A stretch of 64,000 nucleotides of DNA from Camelus ferus (lineage: Eukaryota). Made by a program: the position numbers and the translations under genes. The notes under the pieces are model-generated. The model did no database searches and had not been told where the DNA came from. It saw nothing but the letters and a program-made list of their open reading frames with translations. The stretch is taken from assembly GCF_009834535.1 (NCBI RefSeq), contig NC_045696.1:43712001-43776000 (forward strand). Direction: 5' to 3'. Positions 1 through 64,000 of this stretch are shown here, one piece after another (the first letter of the stretch is position 1; each line of letters opens with the position of its first letter).

Positions 1-79
1 ATAATGTATAACATGCTGTGAAGGATAAGAAGATAATCAAGACACAGTCTTTCCTGTTCTAACTCTAGAGAAAGAATGC

Positions 80-255
80 CAGGTTTGAAATCCAGGTTTA
101 CATTTAAGTCTATACTACTTAACCTCTCCATACTTCAATTTTATCATTTATAAAATGTGAAGAATTATAGTACCTATGTTTTTCAGTGATGATATGGGTG
201 TGAAATCCTTAAAATAATTCCTGGGACAGTAAGCCATCAAAAAAATCAGCTATTT
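80..255 (+). mobile_element. MIR SINE, degraded
   Basis: Matches the recalled MIR core and 3' end: 'acttaacctctcc..tacttcaattttatcatttataaaatg..tagtaccta..cctgggacagtaagccatcaa..cagctatt'. Confidence 0.7.
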
Positions 256-559
256 TTAAGTACAATTGTACTAAGTGGAAAAGTTCTTCCAGGTTGACAG
301 ATTAGCAAAAGCAAAGTCCAGAAAAAAAAAAAAATACAGGATATGCTGAAAAAGGATAAATGGTTTAGTGAACCTGTACTAATGGGGACTGATTAGAATA
401 TAGTCAATTCTGATGAGAAATACCAGGTTATGGTCAAAATACTAAGAGATTTCATTGTCATGCTGATAAGTTCAGATATGGGAGTGTGTGTTAAACTGGG
501 AAGGCGAGGGAAGAGCATAATCAAAGGGTTGAATAGGACCTTCATTTGTATGAGTTTTA

Positions 560-981
560 TTTATTTTATTTTATTTTTTGAGAGTTATGTTTTATTTGGC
601 GGGAGGACAAGAGCTGGGATGACAGCCCCTCAGATTGCTCTGAGGGACTGCTCCAAAGAGGTAGGGGAGGAGCTAGGATATATAGGAGCTTTACAACAAA
701 GACCAGGTAGTTGGAACAATAAAAGATTACTTGTTATCTAAAGAAAACCAGGCATCTCAAGTTAAAGAATTTAGTGCTTTTCTATATATGGGAGGAAGCA
801 AACATTTGGGCTCATTGAATTCATTCCTCTGACAAGCATCTAGCTATCTAGGGCCAGTATCCTGTCCTTTCGTATTCTGAGTCTGCTCAGAGGGCACCAT
901 TGTGAGTGGCTGCAGAGGCTGGGGGATGGCAGCAACCACTGATGCCTTGGTTTCAGCATTCTTTGTTTACTGATAAACATG
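560..981 (-). mobile_element. ERV1-class LTR (U3-R only, cetartiodactyl MER41-like) retroposed with A-tail and TSD
   Basis: Minus strand begins TATCAGTAAACAAAGAATG at 975. TATA-like box at 678-684, AATAAA at 591-596, then an A-rich tail at 560-579. Identical flanks TGTATGAGTTTTA at 547-559 and 982-994. Family name from recall. Confidence 0.8.
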
Positions 982-2019
982 TGTATGAGTTTTAAAAAGT
1001 AACTCTCTTGGCAATGTGAAGTCTGAATTGAAGGGTAAAAAAATACACGATGGAGAACAATTTAGAGATTATTGCCACAAATCAGACAGGAGATGTTAAT
1101 GAGTGACCTAAAATAATGGAATTAAGATTAAAAAGAGTAGATAATGATTTTCATCAGAAAAATAAACAAAATGTTTTGTTTGTGAGAGTAGAGTGGGAGG
1201 GAGAGCAAGCAATCTGTATTGTTCACCTTATATTCATTTGTATTGATGACTACTATTTGCAATTCTGCTTTAATCAGAAATAGTTAACGGTAACTCTCAA
1301 GTTTTATAGATCAGCTCTTGCTATCAGAAAGTTTTTGTAAACCCTTGATTGTTTGGAGAAAAACAATTTTTTTCCCGTTTTTCACCCTTAGGAAAATATT
1401 CTTGAAAAATCACAACTGGTCTGTCTCTTCCATCTTAAGACACAAATGAGCCTTGCCCTCTTGGCTCATGGCTTGTTAGGGGTTATAAGGAAAAATTAAC
1501 AATGCTTTACCAGGTTATAGATGTAGTATGTAAAAATGCAACATTAAGGAGGGTACCCAGAAACTTATGAAATATAATTGATAATTCAGAATCCTGCATC
1601 AGCTCCAAAATGTTATACATGAAAGTTTACTTAATGACAGCTGCCTTCCTAACTAACTGGAGTTGGTTCTCTCAAGTCACTATTTTACATGAGAAACGAG
1701 TCTGTTTCAGGCATAGGAAATCTACTGTATACCATTATTAATTTCTATTAACCTAAAAGGGAAGAAATACGATCAAAGCAATTTTATGATAAATGAAGCC
1801 TAAAACACAAGCAAGCAAGACTGTTTCACTGTTCACCTGGTAACAATCAAGCTCACTAGGAAGTTTAATGTTACAAAGAATCAGCCATGGCTCATGAATA
1901 TTATTGGGTTTTTCTATGGCTACTAGACTTACTGATAAAATCTTTGAAAGAATTTCAAGTTAAAATCTGCAGCACTAAAGTGGAATGTCGTGGTCTCAAA
2001 TAAATCGTGGTATAAAAGT

Positions 2020-2760
2020 TCCTGTAAGTCAATAAGGAAAAGACCAATATTTCAACATGAAAAAGAAAAGAAGGTCATAAACATGAAAAATATTCATCTA
2101 TGCTTATAAAAATCATGAAAATACTAACTACAAGCAACAGGTTATTCTCCTATCACATAGGCAAAGAACAAAAAAATGTAATAAAATATTTTGTTAGGGA
2201 AAAGACACTCTCATGCACTACTTACAGAATAAAGGTTGACAGCAGGTTTTGTAGGGCAATTTGGTAATACTTTTCAAATTTTAAATGTACATAACTCTCT
2301 AGGGTATTTGTCCTAGAAGTACACTCCAAATAGGGCACCAGGATGTTTAGTGCATAACACCAAGTGCTTGGAAACAATTTACATGCCTATCATCTGAGGG
2401 ACTGTGAAATATATCATGGTACCTCATTCAATAGCATAATAAACAGACATTAAAAATAATGAGTTGATACTGTATACACTGATATGAAATAACTTCTAAA
2501 ATACATTGTTTAGTGAGAAAAACAAGGCATGGATTTCTATACATGTGTATAGAAAGCAAATACTGGTGTGAAAAATGAAAGGATAGCTTTATACGTTTGT
2601 ATTTAAATAGAATATTTCTGGGTGGATTAAAAAAATTAGTGAAAAAAAAGTATGTTTCAGATGGAGAATTGAATGTTGGTTGACAGAGAGCAGGGGCCTT
2701 AGTATTCATGATATAAACTTATGTCCATTTGAATTCTGTATTATGTGCCTGACTTACTCA
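2020..2760 (+). mobile_element. Old L1 (L1ME-like) ORF2 end and 3' region
   Basis: Degraded L1 motifs: 'agacactctcatgcact', 'gggcaatttggtaatac', 'ggtatttgtcctag', 'ttggaaacaatttacatgcc'. Confidence 0.65.
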
Positions 2761-4189
2761 AAATACATATTAAATCATAATGTTCATGAAAACTTAAAGG
2801 AATAATAAATGCTAACTTTCTGGATTCCTTGTAGATGGAAGTTTTTAATTGTCCTAATATTCTCAAGGGACAGTCTGTCTCTCTTTCAAAAGTGTAATAA
2901 TGATCATTTTCTGTTTTCTTCACACTCCGTGAATTTATACACCTATAACTCTTTTTGCATCTGAACAATCTGCTAAGCTTTATTTTTAAAATTTTTCTCA
3001 ACCACAGCACAGTCTCTGTCAGAAGATCCTCAATGAATATTTAAGAATGCAGAATAATAGACACAGGGATTCATCTTAGAATGCAAAGGAAAAGACTCCT
3101 GATTATTACTGAGTTCCCTTCATGGTGAAAAAGACAAATGACCCCCTCCCCCAACAACAACAACAACAAAAATAGTGAGAAGGACAGCACTGAGAATTAA
3201 TCAGGTCACAAGTCTAAGATATTCTAAGATTTATGGAAGAAGAGAGTTCTGTAACTTCAAGTAATTATTATAATATATATATCTATTTTTCTATCCATGT
3301 ATTTTCTTAGAATCCTTGTAGTTGCACAGAGAAATGGGGATCAGTAATGGGTAAACAGCAATTCAGTAAAAACTGACTGGCAGTATTATTTTATTTTGTA
3401 ACACCAATAATTTTGTAAATAAAATTGCTATAATGTGAAATTCAAAATATGCTTTTACAGGTGTGGATGGAACACTCAAAGTTGAGAATAATAATAAGTG
3501 ATAATGCTGTAGATTTGTTTAAACGTACGCTCCTGAAAAGCCACCAAGTAATTTATTTTAAATGTATACTTAAAAAAAAAAAAGATAAAGCCAGCAAATG
3601 GATTCACAACTTTCACTATGCACAGGTAAAATCATTAAATTTAAGTACAAATTTTCCCTGGACAATTCTATCTAAAGAATTTAGCAGCAGCCCATAGAGG
3701 CTTATACCAGTGCACCTGGAAAACATATGCTCTGCTTCCAGATTTTCCTATCATTCTTAATAAAACTTTGTTGCATATAATTCAGACTTCTAATCTGTCT
3801 TTGCAAAGACATGATTACTGCTGTGATTTCGGTAATGATGTCTCTTTTCAGGCTAGCCTAAATCAGAGCAGCTCAAATGCTTCCTGGATATTTGTTTGGT
3901 GGGGGTTTTGCTTATTTGTCTATGCCTTTAAAAAAATTATACCCATAGACATACATTTATTTTTCTGATATGTGTCTCGTCTTTTAAGTCTAAAGAAAAT
4001 ATAATTTCCCACCAAAACTTACTTGAGAATGTTAATTCTTTAAAGCTACAACCTGACATCTATAATTTCTATGAGAACCATTGAGTTTTAATCTCAGTGT
4101 GATAAATGCACTCAAAATTCTCTCCTGTCATAAATGAGAGGTTTTTATGTTTTGTTTATCTATTTTATATATAGCAGTGTGTATTCTAT

Positions 4190-6260
4190 TGTACTTTTGA
4201 AGAATATTGCACTGGGTACAGTTGACAGGGTTTTTGGTTTTGTTTTGGTTTTTGGGTTTTGGTTTGTTTGTTTTAACAATCAATGGTGTCACATCGTTTT
4301 CTTCTCGCTTGCACAGATTTTGTTAAGGAATCTATTTTAATTGTTATCTTTGTTTCTTTGTAGGTGATAAATGCTTTTCCATCCCAAATCTATCCATGGC
4401 TGCCTTCAATGTTTTTTTTTTTTAATTTTGGTTTTCAGCAATTTGAATATGATATGCCTTGTTTTTAAAAAAAAAATTTGTTTTATATCTTCTAATCTTT
4501 TTGTATCAGTAGTTCAGTGTGTTTTACTAATTTTGGAAATTTCTTGGCCATTATTTCTTCAAATATTTATTTTGCCTTGTTCTCTCTTCTCATTCTGAAA
4601 TTCCATTAAATATTGTCCCTTAACACTTGAATTCTCTATAATTTGAAAACTTTTTATTCTTTTTCGCATTTTAGTTTGGGTAATTTCCATTGACTTATCT
4701 TCAAGTTTACTGACTCTTTCTTTGGCTATATTGAGTCTACTGATGAGTGCTTTAAAGAAATTCTTCATTTATGTTACTGTGTTTGATTTCTAGGATTTCC
4801 ATGTTATTCTTTTTTATATTTTCCATCTATTTGCTGATAACATCTGTCTGACCTTGTATTGTGTCTGCCGTTCTCAATACACTCTTTAACATACTAATCA
4901 TAGCCATTTAAAATGCTCAGGTCGATAGTTTTCACATTTGTGTCATATCTAATTCTTGTTCTGATTATTATTTTTTTTTTTTGGATGATGATGATTTCTT
5001 TGTCTCACTGAATTCTCTCTCTCTCTCTTTCTCTCTTTCTTTTTCTTGTTCTTACTCTATGTCTCATAATAGTTTTGCTGAAACACAGAAATATTATATG
5101 GGATAGTAGATAGTATGGCAAACGTTATTTTTTATGTTTGGAAATAAGCAACCTTTCCTTCTGGTATGACTTCAGTGTAGGATTTTATTAACCCAGTCAT
5201 CAATAGAGCTGGCTTTGAAGTTTTGGTTAAAATGAAAATCAGATTTAAAGTATTTTGTTTCTGTGAGTACCAGATACTTCAGAACCCTCTAGGAATACAT
5301 TGTTTTTATTCCCTTACTTGAATTGGGTCTTTTCATTGTCCTGCTTGCCAAAGGAAGTCTACTTTTTGCTGCTATGCCAGTTGTATTATTCTGTTATTTT
5401 CACAAATGAGCAGTTACCAGTGGTGGCTTGGAAGGGTTTTCTCTGGTGTTCTGATTAAACCTCAGTCTTAAGCAGGAACTATGAACCTAGGTTTCATGCC
5501 CCTCCTTCAGAAACAGAGCTTCATTCTCCCCTTCACTCCATTAATTCACATAATGAGTATTTACCAAGTTTCTCAAGTTATGAAATGGATGCTCTTTAAA
5601 CTTTAGTTTAAGACTTTTATTGCTGAAGGGAGGTAGAAGAGAGGACTCAGGGTGAAGTTTCAGTGCAGAACCTCCACTCCCATCCTAGCCACAATGGGAT
5701 TCCTTTAGTGCCTCAGGGATTCCTTTAGTGGCCCCTCATACTTCTCTGCAGCGAAGATAACTAAGATAGCGCTAAGGAGATTTCAGGAGTGATTGCTGTT
5801 TCCCCTGCCCTAACAAGCACTATGAGGAAATCCGTATGTGGATTCTTACCAATTTTCTATGTAAGATACTTGTGGTATTCATAGAAGCAAAAACTACAAG
5901 AGGATGGGAATGCTCCTATGTCTGTGGTACCCACAGGCCTCACACTCTCAAGCTAGCTTACACTAGGCTTTTAGCAGTTGTTAAAAGCTAATTTTGTTAG
6001 TCTAGTTAAAAGCTAATTTTCCTATCACTTTATACAGCACACTGCAGCATCTACTTCAGTTACACAGCTTTTCTTTTGCTGTTTCTTCCTCAAGATACCT
6101 GTCTTTCTTCAAAATTTGTGTTAGTGTATCCTGTAATCTCCAACCACTGACTGGGTCAAGTAAGATTATTTTTATTTGTAGTTTGTTCAGATTTTTACCC
6201 TTGAAATAAAGATTGGAATAATGTTCTTTCCAGCTCCCTATATCTCTGAGCTGAAACTAA
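4190..6260 (-). mobile_element. Old L1M 5' UTR plus ORF1 remnant
   Basis: ORF 4559..4768(-) 'ALISRLNIAKERVSKLEDKSMEITQ' is typical of the L1 ORF1p coiled-coil region. L1M-type 5' terminus near 6260 (minus strand TAGTTTCAGCTCAGAGATATAGGGAGCTGG). Confidence 0.75.
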
Positions 6261-6649
6261 TACTTACAATTTCACTTTTGTATTCCAGAAAAGTTATGGT
6301 CATACAGACTAGAGTAAGGATCTTGGATCTAATTCATTTTATTTACGGAAATTTGAGTTTGTCAACTACTTTTCTAAGCATTTTTTATCTATAATATGAT
6401 GACAATATTGCCTACAGTAGAGAAAGTTTAAAGTATTTTATACTGTAACAATAAACACAGATGTCATCTGGGAATCTCTGCCTCTTGAGATTTGGTTTAA
6501 GTTACTCTAAACATCTAAATTTATGGAAACACAAACTCTTGCGAATAATTATGTAAGTTCTAAGAAGTCTCTCACTTGTTTTATCTCCCTCTCAGAAGTA
6601 TGCCTTTCCAGGTGTGAAAGTCAACCAAATTTCAAAAAAACTACTAAAT

Positions 6650-8400
6650 TAGAATTCCGATTTTAATATAAAGGAGCATGTTCCTGACAAATTGATCCTC
6701 CTGAAAATAACAGCTATAAACGCTGCACTAAGTGCAAAACACAACTGTAAGTGCTCTGGAGACTGAACAAAAGCAAGCAGACTTCTGAAGGAAGTCAAAA
6801 CATCAAGCAGGAGACAAAGACAAAGCAAATTCTCTGTTTTTGTTTTTGTTTGCTCTATTTCGAGCTTTAGAGCAGAAGGCAAGAAATGGCTAGAAATTTG
6901 ATGTAAATCCCAACCTCTTTATAGGTAAAGGAGTTAGGGTATGTAGACCAATAAACTGGGGCTACTGCTTAGGGAGAAACATCAGAAGAGAAACTGCCAG
7001 GAGAAGAGACCCTAGATCTCAGTAAAAAGAGAACTTCCTTGATCTGATAAGGGGCATCTGTACATATATGGTGCAAGTAAAACTTATCTGGTGTCTGTGC
7101 CATAAAAAATTTTAGTGATCTCAATCGCTGCCCACTACAGACTTGAGTATATTCAATTGAAGTTCAACCAAGCTAACTGCCTGCTAATGTGAACCATAAA
7201 CAATTCATGGATCAACATAAAAGAATCTAGTAGAAAATACATCATTGACAATGGCCAGAATGTAATCCAAAATTACTTAACAAACAAAAAAGCCAGAGAA
7301 ATATGAGCCATCCTAAAGTGAAAAGACAATAAAGGGATGCAAGCCTTGAAATAATACTGCTGCTGAACCTATTAAACTAGGAATTTTAAACAGCTATTTT
7401 ATTATGTAGTATTTATATAGTACTTGCATATTATATGATTACAATAATTCATGTTGACAATGAAGGCAAATATAAAATATATCCATGGGAAGTAAAAACC
7501 TATAAAAATAATCACATGAAAACTTCAGAAGTAAAAAAATATGTAACAGCTGAATTTTAAAAGAAATCACTGAATGTTTCTAATAGTGTTGCAGAACGTG
7601 AAATTAGCAACCAAAATTAGCAACTCTCATGTGCAAAAACAATAAACAGAGACAAAATGGTAGAGAACGCCAATTTACAAAATTAAGAAAAATGATTAAA
7701 TGCTTAGGTATACATTTAATGAAAAGGGCATATTTCCTATATGAGAAAAAATTAAAGCACATACGGCCAACTAATTTGATAAATTAGTTAAATAGACAAC
7801 TACCTTGAGAGACACAAATCATCTATATTCACTCAAGAAGCAACAGATAAGCTGAGCAATGCTAAGTTTATTAAATATATTAAATTCATCATTAAAAAAA
7901 CGGAATTAAAAATCTAGGTCAAAATGATCTCCTTGGCAAACTACTAAAATTTTAAGAAAAAATCCCAATTATATGCAAAATCCCTCAGAAATTAAAAAAG
8001 TATGAAAGAGGTTCTATTTCATTTTATGAGCCCAGCATTACTCTCATAAAAAACCAAAGACATTAGATAAGAAAACTACTGACAAGTAACCCTATTCATT
8101 GTACATGCAATAATCTTGTCAAAATTTTAGCAAATTTAATTCACAAATATATATCAAAGTACTAAGATATCATGATCAGTTGGGGTTTAATCACAAGATT
8201 ACAGCATTGTTGAACATTCAAAAGTCAAAGTAACTTACTATGGTAACAAAAATGTATGCTCATTTCAATAGATGCAGGAAAATCATGTGATAAAATTCAA
8301 TATTCATTGATATTAAAACAAAAAAACAGGAACTAGAAATAAAAGGAAGTCTCCTTGCTTTGATAAAGGGCATCTAAAAAAACCTATAACTAAGATCATA
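6650..8400 (+). mobile_element. Old L1M fragments (5' UTR, ORF1 and ORF2 pieces)
   Basis: ORF2 RT-region motifs 'ttttatgagcccagcattactctcata', 'catttcaatagatgcaggaaaatcatgtgataaaattcaa', 'tgataaagggcatcta'. A-rich plus strand. Confidence 0.7.
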
Positions 8401-8433
8401 TTTCTTTATTATCAAATCAAGACGTAATGGACT

Positions 8434-8598
8434 AAACTATTTGTTGAATCTAAGGCATCACTGATGATATCTTATTATATTTGTATACCACTACAAATTT
8501 TTGAAAAACATTGCTAATTATAATTGCCACACATTTATTGGAAGATATATCCCAGTTTCAGTGATGAAAAACACGTGCCTTAGAATCAAGGAAATAGA
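8434..8598 (-). mobile_element. MER104-like Tc1/mariner MITE
   Basis: Matches the recalled MER104 sequence ('gaatctaagg..taccacta..aattataattg..atcccagtttcag..cttagaatcaaggaaatag') with imperfect terminal inverted repeats. Confidence 0.7.
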
Positions 8599-8935
8599 TG
8601 TATATTAAAACTTGTTTTAACTTACTTTTTATGCAATAAAAATATAAAAATCATTCCAAATTTGTTATTTTTTTTTATTATCAGTATTTCTGTCCCAGTC
8701 AATAATACACTTGAGATCAGTTTTTAAAGTATTACTCACTAGGTCTCCAAAAATTTCTTTTTGAAGGAAACATCTATATTGTTATTTTCCTTTAATTAAC
8801 TCAAGGAAACTTTGCAATATGTAGAAGTTCTTAAACTCTCTGACCTGATATTAAAATGCTTGCAATGTATTTTAACCCACTGCTCCTACTTGGTCTATAC
8901 AGTTCCATTTCTAGAGAAATTAAGAACTATTTTGT

Positions 8936-9071
8936 GGGGAGGGTACAGCCTAGCGGTAGACTGCCTGCCTTGTATGCACAAGGTCCTAGGTTCAATCTCC
9001 AGCACTAAAAAAAGAATAAAAATAAAAACCTAATTACCTCGTCTCCCCCAAAATTAAAAAAATTAAAATAA

Positions 9072-9103
<32 letters not shown>
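8936..9103 (+). mobile_element. vic-1-type tRNA-derived SINE (camelid) with (CAA)n tail
   Basis: Starts GGGGAGGGTACAGCCTAGCGGTAGA (A box) and contains GGTTCAATCTCC (B box). A-rich/(CAA)n tail. TSD AAGAACTATTTTGT at 8922-8935 and AAGAACTGTTTTTT at 9104-9117. Confidence 0.85.
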
Positions 9104-9104
<1 letters not shown>

Positions 9105-9557
9105 AGAACTGTTTTTTAATAGTTGCTTTTCTGGGAGGCATTGTCCATTATAACAAAGTATGAAACAACCTAGAAGATTTAATTCCTGTACAGCTCCAAA
9201 CAGGCCGAGAGACAGAAATTTTAAACGACTTTCTAACTATAATCCAATAACCCTTGAGATTTTTTACTCTTATTCTAGACATATGCTTAAAGTTTCCAAC
9301 AGATCCCATAACCCTTCCCTTTTATCTCAGCTTGTCAATTCTCTTCTGAAATTAGTTTCTTTCCTATTAAATGAGGCCTAAAATGTCCATCCTCTCTATT
9401 TCCTTAGTTAAATTCTACTCATATTTTAGTATTTAGCCCAAAGATCATCCTTTCTGTGAAGCTTTTCCTATTTTTTCTTTATGCCACCAATTCATTATCC
9501 ATTCCCCATATTATAACATTCATCACACTGTATAACCATTATTGTTTCTAAGTCAAC

Positions 9558-10005
9558 TGTATTAGTTTCCAATCGCTGCTGTAAAAAAATTACCACAAAT
9601 TAGTGGCTTATAAGAACACAACTGCATTCTCTTACAATTCTGGGCATGAGAAGTCTAGAATGGGTCAACAGATTTGCATCCATTCTAGAACCTCCAGGAG
9701 AGAATCCACTCCCCTGACTTTGCCAGTTTTGGAGGCTGCGTACATTCCTTGACTCACAGCCATGCATAACCCTGACCTTTGCTTAGACTGTCTTAGCTCA
9801 TTCTCTGACTCTGATCCTTCTCCACCCCTCTTTTCTGGCCTTCGAGGTTACACCGGGTCCATGTGGATAACCAAGGATACTCCCCTTACTCAAGATCTTT
9901 AACTTAATCATATCTGCAAAGTCTCCCTTGCTATGGAAGGTTAGGTATTAATAGTTTCTGGGAATTAGGATGGACATCTTTGTGGGGCCATTATTCTGAC
10001 TAACA
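9558..10005 (-). mobile_element. MaLR solo LTR, MLT1D-like, inserted in an L2 remnant
   Basis: Termini 'tgtattagtttcc..gctgctgtaa..ttaccacaaa' and 'ggacatctttgtggggccattattctgactaaca', with internal 'ttaatcatatctgcaaagtc'. Confidence 0.85.
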
Positions 10006-12612
10006 TATTAACCTTCTCATTAAGCTTTGAAATTCAGAATGTGTAATGGACCCACCTGAGAGCCATGGAGAACCGAGAGAAGAGAAAGTGTCTGCCCTTT
10101 CTCGCCCAGGTTTCCTCAACCTGTTTCCACAGAGTATTCAGAAGACCTCCATCAATCAGAAATAAAGAGGTGGAAAATTTTTCCAGCCCTATATTTTCAA
10201 AATTATTTCCATAAACCAAGAAAGATAATACCTTCCTCCAAAAATCAATCTAGTATGCAAAATGCATACTCCCACTGTGCACATCAACTATTCTGCTCTT
10301 TGAAAATTATTTTTCTTCATGTCCTCTTTCTGACTTGCTACACTGCTCTCTAGCATACCATACTCAGTGTGGCAAGTGTGGCAGGATGGAATGGATATAA
10401 TATTTTTGTTTTGTATATTCTCTTACCTGGAGATATATTTGCTAAATTTAGTTATTACATGCATTGTGGGAGTTTGGAGGATAAGGATAATATGGAAGAT
10501 GTTTATGAGAATGTGAGGAGAAAAACAGATCTCATCACTGTTTCATTTGTTTTGAAACAAGCAAATAAGTGTTATTATAAGTGTTTCTGAAATGAATGAA
10601 TGAATGATGAATGATGAATAAATTAACTTCTAATTACCACAAAGGAATTTTATTTGGGAAACTTATAAAATGGTCCCATTATGTATATACAGAAATCATA
10701 TACAGAATGCAACTGTTGTAAAAAAAAAATCTAGACAAACTTGACTGAATGGTATGTTTCTGACATCTTTATCTTCACTATCTTTTTGTCTTAGATCTTG
10801 CTTCTCCTATTTGAATATATTTTATTTCCATGCCCCAATTCCTCCAAACTGAATATAATAAATATGGAGTAGCCTATGTTTAAGAACACACTAGGATATT
10901 AAAATATCCTTCCAGAATAAATCAAGAAAAAAAACGCCCTTTTTCATCCTCAAAGCAAAAGCATCAACTTTAGACCTTTTGGATTAAATTTATCTCTGTA
11001 TTCCTCACATTCAAGGTGGTTAACATACCTATAATTTATCATTTAGAGAATACTCAGGTTTACTTTTTATTCTCAATTGATTCTGAAAACATAATTGGGT
11101 CAATCTTGATTTTATTTATTAATGATTAGTAAATGTACATCCAGAGCTTCATGATTCTATTGTAATTCTCTACTAGATCATTTGATTCCTTCCCTACTAA
11201 TTCTTACATTATGGAAATTTTAACCAACATACTCAACTTAGGTGTTATTTACCCTATTGTGAAGTACTTGTGTGAAATATGTCATGTAAAAACTAAAGTA
11301 TAAAATGTGAAGAAATTCTACGTGTATGGATCAGCTGAAAGTTAACATGATATTTTATTTTTTGCTTCAAAGAAATGGTTTAAAAAAAACAACAAGTACA
11401 TTTCCATGAGGTATAACATAAATTGGAGTATCACTTAAAAATAACAATATACTCCTGGATCATCTGTTCAATGCTATGCATCTCTATAATTTAAATCAAT
11501 CAAAGAGAATCACAGTAACCTTTCCAATTAAGGTAGCACCCCTAAATCATTTTGTCAACATACGTTACTTAAAAATATTAAAAGTAAATACCTCTACTTC
11601 ACAAGGTAACTTTTTTACTTACAATTTAGAAGGATGTATGAAGCTATAATTTTGAAGAATTTCAAAGTGGTTCTACATTTTCAGCAAAGCATATATGGAG
11701 TAAATCCTGATTTAAAAAATTTAAATACAGATCTATTTTTAGAGGTTCCATTCAGTTGTTTTTTCCCCTATAACTCATAAAATTTATCAGTTCTAAATAA
11801 TGGAAAACCAAACAAATTAAGCATAATACTGAATTAGATAAATTAATAGCTAAACATAAAGAGACTTCAAATATCTATAAAATATCCAAAATCAATCTGA
11901 GTTTTACCATTGGAAACAAAGTGTAGATTAAATATTATAAAACAGATCTAGATCTGGAATACATTAATCTCACCTTGACTAAGAGGGACAAATGCTGCAC
12001 CCTGTTTGTTCTCCACCCTACTCTTTCTATCTAAATAAAGAACACATCCATTTTTCAGTGCAACATCTGAATGAGAAACTATTTTAAATATAGTTCTAAA
12101 CTCCACAAGACAGATCAAATACCTAGAAAACATAAACTTCTAGGATGGATTGAAAGAGCAAAGTTATTCACCCTTATAAAGAAAACAACCAAGAGTAAAA
12201 GTTAATAGGACACCAAAATGTAAAAAAATGTATTGCAATGACATCTGTGATAATGGACAGCTAGTTAGCAGTACACTGGTCTCAGGGAACAGACACTTCA
12301 GACATTAGTGCAGATTCATATGCCCAAGGTCTAAAACTACTATGCTATTAGATGGTTTAGGGTAAGTGCAAAATGCTTTTTTTGGAACAGTACATGAATA
12401 TGTAAATCACTTCTTGTGGCACCTTGAATATAATAAAGATTCAAAAAGACAATTCTTTTCCTCAAGTTCTGGATTAGAAAGCAGACCAAACTCCTAAAAT
12501 AGACTGCAAATATTCACGTTCAATAAACTTTACAACTTTGGCATTCTTTCCATAGTTTTAACTTCTTCTGTATCTTAGCTATGTGACTTCTGTGCAGTGA
12601 GTATTTTGGATC

Positions 12613-12651
12613 TACACACACATACACACATACACATACACACACACACAC
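12613..12651. repeat. Imperfect (CA)n microsatellite
   Basis: Direct inspection. Confidence 0.9.
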
Positions 12652-12879
12652 CTGTAGGTCTGTTCTAGGAAGTTAATATATCCATATGACCACATGTTAT
12701 ATAACTCACTTGGCCTGTGTACAGTTATTTCAAACTTTAAATTCTGGTTATGGAAGGAAAATTATATTGGACTAGCTCTCCCATGGTTAAAAAAAAATTT
12801 AAACTGGAAAAATATCAAATACTGGTTGGATTAAAAAGAGAAAAAAATAGTTGTTAACAATAAGAGATGGGTAGAAACC

Positions 12880-14480
12880 ATCCTAATCCCAGACAATTAG
12901 ATACCCTGCATGTATGGAGGAGGGGCAGAGTCACTTGTCCTCAAATCTGTGACCCAGCGACAGAAATACAGTCCTAAGTTTGAAATTAAAAGAGGATAAG
13001 AGAGTACATCACCACTGGATCCACACTCAGACTAACAAACAGCAGCAAAAAATAACAGCAGTTTATTCCTCAAGGCAGGAGCAAGTGCCCAGAGAGAGAT
13101 TCTCTTTGAGTCCAGAAATCACCAGAATAACCCACATCTGAGAGAACAGAAACAGTGAGCAAACATCTCCATCCATCCAGTCCCCCCAAATAAAGACGGG
13201 CAACACCTGAGCAATTTGAAGCCAGCAGGGTAGTGATTCTAATAATAGCAACAATAAAACACAAACATAGCTTGATTCATGACTATATTGACCAAAAAAA
13301 AATTTACATTAAAGTTCTAGCAAAGGAAACAAGCTCATAATAAGTTCTGGTGACTTAATATACAGTGTAGTGACTATAGTTAATAATAATGTATTATATA
13401 CTTGAAGTTTGCTGCGAGAGTAGATCTTAAGTGTTCTCACCACATGTATACACAGAAGGTAAATATGTGAGGTGATGGATAGCTTAATTAGCTCGATTGG
13501 GGAAATCGCTTCACAATGTACACATATATCAAAACATGATGCTGTACCCCTCTAGCATATAATGTTTATTTGTCAATCATAACTTAATAAAGCTGGGATG
13601 AAATGCCCATTTTGAGGCATAAACATTAGCTTTGCCTCTTAATCTACAGGTGATCTAGAGCTTTTATCCAAAAATTATGCAACAAAGGAAGTAAGATACA
13701 GCATACAAAACAAAATAGATAAAGCAATCAACAGAAGCAAGCTCAGATATGACCTAGATATTGTAACTCCCAGATAGGAAATTTAAAAATACATGACTAA
13801 TATCTCAAGGGCTAGAGTGGAAAGGGTGGACAACATGCAAAAACAGATGGGGAACGTCATCAAAGAAGTGGAAACTATAAATAGCAATCAAAATAGCATG
13901 CTAGAAAGTTTTTAAAAGTAGTGGTAACACAGATGTAGAATTTCTTCAATGGCATTGTCAGCAGACTTGACATTCAACATTAAGAGAACTTGAAGATAAG
14001 TAAATAGAAACTTGAATAGAACACAAAGTAGAAGAAATGTGAAAGTAAAAATCAAGGAAGATAATAGCATCAAGATCTTTGGGAAAATATCAAAGAGTAA
14101 CACACATTTAATAGGAATCTTAGACTGAGAAGAGAGAGGTAACAGGGATGAATACATATTTGAAGAGATATCAGTTAAGAGTTTTCTTAAAAAAAATAAT
14201 GAAATGCATTAAGCCACAGATCTAAGATGCTCAGAACTCAAATGAAAGTTAAATATAAATAAACAACAACTCACAGAGATCTATATTGAACCTGCTAGAG
14301 ACCAATGTTAAAGAGAAAATCTTGAAAGATAATGGAGAAAAAAGACACAAAACATACTGAGAAATATAGGTAAAAATTAGAGCAGATTTCTTGTCAGAAA
14401 CCATGGAAGCAAAAGGACAACAGAGTACTACCATTCAAGTACTGGAAAAAAGGATAGCCTAGAATTCTATACACAAGTTA
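12880..14480 (+). mobile_element. Old L1M 5' UTR/ORF1 remnant, interrupted at ~13340-13600
   Basis: ORF1-type motifs 'gacaacatgcaaaaacagatgggg', 'aaagagaaaatcttgaaag', 'gcagatttcttgtcagaaaccatggaagc', 'cctagaattctata'. Confidence 0.7.
13340..13598 (+). mobile_element. L1MA9-like 3' end nested in the older L1
   Basis: 'gtgactatagttaataataatgtatt..gagagtagatcttaagtgttctcaccac..tgtgaggtgatggat..ttgtcaatcataacttaataaagctgg'. Confidence 0.8.
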
Positions 14481-16828
14481 AAAGTAAACAGAGTATATAT
14501 ATGAAAACCAGCAACCTCAGCACAAACAAAATCAAAGCAACAAGTGGTTCTACTTTCCCACAAATAAGTCTAATTCCAAAGCAGTCTGGTTATGCTTAAT
14601 ATTTTTAAAATAAATACAACTTGCAAATATTTAAGAAACTTTAATGCAATGCTATGAAAGGTGAAATAAGGCAAATGCTATGAGTAAATATATATGAAAT
14701 ATAAATTTAAAGTTTTATTTATAATGGATATGGTTACAAGGAGACTTAGATAAGCTTAGTTCAATAGGCATAAATGACTATTCAATTTTAATTTTCCCCC
14801 AAATCAACTCAGCTAATATGTTTGCAGCATTTCACTCTAGCTCTGCATCCACAAGTTTATTTCATCTATCAACTTCTTTTTGGTGGATACAAGCATGCAC
14901 TGATTCATCTGTTTCTCAGCAGTTGTTAATGAGAAGTCTTTACAGAGGCCATGAGTAGTTATGGACTTTATTATTAGTAGAATCAAATAAATACTAAATA
15001 TTTTTCTATCTGCCACTGATCAAGAATAAAAAATCAGGGAACAGAAATATCACGATATAATTTCAGAGAGAATATTAAATATTTGGAAAAAGTTTTAAAA
15101 AGAGAGCTTTCATATTTTAGGAGAGAATCACAAATTGTACATGTATGTGAAATGGATTGAACTACTGGCAGGTGGCTATTAAATAAGAGCTCAAATTTTT
15201 ATATCCATAAGTCAGTATACATCAACATTTTCAACTGCCTATAAAGAAACAATACTCATATAATAGAACTCATCAATATTTGGTGGTAGATGTGTTCTTA
15301 TTTGTTTCATGTTAAGTCTTTCAGGTTTCAGATGAAGTTATTGAAAGCAGTTCCCAATATTAACCTTGTTCACACATAATTTATTTTTCCTCCCATGGAT
15401 TACAAGCTTAAAATAACCTCTCCTCAACAAAAATAAAGAGATCAAATTTTATTAACAGTGAGCTAATTTTCCATTCTCTATAGTAGTTATAAAGTCCTTC
15501 TCTAAATTAAGAAGAATTCAAAGTTCCTAATAAAAAAATATATTGTACATTATATATAAGAATTACTTTCAAGTAAAAGGGTTTTTATTTCAAGTAGGAA
15601 GAAGAATTAATTGATCTGTTATGGAAACAAATTACCTAAGTAAAATCTACTGTTAACTAAGCAAAACAAAAAATGTTTCTAATCCTATGTTCAGTTTCCT
15701 TTGCATTGACATTAATTGAGAGGAATATTTATTTTTCACATACTAAGGAAAAAGCTTCTATCTGTTATTGATAATTGTGAAAATTACCTTAAGTACTATT
15801 GGATGAATAAAGAAACAAAGTTTCATTTTCAATTTATTCCTTTAATTTAGAAAGTTCACACTGAAGAATAGTTATGCTCATTATAGCTGTTTCACTGTTT
15901 CATAACTTAGGAATTTAAAGTTCTAACTTAAGTTGCAAACTTCTCTGTTTAATTCAAAGATTTTAAAAATTCATCTTTCTTTTCTGGCTTTGATGTCTCT
16001 GACCACTAGCTTTGACTTTTTGCCTGTATGTTTCTCACTGCACACCCAGAATGGCAGATATCTTGAAGTATTAGGAATAAGTAAATGCTGTTAAAAGGAT
16101 TACTCTGGCTTAGAAATTCCTCCTTAGCAGCAATTTATTCCATCATAATTTGTGCAAATCTGTGAAATAAGTAGTGGCAGTGAGGTTGAACTTTAGACAA
16201 ACTTCACTCTTTCCCTTACCGGAAATTAGATTTTGAAAATGGAGTATTCTTAACAGGCTTATAGAATTTGTTACTTCTCTGTGGTCATGCAAATATCATA
16301 GGCAACATACATATACTCTCTCCTCTTTTCATTCGTTTTTTTTTTAAATAAAAAATTCTATTTAGAAGGGAAATTTTGGTCTAGTCTTCTACAGGAAATC
16401 TTAGGGGCAAGAAGTAAAGAAATTGATGATTGAAGTAAAAAAAAAAAAAAAAAATCAAATGCCCTCAATTTTAAAATAGAGCTTGGATAAAGCCAGTTGG
16501 TGACAGGCTATCATTTTCACCCACTGAATATTCATTGAAAGGTGATTATTCTGCAAACCTATAGGTTTGTTTGTTAACTATTAGAAAAGCTTCATGTTAG
16601 CTCCTGAATTTTCATTCTGTCATAATTTTGACTTTCTACTAGGTCTGCTCTAACCTGTTCTTCTCACTAACTCTTCACTAACCCAGTCAGATTCTAGTCA
16701 TTAATGGAGGAATTCTTAAATCATTCATCAAAATCTCTTAAAAAAAAAACCTTCACCCATTTATTACTGTTATATTTTAAAGCAATTCATAATTTAACAT
16801 TTATATTTCCTCACAAAAGCTAAAATAC

Positions 16829-16903
16829 TAGATAGATAGATACATACATACATACATACATACATAGATGCATAGATACATAGACAGACAGACAGACAGA
16901 CAG
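16829..16903. repeat. Compound tetranucleotide microsatellite (GATA)(CATA)(GACA)
   Basis: Direct inspection. Confidence 0.9.
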
Positions 16904-19900
16904 GTTCAGAAAAGTTTTGAACTATAGAAAAATTATTCTAAAAACTTATGTTCTTAGAAGTAAATTAGGTATTTGTGTAAGGTTTAGAACTCTAAATAGC
17001 ATTCAGTATATAAGAGGAATGTCTAATACAGATGAAGGTAAAATGAATATGGTATCCTTTATAGCTTTGTAAGTCTAGTGAAAAAGGGATCAAGAGAAAA
17101 GGAAGGGAAGTTGTCACCATTTTGAATTTTATTATTAAATGTAACAATGGGGTAGGTTTGAAACAGTGTTTTCATTCATGGTGACAGTTCTAGGGGCAGC
17201 CTGCTCTTGATAACTTGAATTAAATTATTTTTATTTCTTTCACATCCCATCTAAGAAAAAAAGTCTATTTTACTAAACCATTATTAATCACTTAATTATC
17301 ATTATGCATGACTTAGTTCAATCATACTTATACAAGTAAAACGATGTATTCATGTTTGAAAACTGTGCAAAATGAAAGGAAGGAATAGGGTGCTGGAGAC
17401 AATTTGGAATCAGATAAGGAGGTGAGAAGGGAAGGGTAAGAGGATAAATAAGTGAGATTTCTGCTGGAAAGTATATGAAGAGCTCCAATGTTCCCAAATT
17501 ATAATAGTTGAACCATTAAATGGAAGTTATCTGTCTATAATAATCATTGTAGAGGTAGTACATGTGCTGGCTAATTTATAGAATTTATAGCATTTTCTTT
17601 TAATTTATAGTATCTAATTAGATTGAGATATCCATTCTTCTTTCAATGGACTCTCAACATTTTCTTAAACATGACACCTGGTTCTGACTAATGTGCTATA
17701 TTGAATCTTTTCCAAGACACTTAATTTTACTTTTCTCTTTTGTAATTTTGTTTTACTATATTCCTTTTTTTAATTTGGTAATTGAAACACATTTTTGTTG
17801 GTAATTCCACATGCAGAAAATAAAGTCAAATTTATTGTAATAAATACTTAATGGTGCTTTCCATTTCTTCTCTTTTTCTAGGATAGGATTTTTTGGTTGG
17901 TATTATGTCCCTATGATAGCTGTTTATAGAAAATGTAGCCCCCATGAAATGTTTCAGATGGATGACTTTGCACTGTAAGATATCTCTCTATCCAAAGAAA
18001 CCATATATAATTTGTGGAATGATTTCCATAATATGAATAGTCCTCTGATTATAATTTAAATAAACTGATGGAAAGTAATTGTTTAAGGCTATAGCAATAC
18101 AAAGTTTATTATTTGGTGGGCTTAATTTTCAAAATATCATTGATTTTTAGCAGACTGGGCTTTCTAATTATGAGTCTTCCAAACAATTTACTTAGTTATG
18201 CATTGTTGTACTGGCAATCTAGTTTCAAAGAGAGGTATTCTATAATCAGTTACTTCCTTGATATGGCAAAACTATTTCATTTGGATAAACAAGAGAAAAC
18301 AAAGAGTCAGCAAAAAGGGTGATTTTTGACAATTAAGTATAATCTTTCATTTTCAATTAAAATATCACTGCTACCTTCATTTTACTAACTTGCATACTGT
18401 CTTATAGTTAACTTTAATTTTCTTCATATAGCCAAATAAAAATCAAATCAAATTTGGGTTTTTTTTGTATTATTTAACCTCTTCTTTAAAATCAATTTAA
18501 CTTTACAATTTATGCAATAACATTTCTTATAATGTCTTTAAAATATCCAGCATATGTATATATTGGCTAGAGTCATGGAATTATATTTTTTAATGATTTC
18601 AATATAATAGTTGTATATAGGATATTTTAAATTATTTTTTTAAAAAGAAAAAAAAGGGGGGGGGATTATTTAGTCCTACCCAGTCAGCAACAAAAGCAAT
18701 CAAATCATTTTTTTATCCAGTGAAAGATTAGACATTCATTACAAACTTAATGCATAGTCTAAGAATAGAACAGTAAGATCACTTATATGTAAAACTGAAT
18801 TGCTTCATAAGCTTCCATTTTTAATATGTGCCTTTATATACTAAAATTCCAATATCCACAAGAGATTGGATCTGAATACTTCAGAATTTTTCATAAGAAT
18901 ACAAGAAATTGAAAACTTCTAATTCTACTCTAGCAGGGAAAAAAGTATTGCAACACTGAAAATTAGTTTGTATAACTTTTATCTTTAGCTCAGTCTAAAA
19001 GATCACTATTTTATATGAAACATTATAATTTGTAAAATATTTTGCAAATATATAAAAAGTAGTTAGAATTCAGGAGAATCCTAAATCTGAGCGTTTGTTG
19101 GTTGATTCCAGCTGCATTATGCTTACATATTTCCAAGAAATATCAGAATACTGACTGTAGTACAATTATGATATGCCCTCAAAATTCAACACTAAAATAT
19201 ATCCAACAAAAGTCAAGATCCCACAATGACTGCATACATTGGGGGCATATGATTATGCCTGCCACACTGCAAGTGTTCCTTTTTTCAGGAATGGTCCCCC
19301 AAAACGTATTTCTCCAATATAAGAGATTATAAATGGAAAGAATAGAGGTATTAGTTCACTAGAAACAAAAGGCCATTTGAGCACATCAAATATTCAAATA
19401 AATATTTTTGAACAAAAATGATAGCACTGAAGAAATAGATAGCTAACTGATATAACTGATTTGGTTAAATATTCCATCAGGTGGACCTAGGTTTAATTTG
19501 CAAAACTACTGTCATCATCTGTGTGAACCAGAGTACCTTTTTCCTTTTTCTTTTATTTAATTTTTTGCCATTACATCAACTTTAAGTCAATATAGAACTT
19601 TTAGATCTCATATTATGGAGGTCCAGTAAAATGATTTATACTAGGAAACTTTTAAGTTCAGTTAGTCAGCTTTTTAAAAGAACAAAAAACAATCCTAAAA
19701 GAAAAAATTTGAATATTTGATTCTGCCTTTATGGGAAAGGAGAGGGTCATAAAGTTATTTGTGATAATTTTCAGTAAATCCTCTCTTATCTACAAAAATA
19801 ATGACCCAAAATGAGGTCATTGATAGGAAAGTTACAGATAGGATACTTATTTTTTTGGTCTGGTGCTTTGGCTTTTATTTTCATTTAAATACAAATATCT

Positions 19901-20899
19901 TAAGGAGGGGGCTCACTGTTCTACTCACTCATTTATACTTTCCTGTAAGCAGTGAGTATAAATCAATATTTCTTCATTCACACTGTCAGATGATGTATTA
20001 AGAGAAAGCAGGATTGATTTTCGGGGGGAAGAGAAAAATTAAGAAGCTATTCACAATAAGGCATATAATGTTGGGGAAAAATGTAAAATTGGGGAAAGAA
20101 CTCATTAAAGATTTATTTATTTCACAATTTTGCTGATGAAAAGAAAAGGCTATCTGGAGTATGATGCATTTCCATGAATATTTTTATTTCTGTTACATGT
20201 ATTCTGACGTACATCTCGTAGTTTAGATTTAACTGTATTATAATAAAGTTAAAGTACAGGTAGAGTAATAATACAAGAAAAATATCAGATTTTATTTAAT
20301 TATTCCCCAGATCTGCTGGTTTAGGAGCCATCTGAGAAAGACAAAACAAAAAGAAATGGAATTTGGTGTTTAGAGTTAAATAATGAAACATAGTTTTAAT
20401 CTACCTTCTTTTGAAAAAACATATATATTTGCTTGTTTAGAAACCCAGAGCTAAAATGATGTTCCATTCAGTCAGCTTTATGGCTGTAGGCTCTTACTAC
20501 ATGAGATCCTCTAAGTTAGTATCCAGCTGTCTATATAGTACTGCAAATACAAAACTCTTGAATAATTTTATATTAAACAGGAAAAAACTCATGATAAAAT
20601 ATTACTTAGGTTTAATGCATTACTTTCAGCCATTTACTTGACAAATATTATTTATCTTGTATTATGTGATAGGAATATGATAAGAACATATTACTGTTTT
20701 CTGAGTATAAGATAAGCTTCCCCCAAGTATTACTTTCTCTTTACAGCCTTCAACATTAGTGTTGATACTGGTTATTATGGGAGAATAAATTAAATGTGTT
20801 TAGTTATACAAATATTTCTTAATATACAGTTCAATTTGCTAGCCAATGGGCAAAAATATGTAAGATGTTTGGAACTGTGTCATCTTTTCTTCATCTATA

Positions 20900-21910
20900 T
20901 GTAATCAATTTCATTCCTATTATTCATTGTTCTGGTCTATACAGAAGGCATCCAAACCCCTAAAAATTAAATTTCCCAGACTCCTCTGTCAGTTGAACTT
21001 TAGTTAGTATCAGCTACTAAGAAGAACTAATAGGAGTTATTTATTTTTATTTTGAAATAATTTTATTTTCACAGTAATTTGAGAAAGAACAGAGATGCAG
21101 TATACAGTTTCCCCCAATTGTTACACTTTATGGTATTTTAGTAGAATACCAAAACCAGTCACTGAAATTTCTAAGATGTACATATAGTTCTATTTCATTT
21201 TATCACATGTATGGTTATGTAACCACCACTACAATCAAGATACAAAACTATTTCATCACCACAAAAAACTCACTATTTTTATTCTTTCATAGTCACTCCC
21301 ATTCCTCCCCTTCTCCCCTTCACCTTCCCTAACTCCTGAGAAGCACTATGTTTTCCATATCTATCATTTTGTCCTTTCAAGAATGTTATCAGAATGAAAT
21401 CATACAGTATATGACCTTTTGAGACTTGTAAACTTTACTAAGCATAATGCCCTAGAGATCACTGCTTGGATGTTAGGAGGAAGGGTGGGCAGCAGACCAG
21501 TGAGTGGTGACTGACTTCACTGCCTTTGGTATTCCAGCAGCAGCAGCAGTGGGTGACTGCCAGCAGTCACTGGGGCCACAGGCTACAGAGGCTTTCAGCA
21601 GCACTGAAGGCAAAAGCAGTGAGTACCTGCAGGTCTCAGCAGCCTTTGGAGGGTCTGGTGTTGGCAGTTTCCAGCAGAGTCAAGGGTACATGTGTATCTG
21701 GGCTCTGGAAAATCTACCTCCCTTCCTTTGATTTTTCTAGCACTTGGGTATGGGAAATGTTTCCTAAAATTATCAATCTCTACTTACTTATCTCCCTTTT
21801 GCTCCTTCCACCCTACTAAAACCTTTGTAACTAGCTCCCAGTATTTAATATCTTCTGTATGAACTACCTATCATAATTTATGTTTTCCTAACTGGGACCT
21901 GACAGGCATC
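20900..21910 (+). mobile_element. ERVL LTR33-like solo LTR split by an L1 insertion
   Basis: 5' part 'aaaaattaaatttcccagactcc', GCA-rich middle, 3' part 'tttgtaactagctcccagtatttaata..gttttcctaactgggacctgac'. Confidence 0.6.
21040..21460 (-). mobile_element. L1MB/L1MC-type 3' end fragment
   Basis: T-rich tail followed by 'ttgaaataatttta', 'gtaaccaccactacaatcaagataca', 'gaaatcatacagtatatgaccttttgagac'. Confidence 0.75.
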
Positions 21911-23229
21911 ATCAAATAGCATGGATGTTAAAAAGCTAGCCATGTAGAGTACTGCAAAAACATACATGATAACATCAATTTTATTAACAATAATAATAAT
22001 AATAAAAGAGCTACTATTTACTGGGAATCTATTTTGTGCTAGGCATTTTGCATAATAGCTTCCTTTCAAAGAGTGTACACACGTAAGAGGCAAAAGAGTT
22101 GAGTAAGAAGAGGAAAGCTACACCAGCTTTGAACACAGTCTTTTTTCAATTGTATCAAAGCATTTTCTAAGTGTATTTGATAAATTAAAAATTAACATCA
22201 ATGCTCAGAGTCAACTGTTTTGAAGTTAATCTATTTCCCATCACAGCTCACTTAGGAGTCCAATGGCCATGCAACTATCAGGTAGTTAAGTTTATGTTTA
22301 AAAACTGGAACCAGAATATTTCCAGTGAAGTGTTCTGGGGCTGTAACCCACATTGCAAAATGCTGCCCTATCAAGTATTTCAGATACCAAGCCCAATTCG
22401 GTATCCTTTAACTTGTGAAATACTTTTGGCATTTCATTGTGTTTGCTGAAAAGTCGTCTCCCTCCAAGTGCACAGTTTAGTATTGCCAGTAGAGGCCTTG
22501 TGCAGCTGGCAACTTATCATTGTTTCCTGTACCCTTAGAATGACATCAGTGGCCTAGTTTAATAATTGATTACTTATTTGAAAGAAGATTTTTATTTGTT
22601 TTGATTGGCTACATTTTTTTAAAAGCTTTCTCTCAAAAAAAAAAAAGAAAACTACATAAAAATGCCTAAAAAAAGCAAGGTTTTTGTTCCTCAAGTTCCT
22701 TTGGGAAAAAAACGTAACTTGTACCTTAAACATTTAGTTACCTAAATCTTTTTAATCAGTGACAGTGTTAGTTACTTATTAATTTCTCCAGGAATTTTAA
22801 GTGATAACTCTAGTCTAAACTGAATTCTTCCTAATAACACATTATGTTTTATATTAATTATATATATTTGTATTACATTTTACTATTTTTACAAAAAATT
22901 GTTTTTGAAATTGGTCAATCCTTAATAATGTTGAGTATGTATATTTTACATGCCTGTCATATGTACAAACTTAAGAAATATTATGAATATATCAATATTT
23001 GTATACACAAGCTCTTGCACTAATAAAATACTCAACAAATTTGTTTCTATATGCATTTTAATGTTTACAACTACTAACTTAATAGTGAATTGTTAAAGCA
23101 TCCCCTCTTAAAATTGAGAACTATGCCACATCAGAACATACATATCCCTTTGATTATGAATTTTATATGGTTTGTGTGCCCTCTGCCTTGTTGACTACTG
23201 ATTAAACTGGATATTTCATCAACAACCAT

Positions 23230-23860
23230 TGTCTCAGTGCTAATCCCCAAGTGGAAACAAAGCACTGTATGTGACAAGCAAAGCCCCTACTCTTATAAAA
23301 CTTTTATTTAAGAAACATAAAGAAGAAAAAATATTAAATAAGAAAATAGTTCCTCACAATAATAATGTTATAAAGAGTGAAATCACAGAAATATCTCTGG
23401 AAGAATGATTGTAAAAAAGTCAAGAAAAAAATCCTCTTAAAAGACATGATAATTCAAGCTGAGAATGGAATTTTGTCAACAATGTCTTCAGATAATCAGA
23501 AGAAAGATTTTAGTCCATGACTAGCATGCAATCCAGAGGTGGAAATAAGCTTAACTTATTTGAAAGGGAATTTTTTTTCTTCAAATTTGAGTAAATAGTT
23601 TAAGTTTTATACCAAGAACACTAGGAAATAAATTTTTGGTTTTGAATTATGATATGAATGTTATGATGATGAATCTGAGTGCTGCTGTAACAAATGAAGT
23701 GGCAAAACATAAGCACTCCTTAGTTCCGGGTGAGAGGTAATAGTTGTTTAGGATGGTTTCAGTGGCTATAAAGAGGAACAGGCTTACTTACAATGAGTTC
23801 TGTTGGCCAAATTAAAAATGTTTGCTGATGAATCAGATGTGAGAGGTGTGGGACAGAAAA
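23230..23860 (-). mobile_element. L2 LINE remnant
   Basis: Antisense L2-like motifs 'aaagcccctactcttataaaactt', 'gttccgggtgagaggtaat', 'tttgctgatgaatcagatgtg'. Confidence 0.5.
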
Positions 23861-23914
23861 AATTGGGTGTACCAATGAAAGTTTTAGGGAAAGCGTTTCA
23901 AAAATGTTAAGAAA

Positions 23915-24110
23915 ACTTATATTTGTCACACTTTACCACTATAATCACCCAAATCTTATGTAATGCAATCCCTTCAATTATTATATGAGATAATTATTCT
24001 TATTGTACTATGAAGATGAGTTCACTGAATGTCAGGAAGATTAAGTCAATGTCTCAAGGTCACAGACCTTTCTTTAAGGCAAAGTTAATAATATAAAATA
24101 AAACTGCAGA
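23915..24110 (-). mobile_element. MIR remnant
   Basis: 'gaagatgagttcactgaatgtcaggaagattaagtcaatgtctcaaggtcacag' matches the antisense MIR core. Confidence 0.6.
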
Positions 24111-25869
24111 ATCCATGTTTAAAATTTATGATAGAAATACCAACAGAAACATATTTTGGGTCTAGAGTTTTTCCAACTGGAAGCCACTGAATGGCAAGTG
24201 GGGACATGTAATTAATTGTTTTTAACATATAAATTCCTCTAACTATGTGCCTCTCAAATATTTATACCCTTATGTATAAGTTAGCAAAGTTTTAACTAAA
24301 ATAGTTTTTACCAAATCATCTGATATGGATTTCTCACATTAAAAACTTAGTTCATGAAAAATGACAATAAAATTTTTTTCACTACAATACAATTTAATGA
24401 TATGAATTTTTTATTTAAATCAGAAGTCCTAGGGATTAATTCAGAAAATTAAGCTTGAGTATTCATATAAGATGACTATATTTATTATTAATAAAAAATT
24501 TTCTAGATTGAAGAAAAACAGTGTTTTCCTTGATTTCTGAGTGGTTTTCAAACAGTCTATTATCTAAGATTATTAATGAAGACAGACTAATTTTATCCCT
24601 AAAGGATATGCTCTATTAACATCAATTATTTAAGTCCATGTAACATATACACATACGGTATAAAAACTGTAAGGTAAAGATAACCCAAGTGTTTGAATGA
24701 TGAACTATTTAATCATTATTTATTAGTTATATCAAAGTTTAATATGTATTTTAGGAAAAATAATAATAATGTAATTAATAGTAATATATCTTTCAATAAA
24801 AGGCTTCTCAGGTATCAGTAAGGTAGAAGTCATGACAAAGAATACAATTTATTCTTTAACCTCTAGGAAAACTGTGGTATAAAATGATTCCATCACTTGC
24901 TCCAGTCAACAAAGCAAAAGAATATTGTGAATTTAAGCCAAATTGAGTTATTCTGATTTCCACAGTTATTTTACCACCAATTAAAAAATCAGCAATTTTG
25001 AATTTATTAACTATACATAGTAACCCTATTATTTGCATCCTCATGTTCAAATAATATGACTGATTAATTAACACAGAAGAAATAAAAGATAGTTTAATAG
25101 ACTGTCCACATGATATCTGTCTACTATAAACCCTACTAACCTTTATCATTTTAGTGTACCCCTCTTGTGCCTGGCTTCCACATTCACATTTGAACTTGAT
25201 TTTAGATTGATAATTATTTTAAAAAACAGTGTCTTCCTCTGCCCTTGCTGTCATACATTCTTAATAATAAGACTTTAATTAAAAGACTTTATGTTAGTAC
25301 TCAAATATATTTTGTTCTTCACGGTGGAGATCATTTAATATCAGTGTCAGAAATCTAACTGTCTTTTATTTAGCAACTAATTCATGAGATACATCAGTAT
25401 TAATCAGGAAGATACTGAAGTTTAATGAACATTCAGAAAAAAAAGTCAACAAAAAATAGAAAGTAACAACTCAAGTAATTTGACTATTCTTTGGTTTTGT
25501 GAAGATCTACTTTTTGTTCTAATGTCTTTACTTGGTCAAAGAAGAACAAAGTCCCATGTCCCTTGCCTTGCTCTATTAGCCATGCTGATGATAAACAGAA
25601 CATTTAGAGAAGTGGTTGCATGCTGTGGTTGCTGTTGAGAAGCTCAAAGCTGGAAGACTGATTGCAAAGAAAAAGATAATCATCAAACTATTGTCTGTCT
25701 CCAGTGCCTATTGCATCAGGAAAGGAAATTAAAGGCAAATGAGCTTATAAGGTAAACTCTCTACAAAGGAAGTTTTTCGGTAGGGATAGGCCATTTTACT
25801 TATCAAATCAATTATTTGATTTTAATGAAATAATGCAAATTCTCCACAATTATATATTTTTCAATAAAC

Positions 25870-28800
25870 ATCTCTTAGATTTACAGGAAAAAAGGGTGAA
25901 GACAGTAATACTTAAGTTCCCCTGTTATTAACGTCTTACTTTAGTATGGTACTTTGCTACAATTAATGAACTGATCCTGATTAATCATGAATAAGTAATG
26001 TGCATATTTTATTAAGGTATCTTGAGTTTTTATAGTATTTTCTTTTTATCTGCCTCAGAGTCCCGTCCAGGATATGACACTGCACTTAGTTGTTATGTCC
26101 CCTTAGTTGTTGACCGTAACAATTTCTCAGACTTCTTATTTTTGATAATCCTCACAGTTTTTGAGGAGTGCTGTCCCTTAACTGGGATTTGTCTGATAGT
26201 TCTCTTATTAGATTTGGATTATGTGTTTTGAGGAAGTAGAGCACAAAGGGACAGTGCTGTTTTCATCATATCATATCAGGGGTATATGCTACCAATATGA
26301 CATCACTGTTGATGTTGACATTGATCATGTGTTTAGCAGACTTCTCTACTGTAAAGTTACTCTTTTTTCCCTCCCTCCATCTTTTACCCTTTGGAAGGAA
26401 ATTACTATACACAAACCATATTTAAGGAGTGGGGAGTTATGTTCCACCTCCTTGAGGATAGAGTATCTATATAAATTATTTGAAATTTTTGGGCATAGAT
26501 TAGTATTTTACCCATATATTTATTCAGTCATTTATTTACATCAATATGGACACATCTTTACTTTGTACTTTGACTTATAATCCAATATTACTATATCTAT
26601 TTTACCCTTCAAATTGTTTAAGATTTGGCCATTGGGAACTCTTACAGTTGACTACTGTTTACTGTATCTCTTTGATGTATTCACATCATAGTGCTTTGTT
26701 TTGTTTTAAACCTCTCTACTTTCTGGCACTGAAAGGTACTCAAGGCTAATACTGTGGATTTGTCTCTCAGTCGCAAAATCAGCCATTTCTTCAAGAGCTC
26801 TAGTTTCTTTAACTGAAAATCATATTATAAACCAAGATCCAGGTACCAGGTGTGCTCATTGTTACTGAGGCGTCATTTCTAGTCCCTCTCAAATGACAAA
26901 GCAAGGAATTATATGTGTAAATATGTGTTGATGTACATATCTCTAAAATTTCTGCATGTAATAATCTATATCTATATTAAGCTAAATATGAGTGAAAACA
27001 GATGTCTCTAACTCTCTCCAACTCTAAAACATTATAATGGATCATTCTATCTTCTTCCTGTGAACTTCCACTTCAACAACAAGAAACCTGGTCCCCATCA
27101 TCCACCATCTATTTATTTGATAGTTCAATTCCAGTATACATATATATTGGTATCAGAATTGTTGACCTGTGCACTCTGTGGGAAATAACTTTATCAAAAA
27201 GGGTACAGTACTTATGCACAATTACTTCTACTCTAGTCTTACAGACTCTGCTCATTTCCAAAATTACTTTAGGTCAGCACCATTTTTCCTCATGCCCCTC
27301 AGTAAGGATGTTTCATAAGTTTGTAATACAGTTAGATTATTTTGTTGTCACATTCTGCATTCCATCCAGAGATCTCATGACCTCCTAAATAATTTTTAAA
27401 AATTTATATACATTAAAGTTCAATTTTTGTGCTGTAAATTTAAATGGGTTTTGAGAAAGGCACTGCATTATATTACAGTATCAAAGTTTCAAAGCTCTAA
27501 AAATTCCCCTTTGCTTCACCTATCCAGCTCTTTCTCCAGCCTCCAGGAACCCCTCGCAACGTATTTTTTTACCTTTTCCAGATCGTCAAATAGTTGAAAT
27601 CATACAGTATGGAGCCTTTTCAGTCTAACTTTTTTCACTTAGCAATACATATTTAAGATTCATTCATGTCTTTTCATGGCTTTACAGCTCATTTATCTTT
27701 TTCACTGAATGACAGTCCAGTGTATGGACGTGTAACAGTCCATAACAGTCCATTCACCTATTGAAGGAAATCTTTCTTGTTTCCAGTTTTTGGCAATTAT
27801 GAATAAAATCACTATAAACATCTATGCGCAAGTTTTTGTATAGACATAATTTTCAATTCAATTGGTTAAATATCTAGGAGAGTGATTTCTGTACTTTATA
27901 TTAATACCATGCTTACTCTGCAAAAAACTGCCTTACTGTCTCCCAAAGTAATTATTCCAGTTTTCATTCCCATTAGCATTAAATGAAAGTTCACATTGTC
28001 CCACAATCTCACAGGTAATTAAACTGTCAGAATTTTGAATTTTAGCCATGTTACAGGTGTTGTAGTGGTATCTCACTGTTCTTTTAATTTGTAATTCCCT
28101 AATGACAAATTATGTAGAGCTTATTTTCAGTTCATATTTTTCATTTGTATTTTTCTTGGGTGAAATGTCTGTTTAGATATTTTCACTGTTTTTTAAATTT
28201 TTTATTATATAGTTTAAAATGTTCTTTTTATATTTTGAGTATAAGCCTTGTACCAGACATGTGATTTGCAAATATTTTCTCCCAGTTTGTGGCTTGTGTT
28301 TTGTTTTTATTTTGAACAATTCCTTCAAATGTATTTTTTGTATATATATTTTTAATTGAGGTATAAACAGTTTAGAAAGTTGTGTCAGTTTCTGGTGTAC
28401 AGCATAATGCCTCAGTCATATATGAACATACATGTATTTGTTTTCATATTCTTCTTCACCATATGTTACTACAAGATATTGAATACAGTTCCCTGTGTGA
28501 TACAATATGAACTTGTTGTTTATCTATTTTACATCTACTAATTAGAATCTACAAATCTTGAACTCCCAATTTATCCTTTCCCACCCCTTCCACAACTGGT
28601 AACCATAGGTTTGTTTTCTATGTCTATGAGTCTATTTATGTTTTGTAAATAAGTTTGTTTGTCTTTTTTTTTAGACTCCACATACGAGTGATATCATACA
28701 ATATTTTTCTTTCTCTTTCTTGCTTACTTCACTAAGAATGACAATCTCCAGGTCCATCCATGTTGCTGCAAATGGTATTATTTTATTCTTTTTCATGACA

Positions 28801-31800
28801 GGGTATTATTCCATTGTATAAATGTACCACAACTTATTTATCCAGTCATCTGTCGATGGACATTTAGATTGATTCCATGTCTTGGCTACTGTAAATAGTG
28901 CTGCTATGAATATAGGGGTGCATGAATCTTTTTGACTTAAGTTTCCCTCTGGATATATGCCCAGGAGTAGGATTGCTGGATCATATGGTAAGTCCATTTT
29001 TAGCTTTTGTAAGGAATCTCCATACTGTTTTCCATAATGGCTGCACCAAACTTCACTCTCACCAGCAGTGTAGGAGGGTTCCCTTTTCTCCACAGCCTCT
29101 CCAGTATTTATCATTTGTGGACTTTTTAATCATGGCCATTCTGACTGGTATGAGGAGATACCTCATTGTAGTTTGGATTTGCATTTCTCTGATAATTAGC
29201 AATATTGAGCATTTTTTCATGTGCCTATTGACCATTTGTATGTCTTCATTGGAGAATTGCTTGTTTAGGTTTCTGCCCATTTTTGGATTGGGTTGTTCAT
29301 TTTTTTATTGTTAAGCTGTATGAGCTGATTCTATATTCTGGAAATTAAGTCCTTCTCAGTCACATCTTTTGCAAATATTTTCCCCCATTCTGTAGGTTGT
29401 CATTTTGTTTTACTTATGGTTTCCTTTGCTGTGCAGAAGCTTATAAAATACTTGGGAATAAATCTGACCAATTAAGTGAAAGACTGCACAGAACTACAAT
29501 ACATTAAGTAAGGAAATTAAAGATGACTTAAAGAAATGGGAAGATATCCCATGTTCTTGGATTGGAAGAATCAGTATTGTTAAAATGGCCACACTCCCCA
29601 AAGCAATCTACAGATTCAGTGCAATCCCTATCAAATTACCCAAGACAGTTTCCACAGAACTAAAACAAATAATCCTAAAATTTATATGGAATCACAAAAG
29701 ACCCAGAATTGCCAAAGCAATACTGAAGAAAAGAACGAAGCTGGAGGAATAACCCTCCCAGACTTCAGACAATACTACAGAGCTACAGTAATCAAAACAG
29801 AATGGTATTGGTACAAAAACAGACATATGGATCAATGGAACAGAACAGAGAGCCCAGAAATTGACTTTTGGTCAACTAATGTTTGACAAAAGAGGCAAGA
29901 ACATACAATGGAGTAATGACAGTCTCTTCAGCAAATGGAGGTGGGATAACTGGACAGCTGCATGTAAATTAATGAAATTAGACCACTCCCTCACACTATA
30001 CACAAAAATAAACTCAAAATGGCTTAAAGCCTTAAAACATAAGACAAGACATTATAAACCTCTTAGAAGAAAACATAGGCAAAACATTATCTGATATGAA
30101 TCTTAGCAATTTTCTCCTAAGGTAGCCTACCCAGGCAATAGAAATAAAAGCAAAAATAAACAAATGTGACTTGTTATTGATTCTATTTACAGAGTCCTTC
30201 ACAGGCAAACTTTTTTTTTTTAACTTTAATAAAGCCCAAAATGTCTTTATGTCTTTCATTACCACCGTTTTGGGGTTTTATCTAAAAACTCATCACCAAA
30301 CCCAGTGTCTCCTAGACTTTTCTCCTAAGTTTTCTTCTGTAAGTTTTAAATTTTGTTCTATGATTCATTTTGAATTAATTTTTACAGCAGGTATAAATTC
30401 TGTGTTTCAGCTCTTCACATACAGTTGTTGAATTTTTCCAACATCATAGGTTTAAAATATCATTCTTTTTCCATTGAATTACCTTTGTTCCTTTGTCAAA
30501 ATGAGTTGATTACATCATATAGGCCTATTTCTGGACTTTCTATTAAGTTCTATTCATCTATATGTCTTTTTTTTCCCACTAGTATACAGTCTTGCTTATT
30601 GTAGATTTACAGTGGGTCTTGAAATTGGGTAGCGTTAGTCCTCCAAATTTGTTCTTCTTCAGTACCAGTATTCTAGATCTTTTGTTTTCCCTCATAAATT
30701 TTAGAATCTATTTATCATTATCAAGAATACAACACACTAGGATTTTGATTGAGCTCTCACTGAATATATTAAGTTCGGTAAGAATTGGCATCTCAACAAT
30801 CTTTGATTGATTCTTCCAATCCATGAACAGTTCTTCTGTATACCCTGTACATATTTTACTAAATCAATAGCTAAGTATTTAATTTTTAGTGCTATTTTAA
30901 TTTTCTTTTTTAAAAAATTTCAGATTGCAATTGTTCATTGATTCTAAATAGGAAAGCAACTGACTTTTCTATATTAACCATGTTTGCTGTGAACTTTTAT
31001 ACTTACTTTTTAGTTTCAAGTGATTTTCTGATTCTTTGGGATTTTATTCATAGAGAATCATGTCATCTGCCAACAGTAACAGTTTCATTTCTTCCTTCCC
31101 AATGTGTCTACTTTCTTATTTCCTTTGCTTGTCTTACTGCATTAGCTAGGGTTTCCATTACTATGTTGACTGGGAGTAGTAACAGAGGACACACTTCGTT
31201 CCCAATTTTAGTGGAAAATTCTCCAGCTTCTCACCATTAAGTATGCTATTAACTGTACAGTTTTTGTAGATGTTCTTTGTAAGCTGAGGGAGTTCTATTC
31301 TATTCCTTATTATCTGAGAGCTCTTATCATAAATGAGTAGTTACATTTTTGTCAAATGGTTTTATTTGTATCTATTGATGTAATCCTATGATAATTTTCT
31401 TCTTTGGCCTATTATGGGGGTTACACTGATTAACTTTCTTCTTTCCACACTTTTTACCATAGAGAGTAGGTCTTTGCAATGAAGAATTTCCTGTGTGTAT
31501 TTCTTCCCCTCCTTCTGACATAAGGGATAAATAGATCTTTCTTAGCTCTTCGTCTAAGACCCTAATGTGATTCCTTAAAACTCATGAACAGTGTAGGACC
31601 AATGCCTCCCGCTGCAAAGACAGTCATCTTCAGGAGTTTCTCATTCTCATTCCAGCAACTCATTAAAATAACCACTGAAGTACTTCTATCATTTCATAGC
31701 TTCAGCAGCTTCTGCTACAGGAGGTAAATCTTAGTTGTGACAACCATGAGTTGCTTGTCTCTCAAAATTTCAAAGTAGCTGTTTGCCCTATGATCTCTGG

Positions 31801-31917
31801 ATTTTGTTAGGTCCAGAAAGAGTCATTAGTATTGTTGATTCAAATTTTCCTTGATGTAAGAATGGGAATGAAGTCTTCTAAGCTCTTTACATGTTGGAGC
31901 TAAAACTGGAAGTCCAG
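25870..31917 (-). mobile_element. Old L1MD-like element: 3' UTR, partial ORF2 and 5' end, host of a young L1
   Basis: 3' UTR motifs 'ggagtggggagttatgttccacctccttgagg'. ORF2 continues across the insertion (28297 to 30175). 5' terminus on the minus strand GGACTTCCAGTTTTAGCTCCAACATGTAAAGAGC near 31917. Confidence 0.75.
28298..30166 (-). mobile_element. Young lineage-specific L1, 5'-truncated with 5' inversion
   Basis: The minus segment 28349-29442 encodes the ORF2 C-terminus ('[14 protein letters not shown]', '[17 protein letters not shown]'). The plus segment 29443-30166 encodes upstream ORF2 ('[28 protein letters not shown]'). TSD-like TGTG(G/A)CTTGT at 28288 and 30165. Confidence 0.9.
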
Positions 31918-32439
31918 GACTATATTTTTATGAATTTTTGTCTTGATTTTGGAATTGGACATTGTTTTTAATTTTTTTTTCTTATCTGCATATTTAGAGT
32001 GGAAGCTGACATTTAAAAAATTCCATAAAATAGATTATAATTGTTTTATCTCTCTTTCTGTAAAACTAGCTGGAGTTTCACACAAATTAACTTACCAGAA
32101 TGCCTTATTCATAATTTTTATACTAAAATAATTGGAAGCAAGTAAAAAAATAAGCACAACATGGAGAGAAAAAGAGTAGTAACTATGACTGGATCTCTTT
32201 TGTTTTAATTTTTTCAATAGTTGTTTTTAAATAATGTATTCTATAACTTTTAAAACATCTATTTAAAAAACTGCAACAAAGAAAATCTAGTCTTTGTATC
32301 CCAGAGACTTTACATGGTTTCTGTAGACTTTGTTCCAGGGCAAAAATTAAGGGAATTTAATGAATAGGAACACACATTTATAGTTTCATTTAACTCAAGT
32401 GTGAATATAGGTATAAATCAACAGTAATAAATGAAGCAG

Positions 32440-32775
32440 CTGTGACTTTGGAATTTGTAGCAATAAACATCACAGATATTTTCATATTACCCATAAGCAC
32501 TGCAAACTTTTAAAATACTCTGTTTATCAGTACACTGAAATTACAATAGATCTTAGCCTCACCATCTAGACCTTTTTATTTAATTAATATTAATAAATAA
32601 CCACAAATATGTTTGCATCACAAATGTGATATTTTAAAATAGTTTGGTGTTTTACTAAATTATTATCTTTTGTAACTCAATATATTTTATACATTTAAAA
32701 ATACTACATTTGAGAAGAAGAATACAGGCTTAACTAGACTACGGAAAGGTACTTGACACACATTAAGGAAACTCA
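32440..32775 (+). mobile_element. hAT-Charlie (MER20B-like) DNA transposon remnant
   Basis: 3' terminal motif 'tttatacatttaaaaatactacatttgagaag..caggcttaactagact..gacacacattaaggaaactc' resembles the recalled consensus. Confidence 0.5.
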
Positions 32776-32799
32776 ACACACTGACAGGCAGGCAAGAAA

Positions 32800-32836
32800 A
32801 CACACACTCATACACACACACACACACACACACACA
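32800..32836. repeat. (CA)n microsatellite
   Basis: Direct inspection. Confidence 0.9.
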
Positions 32837-33682
32837 ACTGAATGACTAGGCATTTTATACAGAGATACTTGATTATCCCTATGGATTCTTGTCATGATGG
32901 GAATTTTAAAATTGTTATTACTGGAGTATTACTACAAAAAAATCACAGATATTTGCCATTTATTTACTAGCACTAGAAAATAAAACAAAACGAAGAAACA
33001 AAACAACCTCAGTTCCATCTTTAGACACAGGGTGTCATTTTTCTGCATTTACCATTTTTGCCAATACAGATGACCAAGGAATCTGCCTTAAATTCTGCCG
33101 CATAGATGCACCACACAGCCATTTCTTCTATGGAGCTCATGACAATTCCAAAAATGCCTTCTAGGACGGGGATCCATGTCCTTTCTGCTTTTGGATCTCT
33201 CAGCTTTGCTGAATATTTGGAATTGTAAACAACCCCTCTACTTCAAAGATATGCAAAAATATACTCAAAGATAAGAGTATGAGCAGAGCACATAAAATTC
33301 TCTCCAAAACCCACATCATCTATGTTTTCCTCGCCTCCTATGATACTCACATTCTCCCCTGAAGAAGAAATTCTGATTATTTGTTTGGAGATATTTGCTG
33401 GAGTTTCCTTGATTCCAATAAGTTAAAGACTTTTTAAAAATCAAAATTTAGGAGAATCCCCCTGCCTCCTCCCTCCACCCAGCAATTTCTGTATTTATCT
33501 TTTCTCTGAGACAGAGAATAATGAGTGTTTAGCTGATTAAATATTGAAAAGGGTATTTTTAAAATAATATTTTAAGTTGTTCTGTTGATTAATATTTCAA
33601 AACATCATGTTTTAGTCATTTCTTTTGCTTTTCTCATTTTTCCTGATTATAAAAAAATGTGCTTTTCAATAACCTTGTAAAT

Positions 33683-34223
33683 TGTATCAATCATTTCTTT
33701 TATTTTCTGCATTTTATGATGTTTTGATATCTGGGCACTTCCTGATCCAGGAGAGACTGCCCCAGGCATGGCCAATTCCTAGAGACAGTAAAGGACTCTC
33801 ATGCAAGTGCACCTTCCATAATGCAAACCAATGAATCCAAAGCCCATCCCCAACCATCTCCTAGATTGAGCATTTACACTTTGGACACTACTCATTTACC
33901 CTCATCATCCCAGACTAGATACAAGAAAAGGAGGGCAGCCCATAAGTGCCAGAGCCTGCTGAAATTATTCAAACCAGCCAATCTTAAGCCTAAAATTGTA
34001 CCCTGTCTTGCATTTCCACAGAAATCACAATAAAGTCCCTTGCCCTTTTTTCCCCTCACTTCCTCTATTTTTTGGCCAACCCTGTGCTTTCTCTTGTGAC
34101 TGTTCCATGGTGTGGTGAGTCCCCCTCTTAAGGACTGTGACAATCTATTATTTCAAATGGCAGTTGTCTCCTGATTGTTGGTCTCACCATGCCTGAATAA
34201 TAATAAAACCTAATTTTAAAACA
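33683..34223 (+). mobile_element. MER74-like ERVL solo LTR
   Basis: TG...CA termini. 'ggagagactgcccc..gccaattcctagaga', 'atgcaaaccaat', 'cacaataaag', and end 'taataaaacctaattttaaaaca'. Confidence 0.8.
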
Positions 34224-34489
34224 TAAGGATAGTTCTGTATCTATCAAATAATGTATCTGATCATTTTATTAGGCCAAGTTATTAAAAATTTAAATACTTT
34301 GTAAAAGTATATACATTTTAAGATGTTTGATATCAATTGCCTAAAAACCCTGAAAAACGGAAACAATTTACACTCTCTCCTATACTGATTGAGAGTATTT
34401 ATTTGCTCACATTCCTGACAGTATCTTGTAAAATAATTCATTATAAAATTTGCCAATATGGCAATATAATGCATGCCAATATGCAAATA

Positions 34490-34995
34490 TTTTGCTTCCC
34501 TCAGGTCAGCTGGGCTCTGGTAAAACCCCAGCAAGTTAGGTTCTGGTTCATTAGTTTCTCCTGAAGGCAGACTTTGTTAAGAATAGGATGCTCTGTCATT
34601 TTTTCCTCCTCCTGCTAGAAGCATGAGGAGTGTTTCTCCAGTGTTCACTGTGAACCTAGTAGAGCTTCAGGATATAAATGCACAGAAGTTTGAGGATATC
34701 AGATAACTGGGTCCTCTTGTAGTACTTACTCATCACTGAGCTTTGAGCAATTAGTCAATTATATTTCAGGTTTTCCTACCCTGGCACTGGTTCAAATGGA
34801 GAGTTTTGCTCTGCTCAGGTAAACTATTATGTCTTGTATATTCCTGTCTATCTCTCCAACCTGGGGACAGCAGTTTGCCCTGTAACTTCATTTCTCTAAT
34901 GGATCTAAAAAGACATGTTGTATTTTTCAGTCTATTCAGCTTTTTACTTGTTGTTGGGATGGCAGTGACTTCCAAGTTTCTTATATGCTGGCCCT
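34490..34995 (-). mobile_element. Old L1M 5' end fragment
   Basis: 'ggggacagcagtttgccctgtaacttc..gttgttgggatggcagtgacttccaag' resembles the L1M 5' ends at ~6260 and ~31917 in this window. Confidence 0.65.
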
Positions 34996-37789
34996 TGTAT
35001 ACTATCCAGCATGACTTTTTAAGCATGGTCAATACCTCTGGGTCTCAGCCATCCTCCATCCAGCCCATGGTTGATGATGTTCATCCCATAACTTACTACA
35101 GAACATCTCATCCTTAACCAGAGTGGCTCTTTGCTGTCCCACTCTCTCTTTTTAGTAACTTTTCTAATTCACCCCATAGTGGTACACAGAAACTGGGAGT
35201 CAGCCTAAAGAAGAGAGTTGCTGAGGAATGGAGGAGATGGGTGGCTTAGAAACACTTGACTAGGTATTTCCCTCCATCCATTTTTAAACTACCACCTGAG
35301 AGGCAAAAATCTTGCTCTAGTCCCGTGATAAATGTAGGGATCTTTCTAAGGAGATTTCAGCTTTCCTAGGGCCTCATTAGCTGAATCTATACTTCACAGA
35401 AAAATGTGCAAAATACCTCCACTCCAATTCATTTCTGGGATTATAATGGTGAAAAGTCTGTATGAAATACATATTCTGTGGAGGAAGAAATGTAAAACTT
35501 ACTAGTTTCATGTATTTCAAAAAATACTCACTACATTGTTTTTCTATTTGACTTGGCCTCTGTTCTAAATAACCATTGTATCCATGTATTGTCAAATTTA
35601 TTGGTTATTTTGCTAGCCAATTTGAAGGAAATTAATTTTTTTTTTTGATTTAACTGAGATTTTATTCTTGGTTTAGGAGTTTTCCTACCAAGAGCTTTTT
35701 ATGCTATGACAGAAAGAAATTTATTCAGGGGCAATACCTGTTGCTTACAGGTGATATTGCCATGCCTCCACATATTTTTTCCTCTATTTTTATAAAGAAT
35801 GTTGGCTTTTGAGGATAAAATCTCTCCTAGGGTAAGAGTACCTGTTCTTTCTATGTTATGAATAACACTCTAAACCTCATTTTACTAGGCTAGGATATTT
35901 CTGTTTTGATTTAGAAATAAACTTATGCTGGAGTTATTTTCAAACCTCTACTCCTCTACTGGGAAGCCAGTAAGAGTAAAAATCAGCTGCCTGTGGACTT
36001 TTCCATTTGTTGTAACTTCATACCTGCTGCAGTCTCAGAATGATGTCTTTCACTCAGCAAAAGTGGCTCTTACTGAAGGATGCAGAAATGCCCATAAAAT
36101 ACTGAATTGCTCATGGCATTCCCACTAAAATATTTACCTCTAAATTTTAGAGATACTAAGATTTTCTTCATCTATTTCACAAAACAAATTTTTTTTGTTG
36201 AAATGGGAGGTATGTGTTGGCAGCGGAAAAAGCTTCAACGTGATACCATCTTCACTATGTCTGGGAGAAATTCTTCTATTTAGCACTTGGTTTATACCAT
36301 GCTCTGATTTCAGTGTTAAAAAAGGTTCCCCACTAGTTTGTTCCCCCTTTTGCAAATTCAATTAGTCATGGACTAGGGATTTTTAAATGCTATTATTTTT
36401 TATGTCATCTTTTCTGGAAGTACTTGAGCTTGGTTTGGAGGACTAAGTAGGGATTAAACAGATGAGGAGAAGCTAAATGATCTTGCAGGCAAAGAATACA
36501 GTAATAATAAACACATCCAAAGTATCCACAGTAAACCTTCTCTTTAGATAACTGTTCTTTGGCATGTTCCCAGAAATAAAATGAAGATTTCACTAACAAC
36601 TGTATGTAGAACTTAAGAACTGATAATAATTAGTTATTCTCTATATAATCAGAATCTGCAATATTAGATGATAGTATACATTTTTTCTCTAGATTTATTG
36701 TTTATAAAGTCATACAATGAAAATTTTGCTAGCTTTAAAATTTACATTGGTAGGTGGGAAACAATCTCTTCAAACTCAGTTGTAATTACATTAAAATTCT
36801 AAGTGTATTATTTCCTTGTCTAATAATAATAAACTATAGAGTCAATTATGAACACGCTAGCCAAGTAAACAAAAAAATTCTATAAATTTGTAAGTTACTA
36901 AGTTAGGGCTAACACAATGGAAAGGGTGTGATTTAATAATGCCTAATATTTGAAAGCATCTTTTGACATTCTTGGCAGTTTGCCATAAAAAGAAGTGTAA
37001 CAGTTGTCTGACTCCCCCCCATGCAACCCCATAGAAGAATACAAAGTTCAATTTACAGACCACAGGAAATGATGCATCTCCTTCAAAGTAACTGAATTTT
37101 TAAATATTGTTATTAAATTATAGGGGAGGGTTATGTTTTTTTTTTTAAAGCTATGGCCACTGGTTTGGGACAACTCTCTTAAAAATTTTTCAAAAATGTT
37201 ATTATTCATAGTCTTGTACATAAGAATTAATCAAAGGTTATTTCAATTCCTCAACCTTCTCCATTCATCAGCCTCCTCTCTTCACTGGTTTCTGTCATTA
37301 GGCTCACAGTGAGGTGAAATAATAAAAGGACATCATTCTTCCATGAGCACTGCATAGAACACCACTTCATACGGCTTTAGAACTCACACTGTTTTCTTCA
37401 CAAGCTAATGTATTTTACATACATTTCTAACAGGTGTTGAAAAACTCCACTCCCTGCTTACAGAAAGGCCATATTTCTCAGCTAGAACTGGGATGTAAAT
37501 GGAGGGTTATATTTCACTGGAACAAATACGTGTTTAAGCTAGTAATTACCATTAGGTAGTGCTGTCCTTAAATGCCTCATAGCACCTTAGCTTCCCTGCA
37601 CCATTCATGCTAATTCTCAAACAAGAATTTTCAAATGAAAACAAACCTTATAAATCTTTCAAAGTGATCATGAAGATACTCTTTGTGAAACTGAAAAACC
37701 ATTAAATCATCAATGATAATGAGTACATGGACAGATCTTAAACCCATGGATCTGTATCATTTGGCAGCAGGAACTCAATATGCTACATA

Positions 37790-37895
37790 AGTAACAAGCA
37801 CTGTGCAGTTATCCCCATTATCAAGAGGGAGAGACAAAGCGCTAGGAAAGTTAAGCAGCTGCCAGAGGCCATACAAAAAGAACTTGTATATTTGC
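37790..37895 (-). mobile_element. MIR-family remnant
   Basis: 'ttatccccattatcaagaggg..aaagttaagcagctgccagaggccatac' aligns with the antisense MIR core. Confidence 0.55.
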
Positions 37896-39498
37896 CAAAG
37901 AATTGTCTGTTTGCTGCAAAAAAGATACTGATAAAAGGAAGTACTAATTATTGTGTGCCTTCTAGGTACAGACTGTGTCACCAAATTCTTTATCTTTGGC
38001 ATCTTGATTTTATTCTTAAAGCCAGTCATATTTTATTGTACTGTAATGCCATAAGTACATCTTATTACCTTTAAACCTCAATTTTAGTGTATATCTTATG
38101 ATTAAAAATGGTTATATTCCACTAACACTTATAATACAAGAAAATTCTTTCCAGTTCCTCCATTCTCCTGTATCATACTTTCTTGATAATTTATATAGAT
38201 GAAATTCTCATAATGACTTGGTTCGTTCAATAATGTTTAGAACATTTTCATATAACAAGGATGGCTCACAGTTATCTAGTTCCTTAAATTTATGGGGCTC
38301 AGATCCCTTATAAACTGAAGATATTTAATTGTGTATTGCTAAGACCCAGTCCAGTCTAATGTTCAATACTGTTTAATTGTATTGTTCCATTCATTACCTC
38401 CTTCTGTATGAGAAAGCAGCAATCACGCACCTTCCCAGTCAAAAGAGGAAAATCAATATTACTGTTTTATACAGTTTGATTCTTCCTTGAACCTTTCAGA
38501 AAAGGGCTAAATTTCTACTCAACTGACAAGACTAATTTTATTTGACAATATAATATGTTGAATCAAAAATTTCCAGTGACACAGGCTTACCTCTGAAATA
38601 CAGTCAGTCCCAACCAACTCACTTGAACCAAGAATGGGAAAAGAAATGATGGTTTCTTAAGTGATGCTAGGCAAGACAAAAGCATATAATACTCATTCTA
38701 CTTTGATCAATGAAACAGAGAAATGGCGGTTGTATTTTATTGACTGTCAACAGTTACAATCTAGTATCATTACTATACTACAGGGACTATTTCCTATGGA
38801 AAGAGTTGTTCTAAACTCCCACGTGTACACAGTAGATAGTACTTGCCCTAAAATAATCCAAATCCATGATTACAGCAAAGTGCTTCCTAATGGAATTTTA
38901 TTTTGATAATAATTTTAAATTTCACACATAAAGCATGAAAGAAATAACAGAACAGTCCTTTAAAGGCATCAAGTTCTAGTGAATAAATCAAAAAGCTTGA
39001 GATATCTTAGAAAATATTATTTCTTTGTCCAGTTTCACCATGCCTTTTTTTGCAACACAACTTGCATTTCTCTCTGTGAAACATAGACATTTTCAAAGAA
39101 CATTTCAGAAGAGTCCTATCATGCATTCCTCCCAAGTACCTTGAGCATTCTGTAAATATTATTTCATCTTGGGCCTCTCTTTTTCCCCTTTAAATACTGA
39201 AGCTTAGTTGTATCAATAAGTAAGCAAAAACCCTTCACAAAATTTTTGCCAGAATATCTGGCTTCAGGGAATGGTTTTATAGTTTACTGATAGTCTAACA
39301 ATTTAGCCTGTGTTATAGCTCCAAAATGGTTTAACCTGTAGTCATTTATGATAAAGAGTGTATGCTGCCTGCTCTTGAATTTATCAGTGACAAATTACAA
39401 GATGTGCCTCCTAAAAGGATATGCCTATTGTTCAGTACTCATTCAATAAATAGAGAAGGAAATAAATTATACTTATATTCCCATTTCACCTTGGAGGT

Positions 39499-40025
39499 TG
39501 TTATATAAATGGGCCAAAGGTGGCCCCTCTGCATTAGCCTAAATGGCTGCGTGTTGTTTACTTCTTCACAGAATCCAAGACTGTTAGCCCAAAGTTTGCT
39601 GGTGCCAAACTCAAATTCTTACATGTTAAGTTGTTTCAAATATAGTCTATATAAACATATTTTTAGCCACTTAGAGTCTATCTACTTTGTATATGCTTCA
39701 AAACTATGCTTACCATCTGATAACCATAGAAAATACAACCCTGTGGTTTAGACCCCATACCACAGATGTTCTTTACAACTCTGACTTGGAAACTCCCAGC
39801 CTTACTACTGAGTGACATCACCCAGACACATTTGCCCCCTCTCTGATTTTCCCTTCTCTGGGGAAGTCCAGTCTCTTGCTTTATTCCCCTTCGGAGTGGT
39901 TCCTCCTACCAAACTTCCCTCATGCAGACTTGCCCAGGCACTGATCCCAGATATTGCCACGTATCACTGCCTCTCACGGTCCTATCTCTTCCTTGCTCAG
40001 TTCCAAAATCTTCAAGCTCACTACA
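39499..40025 (+). mobile_element. ERVL solo LTR (MER73/MER54-like)
   Basis: TG...CA termini with 5-bp TSD GAGGT/CAGGT. Motifs 'gccaaactcaaattcttaca' and 'atttttagccacttagag'. Confidence 0.7.
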
Positions 40026-40188
40026 CAGGTAATATACTCATTTCAAATTATACAGTTTTTAGATCTTGACTGAACTTTCAGAAACTAAGATGAGGAAGGA
40101 AATATAATTAATTTAATTAAAGTACTACCTATGAGCTTCTAAGTGGAAAAAATGTAATGACAGCCATTTAAGAAATATTTCAAGGCAA

Positions 40189-40528
40189 AAAAATAAATAA
40201 ATAAAAGGACACTATGAACTCACCTACAAAACAGAAAAAGACTTTCAGACTTAGTAAACAATCTTATGGTTACTGTGGAAAGTGGGTGGGAGAGGATAAA
40301 TTTGGGAGTTTGATATTTACAAATGTTAGCCACTATATATAAAAATAGATTTTAAAAGAAGTTTCTTTTGTATAGCACAAGGAACTCTGCTGAATATCTT
40401 GTAATAACTTTTAATGGAAAAAATATGAAAATGAATGTATGTATGTATATGCAAGACTGGGACATTGTGCTGTACACCAGAAATTGATACATTGTCATTG
40501 ACTGTAATTCAGTAAAAGATTAAAAAAA
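40189..40528 (+). mobile_element. Young L1 3' UTR fragment with perfect 19-bp TSD
   Basis: TSD AAGAAATATTTCAAGGCAA at 40170-40188 and 40529-40547. Body 'tgaactcacctacaaaacagaaa..tgtatagcacaaggaac..gctgtacaccagaaattga'. Confidence 0.9.
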
Positions 40529-41364
40529 AAGAAATATTTCAAGGCAACAATATTTTATACTTGTCTATTGTCTGGTGATTTGCTGAAGGAAAAAGGCCAA
40601 GAGTAAATATATTGCTAGGGAATTTTTTGTAAATATTTGAAATTATAAAACAGAATACAAAATGGACCTCATAAATTTAAGAAAGAAAAATGAGGTGAAG
40701 GAAGCTGAGAAGAAAGAAAAGGAAAAGCAGACACTCACCTTACATGTAAATATAAAACCAGTGAAACTGAAGGAGTTATTAAAGACAATAGTGACCTAAA
40801 TCATGGCCCTGAAAAATAAAAATAAACATACTATCTTAATTTTCCTTTAGTAATTAAAGCAATTATTCTATCTAAAAGTATTACAGAAAAGAGATTGTTC
40901 TAGCCTAAAATTTCAAAAAATATTTGAAGGTCCATCTAACTAATATTTTCGTTGTTCATACCTATCAGCCCAATTACTTTCCTCTCAGAGAGAAAAGAAA
41001 GCTATAGGGAGAAATGTTTAGTGATTAATGTTGGAGTTTTCAGAGACCATTAGATGATATACTTTTCTGGCATCTTTTTGGAACCAACAGGAAAATAAAG
41101 TATCAACTTTAAAATTGCTCAATTTGGAATAGAAGACTAGATTTTCCTATCTGTGAACAGATGAGTCAAAAAAAGAGTTTAAAGGGTCTGCATAAATTAT
41201 GCTTGTCTCTGCCCAAACAAGCCACCTGTGAGGGGTAGCAGAGAGGAGCCTAGAGGCTTCCCTTCAGGGAAGTCTTCTTATGCAAACATTAGGCAAAGGC
41301 TTAAGGTTATCCCCAATAATTAAAAGCAAGAGATTTTATATCAAAAAGAAAAATATTCAAATGA

Positions 41365-41490
41365 TAGCTTCATTGCTTGTGACCTATGTGAACTTGAGAA
41401 CACTTATTAATATGTCTATGCATCTGTTACCTCCTTATTTAGTATGGGGAAAAATCAAAACCTGTTCCAGAAAGTGCTGAGAGGGATTGT
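41365..41490 (+). mobile_element. MIR remnant
   Basis: 'tgtgaacttgagaacacttattaat..ctgttacctccttatttagtatgggg..gtgctgagagggatt'. Confidence 0.55.
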
Positions 41491-42149
41491 AATTCTTCTA
41501 AAAGTGATGTAGACAAGAAACTATCTTGTCAAAAGAATTTTTGTGTTCCTATTTTGGTTTATTCTATTCAAGAAAGTATAACATTAGTCTTCGGCATTAT
41601 TGGCATTTGATGAATAAAAAAATCCAATACTGTTTTAATTTTATTGTCCTTGATTATTAGTGACTTTGAGTATCATTTTATAGGTGCATTGGGCCTTTGC
41701 ATTTATACTTTGGTAAGTTGCTAATTGTCATCCATTATCCATTTTTATATTTAGTTGTCTTGTTTTTAGTAAGTCAATATATACATATATAAATATAATT
41801 TCTATGAATTATGTTATAAACCTTTCTTCCAATCAGGTTCTTATATTTAACTTTTTATATATTATTGTTATTATTTTGCCTCTGAATATCTGGCAAATTA
41901 GGTAAGTGATAATATGCACAGGAGTATGGGATGGTTTATAGGGGAAGAATAAAACTACTGAATGACAATAAATGGAAATTTTTACAAAACTAAATCCTTC
42001 TCATCCTATTCTACCCCCACTTACTAGAGTTAGGCATCTTTTGTTTTTAGTTACTCATTGATTACCAAGAGAATTCTAAACAATTAAGTATATATTCATT
42101 TCTTAAATTACCACCATTGTATGGTTTCCACTAATAAATTTCCATAGTT

Positions 42150-42490
42150 AAAATGCTTTCAACTGCATGCATGTAACTCAGTCTGGCTTAAAATATAGTA
42201 TACTGTTATTTTATTTCATACAACTTCACTATTTCATATTTTCACAGACTTCAGAGTTAATTATTTTAGAAGCTCAATTTTATTATCAAGAACCCAGGTT
42301 CTTTCTGGTCCATTCTGCCATCTGCAGAATTTATTTCATATTTAGAGGTAGCAAATTGATTACTCAGGTTCCAGGCATCAAGTAATTCACATAAAATCCA
42401 GAGGAGGAAGAAAAGACACCTTGTCATATGGTCTCTTTTAGAAGTGAAACTATTCTCACAAGACTCTCAACAGTCTTCATGCTCATTGCT
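42150..42490 (-). mobile_element. Old MaLR LTR remnant (MLT1K/L-like)
   Basis: 'tcaagaacccaggttctttct..ttctgccatc..caggttccaggcatca'. Confidence 0.5.
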
Positions 42491-43590
42491 TCTGTGGAAT
42501 TTTAAATAAGATACGCTAACTTTTGTTCACCATTTTATGGACCTCAGACTGTCTCTCGATTTCTCACTATGTAAGAATAAGAAATTAATGCCTTTATTCT
42601 AGCACCTGATTTTCCACTTTAAGAGGCTCCTCTACTACCAGCTTCTGTCTATCTGTTCTATTACTTTTACATTCACATGGTTTATAAGATGCAGCACTTT
42701 ACTTGTAACTGTCTTTTGTATTTTTCTTTTTGTCACAGATGTTAGACGGGCAATTTTAATTATAAAATGTGTAACAATTTCAACTGTAGCTCTGAATTTC
42801 TTGGCCAATATTTACTCTAGTTATGAGTTATTTCTTGAAGGAAAAAATTGTGATATTGTACTAGTTAGAAGGTTCACTCCATTAAGCTTTCAAAATTCAT
42901 GACTAACAAAGTTGTTAATTGGGACCTTTTGAACCAGATGTCTGTACTCTTCCTCCAACACTGAACTTACTTGGTTTTTTTGGTACAATAACTCTCTTTT
43001 TTGCCTCTATTTGCTAAATTTTCAGGTGCTACATTTTATATACATGATTTAGAAGTGGTTTTCCTTGATATTCAGTTGAGATTTCTCTTGTTTTCTCCCA
43101 TGTATTTCTCCTTAAGTCATTTTATCCAATCTCAAAGATTCATACATCCTACTGTTGATTCCAAAATTATATTCACTAGACTTATCCTTTGAGCCCCATC
43201 TTGTACATATTCATTACTTTACATTAAGTCTACCATATTCAAAACTAAACTCTTGACTGACTAAATAAAAATGGTTGTATCCTCTTCTATCAGTCATCTC
43301 TATTCTAATAAATTGTTTCCTTCTGAATTATCTCACATATCCAGTTAAGCACAAATCAACAATTTCTGTCAATTTTGCCTGCAAACTTATACTAACTCCC
43401 TCAGTTTTGCCGATTTTCCCAGTCATATGCCTAGTTCAAGCCAGAATTATCTCCTCTTCTGCCCATGTCCATTTCATCGTAAAGTAATGGCATCCCAGTG
43501 GTCATCCTACATAAACACCTGCCTCTTCTCAGTTCTTTCACTACTATGTGAATCTTAGTGATTTGCTTAAAATATACATCAGAGTCTGAC

Positions 43591-44259
43591 TGTTGGAATA
43601 CAATTCGCCATGGGTTTCTTGCATGTCTGCATGTCTTGTGAGCAGAGACACTGATCTCCCTTTGTTCTAGATTATCTTTTCAAGGATGTTGGTATGACAA
43701 AGATACAGAAAGACTCTCCTACTAAGCAAAGAGTAGGCATGCTTACTGTCCAAGATAGTAAGAATCATGTATTTTATGGGAAAAGGGGGACAAGTTTTTT
43801 CTTTACTATCATTACAAAAGATTCATGTTCCATAAGCTCAGGGTCCCTCTCCTGCAACACAATCCATGCCTGTTCCAGCACCTCTGTGGCCCATTTGTGT
43901 TGCTGCTGTGGGAATCAGAGGCAAGGGGAACTGGCACAAATATGTTGATCCTCATGGTACTTGCTGTATTACAAACAATAATGTCTTTGGTTTCTGGCTC
44001 AAAAGTATGAAGTCTTCTACCAGTAGTCTTCCACTTTGACTCTGACAGGCTAACTTATAAGTTTGCAAATAAGGTAACAGTTCCAGCAACGGCTAGCTGT
44101 CCCTGTCCACAGGCTCGGCATCCACGGAGTCAACCAACTGTGGATTATATTGGCTGAATGTAAGGGACTTGAGCATCTGTGAATTTTGGTATTCTTAGGG
44201 AATCCTGGAAACAACGCCCCATGGACACTCAGGGACAACTATATTCACATACCTTGATA
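43591..44259 (+). mobile_element. MER76/MER70-like ERVL solo LTR
   Basis: Starts TGTTGGAATACAATTCGCCATGGG. 'ttatcttttcaaggatgtt', 'caggctaactt'. TSD CTGAC at 43586-43590 and CTGTC at 44260-44264. Confidence 0.75.
44094..44241 (+). mobile_element. Tigger4/MER46-type MITE nested in the LTR 3' end
   Basis: TIRs TAGCTGTCCCT and AGGGACAACTA. Body 'gcatccacggagtcaaccaac..gggacttgagcatc..ttttggtat'. Confidence 0.75.
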
Positions 44260-45080
44260 CTGTCACTTTCTTGTATCAATTTTTACCAAAAGAGGAAATC
44301 TAGTCTCTTTATTATGACTGAGATGCCCCGCACAGCCTGTACCAATCTATCTCATTTGGTATAGTGCTACTTTACCATTTACTTACTGCATGTTCACCAT
44401 TCGAAACTTCTTTTAGTTTTTCAAATATATCAAGCTTTTTCTTGCTTCAGGGATCCTAATCTCCTCCTTATCCTGACATGACTTTCCTTCTTAACCTTTG
44501 AATATACCTCCTCATTTCTTCAAAGGGAAGTCTACCTTAATTAACTTATTACTCCTTCATTCTTACTGCCTCATCATTACTCACTGTCAGATACTTGGTT
44601 CTCTCCTCTTAGCTCTTACCACAACATGCTATTTTATTTGACTGGTTATTTGTTTTTGTCTGTTTCCCCCACTAGATTGTAACCCTAGATCTTAGTACAA
44701 AGTTGGAATACAGTAGGTTTTCACTTTGTATGCCAACTGTGGTTATGACATGCATGATTTTCTATGTAAAACTTATTTTAATCAAAAAAAAGGAAAACCT
44801 TGATTGATGGCCCCAAACAATTCTTACATGTACATTAATCATGTTTACAGAATAAAAAGGAGAAATGCATGTTATAAAAAAAACATTTGTTTGATTCTGC
44901 AAATAGGTTTTATAATGTATGAAAAAATATAAACTTTCAGTAATATAATTAATAACTTTCTATTAGCAATTAGAAAAAGAATATAGTGACCTAAAATCCA
45001 CATGTAAATCAATACATTTATCTTAACTCTATATTAATATAGTAGTTATTCTAGGTTAAACATGAAATGATCGATATATA

Positions 45081-45690
45081 TTATTTTTTACTTTTTATTT
45101 TGTTGTGGTAAGAATATGTAACAAGATGTCTACCGTTTTAAAAGTCTTTAAGTGTACATTGTTGCTGACTACAGGCACAGTGCTGTACAGCATTCCACAC
45201 CTTGGCTATTGTAGATGGTGCTATAATGAATACTGAAGCACTAATATCTCTTCAAGATTCTGGTTTCAATTCTTTTGGATAAATACCGAGAAGTCAGATT
45301 GCTGGATCACATGGTACTTCTGTTTTTTAATTTTTGAAGAATTGATGTACTATTTTCATAGCAGCTATACCATTTTGCATTTCCACCAGCTATATCAAAC
45401 TAAATGCTTCTGCACAGCAAAGGTAACAATCAACAGAGTGAAAAGACAATCTACAGGATGGGAGAAAATGTCTGTAAATCAAGTATCAGATGAAAGTATA
45501 ATCTCCAAAATATATAAGGAATTCCTCCAACTCAATAACAAAAAACTAATAACCTGACTTAAAACTTGGCTAAGGACTTGAGTAGATAATTCTCCAAAGA
45601 AGAAATACAAATGGCCAGCAGTTATATGACAAATGCTCAATGTCACTAATCATCAGGAAAATACAAATTAAAAACACAATGAAATATTTG
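45081..45690 (-). mobile_element. L1MA-type insertion with 5' inversion and internal deletion
   Basis: 45081-45390 is antisense L1 3' region. 45391-45688 is sense ORF2 ('KCFCTAKVTINRVKRQSTGWEK'). Confidence 0.8.
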
Positions 45691-47063
45691 TTTTAATTGA
45701 TTGAACGCTACATGAGCACTTCATTAGAGACAAAGTGGAGAACAGAGTAGAGTTTTTCAAAAATACTGAATATTTTTGGAACTCTAGAAAATCATCCCCT
45801 TGATGTCACTGGCTTTATTTAACTGTACTTGTTCGTCTATGTGATTTTATTTCAAAGTAACTTAAAATACTTACGTCTGGTAACTTAAATGATTGAGTTA
45901 AAAGCTATGCTGAAAACAATAAAACAATAGTTGAAACTCCCGAGTTAGTCACAGATACAATGTATTGTTCAGTTGGTGGTGGGAGGCATGGTGGTGGGGT
46001 GTTCTAAGGATGGTCATATAAGACTGAGAGTATAAAATGCAATCTCAGAGCAGGCATCTTAAACTACCTCAGTGACAACAGCTCCCAAGCTGCCAGTAAG
46101 AGGGAAGAAACACAAGTTACTTACAAAAAGGGTAAAGGGGCTTCTTTTGTTTGGAGAAATACAGTTTTTGAAGTTAAACTGATTGATGCAAAGAATTTTG
46201 AGAGTTATGTGAACATCAGTATTTCTGGAGGAGTGACAACTGCTTTAAAACCTCCATTATCTCTGCCACACCTTACATCCAGAACTTACCTCAGTTTTCT
46301 CTGGGGTCCATTCACCCAACAGATGGGGAGCCTGCACTGGGAGTTACAGGGTTGAGGAATTCTCTGAGGCTCTGAGTTTTGAGAGGCACTGGCCCTGGGG
46401 TATACATCAAAAAAAAAAAAAAAAAAAAGCAATATATATCAGAAAAAAAAACTTAATCTTACTTTGTTGTTTGTTGTTATTATTGTTGTTTTAACTTAAA
46501 GGGAACCAAAAATCATGAACAGTTTTCAGGACTTTTGTAGGCTCTGATTTTATAGTTTCTTGAAGAGAGAAATCTCAATGGCAGAATGCCAAGACGGGAA
46601 AAATTTTACTAATAGATGAGAAAGATATAGAGTTACTGGAATGATGTCTCAAATCTGAGTTCAATCAAAATTACTTAGGAATGAAATCAAAGTGTATTTC
46701 TTTCTTTTCAAATCCATTAAAATTTATTTTAAAAATCTTGAGTTATCTGTTTCAGTCTCTTTCACAACAGGAATCAATGCTATTGTACACTATTCAGGTA
46801 TAAGAATGTATGTGTGTGTGGTTTGCAACATGTGTGTGTGTCTGCCTGTGTGAATGAGTAGGAGAGATGAAAAAACTGAGTTTTGATAGAATATGAGTTG
46901 ACTCAGTCATTCTCTATGATATATGTCTATAAAAATCAGAATGTCAAACATATTGGGTAATTGGACATGAAGGAAAGGAGAAACTGGGAAAACTCTAAAA
47001 AGTACAGTTAAATACATCTTCCTACTTTGATTCTAGTTATAATCCTTATAGCAAATTTTCAAA

Positions 47064-47170
47064 TATATATGTATGTATATGTATATGTACATTATGTATG
47101 TATATATGTATATATGTGTTTATATATTCTATCTTCTATGTTTATATATATAAAATATATTCTATCTTCC
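47064..47170. repeat. (TA/TG)-rich low-complexity tract with duplicated TATATTCTATCTTC
   Basis: Direct inspection. Confidence 0.8.
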
Positions 47171-48044
47171 ATGTTAGCTTCTTCAAAGCAGCAGCACAAT
47201 TCTTCCACAAAAAGAAAACTGTGTTCAGTGGCACTTTTTTGAAGATATTAGAAATTAAGCTTTTGAAGACAAATTGTAAATCTGTTGTAGATAAATTTCA
47301 TAGATCTGTATCTGCTAAATTTATTCATATATAGTTTTGCTATATTCCTTCATTTAGTTTACACTAATCAGCTTAAACTTTCTGAAGAACTTAAAAATCT
47401 ACTGATTTTGGTTCTTTTTATTGCTTTTCTCACAAAAGCCAAAAATAATTACTAGAGACTGACTAGCTAAATATTTTATCACTTGTCCAGTTTTATTTCT
47501 AAAAATCAGTTGATTAATAAATTTCCACTGCTTTCAAGATAAGGTTCTATCATACTCATTTTTTAAAGAACTGTTATGATTGACAAGTAGAAGGCAACTG
47601 CCTTCAACAATTTTTTGAGGAGCACCCCAAAATAAGCTTTGCTCACTACACTTCCAATCCCATTCTTATGCTAAACCAGAAATAATAGTATTAATTGGCT
47701 ACAAGCATATCTAAAATGCAAAATATTTTTAATAAAATTTCTTCATGTTCCTTCTTAAAGAAAAACACAGAATTAAACCCTTGATATGTTTTATGATCTG
47801 TCTGAATCACAGGGAGAGCACAAGATGAGTAGTATAGGTACTAATAGCCTAATGTATTAGGTGACTTAAATTACCTACTTCATTTAATAACCCACATTCT
47901 GATTTATACTAGACTAGAATACATGTCACAAAAAACAATATTCGATAGGTCTCTAAGAAAATATGGCACAGATAAATAAGTTTGAGAAGTTAGAGGTAAA
48001 AAGGTACACATATGGAGTACTTGGAGATAGTCAGGAGACCTGAG

Positions 48045-48227
48045 TAGGGCTGCCAAATAAAATAGGGAATGCTAAGTTGAATTTTAGTTTAAGATAAACA
48101 GTAAGTAAATTTTAGTACAATAAGTACATCTTAATTATTGCCTGAGATACAATTATACTTGAAAATATACATGTTGTTTATCTAAAATTTAAATTTAACT
48201 GGGATTCTTGTTTTATTTGCAATCCTT
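48045..48227 (+). mobile_element. MER53 palindromic hAT MITE
   Basis: Starts TAGGGCTGCCAAATAAAATA. Arms 'agttgaattttagtttaagataaaca' and 'tgtttatctaaaatttaaatttaact' are near reverse complements. Confidence 0.85.
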
Positions 48228-48962
48228 GCATCTCCAAGTCCATGCACCAAGGGCCAGCATGGGACCATTAATTGCTACAATGGGAGAGAAGGAAATAAGC
48301 TTAAAAGTGAGGGATGTAGAGGTTATAATAAACAATTCAAATATGCCTTGAATATAGGGATATATATACAATTGAATATTTTTAAAATTTGAATATTATT
48401 TGCTGACAAAGATATTATTAGTTAGGTACATTCCTAATTAGGGATTTTACCTCAATGACTCTATAATAAGTTTTAGGAAATTTATAGTTCTATTTAGCTC
48501 TCTGTAAGTACTCATATCCATCTAGCTAATATAAGCATAGAAAGATTTCCTTTATGTTAAACTATAGATTTTTTAATAGATTGAGTTATTTGAGCAACAC
48601 TTTCCAATTTGGTTAGTTTTCATTTAGATATTTTTACAAATTATTAGATAGTAAAGGATGTGTTAAGAAATTACATCCTATTTCTTTATCATTTTCTTTT
48701 CACTTAATTTATGATATCTTATTTGTTTATTGTTTTCTTCTTATTTTGAAAGATGGTATTATTTGGTTCTGTTGAGTATTATTTACTCATTCTATAATTT
48801 GCTCATTACACAATTATTCCATTCTGATTATAAACCTTAATCTCTTTCATGGTTAGACTTCAAGAACAGCAACAAATTCAGATTTATCATATAAATTCTC
48901 TGGTATAAACAAATTTCCAAAGATTTATTTTGACAAATGTAGTATTTAGAATATAAGATGGG

Positions 48963-49056
48963 AGGAGGGTATAGCTCAGTCATAAAGTGAGTGCTTAGCA
49001 TGCATGAGTTCATGCTCCTAGGTTCAGTCCCTAGTACCTCCATTAAAAAAAAAAAA
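48963..49056 (+). mobile_element. Short vic-1-type tRNA-derived SINE
   Basis: GGAGGGTATAGCTCAGT..GCTTAGCATGCA..GGTTCAGTCCCTAGTACCTCC followed by poly(A). Degenerate TSD AATATAAGATGGG / AAGATAAATGGG. Confidence 0.85.
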
Positions 49057-49174
49057 AAGATAAATGGGCAAATTTAAAAGACAGATTGTTAATTTATAAA
49101 TCAACCAGTGAATAAATTAACACTCTTTTTTTAAGTCACTGGTTTATGGAGTATTTACTACTTATAAATAAGAA

Positions 49175-49690
49175 TAATTTTAATTATTTTTAAATCTACC
49201 ATGTGCCAGTAACTCTTTCAGGCCCTGAAGACACAACAGTGAAGGAAACAGAGAATAATAGGCCTCTGTGGAATTTATTCTTAAAATGAGTGCCACAGTA
49301 TGAATAATATAAATGGATAAAATGAGCAAAATATATAGTATATTAGATGTGAGAAGTGCTATAGGGAAAACATAAATCAAGGAAAGAAGAAGATAAGGAA
49401 TGCAGGGACAAGTGAGTTTTCAGTTTTAAATTAGAAAGGGAAAGACTCAATAAGAAGATGACAAACTAAGACTTTTAGAGGATGGGCAACAAGCTATGTG
49501 AATGTGTGCAGGAGAGTATTCAGTCAGAAAGAATAGCATGTCCAAATCTCTAAGGTGCAAGCATGCCTGGTATGTCCTAGGAACAAAAAGGAGGCTGGAG
49601 GGGCTAAAATGGAGGACAGTAGTTCAAGAAAGTCACTGGAAGAGAGAAAGCTATGGTTCTGACTGTACAGCATTAGTTGGAACACTGAGG
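49175..49690 (-). mobile_element. L2 3' end
   Basis: 'tctaccatgtgccag..gaagacacaacagtgaa', 'gaatagcatgtccaaa..gcatgcctgg..ggaacaaaaaggaggc'. Confidence 0.75.
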
Positions 49691-51599
49691 TAACCAAGAA
49701 AGATGCTAGTACTAATGGAGAAAGATAGCTAAATGCATAAAGAATCTAGGAATACCAAGAAGTGCTTAAGAATTGTTAGATAACTTCATGAAAGAAGACT
49801 GTGATTTGATAGTATAATACTCATTTTCAGGACCAGTGATATGCAAAGTATGGGTAAAATAAAACAACTACTTATGCAGGCTAGATTGGATTATTTTTCC
49901 TTGGAGAAAGGATGAGGGGAACTTTCAAAAAAGAAATAAATAATTTAGGAGATTTTTATAGGTCCTGGAAGCAGCATAGAAACGTTCAAAGAGTTCAAGA
50001 GGAGTGACAGAACAGAAAAGACAACGTGGAGAGACATGAGATTCCGGGTGTGAAGAAAGGCCTGGGAGTCTTGTGCGTGAAAAGCAGTTGGTCCAAAACA
50101 GAGGCAGAGCACACGATAATTTTTGTGCTGAAAGAACCAAGGCAGATAATAGTTACGAAGCTGTGAATGTTGAGGGAGTACTGGGAACTTTCCAGAATCT
50201 GGTAGAGTTTAAGGCTCCTCCTGGATTTGCACCATGGAAGATATGAAGGCCAACATATGCGTGGGCTCTGAGACTGCCAACTGATCCCTGCAAGGCAAGT
50301 CAGACCCAGTAACAGGGGCTCCAATGTCATATACCAGGTTATTCTTTAATGCTTATTCGAGAAACTGAAAATTACATTTCTCTTCTTTATCCCTATCTTT
50401 TCACCTTGAGAGTTTCGGATATATTAACTATTAATATCATATCATTAAAAAAATGAACATATAGCTCAATATATTCATCCTGGAATAGTCTAACAAAGTA
50501 AGAGTTTATTATTTTAATTAACCAGAGGAAAGTAAGATGTAATATTTCTGTATGTCTCTGTGTGTCTATATACAAATATATACTAATGTCATTTTTACAT
50601 GTGGTCATATTTATAACCATGTGATATATAGGAAGATATTTTAAGGGAAAATAGATGCTAGAAAGCCATGCAGAAAAAAAAAGTGTTCATCAAAAAGTTA
50701 GAAGACTGCCTTAATCATTCAGAATAAAAATAATTTTCAAAGAGAAATTCTGGAGATTTAACTGCTACTGTTCCCTTCTATTATAATGGCTACACACACA
50801 TTAACTGTATTTTATGTTTTTTCCTTGTTTGAACAAACTTATTTGAAGAAGTCATTAGTCAGCCTGATACATGATACTGAACTGTAACATCAAGGATTTT
50901 ATGCAGAAATTATTATATTTGCATAATGGATTTTCTTTAAATTGGATGCACAAACATTTATTATCTACAGCTTCTATAAGAGTAAAGTATAATGTAGCAC
51001 ACTGAAAACATTGATCCCCATCTGGTTTAAAGATTGCCAAATTGTATAATGATATGTGTGCTCTAGAAGGTTTAGAAAGGATATTGCGTGGCTTGCAAGA
51101 CACTTAGCTTTACAGATTTTCAGCAGGAACATGATTGCTAGAACTCACTTATGGGGTCCTAATCTTGTTTATATCGATTACTTGCTGGGAACTACGTTTT
51201 TCTTAACCTTTATGCTTCAAAAGAAATATCTACATGTTGCCCTAGTGGCCTTTAAGACCAGCTAGGGATTTCCCTGTTAGGAGCTTACAAAAAGAAAGAA
51301 CATTGTAATTATGCTGCACGTCTTATTTCGTGGGCTTACTGTGTGACCCCAGGCAACAGAGTAAATATTATTATTCAAAGGAAAGTCATGTGTATAGAAG
51401 ATTTTAAAAAGTCATTGACAAATGTAACTGGTAAAGCTAAAGAATAAATAAGTTGCCTATAAGTAAGCATAGTGCATGCAAACACATGAGTCAGTAATTT
51501 TGGTTACATATCAATGATTCACAAGAAGCTCCTTACTCCAGCCAACTGAAACTAATTTTTATCCAACTAATGACTAAGTCAAAAAAGACTCTGATTTCT

Positions 51600-53000
51600 T
51601 TTCTTTATTAGAAAAAAATAGGACCCTGACCTTCATTTTTCTCATTTCACATTTAATGTTTTCTTCTTCACCTAACCTATCAAACCTCTCTGAGAGAAAC
51701 AGATGTCTCCTCATCTCATCCCTCCTCCCTTCTTCCACACTCTTCTTCATCTTTGACTTGCACACATATAGTACCCAGCCATTCAGAGTATGGCTTCTCA
51801 CACCTCAGTAATCTCTTCTGCATGTGCAAAGGTCTAGTAATCATTTACATTTGCATACCTTGATAGATCATCAAAACTGACTTTGCACAAAAGATCCTTC
51901 ATCTTACCTGCTCCCTTTGTCAACTGGGCAAAACTAAATTATTCTTCTCATTAACCATTTATGATCTTATCTGAATATTATTTTTCCAGGAAGGTATACC
52001 TTTAACCTTAGAACAGTCTTTGGCCCTTCACACTGTTCTATATTCAATTAGTTATCAATTTAATTCAAGATTACTATTTTTCCCATCACATGATTACAGA
52101 CCCACCATCACTGCATCGCATTAAATTCTCATGATTTTATGAGCATTTGGTTTTAGTATATTGTAATTTCCTAACTGGTAGAACTAATCTCACACTCTTT
52201 AAGTTTCTAAATGTCTTTTACCACATATCTAGCTGCTTTAAGTGTCTTCATAACTATTTCACTTATCTGCTTATTTCTTACTGTTTCTTTTCTCCAGCCT
52301 GTATTATCTCTTGTCTGGCAATAAGGCCTTTCCATAACCTTATCTCTCAATCCATTTTTTCTAGTTTTATCTAACAATATTCCTTTATTTATATTCAACA
52401 TTTAAATTAAACCATGCTTAGATGTCAAGTGTTCTTTTCTGTATATTTCCTTTTGTCTTACTGACTCTTTAACTGAATAACTTAAACACCTACACATTCT
52501 ATAAAGCCCAAATTAAAGATTACTTCCTAAACAATCATTTTTTTTTATTTTTTTTTTTAATTGACGTATAGTCAGTTTACAATGTTGTGTCAAATTCTGG
52601 TGAACAGCACAATGCTTTAGTCATACATGAATATACATACTCGTTTTCATATTCTTTTTCACTGTAAGCTATTACAAGATATAGAATATATTTCCCTGTG
52701 CTATACAGTATAAACTTGTTTATCTGTTTTATATATACCAGTCAGTATCTGCAAATCTGTAGACTGCCTTGGGCAGTATGGCCATTTTAACAATATTGAT
52801 TCTTCCAATCCAAGAGCATGGGATATCTTTCCATTCCTTTAAGTCTTCTTTCTAAACAGTTATTCTTGAACAACCTAGTTTGTTTGTTTTGTTTTTTTCT
52901 GTCTTTTCCATCACTCACCTCTTCTTGTAGTTTTTATCACATACTATAAAAGATGTACTACGACTTATCTCTTATATGTTCTAGGCCTTATGATACTCCC
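51600..53000 (+). mobile_element. L2 remnant, interrupted at 52542-52847
   Basis: Pyrimidine-rich L2-like motifs 'catcaaaactgact', 'ttcctaactggt', 'aaggcctttccataacc', 'aaagcccaaattaaagattacttcct'. Confidence 0.5.
52542..52847 (-). mobile_element. Young L1 mini-insertion: ORF2 fragment fused to 3' UTR end
   Basis: Poly(T), then L1 3' end to ~52758, then ORF2 'tagactgccttgggcagtatggccattttaacaatattgattcttcc'. Degenerate TSD at 52523-52541 and 52848-52866. Confidence 0.85.
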
Positions 53001-54789
53001 TGAGAATGCACAGATAATTTTAAAAGATTATTTGTTTGAAGTAGCGAACATATATTCCTTATTTTTAGGTTTCTGGGAGAAGAAATGCAGAATTCTAGTT
53101 ATAAAATGAATGAATAATAAAAACTGTGTGTCTTTCATTAAGTCCATACTTTAAAAAGTAGTGAAATAATCCTTTATCTCTTTGTATGCTGTCTTGATTT
53201 AATAATAAGTTAGGAAGCTGAATTATAAAATAATCCACATAAAATCGGACACTAAATAATACCACTGTGCATGAACTATGAACTAGTTTTTCATTGAGGG
53301 GAGGGAAATAAAACTTTGTCAAAGAGAGTAAGGCATCTATTTCTATTTTCTCTACTGTTTACTTTTTAAAATGAAAATTATTTACTTTTAACTTTATAAT
53401 AATGGCAGTTGGATAATAAAATTCTATGATTTCACTATAAAAAGTAAAAATGTATTAATTTGGAGAGAGAGAATAAGATTATAAGTTTTTTAAATTAGAA
53501 TAAAATATAATTTCTTTCAGTAACAAAATTTAACCAAGGTAGAATTTAACTAATAGTGAGCAAGTATCCCCAATTACATTTTATTCTGCACTGACACTTG
53601 AACCATTCTTTGCCTCAGACTTTATTTTTCTAAACATGTTTTTTTCACCGCCACAAAAAAGAATCTCTCATGAACCCTTCTCAGGTTATTTGCTTTAAGA
53701 CAAATGGAATCTTGCAAAGTCCTTGCATACAGGACCAATTTTAAGGATGTACACTAATACTCAAATGAAATATACATTTTAAGTAGCAATATTATTAATT
53801 TTTAGATGGCTGACATTTTATTTCCATTTTCATGGCAGCAACGAAATAGTATTTAAAGACCTATTATATCTCATTAAGATATATGATGAATATATGCATT
53901 CATTTTCATATATATTTCATTCAGGTTTAGGCCTTCAAGCATCCACATCTCAATACAAATGAATAGCTTGTAGTAGACCAATGTTTTCATAGAAAATGCT
54001 TTAAAAAGCCAGCTAAAATCTTTAAAAAAAACACTAAAATTAAACTTGAAATGATTAGAGAATTATCAAGCCAAAATAACATGAGGAAGAAAATAATCAA
54101 TGGATAAATATAAACATACTAATATACAAGGAAATAGTCATCAACTGTTTTCTCTTATAGGTCATTCGCCTAAAATTCTGTGTCAAGAAAGATTCTGAAA
54201 ATACTTTTCAAAAGGACTAAAGGCCTCTACTAAGAGACAGAGAAAACAACAGAGATATTAATAATCCTGAGGGAAAAAAGAAGAGTTTTCAGTTTTCCAA
54301 AAATAGAGCTATAAACTGTAGAGAAAAGAGTGCTATAAACTGTTTGATGCCCCTTTCTCCAGATATTGTTCAGCTGTGAAACTGCACAAAGCATGAAGCC
54401 AATAAGTCAATCAGAATGTTTAAAAATGTCAGAGTAAGTATTTTGACAGTCTGCAGTTCTGGGAAGATAGTAGTTAAAAATAATTATTAGAGTTCAAGAC
54501 CTGTGTGTAGGTGAGTGAGTAGCTTCATAAAATACCCCTAAAGATCTAAATATGAACTATCTTACAACGCGCCTTAATTAATGTAATCAACCCATATTCC
54601 TTACTTTTTCCTTTAACAATAAAGTGTGAACACTCTCTGCAGGAAGAGAACATCCATATACTTTATAATTTTTCAAGCACAATGTAAGGATTTAAGGAAG
54701 AATTGCCAGGCCCAGAAAAAGGCAGAATGTTGGGGAAAAAAAAAAAAAAAAGAAGAAGAAGAAGAAAGAAAATAAATAAACTACATGAT

Positions 54790-56601
54790 AATTTGAAGAT
54801 GATACAATGAAATGGAAATGGAAAGATACCTCATGCTCTTGGATTGAAGACTTAGTACTGTTAAAATTACCATACTACTCAAAGCAATCTACAGATTTAA
54901 TGCAATCCCTATCAAAATACCCACGACATTTTTCATAAAATTAGAACAAATAATCTTAAAATTCATATGGAACCACAAAAGACCCAGAATTTCCAAAGCA
55001 ATCTTGAGAAAAAATAACAAAGCTTGAGGTATTACCCTCCTAGACTTCAGACTACAGTACAAAGCTACAATAATCAAAACACTGCCATGGTACTGGCACA
55101 AAAGAAAGACACACAGATGAATGGAACAGAACAGAGAGACCAGAAATAAAGCCACATGACTATGGTCAATTAATCTATGAAAAGTAGGGAAGAACATACA
55201 ATTTTTAAAAAGACAGTCTTTAATAAGTGATGCTGGGAAAACTGGACAGCTACATGTAAAACAATGAGATTAGCACATTCTTTCACATCATATACAAAAA
55301 TAAAGTCAAAATGGATTAAAGATCTAAATGTAAGACCGGAAACCATAAAACTCCTGGAAGAGAACATAGGCAGAACACTCTTTGACATAAACTGCAGCAA
55401 CATTTTTCTGGATAAGTCTCCTAAGGCAAAGGAAATAAAAGCAAAAATAAACAAATGGGATCTAATTAAACTTAAAAGCTTTAGCATAGCAAAGGAAACC
55501 ATCAACAAAATGAAAAGACAATCTATAGTATGGGGGAAAATATTTGCAAATGACATGACTAACAAGGGGTTAATATCCAAAATATATAAAAGGCTCATAC
55601 AACTCAATGTCAAAAAAAAAAAAAAAACAATCAAAAAATGAACAGAAGACCAGAGTAGACACTTTTCCAAAGAAGACACACTGATGGCCAACAGGCACAT
55701 GGAAGGATGCTCACCATCATAAATTATTAGATACATGAAAATCAAAACAGTAATGAGATAACACCTCACACCTGTCACAATGACTATCAATAAAAGTCAA
55801 AAAATAACAAATGTTTCAAAGAGTGTTGTGAAAAGAGAACCCTGGTACACTGGTGGTGGGAATGTAAACTGGAAAGGCACTATAAAGAACTGTATGGAGG
55901 TTCTTCAAAAAACTAAAAATAGAACTATCATATGACCCAGCAATTATACTCCTAGCTATATATCCAGAAAAAAAAAAAAAACCACTATTTTGAAAAGATA
56001 CATGCACCACAATGTTCACCATAGCACTGTTTACAATAGCTAAGATAAGGAAGCAACCCAAGTGTCCATCAACAGACAAATGGATAAGAAGTGGTATATA
56101 TATACCCAGAAGGTGGGCCCTGTGCCTACTCTGCAGTGGTGGTGGGTGAGGAGGAGGGTGGGCAGGGATACATAAAACACAGCATTAAAGGTAACTTCTA
56201 CCCTCTTAAAAAAACCAAGAAATATATATAGGAATATTGCTCAGCCATAAAAAAGAAGGCATTCTGCCATTTGTAGAACATACATGGACCTAGGGAATAT
56301 TATGCTTAGTGAAATAAGTCTCATATAGAAAGACAAAAACAATACATCATTTATATGTGGAATATAAAAAAGTGAACTTATACAGCAAAACAGAAACATT
56401 CTCACAGATACAGAAAACAAACTAGTGGTTACCACAGAGGAGCAAGAAAGAGGGAGGGGCACATTAGGGGTATGGGCTCAAGAGATACAAACTACTATGT
56501 ATAAAATAGATAAACAACAAGGATATATTGTATAGCACAGGGAATTATAGCCATTATCTTATAATAACTTTTAATGGAAGATAAGCTGTAAAAAAAAAAA
56601 A
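54790..56601 (+). mobile_element. Younger L1 (ORF2 C-terminal third plus 3' UTR), pseudogenised
   Basis: ORF 55264..55641 '[39 protein letters not shown]' is L1 ORF2p, with stops and frameshifts around it. Ends at an A-run at 56590-56601. Confidence 0.9.
56105..56221 (+). pseudogene. Short processed retrocopy of an unidentified transcript 3' end
   Basis: GC-rich non-L1 sequence with ATTAAA at 56184-56189 and an A-rich tail from 56208, flanked by ATATATATA at 56096-56104 and 56222-56230. Confidence 0.65.
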
Positions 56602-56904
56602 GTAAAGTATATGTGATGGAGATAATAAATAGTAGACTATAGAGGAAAATACGCAGAAAGAGAAGAAAGAATAAAAATTTTACCAGATTTTGAAATCTAC
56701 ATTAATAATAAAATGGAAATTTTAGAAGTAAGAAATTAAACAACTGAAATTAAAAAATAAACAGATAAATTTAACAGGACATTAGACTCAGGGCAGAAAA
56801 AAAGTTAATGAACTATGAGGTTAACACAAAATATCCTAGCTGGAGATCAGAAAAAAATTTATAAATGAAAAAAAAATGCACAATCATTAAAGACCTAAGT
56901 TTTA

Positions 56905-57338
56905 AGGGCTCATATTATTAGATCAAGCTCACTCAGATCTTCTATCATAAGGTCACTTGATCTGGGACTTTAAATAAAGATTACACTCCAGAATGTGGGC
57001 CTCATCCAATCAGCTGAAAGTCTTAAGAAGAAAGACTGAGATGTCCTAAAGAAAACACAGTCTGTCTCAACTGCAACATAAAAATCCTGCCTGAGTTTCC
57101 AGCTTACTGGACTTTCCTGTAGTTTTTGGACTCAAGACTGCAGCATCAACTGTTACCTATATTTCTAGCCCACACCTTGCCCCACAAATTGCAGACATAT
57201 GAGCCCCCATGACTGCAAGACACAACTTGTCATTCCTTACAAATAAATAAATAGATAAATATAAATATAGATATATAGAGAGATATTTGGAAAGATAGCC
57301 CACTGGTTCTGTTTATCTGGAGAACTTCAGCTAATACA
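56905..57338 (+). mobile_element. MLT2-type (MLT2D-like) LTR remnant
   Basis: 'gggcctcatccaatcagctgaa', 'caagactgcagcatcaact', and end 'ctggttctgtttatctggagaacttcagctaataca'. Confidence 0.75.
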
Positions 57339-57951
57339 AAAGCCAACAGTTATCAGTAACATAGCATTTTAGGAGATTTAAATAAAATAGAATTTTCTAA
57401 GTACAAAGCTGAAACAAAAAGTAAAAACAAACCAACAACAACAACAAAAACTGCAATTGTCCTATATCTATACTTAAAAAAAAAATTACCCACTACAGGA
57501 AATCTTCAAATCCATATAACGTTACTGGTAACTTCTTCCAAACCTTTAGGTATGAAATAATGTCAATCTTACCCAAATCTCTAAGAAAATAGAAAAAAAA
57601 TAAGAATGAACAATCAAAATTTCAGGTGATATAATCAGCATTTCCTCAATTGTGTAAGTTAAAAAAAAAATCTTTACCAAAAAAAAAAAAAAAAAAAAGA
57701 GCACAGGACAATTTCCTTCATGAATATTGATGTAAAAATCTTAAACAACATTTTACCAAATCAAATCTAGAAGCAAATAGGAATTACAATATGTGAGAAA
57801 TATTTTGCATTTATTCTAGAAATGCAACATTAGTTTAATCTTTGAAAACTAATCAGTGTAAGTCACAACGTTAATTACGCTTTATGTAAAAGTAAAAAAA
57901 TCACATGGTCATCTCAATAAATGTGGGAGAAAAAAACTACTTAATATAATT

Positions 57952-58540
57952 TGGGGTAGGGAGAATTATAAGATGATTCCCAAGATTTCCAGCCTCTGGT
58001 ATTATTCATTCAAACATTAATCTAGGTGTTGTCGTGGAAGGATTTTGTAAAATTAATTAAGGTCCAACAGGAAGACATCTGGGTGAGCCTGATTTAACGA
58101 CACCAGGCCCTTTAAATCTAGTTCTAGAGTTCAGAGATAGGAGAAATTAGAGATTCAAAGCATGAGAAGGATTCAGTGAGCCTCTGTTGGCCAAGATACG
58201 GGGTCCATATAGTAAAAACTTCAAGCAGCCTCTGGAGGTGAGAATAGTTTGTGGCTGACAGCAGGCAAGCAAGGAAGCAGGGACCTCAGTTCTATAACTT
58301 AGAACAATTGAATTATGCCAACAACTTGAATAAGCTTGGTGGCAGATATTTCCCCAAAGCTTCTAGACTAGAACTCAGCCCAGCCAAAACTTTGTTTTCA
58401 GCCTTATGACATCATGAGGAAAGAACCCAAACATTCCGTGCTAGATTTCTTACACACAGGATTGTGAGCTAATGAATGGTGGTTGTTTGAATCCTCTAAG
58501 TTTGTGGTATCACACTATGCAGCAATAGAAAACTAATATA
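57952..58540 (+). mobile_element. MLT1E-like MaLR solo LTR
   Basis: Ends 'aagtttgtggta..gcagcaatagaaaactaatata'. Perfect 5-bp TSD TAATT at 57947-57951 and 58541-58545. Confidence 0.85.
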
Positions 58541-59112
58541 TAATTCAAAACGACAAATTTTTAGGAAAGTAGAAAGAGGACATTAAAATAAAGATTTTCT
58601 GCAAAAAAAAAATAGCAAGCATCAAGCTTAACGTAGAGACAGTCATATAATTTTCCCCCACTATAACAGGACCAAGATAAAAATGTGATCACCACTTCTA
58701 CTCAACACTGATTGGAATTCTTAGCCACAGTGATAAGGTAAGCAATGTAAATGAATTGAAGAGGGAGAAATAAAAGTATCATTATATAAAGATAATAATG
58801 ATATATGTGGAACATTCAGAAAACTCTACAAACTATTAGAATAAAAATGTAATTCTTTTTCTGGAAATTATTTTTGTAAATACCAGAAACAAACCAAAAA
58901 AATGAAATAAAAATACTGCTTACACAAACCTAAAACATTCTAATATCTAAGGATAAATTTAATAGAGGTAAATTTTCTATTCTGAAAGTTATTAAAAATC
59001 ATTGGGAGAAATTAAAGACAAACCAAGTACAAAGAATATGCCATCCTTGTGAAGTGGAACACAATATTCTAAACCTGTCAATTCCATCCAAAGTGATCTA
59101 TAGAAAAATACA

Positions 59113-59155
<43 letters not shown>
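59113..59155. repeat. Perfect (AAT)n microsatellite
   Basis: About 14 uninterrupted units by direct inspection. Confidence 0.95.
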
Positions 59156-59156
<1 letters not shown>

Positions 59157-60789
59157 GAGCAGGGGTTTTGAAGCAGATAGACTCTAAAATTTCCATCCAA
59201 ATATAATGTTTATGAATAACCAGGCATTCTTGAAGAAGAACAAAGCAGAAAGACATGCATTAACAGATAGCAAGGCTTTTATAAAACTATATTAACATGG
59301 TTGGTATAAATGCAAGGATGAAAAAATAAATAAATACTAACTAATGGGTCAGAATTGTTTCCAGAAACAAATCCAAACATATTTTGCCACTTGATTTATA
59401 AATAATAGGGCAGTGCTATAGGGAAAACATGATCTTTTCAATAAGTACCACTGAGTCAATCAGATATTGACATTGCAAAAAATAAATTACATCTTACTTC
59501 ATATGACACACAAAAAATCAACTTTAGTTGCATTGTAGAAATGTAAATGCAAAACAATAAAAGATTTTTTATCAAGACAAAAAAGATAGCCATAATATTG
59601 TAAATTGCACTACATTAAAATTAAGAATTATACCACTGAGAGTCAAAAGTGAAGCCACAAATTCCAGAAGATATTTTCAATGAACATATTTGATAAAAAT
59701 CTTTTATCTGGAACCCATAAATAACTTCTACAATCAATAAGAAAATTACTGACTGTTCAATAGATAATATGGGCAAATGATTTGAATTTACACATTATAC
59801 AAAATGATATAAAAATGGTCAATACACTTATGAAAATATGTTCAAAATCATTACTCATGACGAAAATGCAATTTAAAATTACAAGGCAATACAACTGCAC
59901 ATCCAAAAGAATGACTAGAATGAAAAACAGACAAAATTAAATGTTAGAAAAGATACAGTAAAAATGGAAATCCCATTTACTTTTGGTGTCAATTTAAATA
60001 GAATCACCCAACCAATTGCTTTGCGCTATCTTCTAGTGCTAAACATATACACATCATATAACTCAGCAACTCCACTCCTAGGTATTTACCTAAGATAAAT
60101 GTGTATATTATTCACCAAAGATATGGGTAAAGGAGGAAAGGTGTATTTATCATCCCTTTACATGATAAACCCAATTATAAACAAAAACAAACAGAAAAAT
60201 GCCCATCAAATTTAGTATACTGTGATACATTCATGCAATGTAATGCTATATCACCTTGAGTACAAATGAACTTGTTTTATGTAACATCATGGATAAATAT
60301 CAGAAACATAAAGCCACAAAATAATTCATACTGTATGATTCCATTGTTAGAAAGTTTTAGGGCATACACATACTATTAAAAATGAGGATATGAATTAACT
60401 TATGAAAATAACACTGAGTAGGAAAGAAAATGTAGGGCCTTTGGAGTTACAGTAATACACTTTTTTGTGCTGATTACATGAGGTAAGTTTGTGAAAACTG
60501 TTGATATATATTTAGGATATGTGCATTTACTGATATGCAGCTTCTTAAATAAATATGTGAACTCTAAAATTATTTTTCACTTTTAAGTTTATTTCATGCT
60601 TTCATAATATGAGTATTTTGAAAAACATTTTGCTTATTTAACAAAATATACCAAAGAGCATGGCTTAGGATGTGAAAAACAAACCAACATGAAATGCAAC
60701 AATTAAGAGGATCTTATATAACTGGCAGTTAATTAAACCTAAAATACTGTTTAAAATTTAAGAATTACAGTACTTATAAAATGAGGGCA

Positions 60790-62350
60790 AGGGAGCAGTT
60801 TCTGGGGTGATGGAAATCTTTTATAACTTGATAGTAATTAGGGTTACATGATTATAATTTATTAAAAACTCAAGTCATCCACTTTAAGATTTATGCATTT
60901 GCATTTTCTACATGTAAATTTTACCTTGAAACTAACTGTAAACAAATATTGAAATCCAGTCAGCAGGTTTGCTTTTCTTGGTGCTACTAGTAATTCTGCA
61001 TATATTGTAATTACATTAAAGACTTGAGTCAATTAATGAATGCATTGATGATCTGGGAGCCAGGTTTCTCATTTTGGGAAAACTAAGTCGAAAAAAAATG
61101 AAAGGGAGAAGAACAGAGAGCACTTTGTGATTTTTCATTATATTAGGAGGAAGGAGGGTTAAGAAAAAGAGAGGAAAAAGGAGGAGGGTTAAGAAAAAGA
61201 GAGGAAAAAGGAGAAGGGAGAGAAAATGAACTCCAAATACAAGTAATAACAATCTACAATATCTGTATTTCTTAGCTGTGTCCAAAGAGAGTACCCTGAA
61301 GCAATGATACTCCAATGGCAAAGACTTCTAGCGCTCAGATCTTCATATCAAAATCTCATTTCCCACTTAAGGAATCAATACTCCTTAGAGTAAAGGCTAA
61401 ATCCAATACTGAGGCAAGGAAAGTACAAGATGATCCTGGAATATTTTAATCTAATTGTGCCTAAAAATGCTCAAAGAATGCTCAAAGAATGACAGGGACT
61501 TATCTAAAGGAAATAGTTGCTGACATGAAGGAGTTCTTACAGGTGGAATTTGGAAAAATTTGAGTATCAAAATTAAGGTACTAAGGGATTATAACACATG
61601 AAATAACAAAGGACAATATGAATCCATACTAGTATTAATAAATTAAGGAATAAATAAATAAATGAACTAGAAGGGAAAATCCTTCTTTACCTTTGAATGG
61701 CAACTTAAAATATAGATGAAATGAAGTTAGAAAATCATCCAGTGATACTAAAATTAATGATAATTTAATGAAAAAAAGATTTTACATGATTTCAACGAAT
61801 TTCACCCCCAAATAGTTATCAGTTACAAGAGGAAAAATAGAAAATTTGCATTGGAGAAAACTGAGGGACACTATCTTAACAAAGTGATCTCATTTGACAT
61901 CAACAACACTGAGAATAATACAATAGCATGTCCATGATATTCCTCCTTAAAGTTCAAAATTTGAATCAAATCCTGAGAAAACATCCAACAAACATAAAAC
62001 GTAGGACATCCTACTTCTCAAAAACATCCAGGTTATTAAATATCAAGATTATTAAAAAAAAAAAAAGACTGAGAAACTCTGCCAAACTTTAAGTACTAAA
62101 GAAATATAGCAACTAAACACAACGAGTAATCCTCTACTGGATCCTGGATCAGGGAAAGAACAAAAGCTTTAAAAAAATTAGGTACAAACTGTGGATAACA
62201 TTTGATCAATATCAAATTTTTGACTTTGATAATTGCACTGTGGTTTTTTAAAACAATGCCCTTGTCCTTAGTTTTAAGGGAGTGCACACTATAGTACTTA
62301 GGTGCAGGAGGCATGCTGTAGTCAAGATAGTCTCCAATGTAAGATTTTTT
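60790..62350 (+). mobile_element. L1MC3/4-like 3' end
   Basis: 'ttctggggtgatggaaat', 'actgtaaacaaatattgaa', 'ggatcctggatcag', 'ttgataattgcactgtggtt'. Confidence 0.7.
61152..61211. repeat. Perfect 30-bp tandem duplication
   Basis: AGGAGGGTTAAGAAAAAGAGAGGAAAAAGG occurs twice in tandem. Confidence 0.95.
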
Positions 62351-63559
62351 TTCACACCTGATTGTGTCCATTCTTTGTGATTAACCTTTGGGAATCAGCT
62401 GAATTTCCTGGATTAAACCCCGAGAGCCTATAAAGAACATTTTCTTACAAATGAATGAGCTACTGGTCATAGTTATGAATTTGATCCAGTGTGTGAAATG
62501 ATTCTAGCCTTTAATGGAGCCCTACTGCATTGGATCTAAAACACATTGGTTAGTTCAACTGTGCATTGTAACCTTAAATCTGCAAAGAAAATTTGTACCT
62601 ATAAACTCACCTCGAAATATGCTGTTTGTAGGCAGTTCATACTGAACCTATATTTATGTGTTTATATCCATATTCTTGACATATTATTTATGTTAGAGCC
62701 TGCCACCTGAGTGCTGTATTGACTACACACTGAGGTTTAAAACAGTATATAGCCATTTAAAAAACAACCCATCTGGGTAAGAGAAGGCAATTACCATTAT
62801 TGCCTGCCACTTATGTAAGTTAAATCCCACATGTAAATATATTCTCAAGAGAAGGTGATAGATTGCCTCTTTGTTAAATTAAGAAGGTTCAAGGAGTGAC
62901 ACTTCATAAAAAACTGCCCTGCTGTTTCTACACAGGCTCTACTACTCATATATGCAATCAAACTCAAGTACACAATTGGACAGAGCTTGCAGGGATTCAT
63001 AGCCCTGCTTCATATCTAGAATTTTTCCTTTGATGAATGTCACGTTGCCAGCAAGCTCATCTGGTAGCATGTGGAGATAGAGTAAAAAACATTAAAACAG
63101 TCACATAAGTTACAAATCAATGACTAAAGCATCTTTTTAGTGACACAATCAGAATACTGAAACACTGCTAGGAAATAAAGATTATTGGTAATATTTTTGC
63201 CTATTTTAAAAATTTTAGCTACTATGAAACAGTAATGTGATTGGTATGTGTGGGGAAGTATAACAATATTGTGTCTCACATACTATCCTATGTGGGCATG
63301 TATATATAACCATTGAAACTAGGACTCAATAAAACAACTTTAAAGACAATGGAGATCATCTTGTCTATATTATTATTATCATTGACAAATAACAAGGGCA
63401 ACAGCAATTTGCTATATCTTGTATTTAACACTTGAATCTGGACATTTCAGGGAACACTAAAAAAGGTATTCAAATATTTAATGACTTTCAATTTGATCTG
63501 ACTCAACTGATCAACAGAATTGGCACTTATCTTCCAACACTCAGTACACATGTAACAGG

Positions 63560-63668
63560 GCGTCAGTTTGTGTTTGCTTCAGTAAATCTTCCATTTGGTG
63601 AGACAGATACTGAATCAGTGATGGTCCTTGACACATAGGATTTTCCTCAAATGTTTGTTAAATGAATT
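63560..63668 (+). mobile_element. L2 3' tail remnant
   Basis: 'gtccttgacacatagg..ctcaaatgtttgttaaatgaat'. Confidence 0.55.
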
Positions 63669-64000
63669 TTTTTGTGAAGTAGATTAGAGAGGAAATGAGG
63701 AAGAAAAATAAAACTATCGGAGCTGGTCAAAGATGGACTATGCTAGTGTAAGAGTCACCACTTTTCTAATGGAAAATATTCAAACACAGACCCATTAAAT
63801 GATAGAAAAGAGAAACATGAAGTTAATTGGGGTTTTACCTAGAATCAGTGTTTTTCCAAGTATTTTTTAGCCTCTGAACCAGTGGTGTAATTGAAATCAC
63901 ATGAGGGAGGTTTATTCATAAGGATTTTTAAAAAATCGATACATAATAGAAACATTTTAAAACAGCTAAATAAGGGGACATGTGAAATGTGTTGGTTCAT

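What the first reader, a model, noticed from the sequence alone, without database searches (positions are those of the whole stretch)
547..994. ERV LTR mobilised as a polyadenylated RNA by L1 (LTR 'processed pseudogene')
Seen: on the minus strand the LTR runs from its 5' edge (975) through a TATA-like box (678-684) to AATAAA (591-596). It stops 11 nt later and switches to an A-rich tail (560-579). A perfect 13-bp duplication TGTATGAGTTTTA flanks it, in a TT/AAAA context on the minus strand. Established: retroviral integration leaves 4-6 bp TSDs and TG...CA ends, whereas L1 target-primed reverse transcription leaves long TSDs and A-tails, as in HERV-W processed pseudogenes. Inference: U3 is present and U5 absent, so the template RNA read through the whole U3. 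The 6 nt upstream (CATGTT) are not a polypurine tract, which favours a solo LTR transcribed from outside, or an orphan 3' transduction. The copy starts almost exactly at the LTR edge. This raises the possibility of a recurrent, SINE-like LTR-derived retroposon family in camelids that would spread promoter modules without a provirus.
Basis: partly seen in the sequence, partly recalled or inferred. Interest (0 to 1): 0.7.

Follow-up and report, generated by a model that had tools for sequence, protein, structure and literature searches.

The report
L1-copied fragment of a retroviral LTR
This is a real but probably one-off fossil: the tail end of an endogenous-retrovirus RNA was copied into a new site by the L1 jumping-gene machinery, as is well known for human HERV-W, and nothing seen here shows a new family of such elements.

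Summary
The anatomy is confirmed: exact 13-bp duplication (547-559, 982-994), TTTTT/AAAA target, AATAAA, 11 nt, then a 20-nt A-rich tail. Laid contigs show the 400-bp body belongs to a very high-copy repeat family and that the upstream junction is identical in two organisms. An L1-made copy of a polyadenylated, LTR-terminated RNA is well supported (about 0.9).

Family cover stops at about 973-975, the copy has no TG start there, related contigs run on upstream with shared sequence, and no pile of unique-flank contigs ends at 975-981. The copy is therefore most likely cut inside U3, not at the LTR edge. The missing polypurine tract then says nothing, and a 5'-truncated HERV-W-type processed copy of proviral RNA is the simplest source; read-through of a solo LTR stays possible.

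The SINE-like family idea is untested: no call showed the 3' ends of other copies, so U5 loss is also inferred, not shown. It is unlikely on mechanism, because U3 lies outside the copy's own transcript. Verdict: new member of a known kind, interest 0.3.

The parts
982..994 (-). Target-site duplication, upstream copy (12 bp 982-993 plus one shared T); preceded on the minus strand by a T run, giving TTTTT/AAAA
   Evidence: Exact repeat; junction 947-1150 covered with 0 differences by single contigs of X1, X3 and (946-1150) X15
976..981 (-). Six extra bases at the 5' junction; untemplated or scrambled family bases, origin unresolved
   Evidence: Sequence; family cover ends about 973-975
655..975 (-). 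U3-like part of a high-copy LTR-type repeat, probably cut short at its 5' end (U3/R border inferred from the TATA box, plus or minus 5 nt)
   Evidence: Summed depth about 1e5 over 634-867 against about 10 on the unique flank; G+C 0.445 against 0.335 in flanks
678..684 (-). TATA-like box
   Evidence: Sequence; function not tested
580..654 (-). R-like part, about 75 nt, ending at the inferred cleavage site (C580/A579); minority R type of the family
   Evidence: Family cover continues to 585 at 76-87% of the depth at 610; 22-47 contigs per run (X1, X3, X15) leave the window sequence at 621
591..596 (-). AATAAA polyadenylation signal, 11 nt before the tail
   Evidence: lies inside family-covered sequence
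560..579 (-). A-rich tail, 20 nt, 85% A, decayed to A3-6T units
547..559 (-). Target-site duplication, downstream copy, directly after the tail

Best explanation
A single, dead, 5'-truncated processed copy of an endogenous-retrovirus transcript. An RNA that began upstream of U3, most simply at the 5' LTR of a provirus, was cleaved and polyadenylated 11-12 nt after the AATAAA in its 3' LTR. L1 ORF2p nicked this locus at TTTTT/AAAA, primed reverse transcription on the tail, copied about 395 nt, stopped inside U3 and joined with six extra bases, leaving a 12-13 bp duplication. Shown: duplication, target motif, tail position, high-copy family, junction shared by two organisms. Strongly inferred: L1 mechanism (about 0.9 summed over this and the first two rivals) and truncation inside U3. 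Inferred only: loss of U5, LTR identity and class of the family (anatomy plus recall), and the proviral source.
For: All three HERV-W insertion marks are met (definition in PMC5016936 passages). Family cover ends about 973-975 with no TG start, related contigs run on upstream, and no best-supported loose-end row lies at 975-981 although this locus's own unique contig enters the element by 29 nt, as other loci's contigs would if their edge were there. Truncation at this length is ordinary here: a 340-bp L1-type 3' fragment with a 19-bp duplication lies at 40189-40528. A truncated copy would stop in any given 50-nt stretch at this distance with chance 2.5-4.5% under simple assumed length models. 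Camel genomes hold over 1,100 two-LTR ERV1 elements, and alpaca has large clusters of short non-coding ERV1 elements, so proviral RNAs were available (PMC8605555 section 14).
Against: No internal proviral sequence is in the copy, so a proviral source is not shown. Solo LTRs outnumber proviruses in the groups read about (3.2:1 for HERV-W, PMC3031232; about 7:1 for HML8, PMC10194239), which favours the first rival. The upstream run-on rests on 4 contigs of one run; 804 of 828 loose-end rows were not shown; depth tapers at repeat edges, so the 2-3 position figure is a lower bound. The tail and its edges were skipped as a simple repeat, so the family's own 3' end was never seen. No empty site was seen. 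A review calls HERV-W the sole human group specifically mobilised by L1 (PMC5537654), so such copies are not the rule.
Confidence: 0.55

Rival explanations
1. Same L1 mechanism, but the template was a host transcript or an L1 3' read-through (orphan transduction) that ran into a sense-oriented solo LTR and used its poly(A) signal; one-off event.
For: All insertion marks fit equally. The family is very abundant (summed depth ratio about 1,300-1,500 for this R type and up to about 15,000-17,500 at the peak; order of magnitude only, the tool warns this is no copy number), and most copies of such families are solo LTRs. L1 3' transductions, mostly without a traceable parent, are documented in dogs (PMC13141329 passages).
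Against: No host or L1 sequence is in the copy.
Confidence: 0.28
2. One member of a recurrent, SINE-like family of A-tailed U3-R copies with a common 5' start, made from a master locus.
For: The copy is nearly LTR-length and belongs to a minority R type of the family (depth at 610 is about a tenth of the peak), which could be a separate expansion. No call excluded it.
Against: No second A-tailed copy was seen: none in the window, none among earlier notes. If many copies began at 975-981, their unique flanks should have given a top loose-end row there; none is among the 24 shown. U3 is an external Pol II promoter: a copy's own RNA would hold only the roughly 75-nt R part, so daughters could not re-make U3-R RNA without an upstream promoter (established LTR layout, PMC11359688 passage; inference).
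Confidence: 0.08
3. An ordinary integrase-made solo LTR whose family ends in an A-rich tract, or a DNA-level insertion, with the long duplication arising otherwise.
For: The family's 3' end was not seen. A forced reading TG(979)...CA with a 6-bp duplication carrying one mismatch can be written from the sequence.
Against: That reading leaves nine further duplicated bases and the TTTTT/AAAA target unexplained; retroviral duplications are 4-6 bp (PMC6407205 passage); family cover does not reach 979; the tail starts at the distance from AATAAA expected for cleavage.
Confidence: 0.06

Closest known systems
HERV-W (HERV17/LTR17) processed pseudogenes (Pavlicek 2002, not held; described in PMC5016936 and PMC5537654, passages read)
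   Same: 3' end at the R/U5 border with a poly(A) tail, TT/AAAA target, 5-15 bp duplication, L1 mechanism
   Different: Non-primate genome and another LTR family; only U3-R is present, with no internal genes and no R-U5 5' LTR; frequency unknown, whereas 135 of 213 HERV-W elements are processed copies
5'-truncated L1 insertions and orphan 3' transductions
   Same: Tail, long duplication, endonuclease target, truncation at a few hundred bases, extra bases at the 5' junction (the last from recall)
   Different: The copied sequence is LTR, not L1; no L1 sequence is attached
SINE-R part of hominoid SVA (recalled, no paper read)
   Same: ERV-derived 3' LTR cut at the poly(A) site and moved by L1
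   Different: SVA is a composite, high-copy family with its own 5' modules; here one copy with none
Solo LTRs made by LTR-LTR recombination
   Same: LTR sequence without internal genes
   Different: Solo LTRs keep U3-R-U5, TG...CA ends and 4-6 bp duplications; none of these is seen here
Artiodactyl ERV1-type LTRs, possibly the ALTR2 group (name and resemblance recalled)
   Same: Recalled resemblance in sequence and layout; the names ALTR2B and ALTR2C occur in a cattle paper (PMC9639328, search listing only)
   Different: Assignment not tested: no repeat library was available; my recall is that related LTRs have about 25 more bases upstream and a short U5, neither shown by a call

Membership tests
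L1-made retrocopy (target-primed reverse transcription) | Target-site duplication of 5-15 bp or more | tested here: met
   12-13 bp exact
L1-made retrocopy (target-primed reverse transcription) | TT/AAAA endonuclease target | tested here: met
   TTTTT/AAAA on the minus strand
L1-made retrocopy (target-primed reverse transcription) | A-tail between poly(A) signal and downstream duplication | tested here: met
   AATAAA, 11 nt, 20-nt tail with 17 A
L1-made retrocopy (target-primed reverse transcription) | Empty orthologous site with one copy of the duplication | tested here: inconclusive
   No joint across the element among the 15 joint rows shown of 58; the two DNA runs carry the filled upstream junction; no outgroup species was available
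HERV-W-type processed ERV pseudogene | 3' LTR reduced to U3-R (U5 missing) | tested here: inconclusive
   Layout fits, but the family's sequence beyond 585 was not shown
HERV-W-type processed ERV pseudogene | Colinear with proviral RNA: internal sequence or R-U5 5' LTR | not testable with these tools
   The copy ends inside U3, so these parts are absent whatever the source
Solo LTR (integrase product) | TG...CA ends with a 4-6 bp duplication | tested here: not met
   Starts TA at 975, ends in an A tail, duplication 12-13 bp
LTR of a multi-copy ERV family | High-copy dispersed repeat with TATA box and poly(A) signal in LTR order | tested here: met
   3,680 and 4,134 contigs laid in X1 and X3, depth about 1e5 against about 10; TATA 82 nt before AATAAA
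LTR of a multi-copy ERV family | Match to a named LTR entry or to the ends of a provirus | not testable with these tools
   No repeat library or host genome held; motif searches of papers and supplements empty
SINE-like retroposon family | Many independent copies with tails and long duplications | not testable with these tools
   3' ends of other copies not shown; no true family copy among 19 loci fetched
SINE-like retroposon family | Common 5' start | tested here: not met
   No best-supported loose-end row at 975-981 and no place where many molecules end (tables 6 and 7; 24 of 828 rows shown)
SINE-like retroposon family | Promoter inside the transcript | not tested
   LTR layout puts the promoter in U3, upstream of its own start site; no search for Pol III boxes was run

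The most novel reading that the evidence does not exclude
This camelid LTR group is a second HERV-W: its RNAs were mobilised by L1 many times, so a sizeable share of what is annotated as solo LTRs of this R type are really A-tailed U3-R retrocopies that scattered near-complete U3 promoters without integrase. The stricter form, a SINE-like family with one master and a fixed start, is the smaller part of this (about 0.08).
Probability: 0.2. Interest if true: 0.6.

Novelty: new member of a known kind. Interest (0 to 1): 0.3.

Why it matters
As one event it is a clean non-primate example of L1 acting on retroviral RNA, and a warning that some 'solo LTRs' in repeat annotations are retrocopies that never were proviruses. 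It would matter more if frequent: why HERV-W RNA is favoured by L1 is stated as open (PMC5537654), and a second, independent group would make that question comparable. A simple census of 3' ends in camelid assemblies decides this.

Tried and rejected
No whole genome is held, so the planned census could not be run. Self-comparison of the window found no second copy. Motif scans for family copies: viral contigs 0, 0, 13 and 0 loci, metagenome contigs 6 loci, prokaryote genomes 0 and 0; all 19 loci match only over the 17-25 bases of the motif and are chance hits. Plasmid and phage collections: no match. Rfam: 0 matches in the window. Host gene: 149 of 548 open frames of 40 aa or more were scanned against Pfam, one sub-threshold hit, rejected; the host context is unknown. 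The left flank had no cover in X1, X3 and X16; the tool says holes prove nothing, so this is not used. RNA run X15 covers both flanks but may hold DNA, so it is not taken as evidence of transcription. Paper searches for a report in camelids or for LTR-only retrocopy families found only HERV-W-type precedent; may have failed on wording; name and motif searches gave nothing usable. Supplements: none readable for PMC8605555, no motif hit in PMC11598996 or PMC6501411; a camel repeat library in unseen supplements could settle both ends. Rejected readings: LTR start at the TG at 979 with a 6-bp duplication; the polypurine-tract argument.

Full report
Observation. The structure is real. The 13-mer occurs exactly twice in the 64-kb window, at 547 and 982, and is the only exact repeat of 7 or more bases between the two junction regions. 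On the minus strand the insert reads: duplication, six extra bases (981-976), about 395 bases at 44.5% G+C against 33.5% in the flanks, a TATA-like box (684-678), AATAAA (596-591), 11 nt, a 20-nt tail with 17 A (579-560), duplication. The target is TTTTT/AAAA; the true duplication is probably 12 bp, the 13th base being a T that target and tail share. None of 58,575 window positions had its 12-mer recur in a comparable stretch, and the analytic chance is about 6e-6.

What the body is. No host genome is held, and scans of viral, metagenome, prokaryote, plasmid and phage collections gave only chance motif hits. Sequencing runs did help: 14 runs of about 2.0 billion letters, from organisms coded A and B, hold 0.91-0.92 of the words of 1-2000. 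Four of the 24 runs were laid on 400-1150 at 80% likeness. In the two DNA runs 3,680 and 4,134 contigs lay on the stretch; summed depth is about 1e5 over 634-867 against about 10 on the unique right flank. The tool warns that this is no copy number, but it places the family in the thousands. TATA box, poly(A) signal and their spacing fit an LTR (layout as in PMC11359688, passages). That it is an artiodactyl ERV1-type LTR, perhaps of the ALTR2 group, is my recall and was not tested. The upstream junction (947-1150) is covered without a difference by one contig each in A and B, so the insertion is shared by them. At 14 positions among the 40 rows shown of 108, most of the laid depth in X1 differs from the window, at 6 of them by 90% or more: the copy is not very young. 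Its R part is a minority type: 22-47 contigs per run leave the window sequence at 621 in X1, X3 and X15, and depth at 610 is about a tenth of the peak.

The 5' end is not the LTR edge. Four things point one way. The element starts TA at 975, not TG. Family depth in the bin 972-997 is 0.083-0.10 of the bin before, equal to 2-3 positions, against 0.31 if cover ran to the TG at 979; depth tapers at repeat edges, so this alone is weak. Four X3 contigs run on behind 973 for a median of 52 letters with 0.79 agreement, where unrelated 30-mers give 0.55 on average and at most 0.67 in 20,000 draws (my reading of the tool's agreement measure is assumed). Last, this locus's own unique contig enters the element by 29 nt; if many other loci had their edge at 975-981, their contigs would do the same and form a top loose-end row, but none is among the 24 best-supported rows shown of 828, and the tool lists no place where many molecules end. 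My recall that related LTRs carry about 25 more bases upstream agrees but comes from no call. So the copy is most likely 5'-truncated inside U3. The six extra bases may be untemplated or scrambled family bases; this is unresolved.

The 3' end. Family cover continues through AATAAA to 585 at 76-87% of the depth at 610, so the signal is family sequence. The tail and its edges were skipped as a simple repeat, so I never saw what other copies carry beyond 585. That U5 is missing, and that the tail is not the family's own end, is therefore inferred from the 11-nt spacing, the CA at the switch, the long duplication and the L1 target; no census was made and no empty site was seen.

Mechanism. It was polyadenylated at the LTR signal, taken up by L1 ORF2p, primed at the T-rich nick and copied for about 395 nt. 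Truncation at this length is ordinary: a 340-bp fragment with a short A tail and a 19-bp duplication lies at 40189-40528 and matches other L1-like pieces of the window at about 74% (L1 identity recalled from the ORF2-like frame at 28806-29129, with no Pfam hit). Under assumed exponential lengths a truncated copy stops in a given 50-nt stretch at this distance 2.5-4.5% of the time, so stopping near the LTR edge needs no special cause. I put the L1 step at about 0.9 and split the source as provirus 0.55, solo-LTR read-through or orphan transduction 0.28, master-locus family 0.08; an integrase or DNA-level origin gets 0.06. Proviral templates existed: 1,142-1,584 two-LTR ERV1 elements are counted in the three camel species and 2,455 in alpaca, with clusters of short non-coding ones in alpaca (PMC8605555, passages and section 14). 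Against this, solo LTRs outnumber proviruses in the human groups read about (PMC3031232 and PMC10194239, passages), and nothing in the copy names its source.

The family idea. It was not testable at the 3' end and is not excluded. It is weakened by the lack of a common start at 975-981, by the absence of any second copy in the window or in earlier notes, and by mechanism: U3 is left out of the copy's own transcript, so copies cannot propagate themselves and only a master with an upstream promoter could feed a family. Whether the copied U3 acts as a promoter here is unknown; no coding exon was found in 149 of 548 frames scanned.

Comparison with what is known. HERV-W processed pseudogenes are defined by a U3-R 3' LTR, an R-U5 5' LTR, a poly(A) tail, TT/AAAA and a 5-15 bp duplication, and make up 135 of 213 elements (PMC5016936, passages). 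This insert works like their 3' end and meets the three insertion marks; the LTR-structure marks are inconclusive or untestable, so I file it as an L1 retrocopy of LTR-terminated RNA, HERV-W-like, not as a proven processed provirus. It fails the solo-LTR test (4-6 bp duplication; PMC6407205, passages). A review calls HERV-W the sole human group specifically mobilised by L1 and the reasons unresolved (PMC5537654, passages). Pavlicek 2002 was not held and is known to me through those papers. PMC13141329, PMC8219666 and PMC6675863 were seen as passages, PMC11598996 and PMC6501411 only by a motif search of supplements, PMC9639328 only as a listing. Seven topic searches found no report of such copies in camelids; the library lacks most subscription journals and repeat-database notes, so this is weak evidence of novelty.

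Verdict. Observation partly confirmed, interpretation partly supported. A new member of a known kind; interest 0.3. The boldest reading not excluded, a second HERV-W-like group with many tailed U3-R copies in camelids, has probability about 0.2 and would deserve 0.6.

Noticed in passing
window 40170-40547 (+): A 340-bp 5'-truncated L1-type 3' fragment with a short A tail and a perfect 19-bp target duplication (40170-40188, 40529-40547); about 74% like other L1-type pieces at 28381-28673 and 52539-52737.
   Followed up: partly
window 28816-30169: L1-type ORF2 3' sequence in two opposite orientations meeting near 29446-29533 (self-comparison with 54815-56105), the pattern of a 5'-inverted (twin-primed) L1 insertion.
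   Followed up: no
window 52539-52851: Short L1-type piece that also switches orientation at about 52754 relative to 28334-29616; possibly a second inverted insertion.
   Followed up: no
window 920-945: Family depth drops five- to tenfold here and many contigs run on behind 923; one X16 contig has 23 gap letters in this stretch. The window copy probably lacks about 20 bases that most relatives have.
   Followed up: partly
window 21476-21730: G+C-rich (53-58%) patch with short CAG-type repeats and open frames on both strands in otherwise 33% G+C DNA; no Pfam hit.
   Followed up: partly
window 22572-23566 (-): 13-bp direct repeat 982 bp apart next to an A-rich tract; possibly another retro-insertion with a duplication, not examined.
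   Followed up: no
window 61152-61218: Near-perfect 30-bp tandem duplication (2.2 copies, 97% match).
   Followed up: no
window 400-506 and 946-1150, run X15: An RNA-seq run labelled reproductive system holds contigs on both flanks of the element and thousands-deep family cover; could be intronic RNA or DNA carry-over.
   Followed up: no
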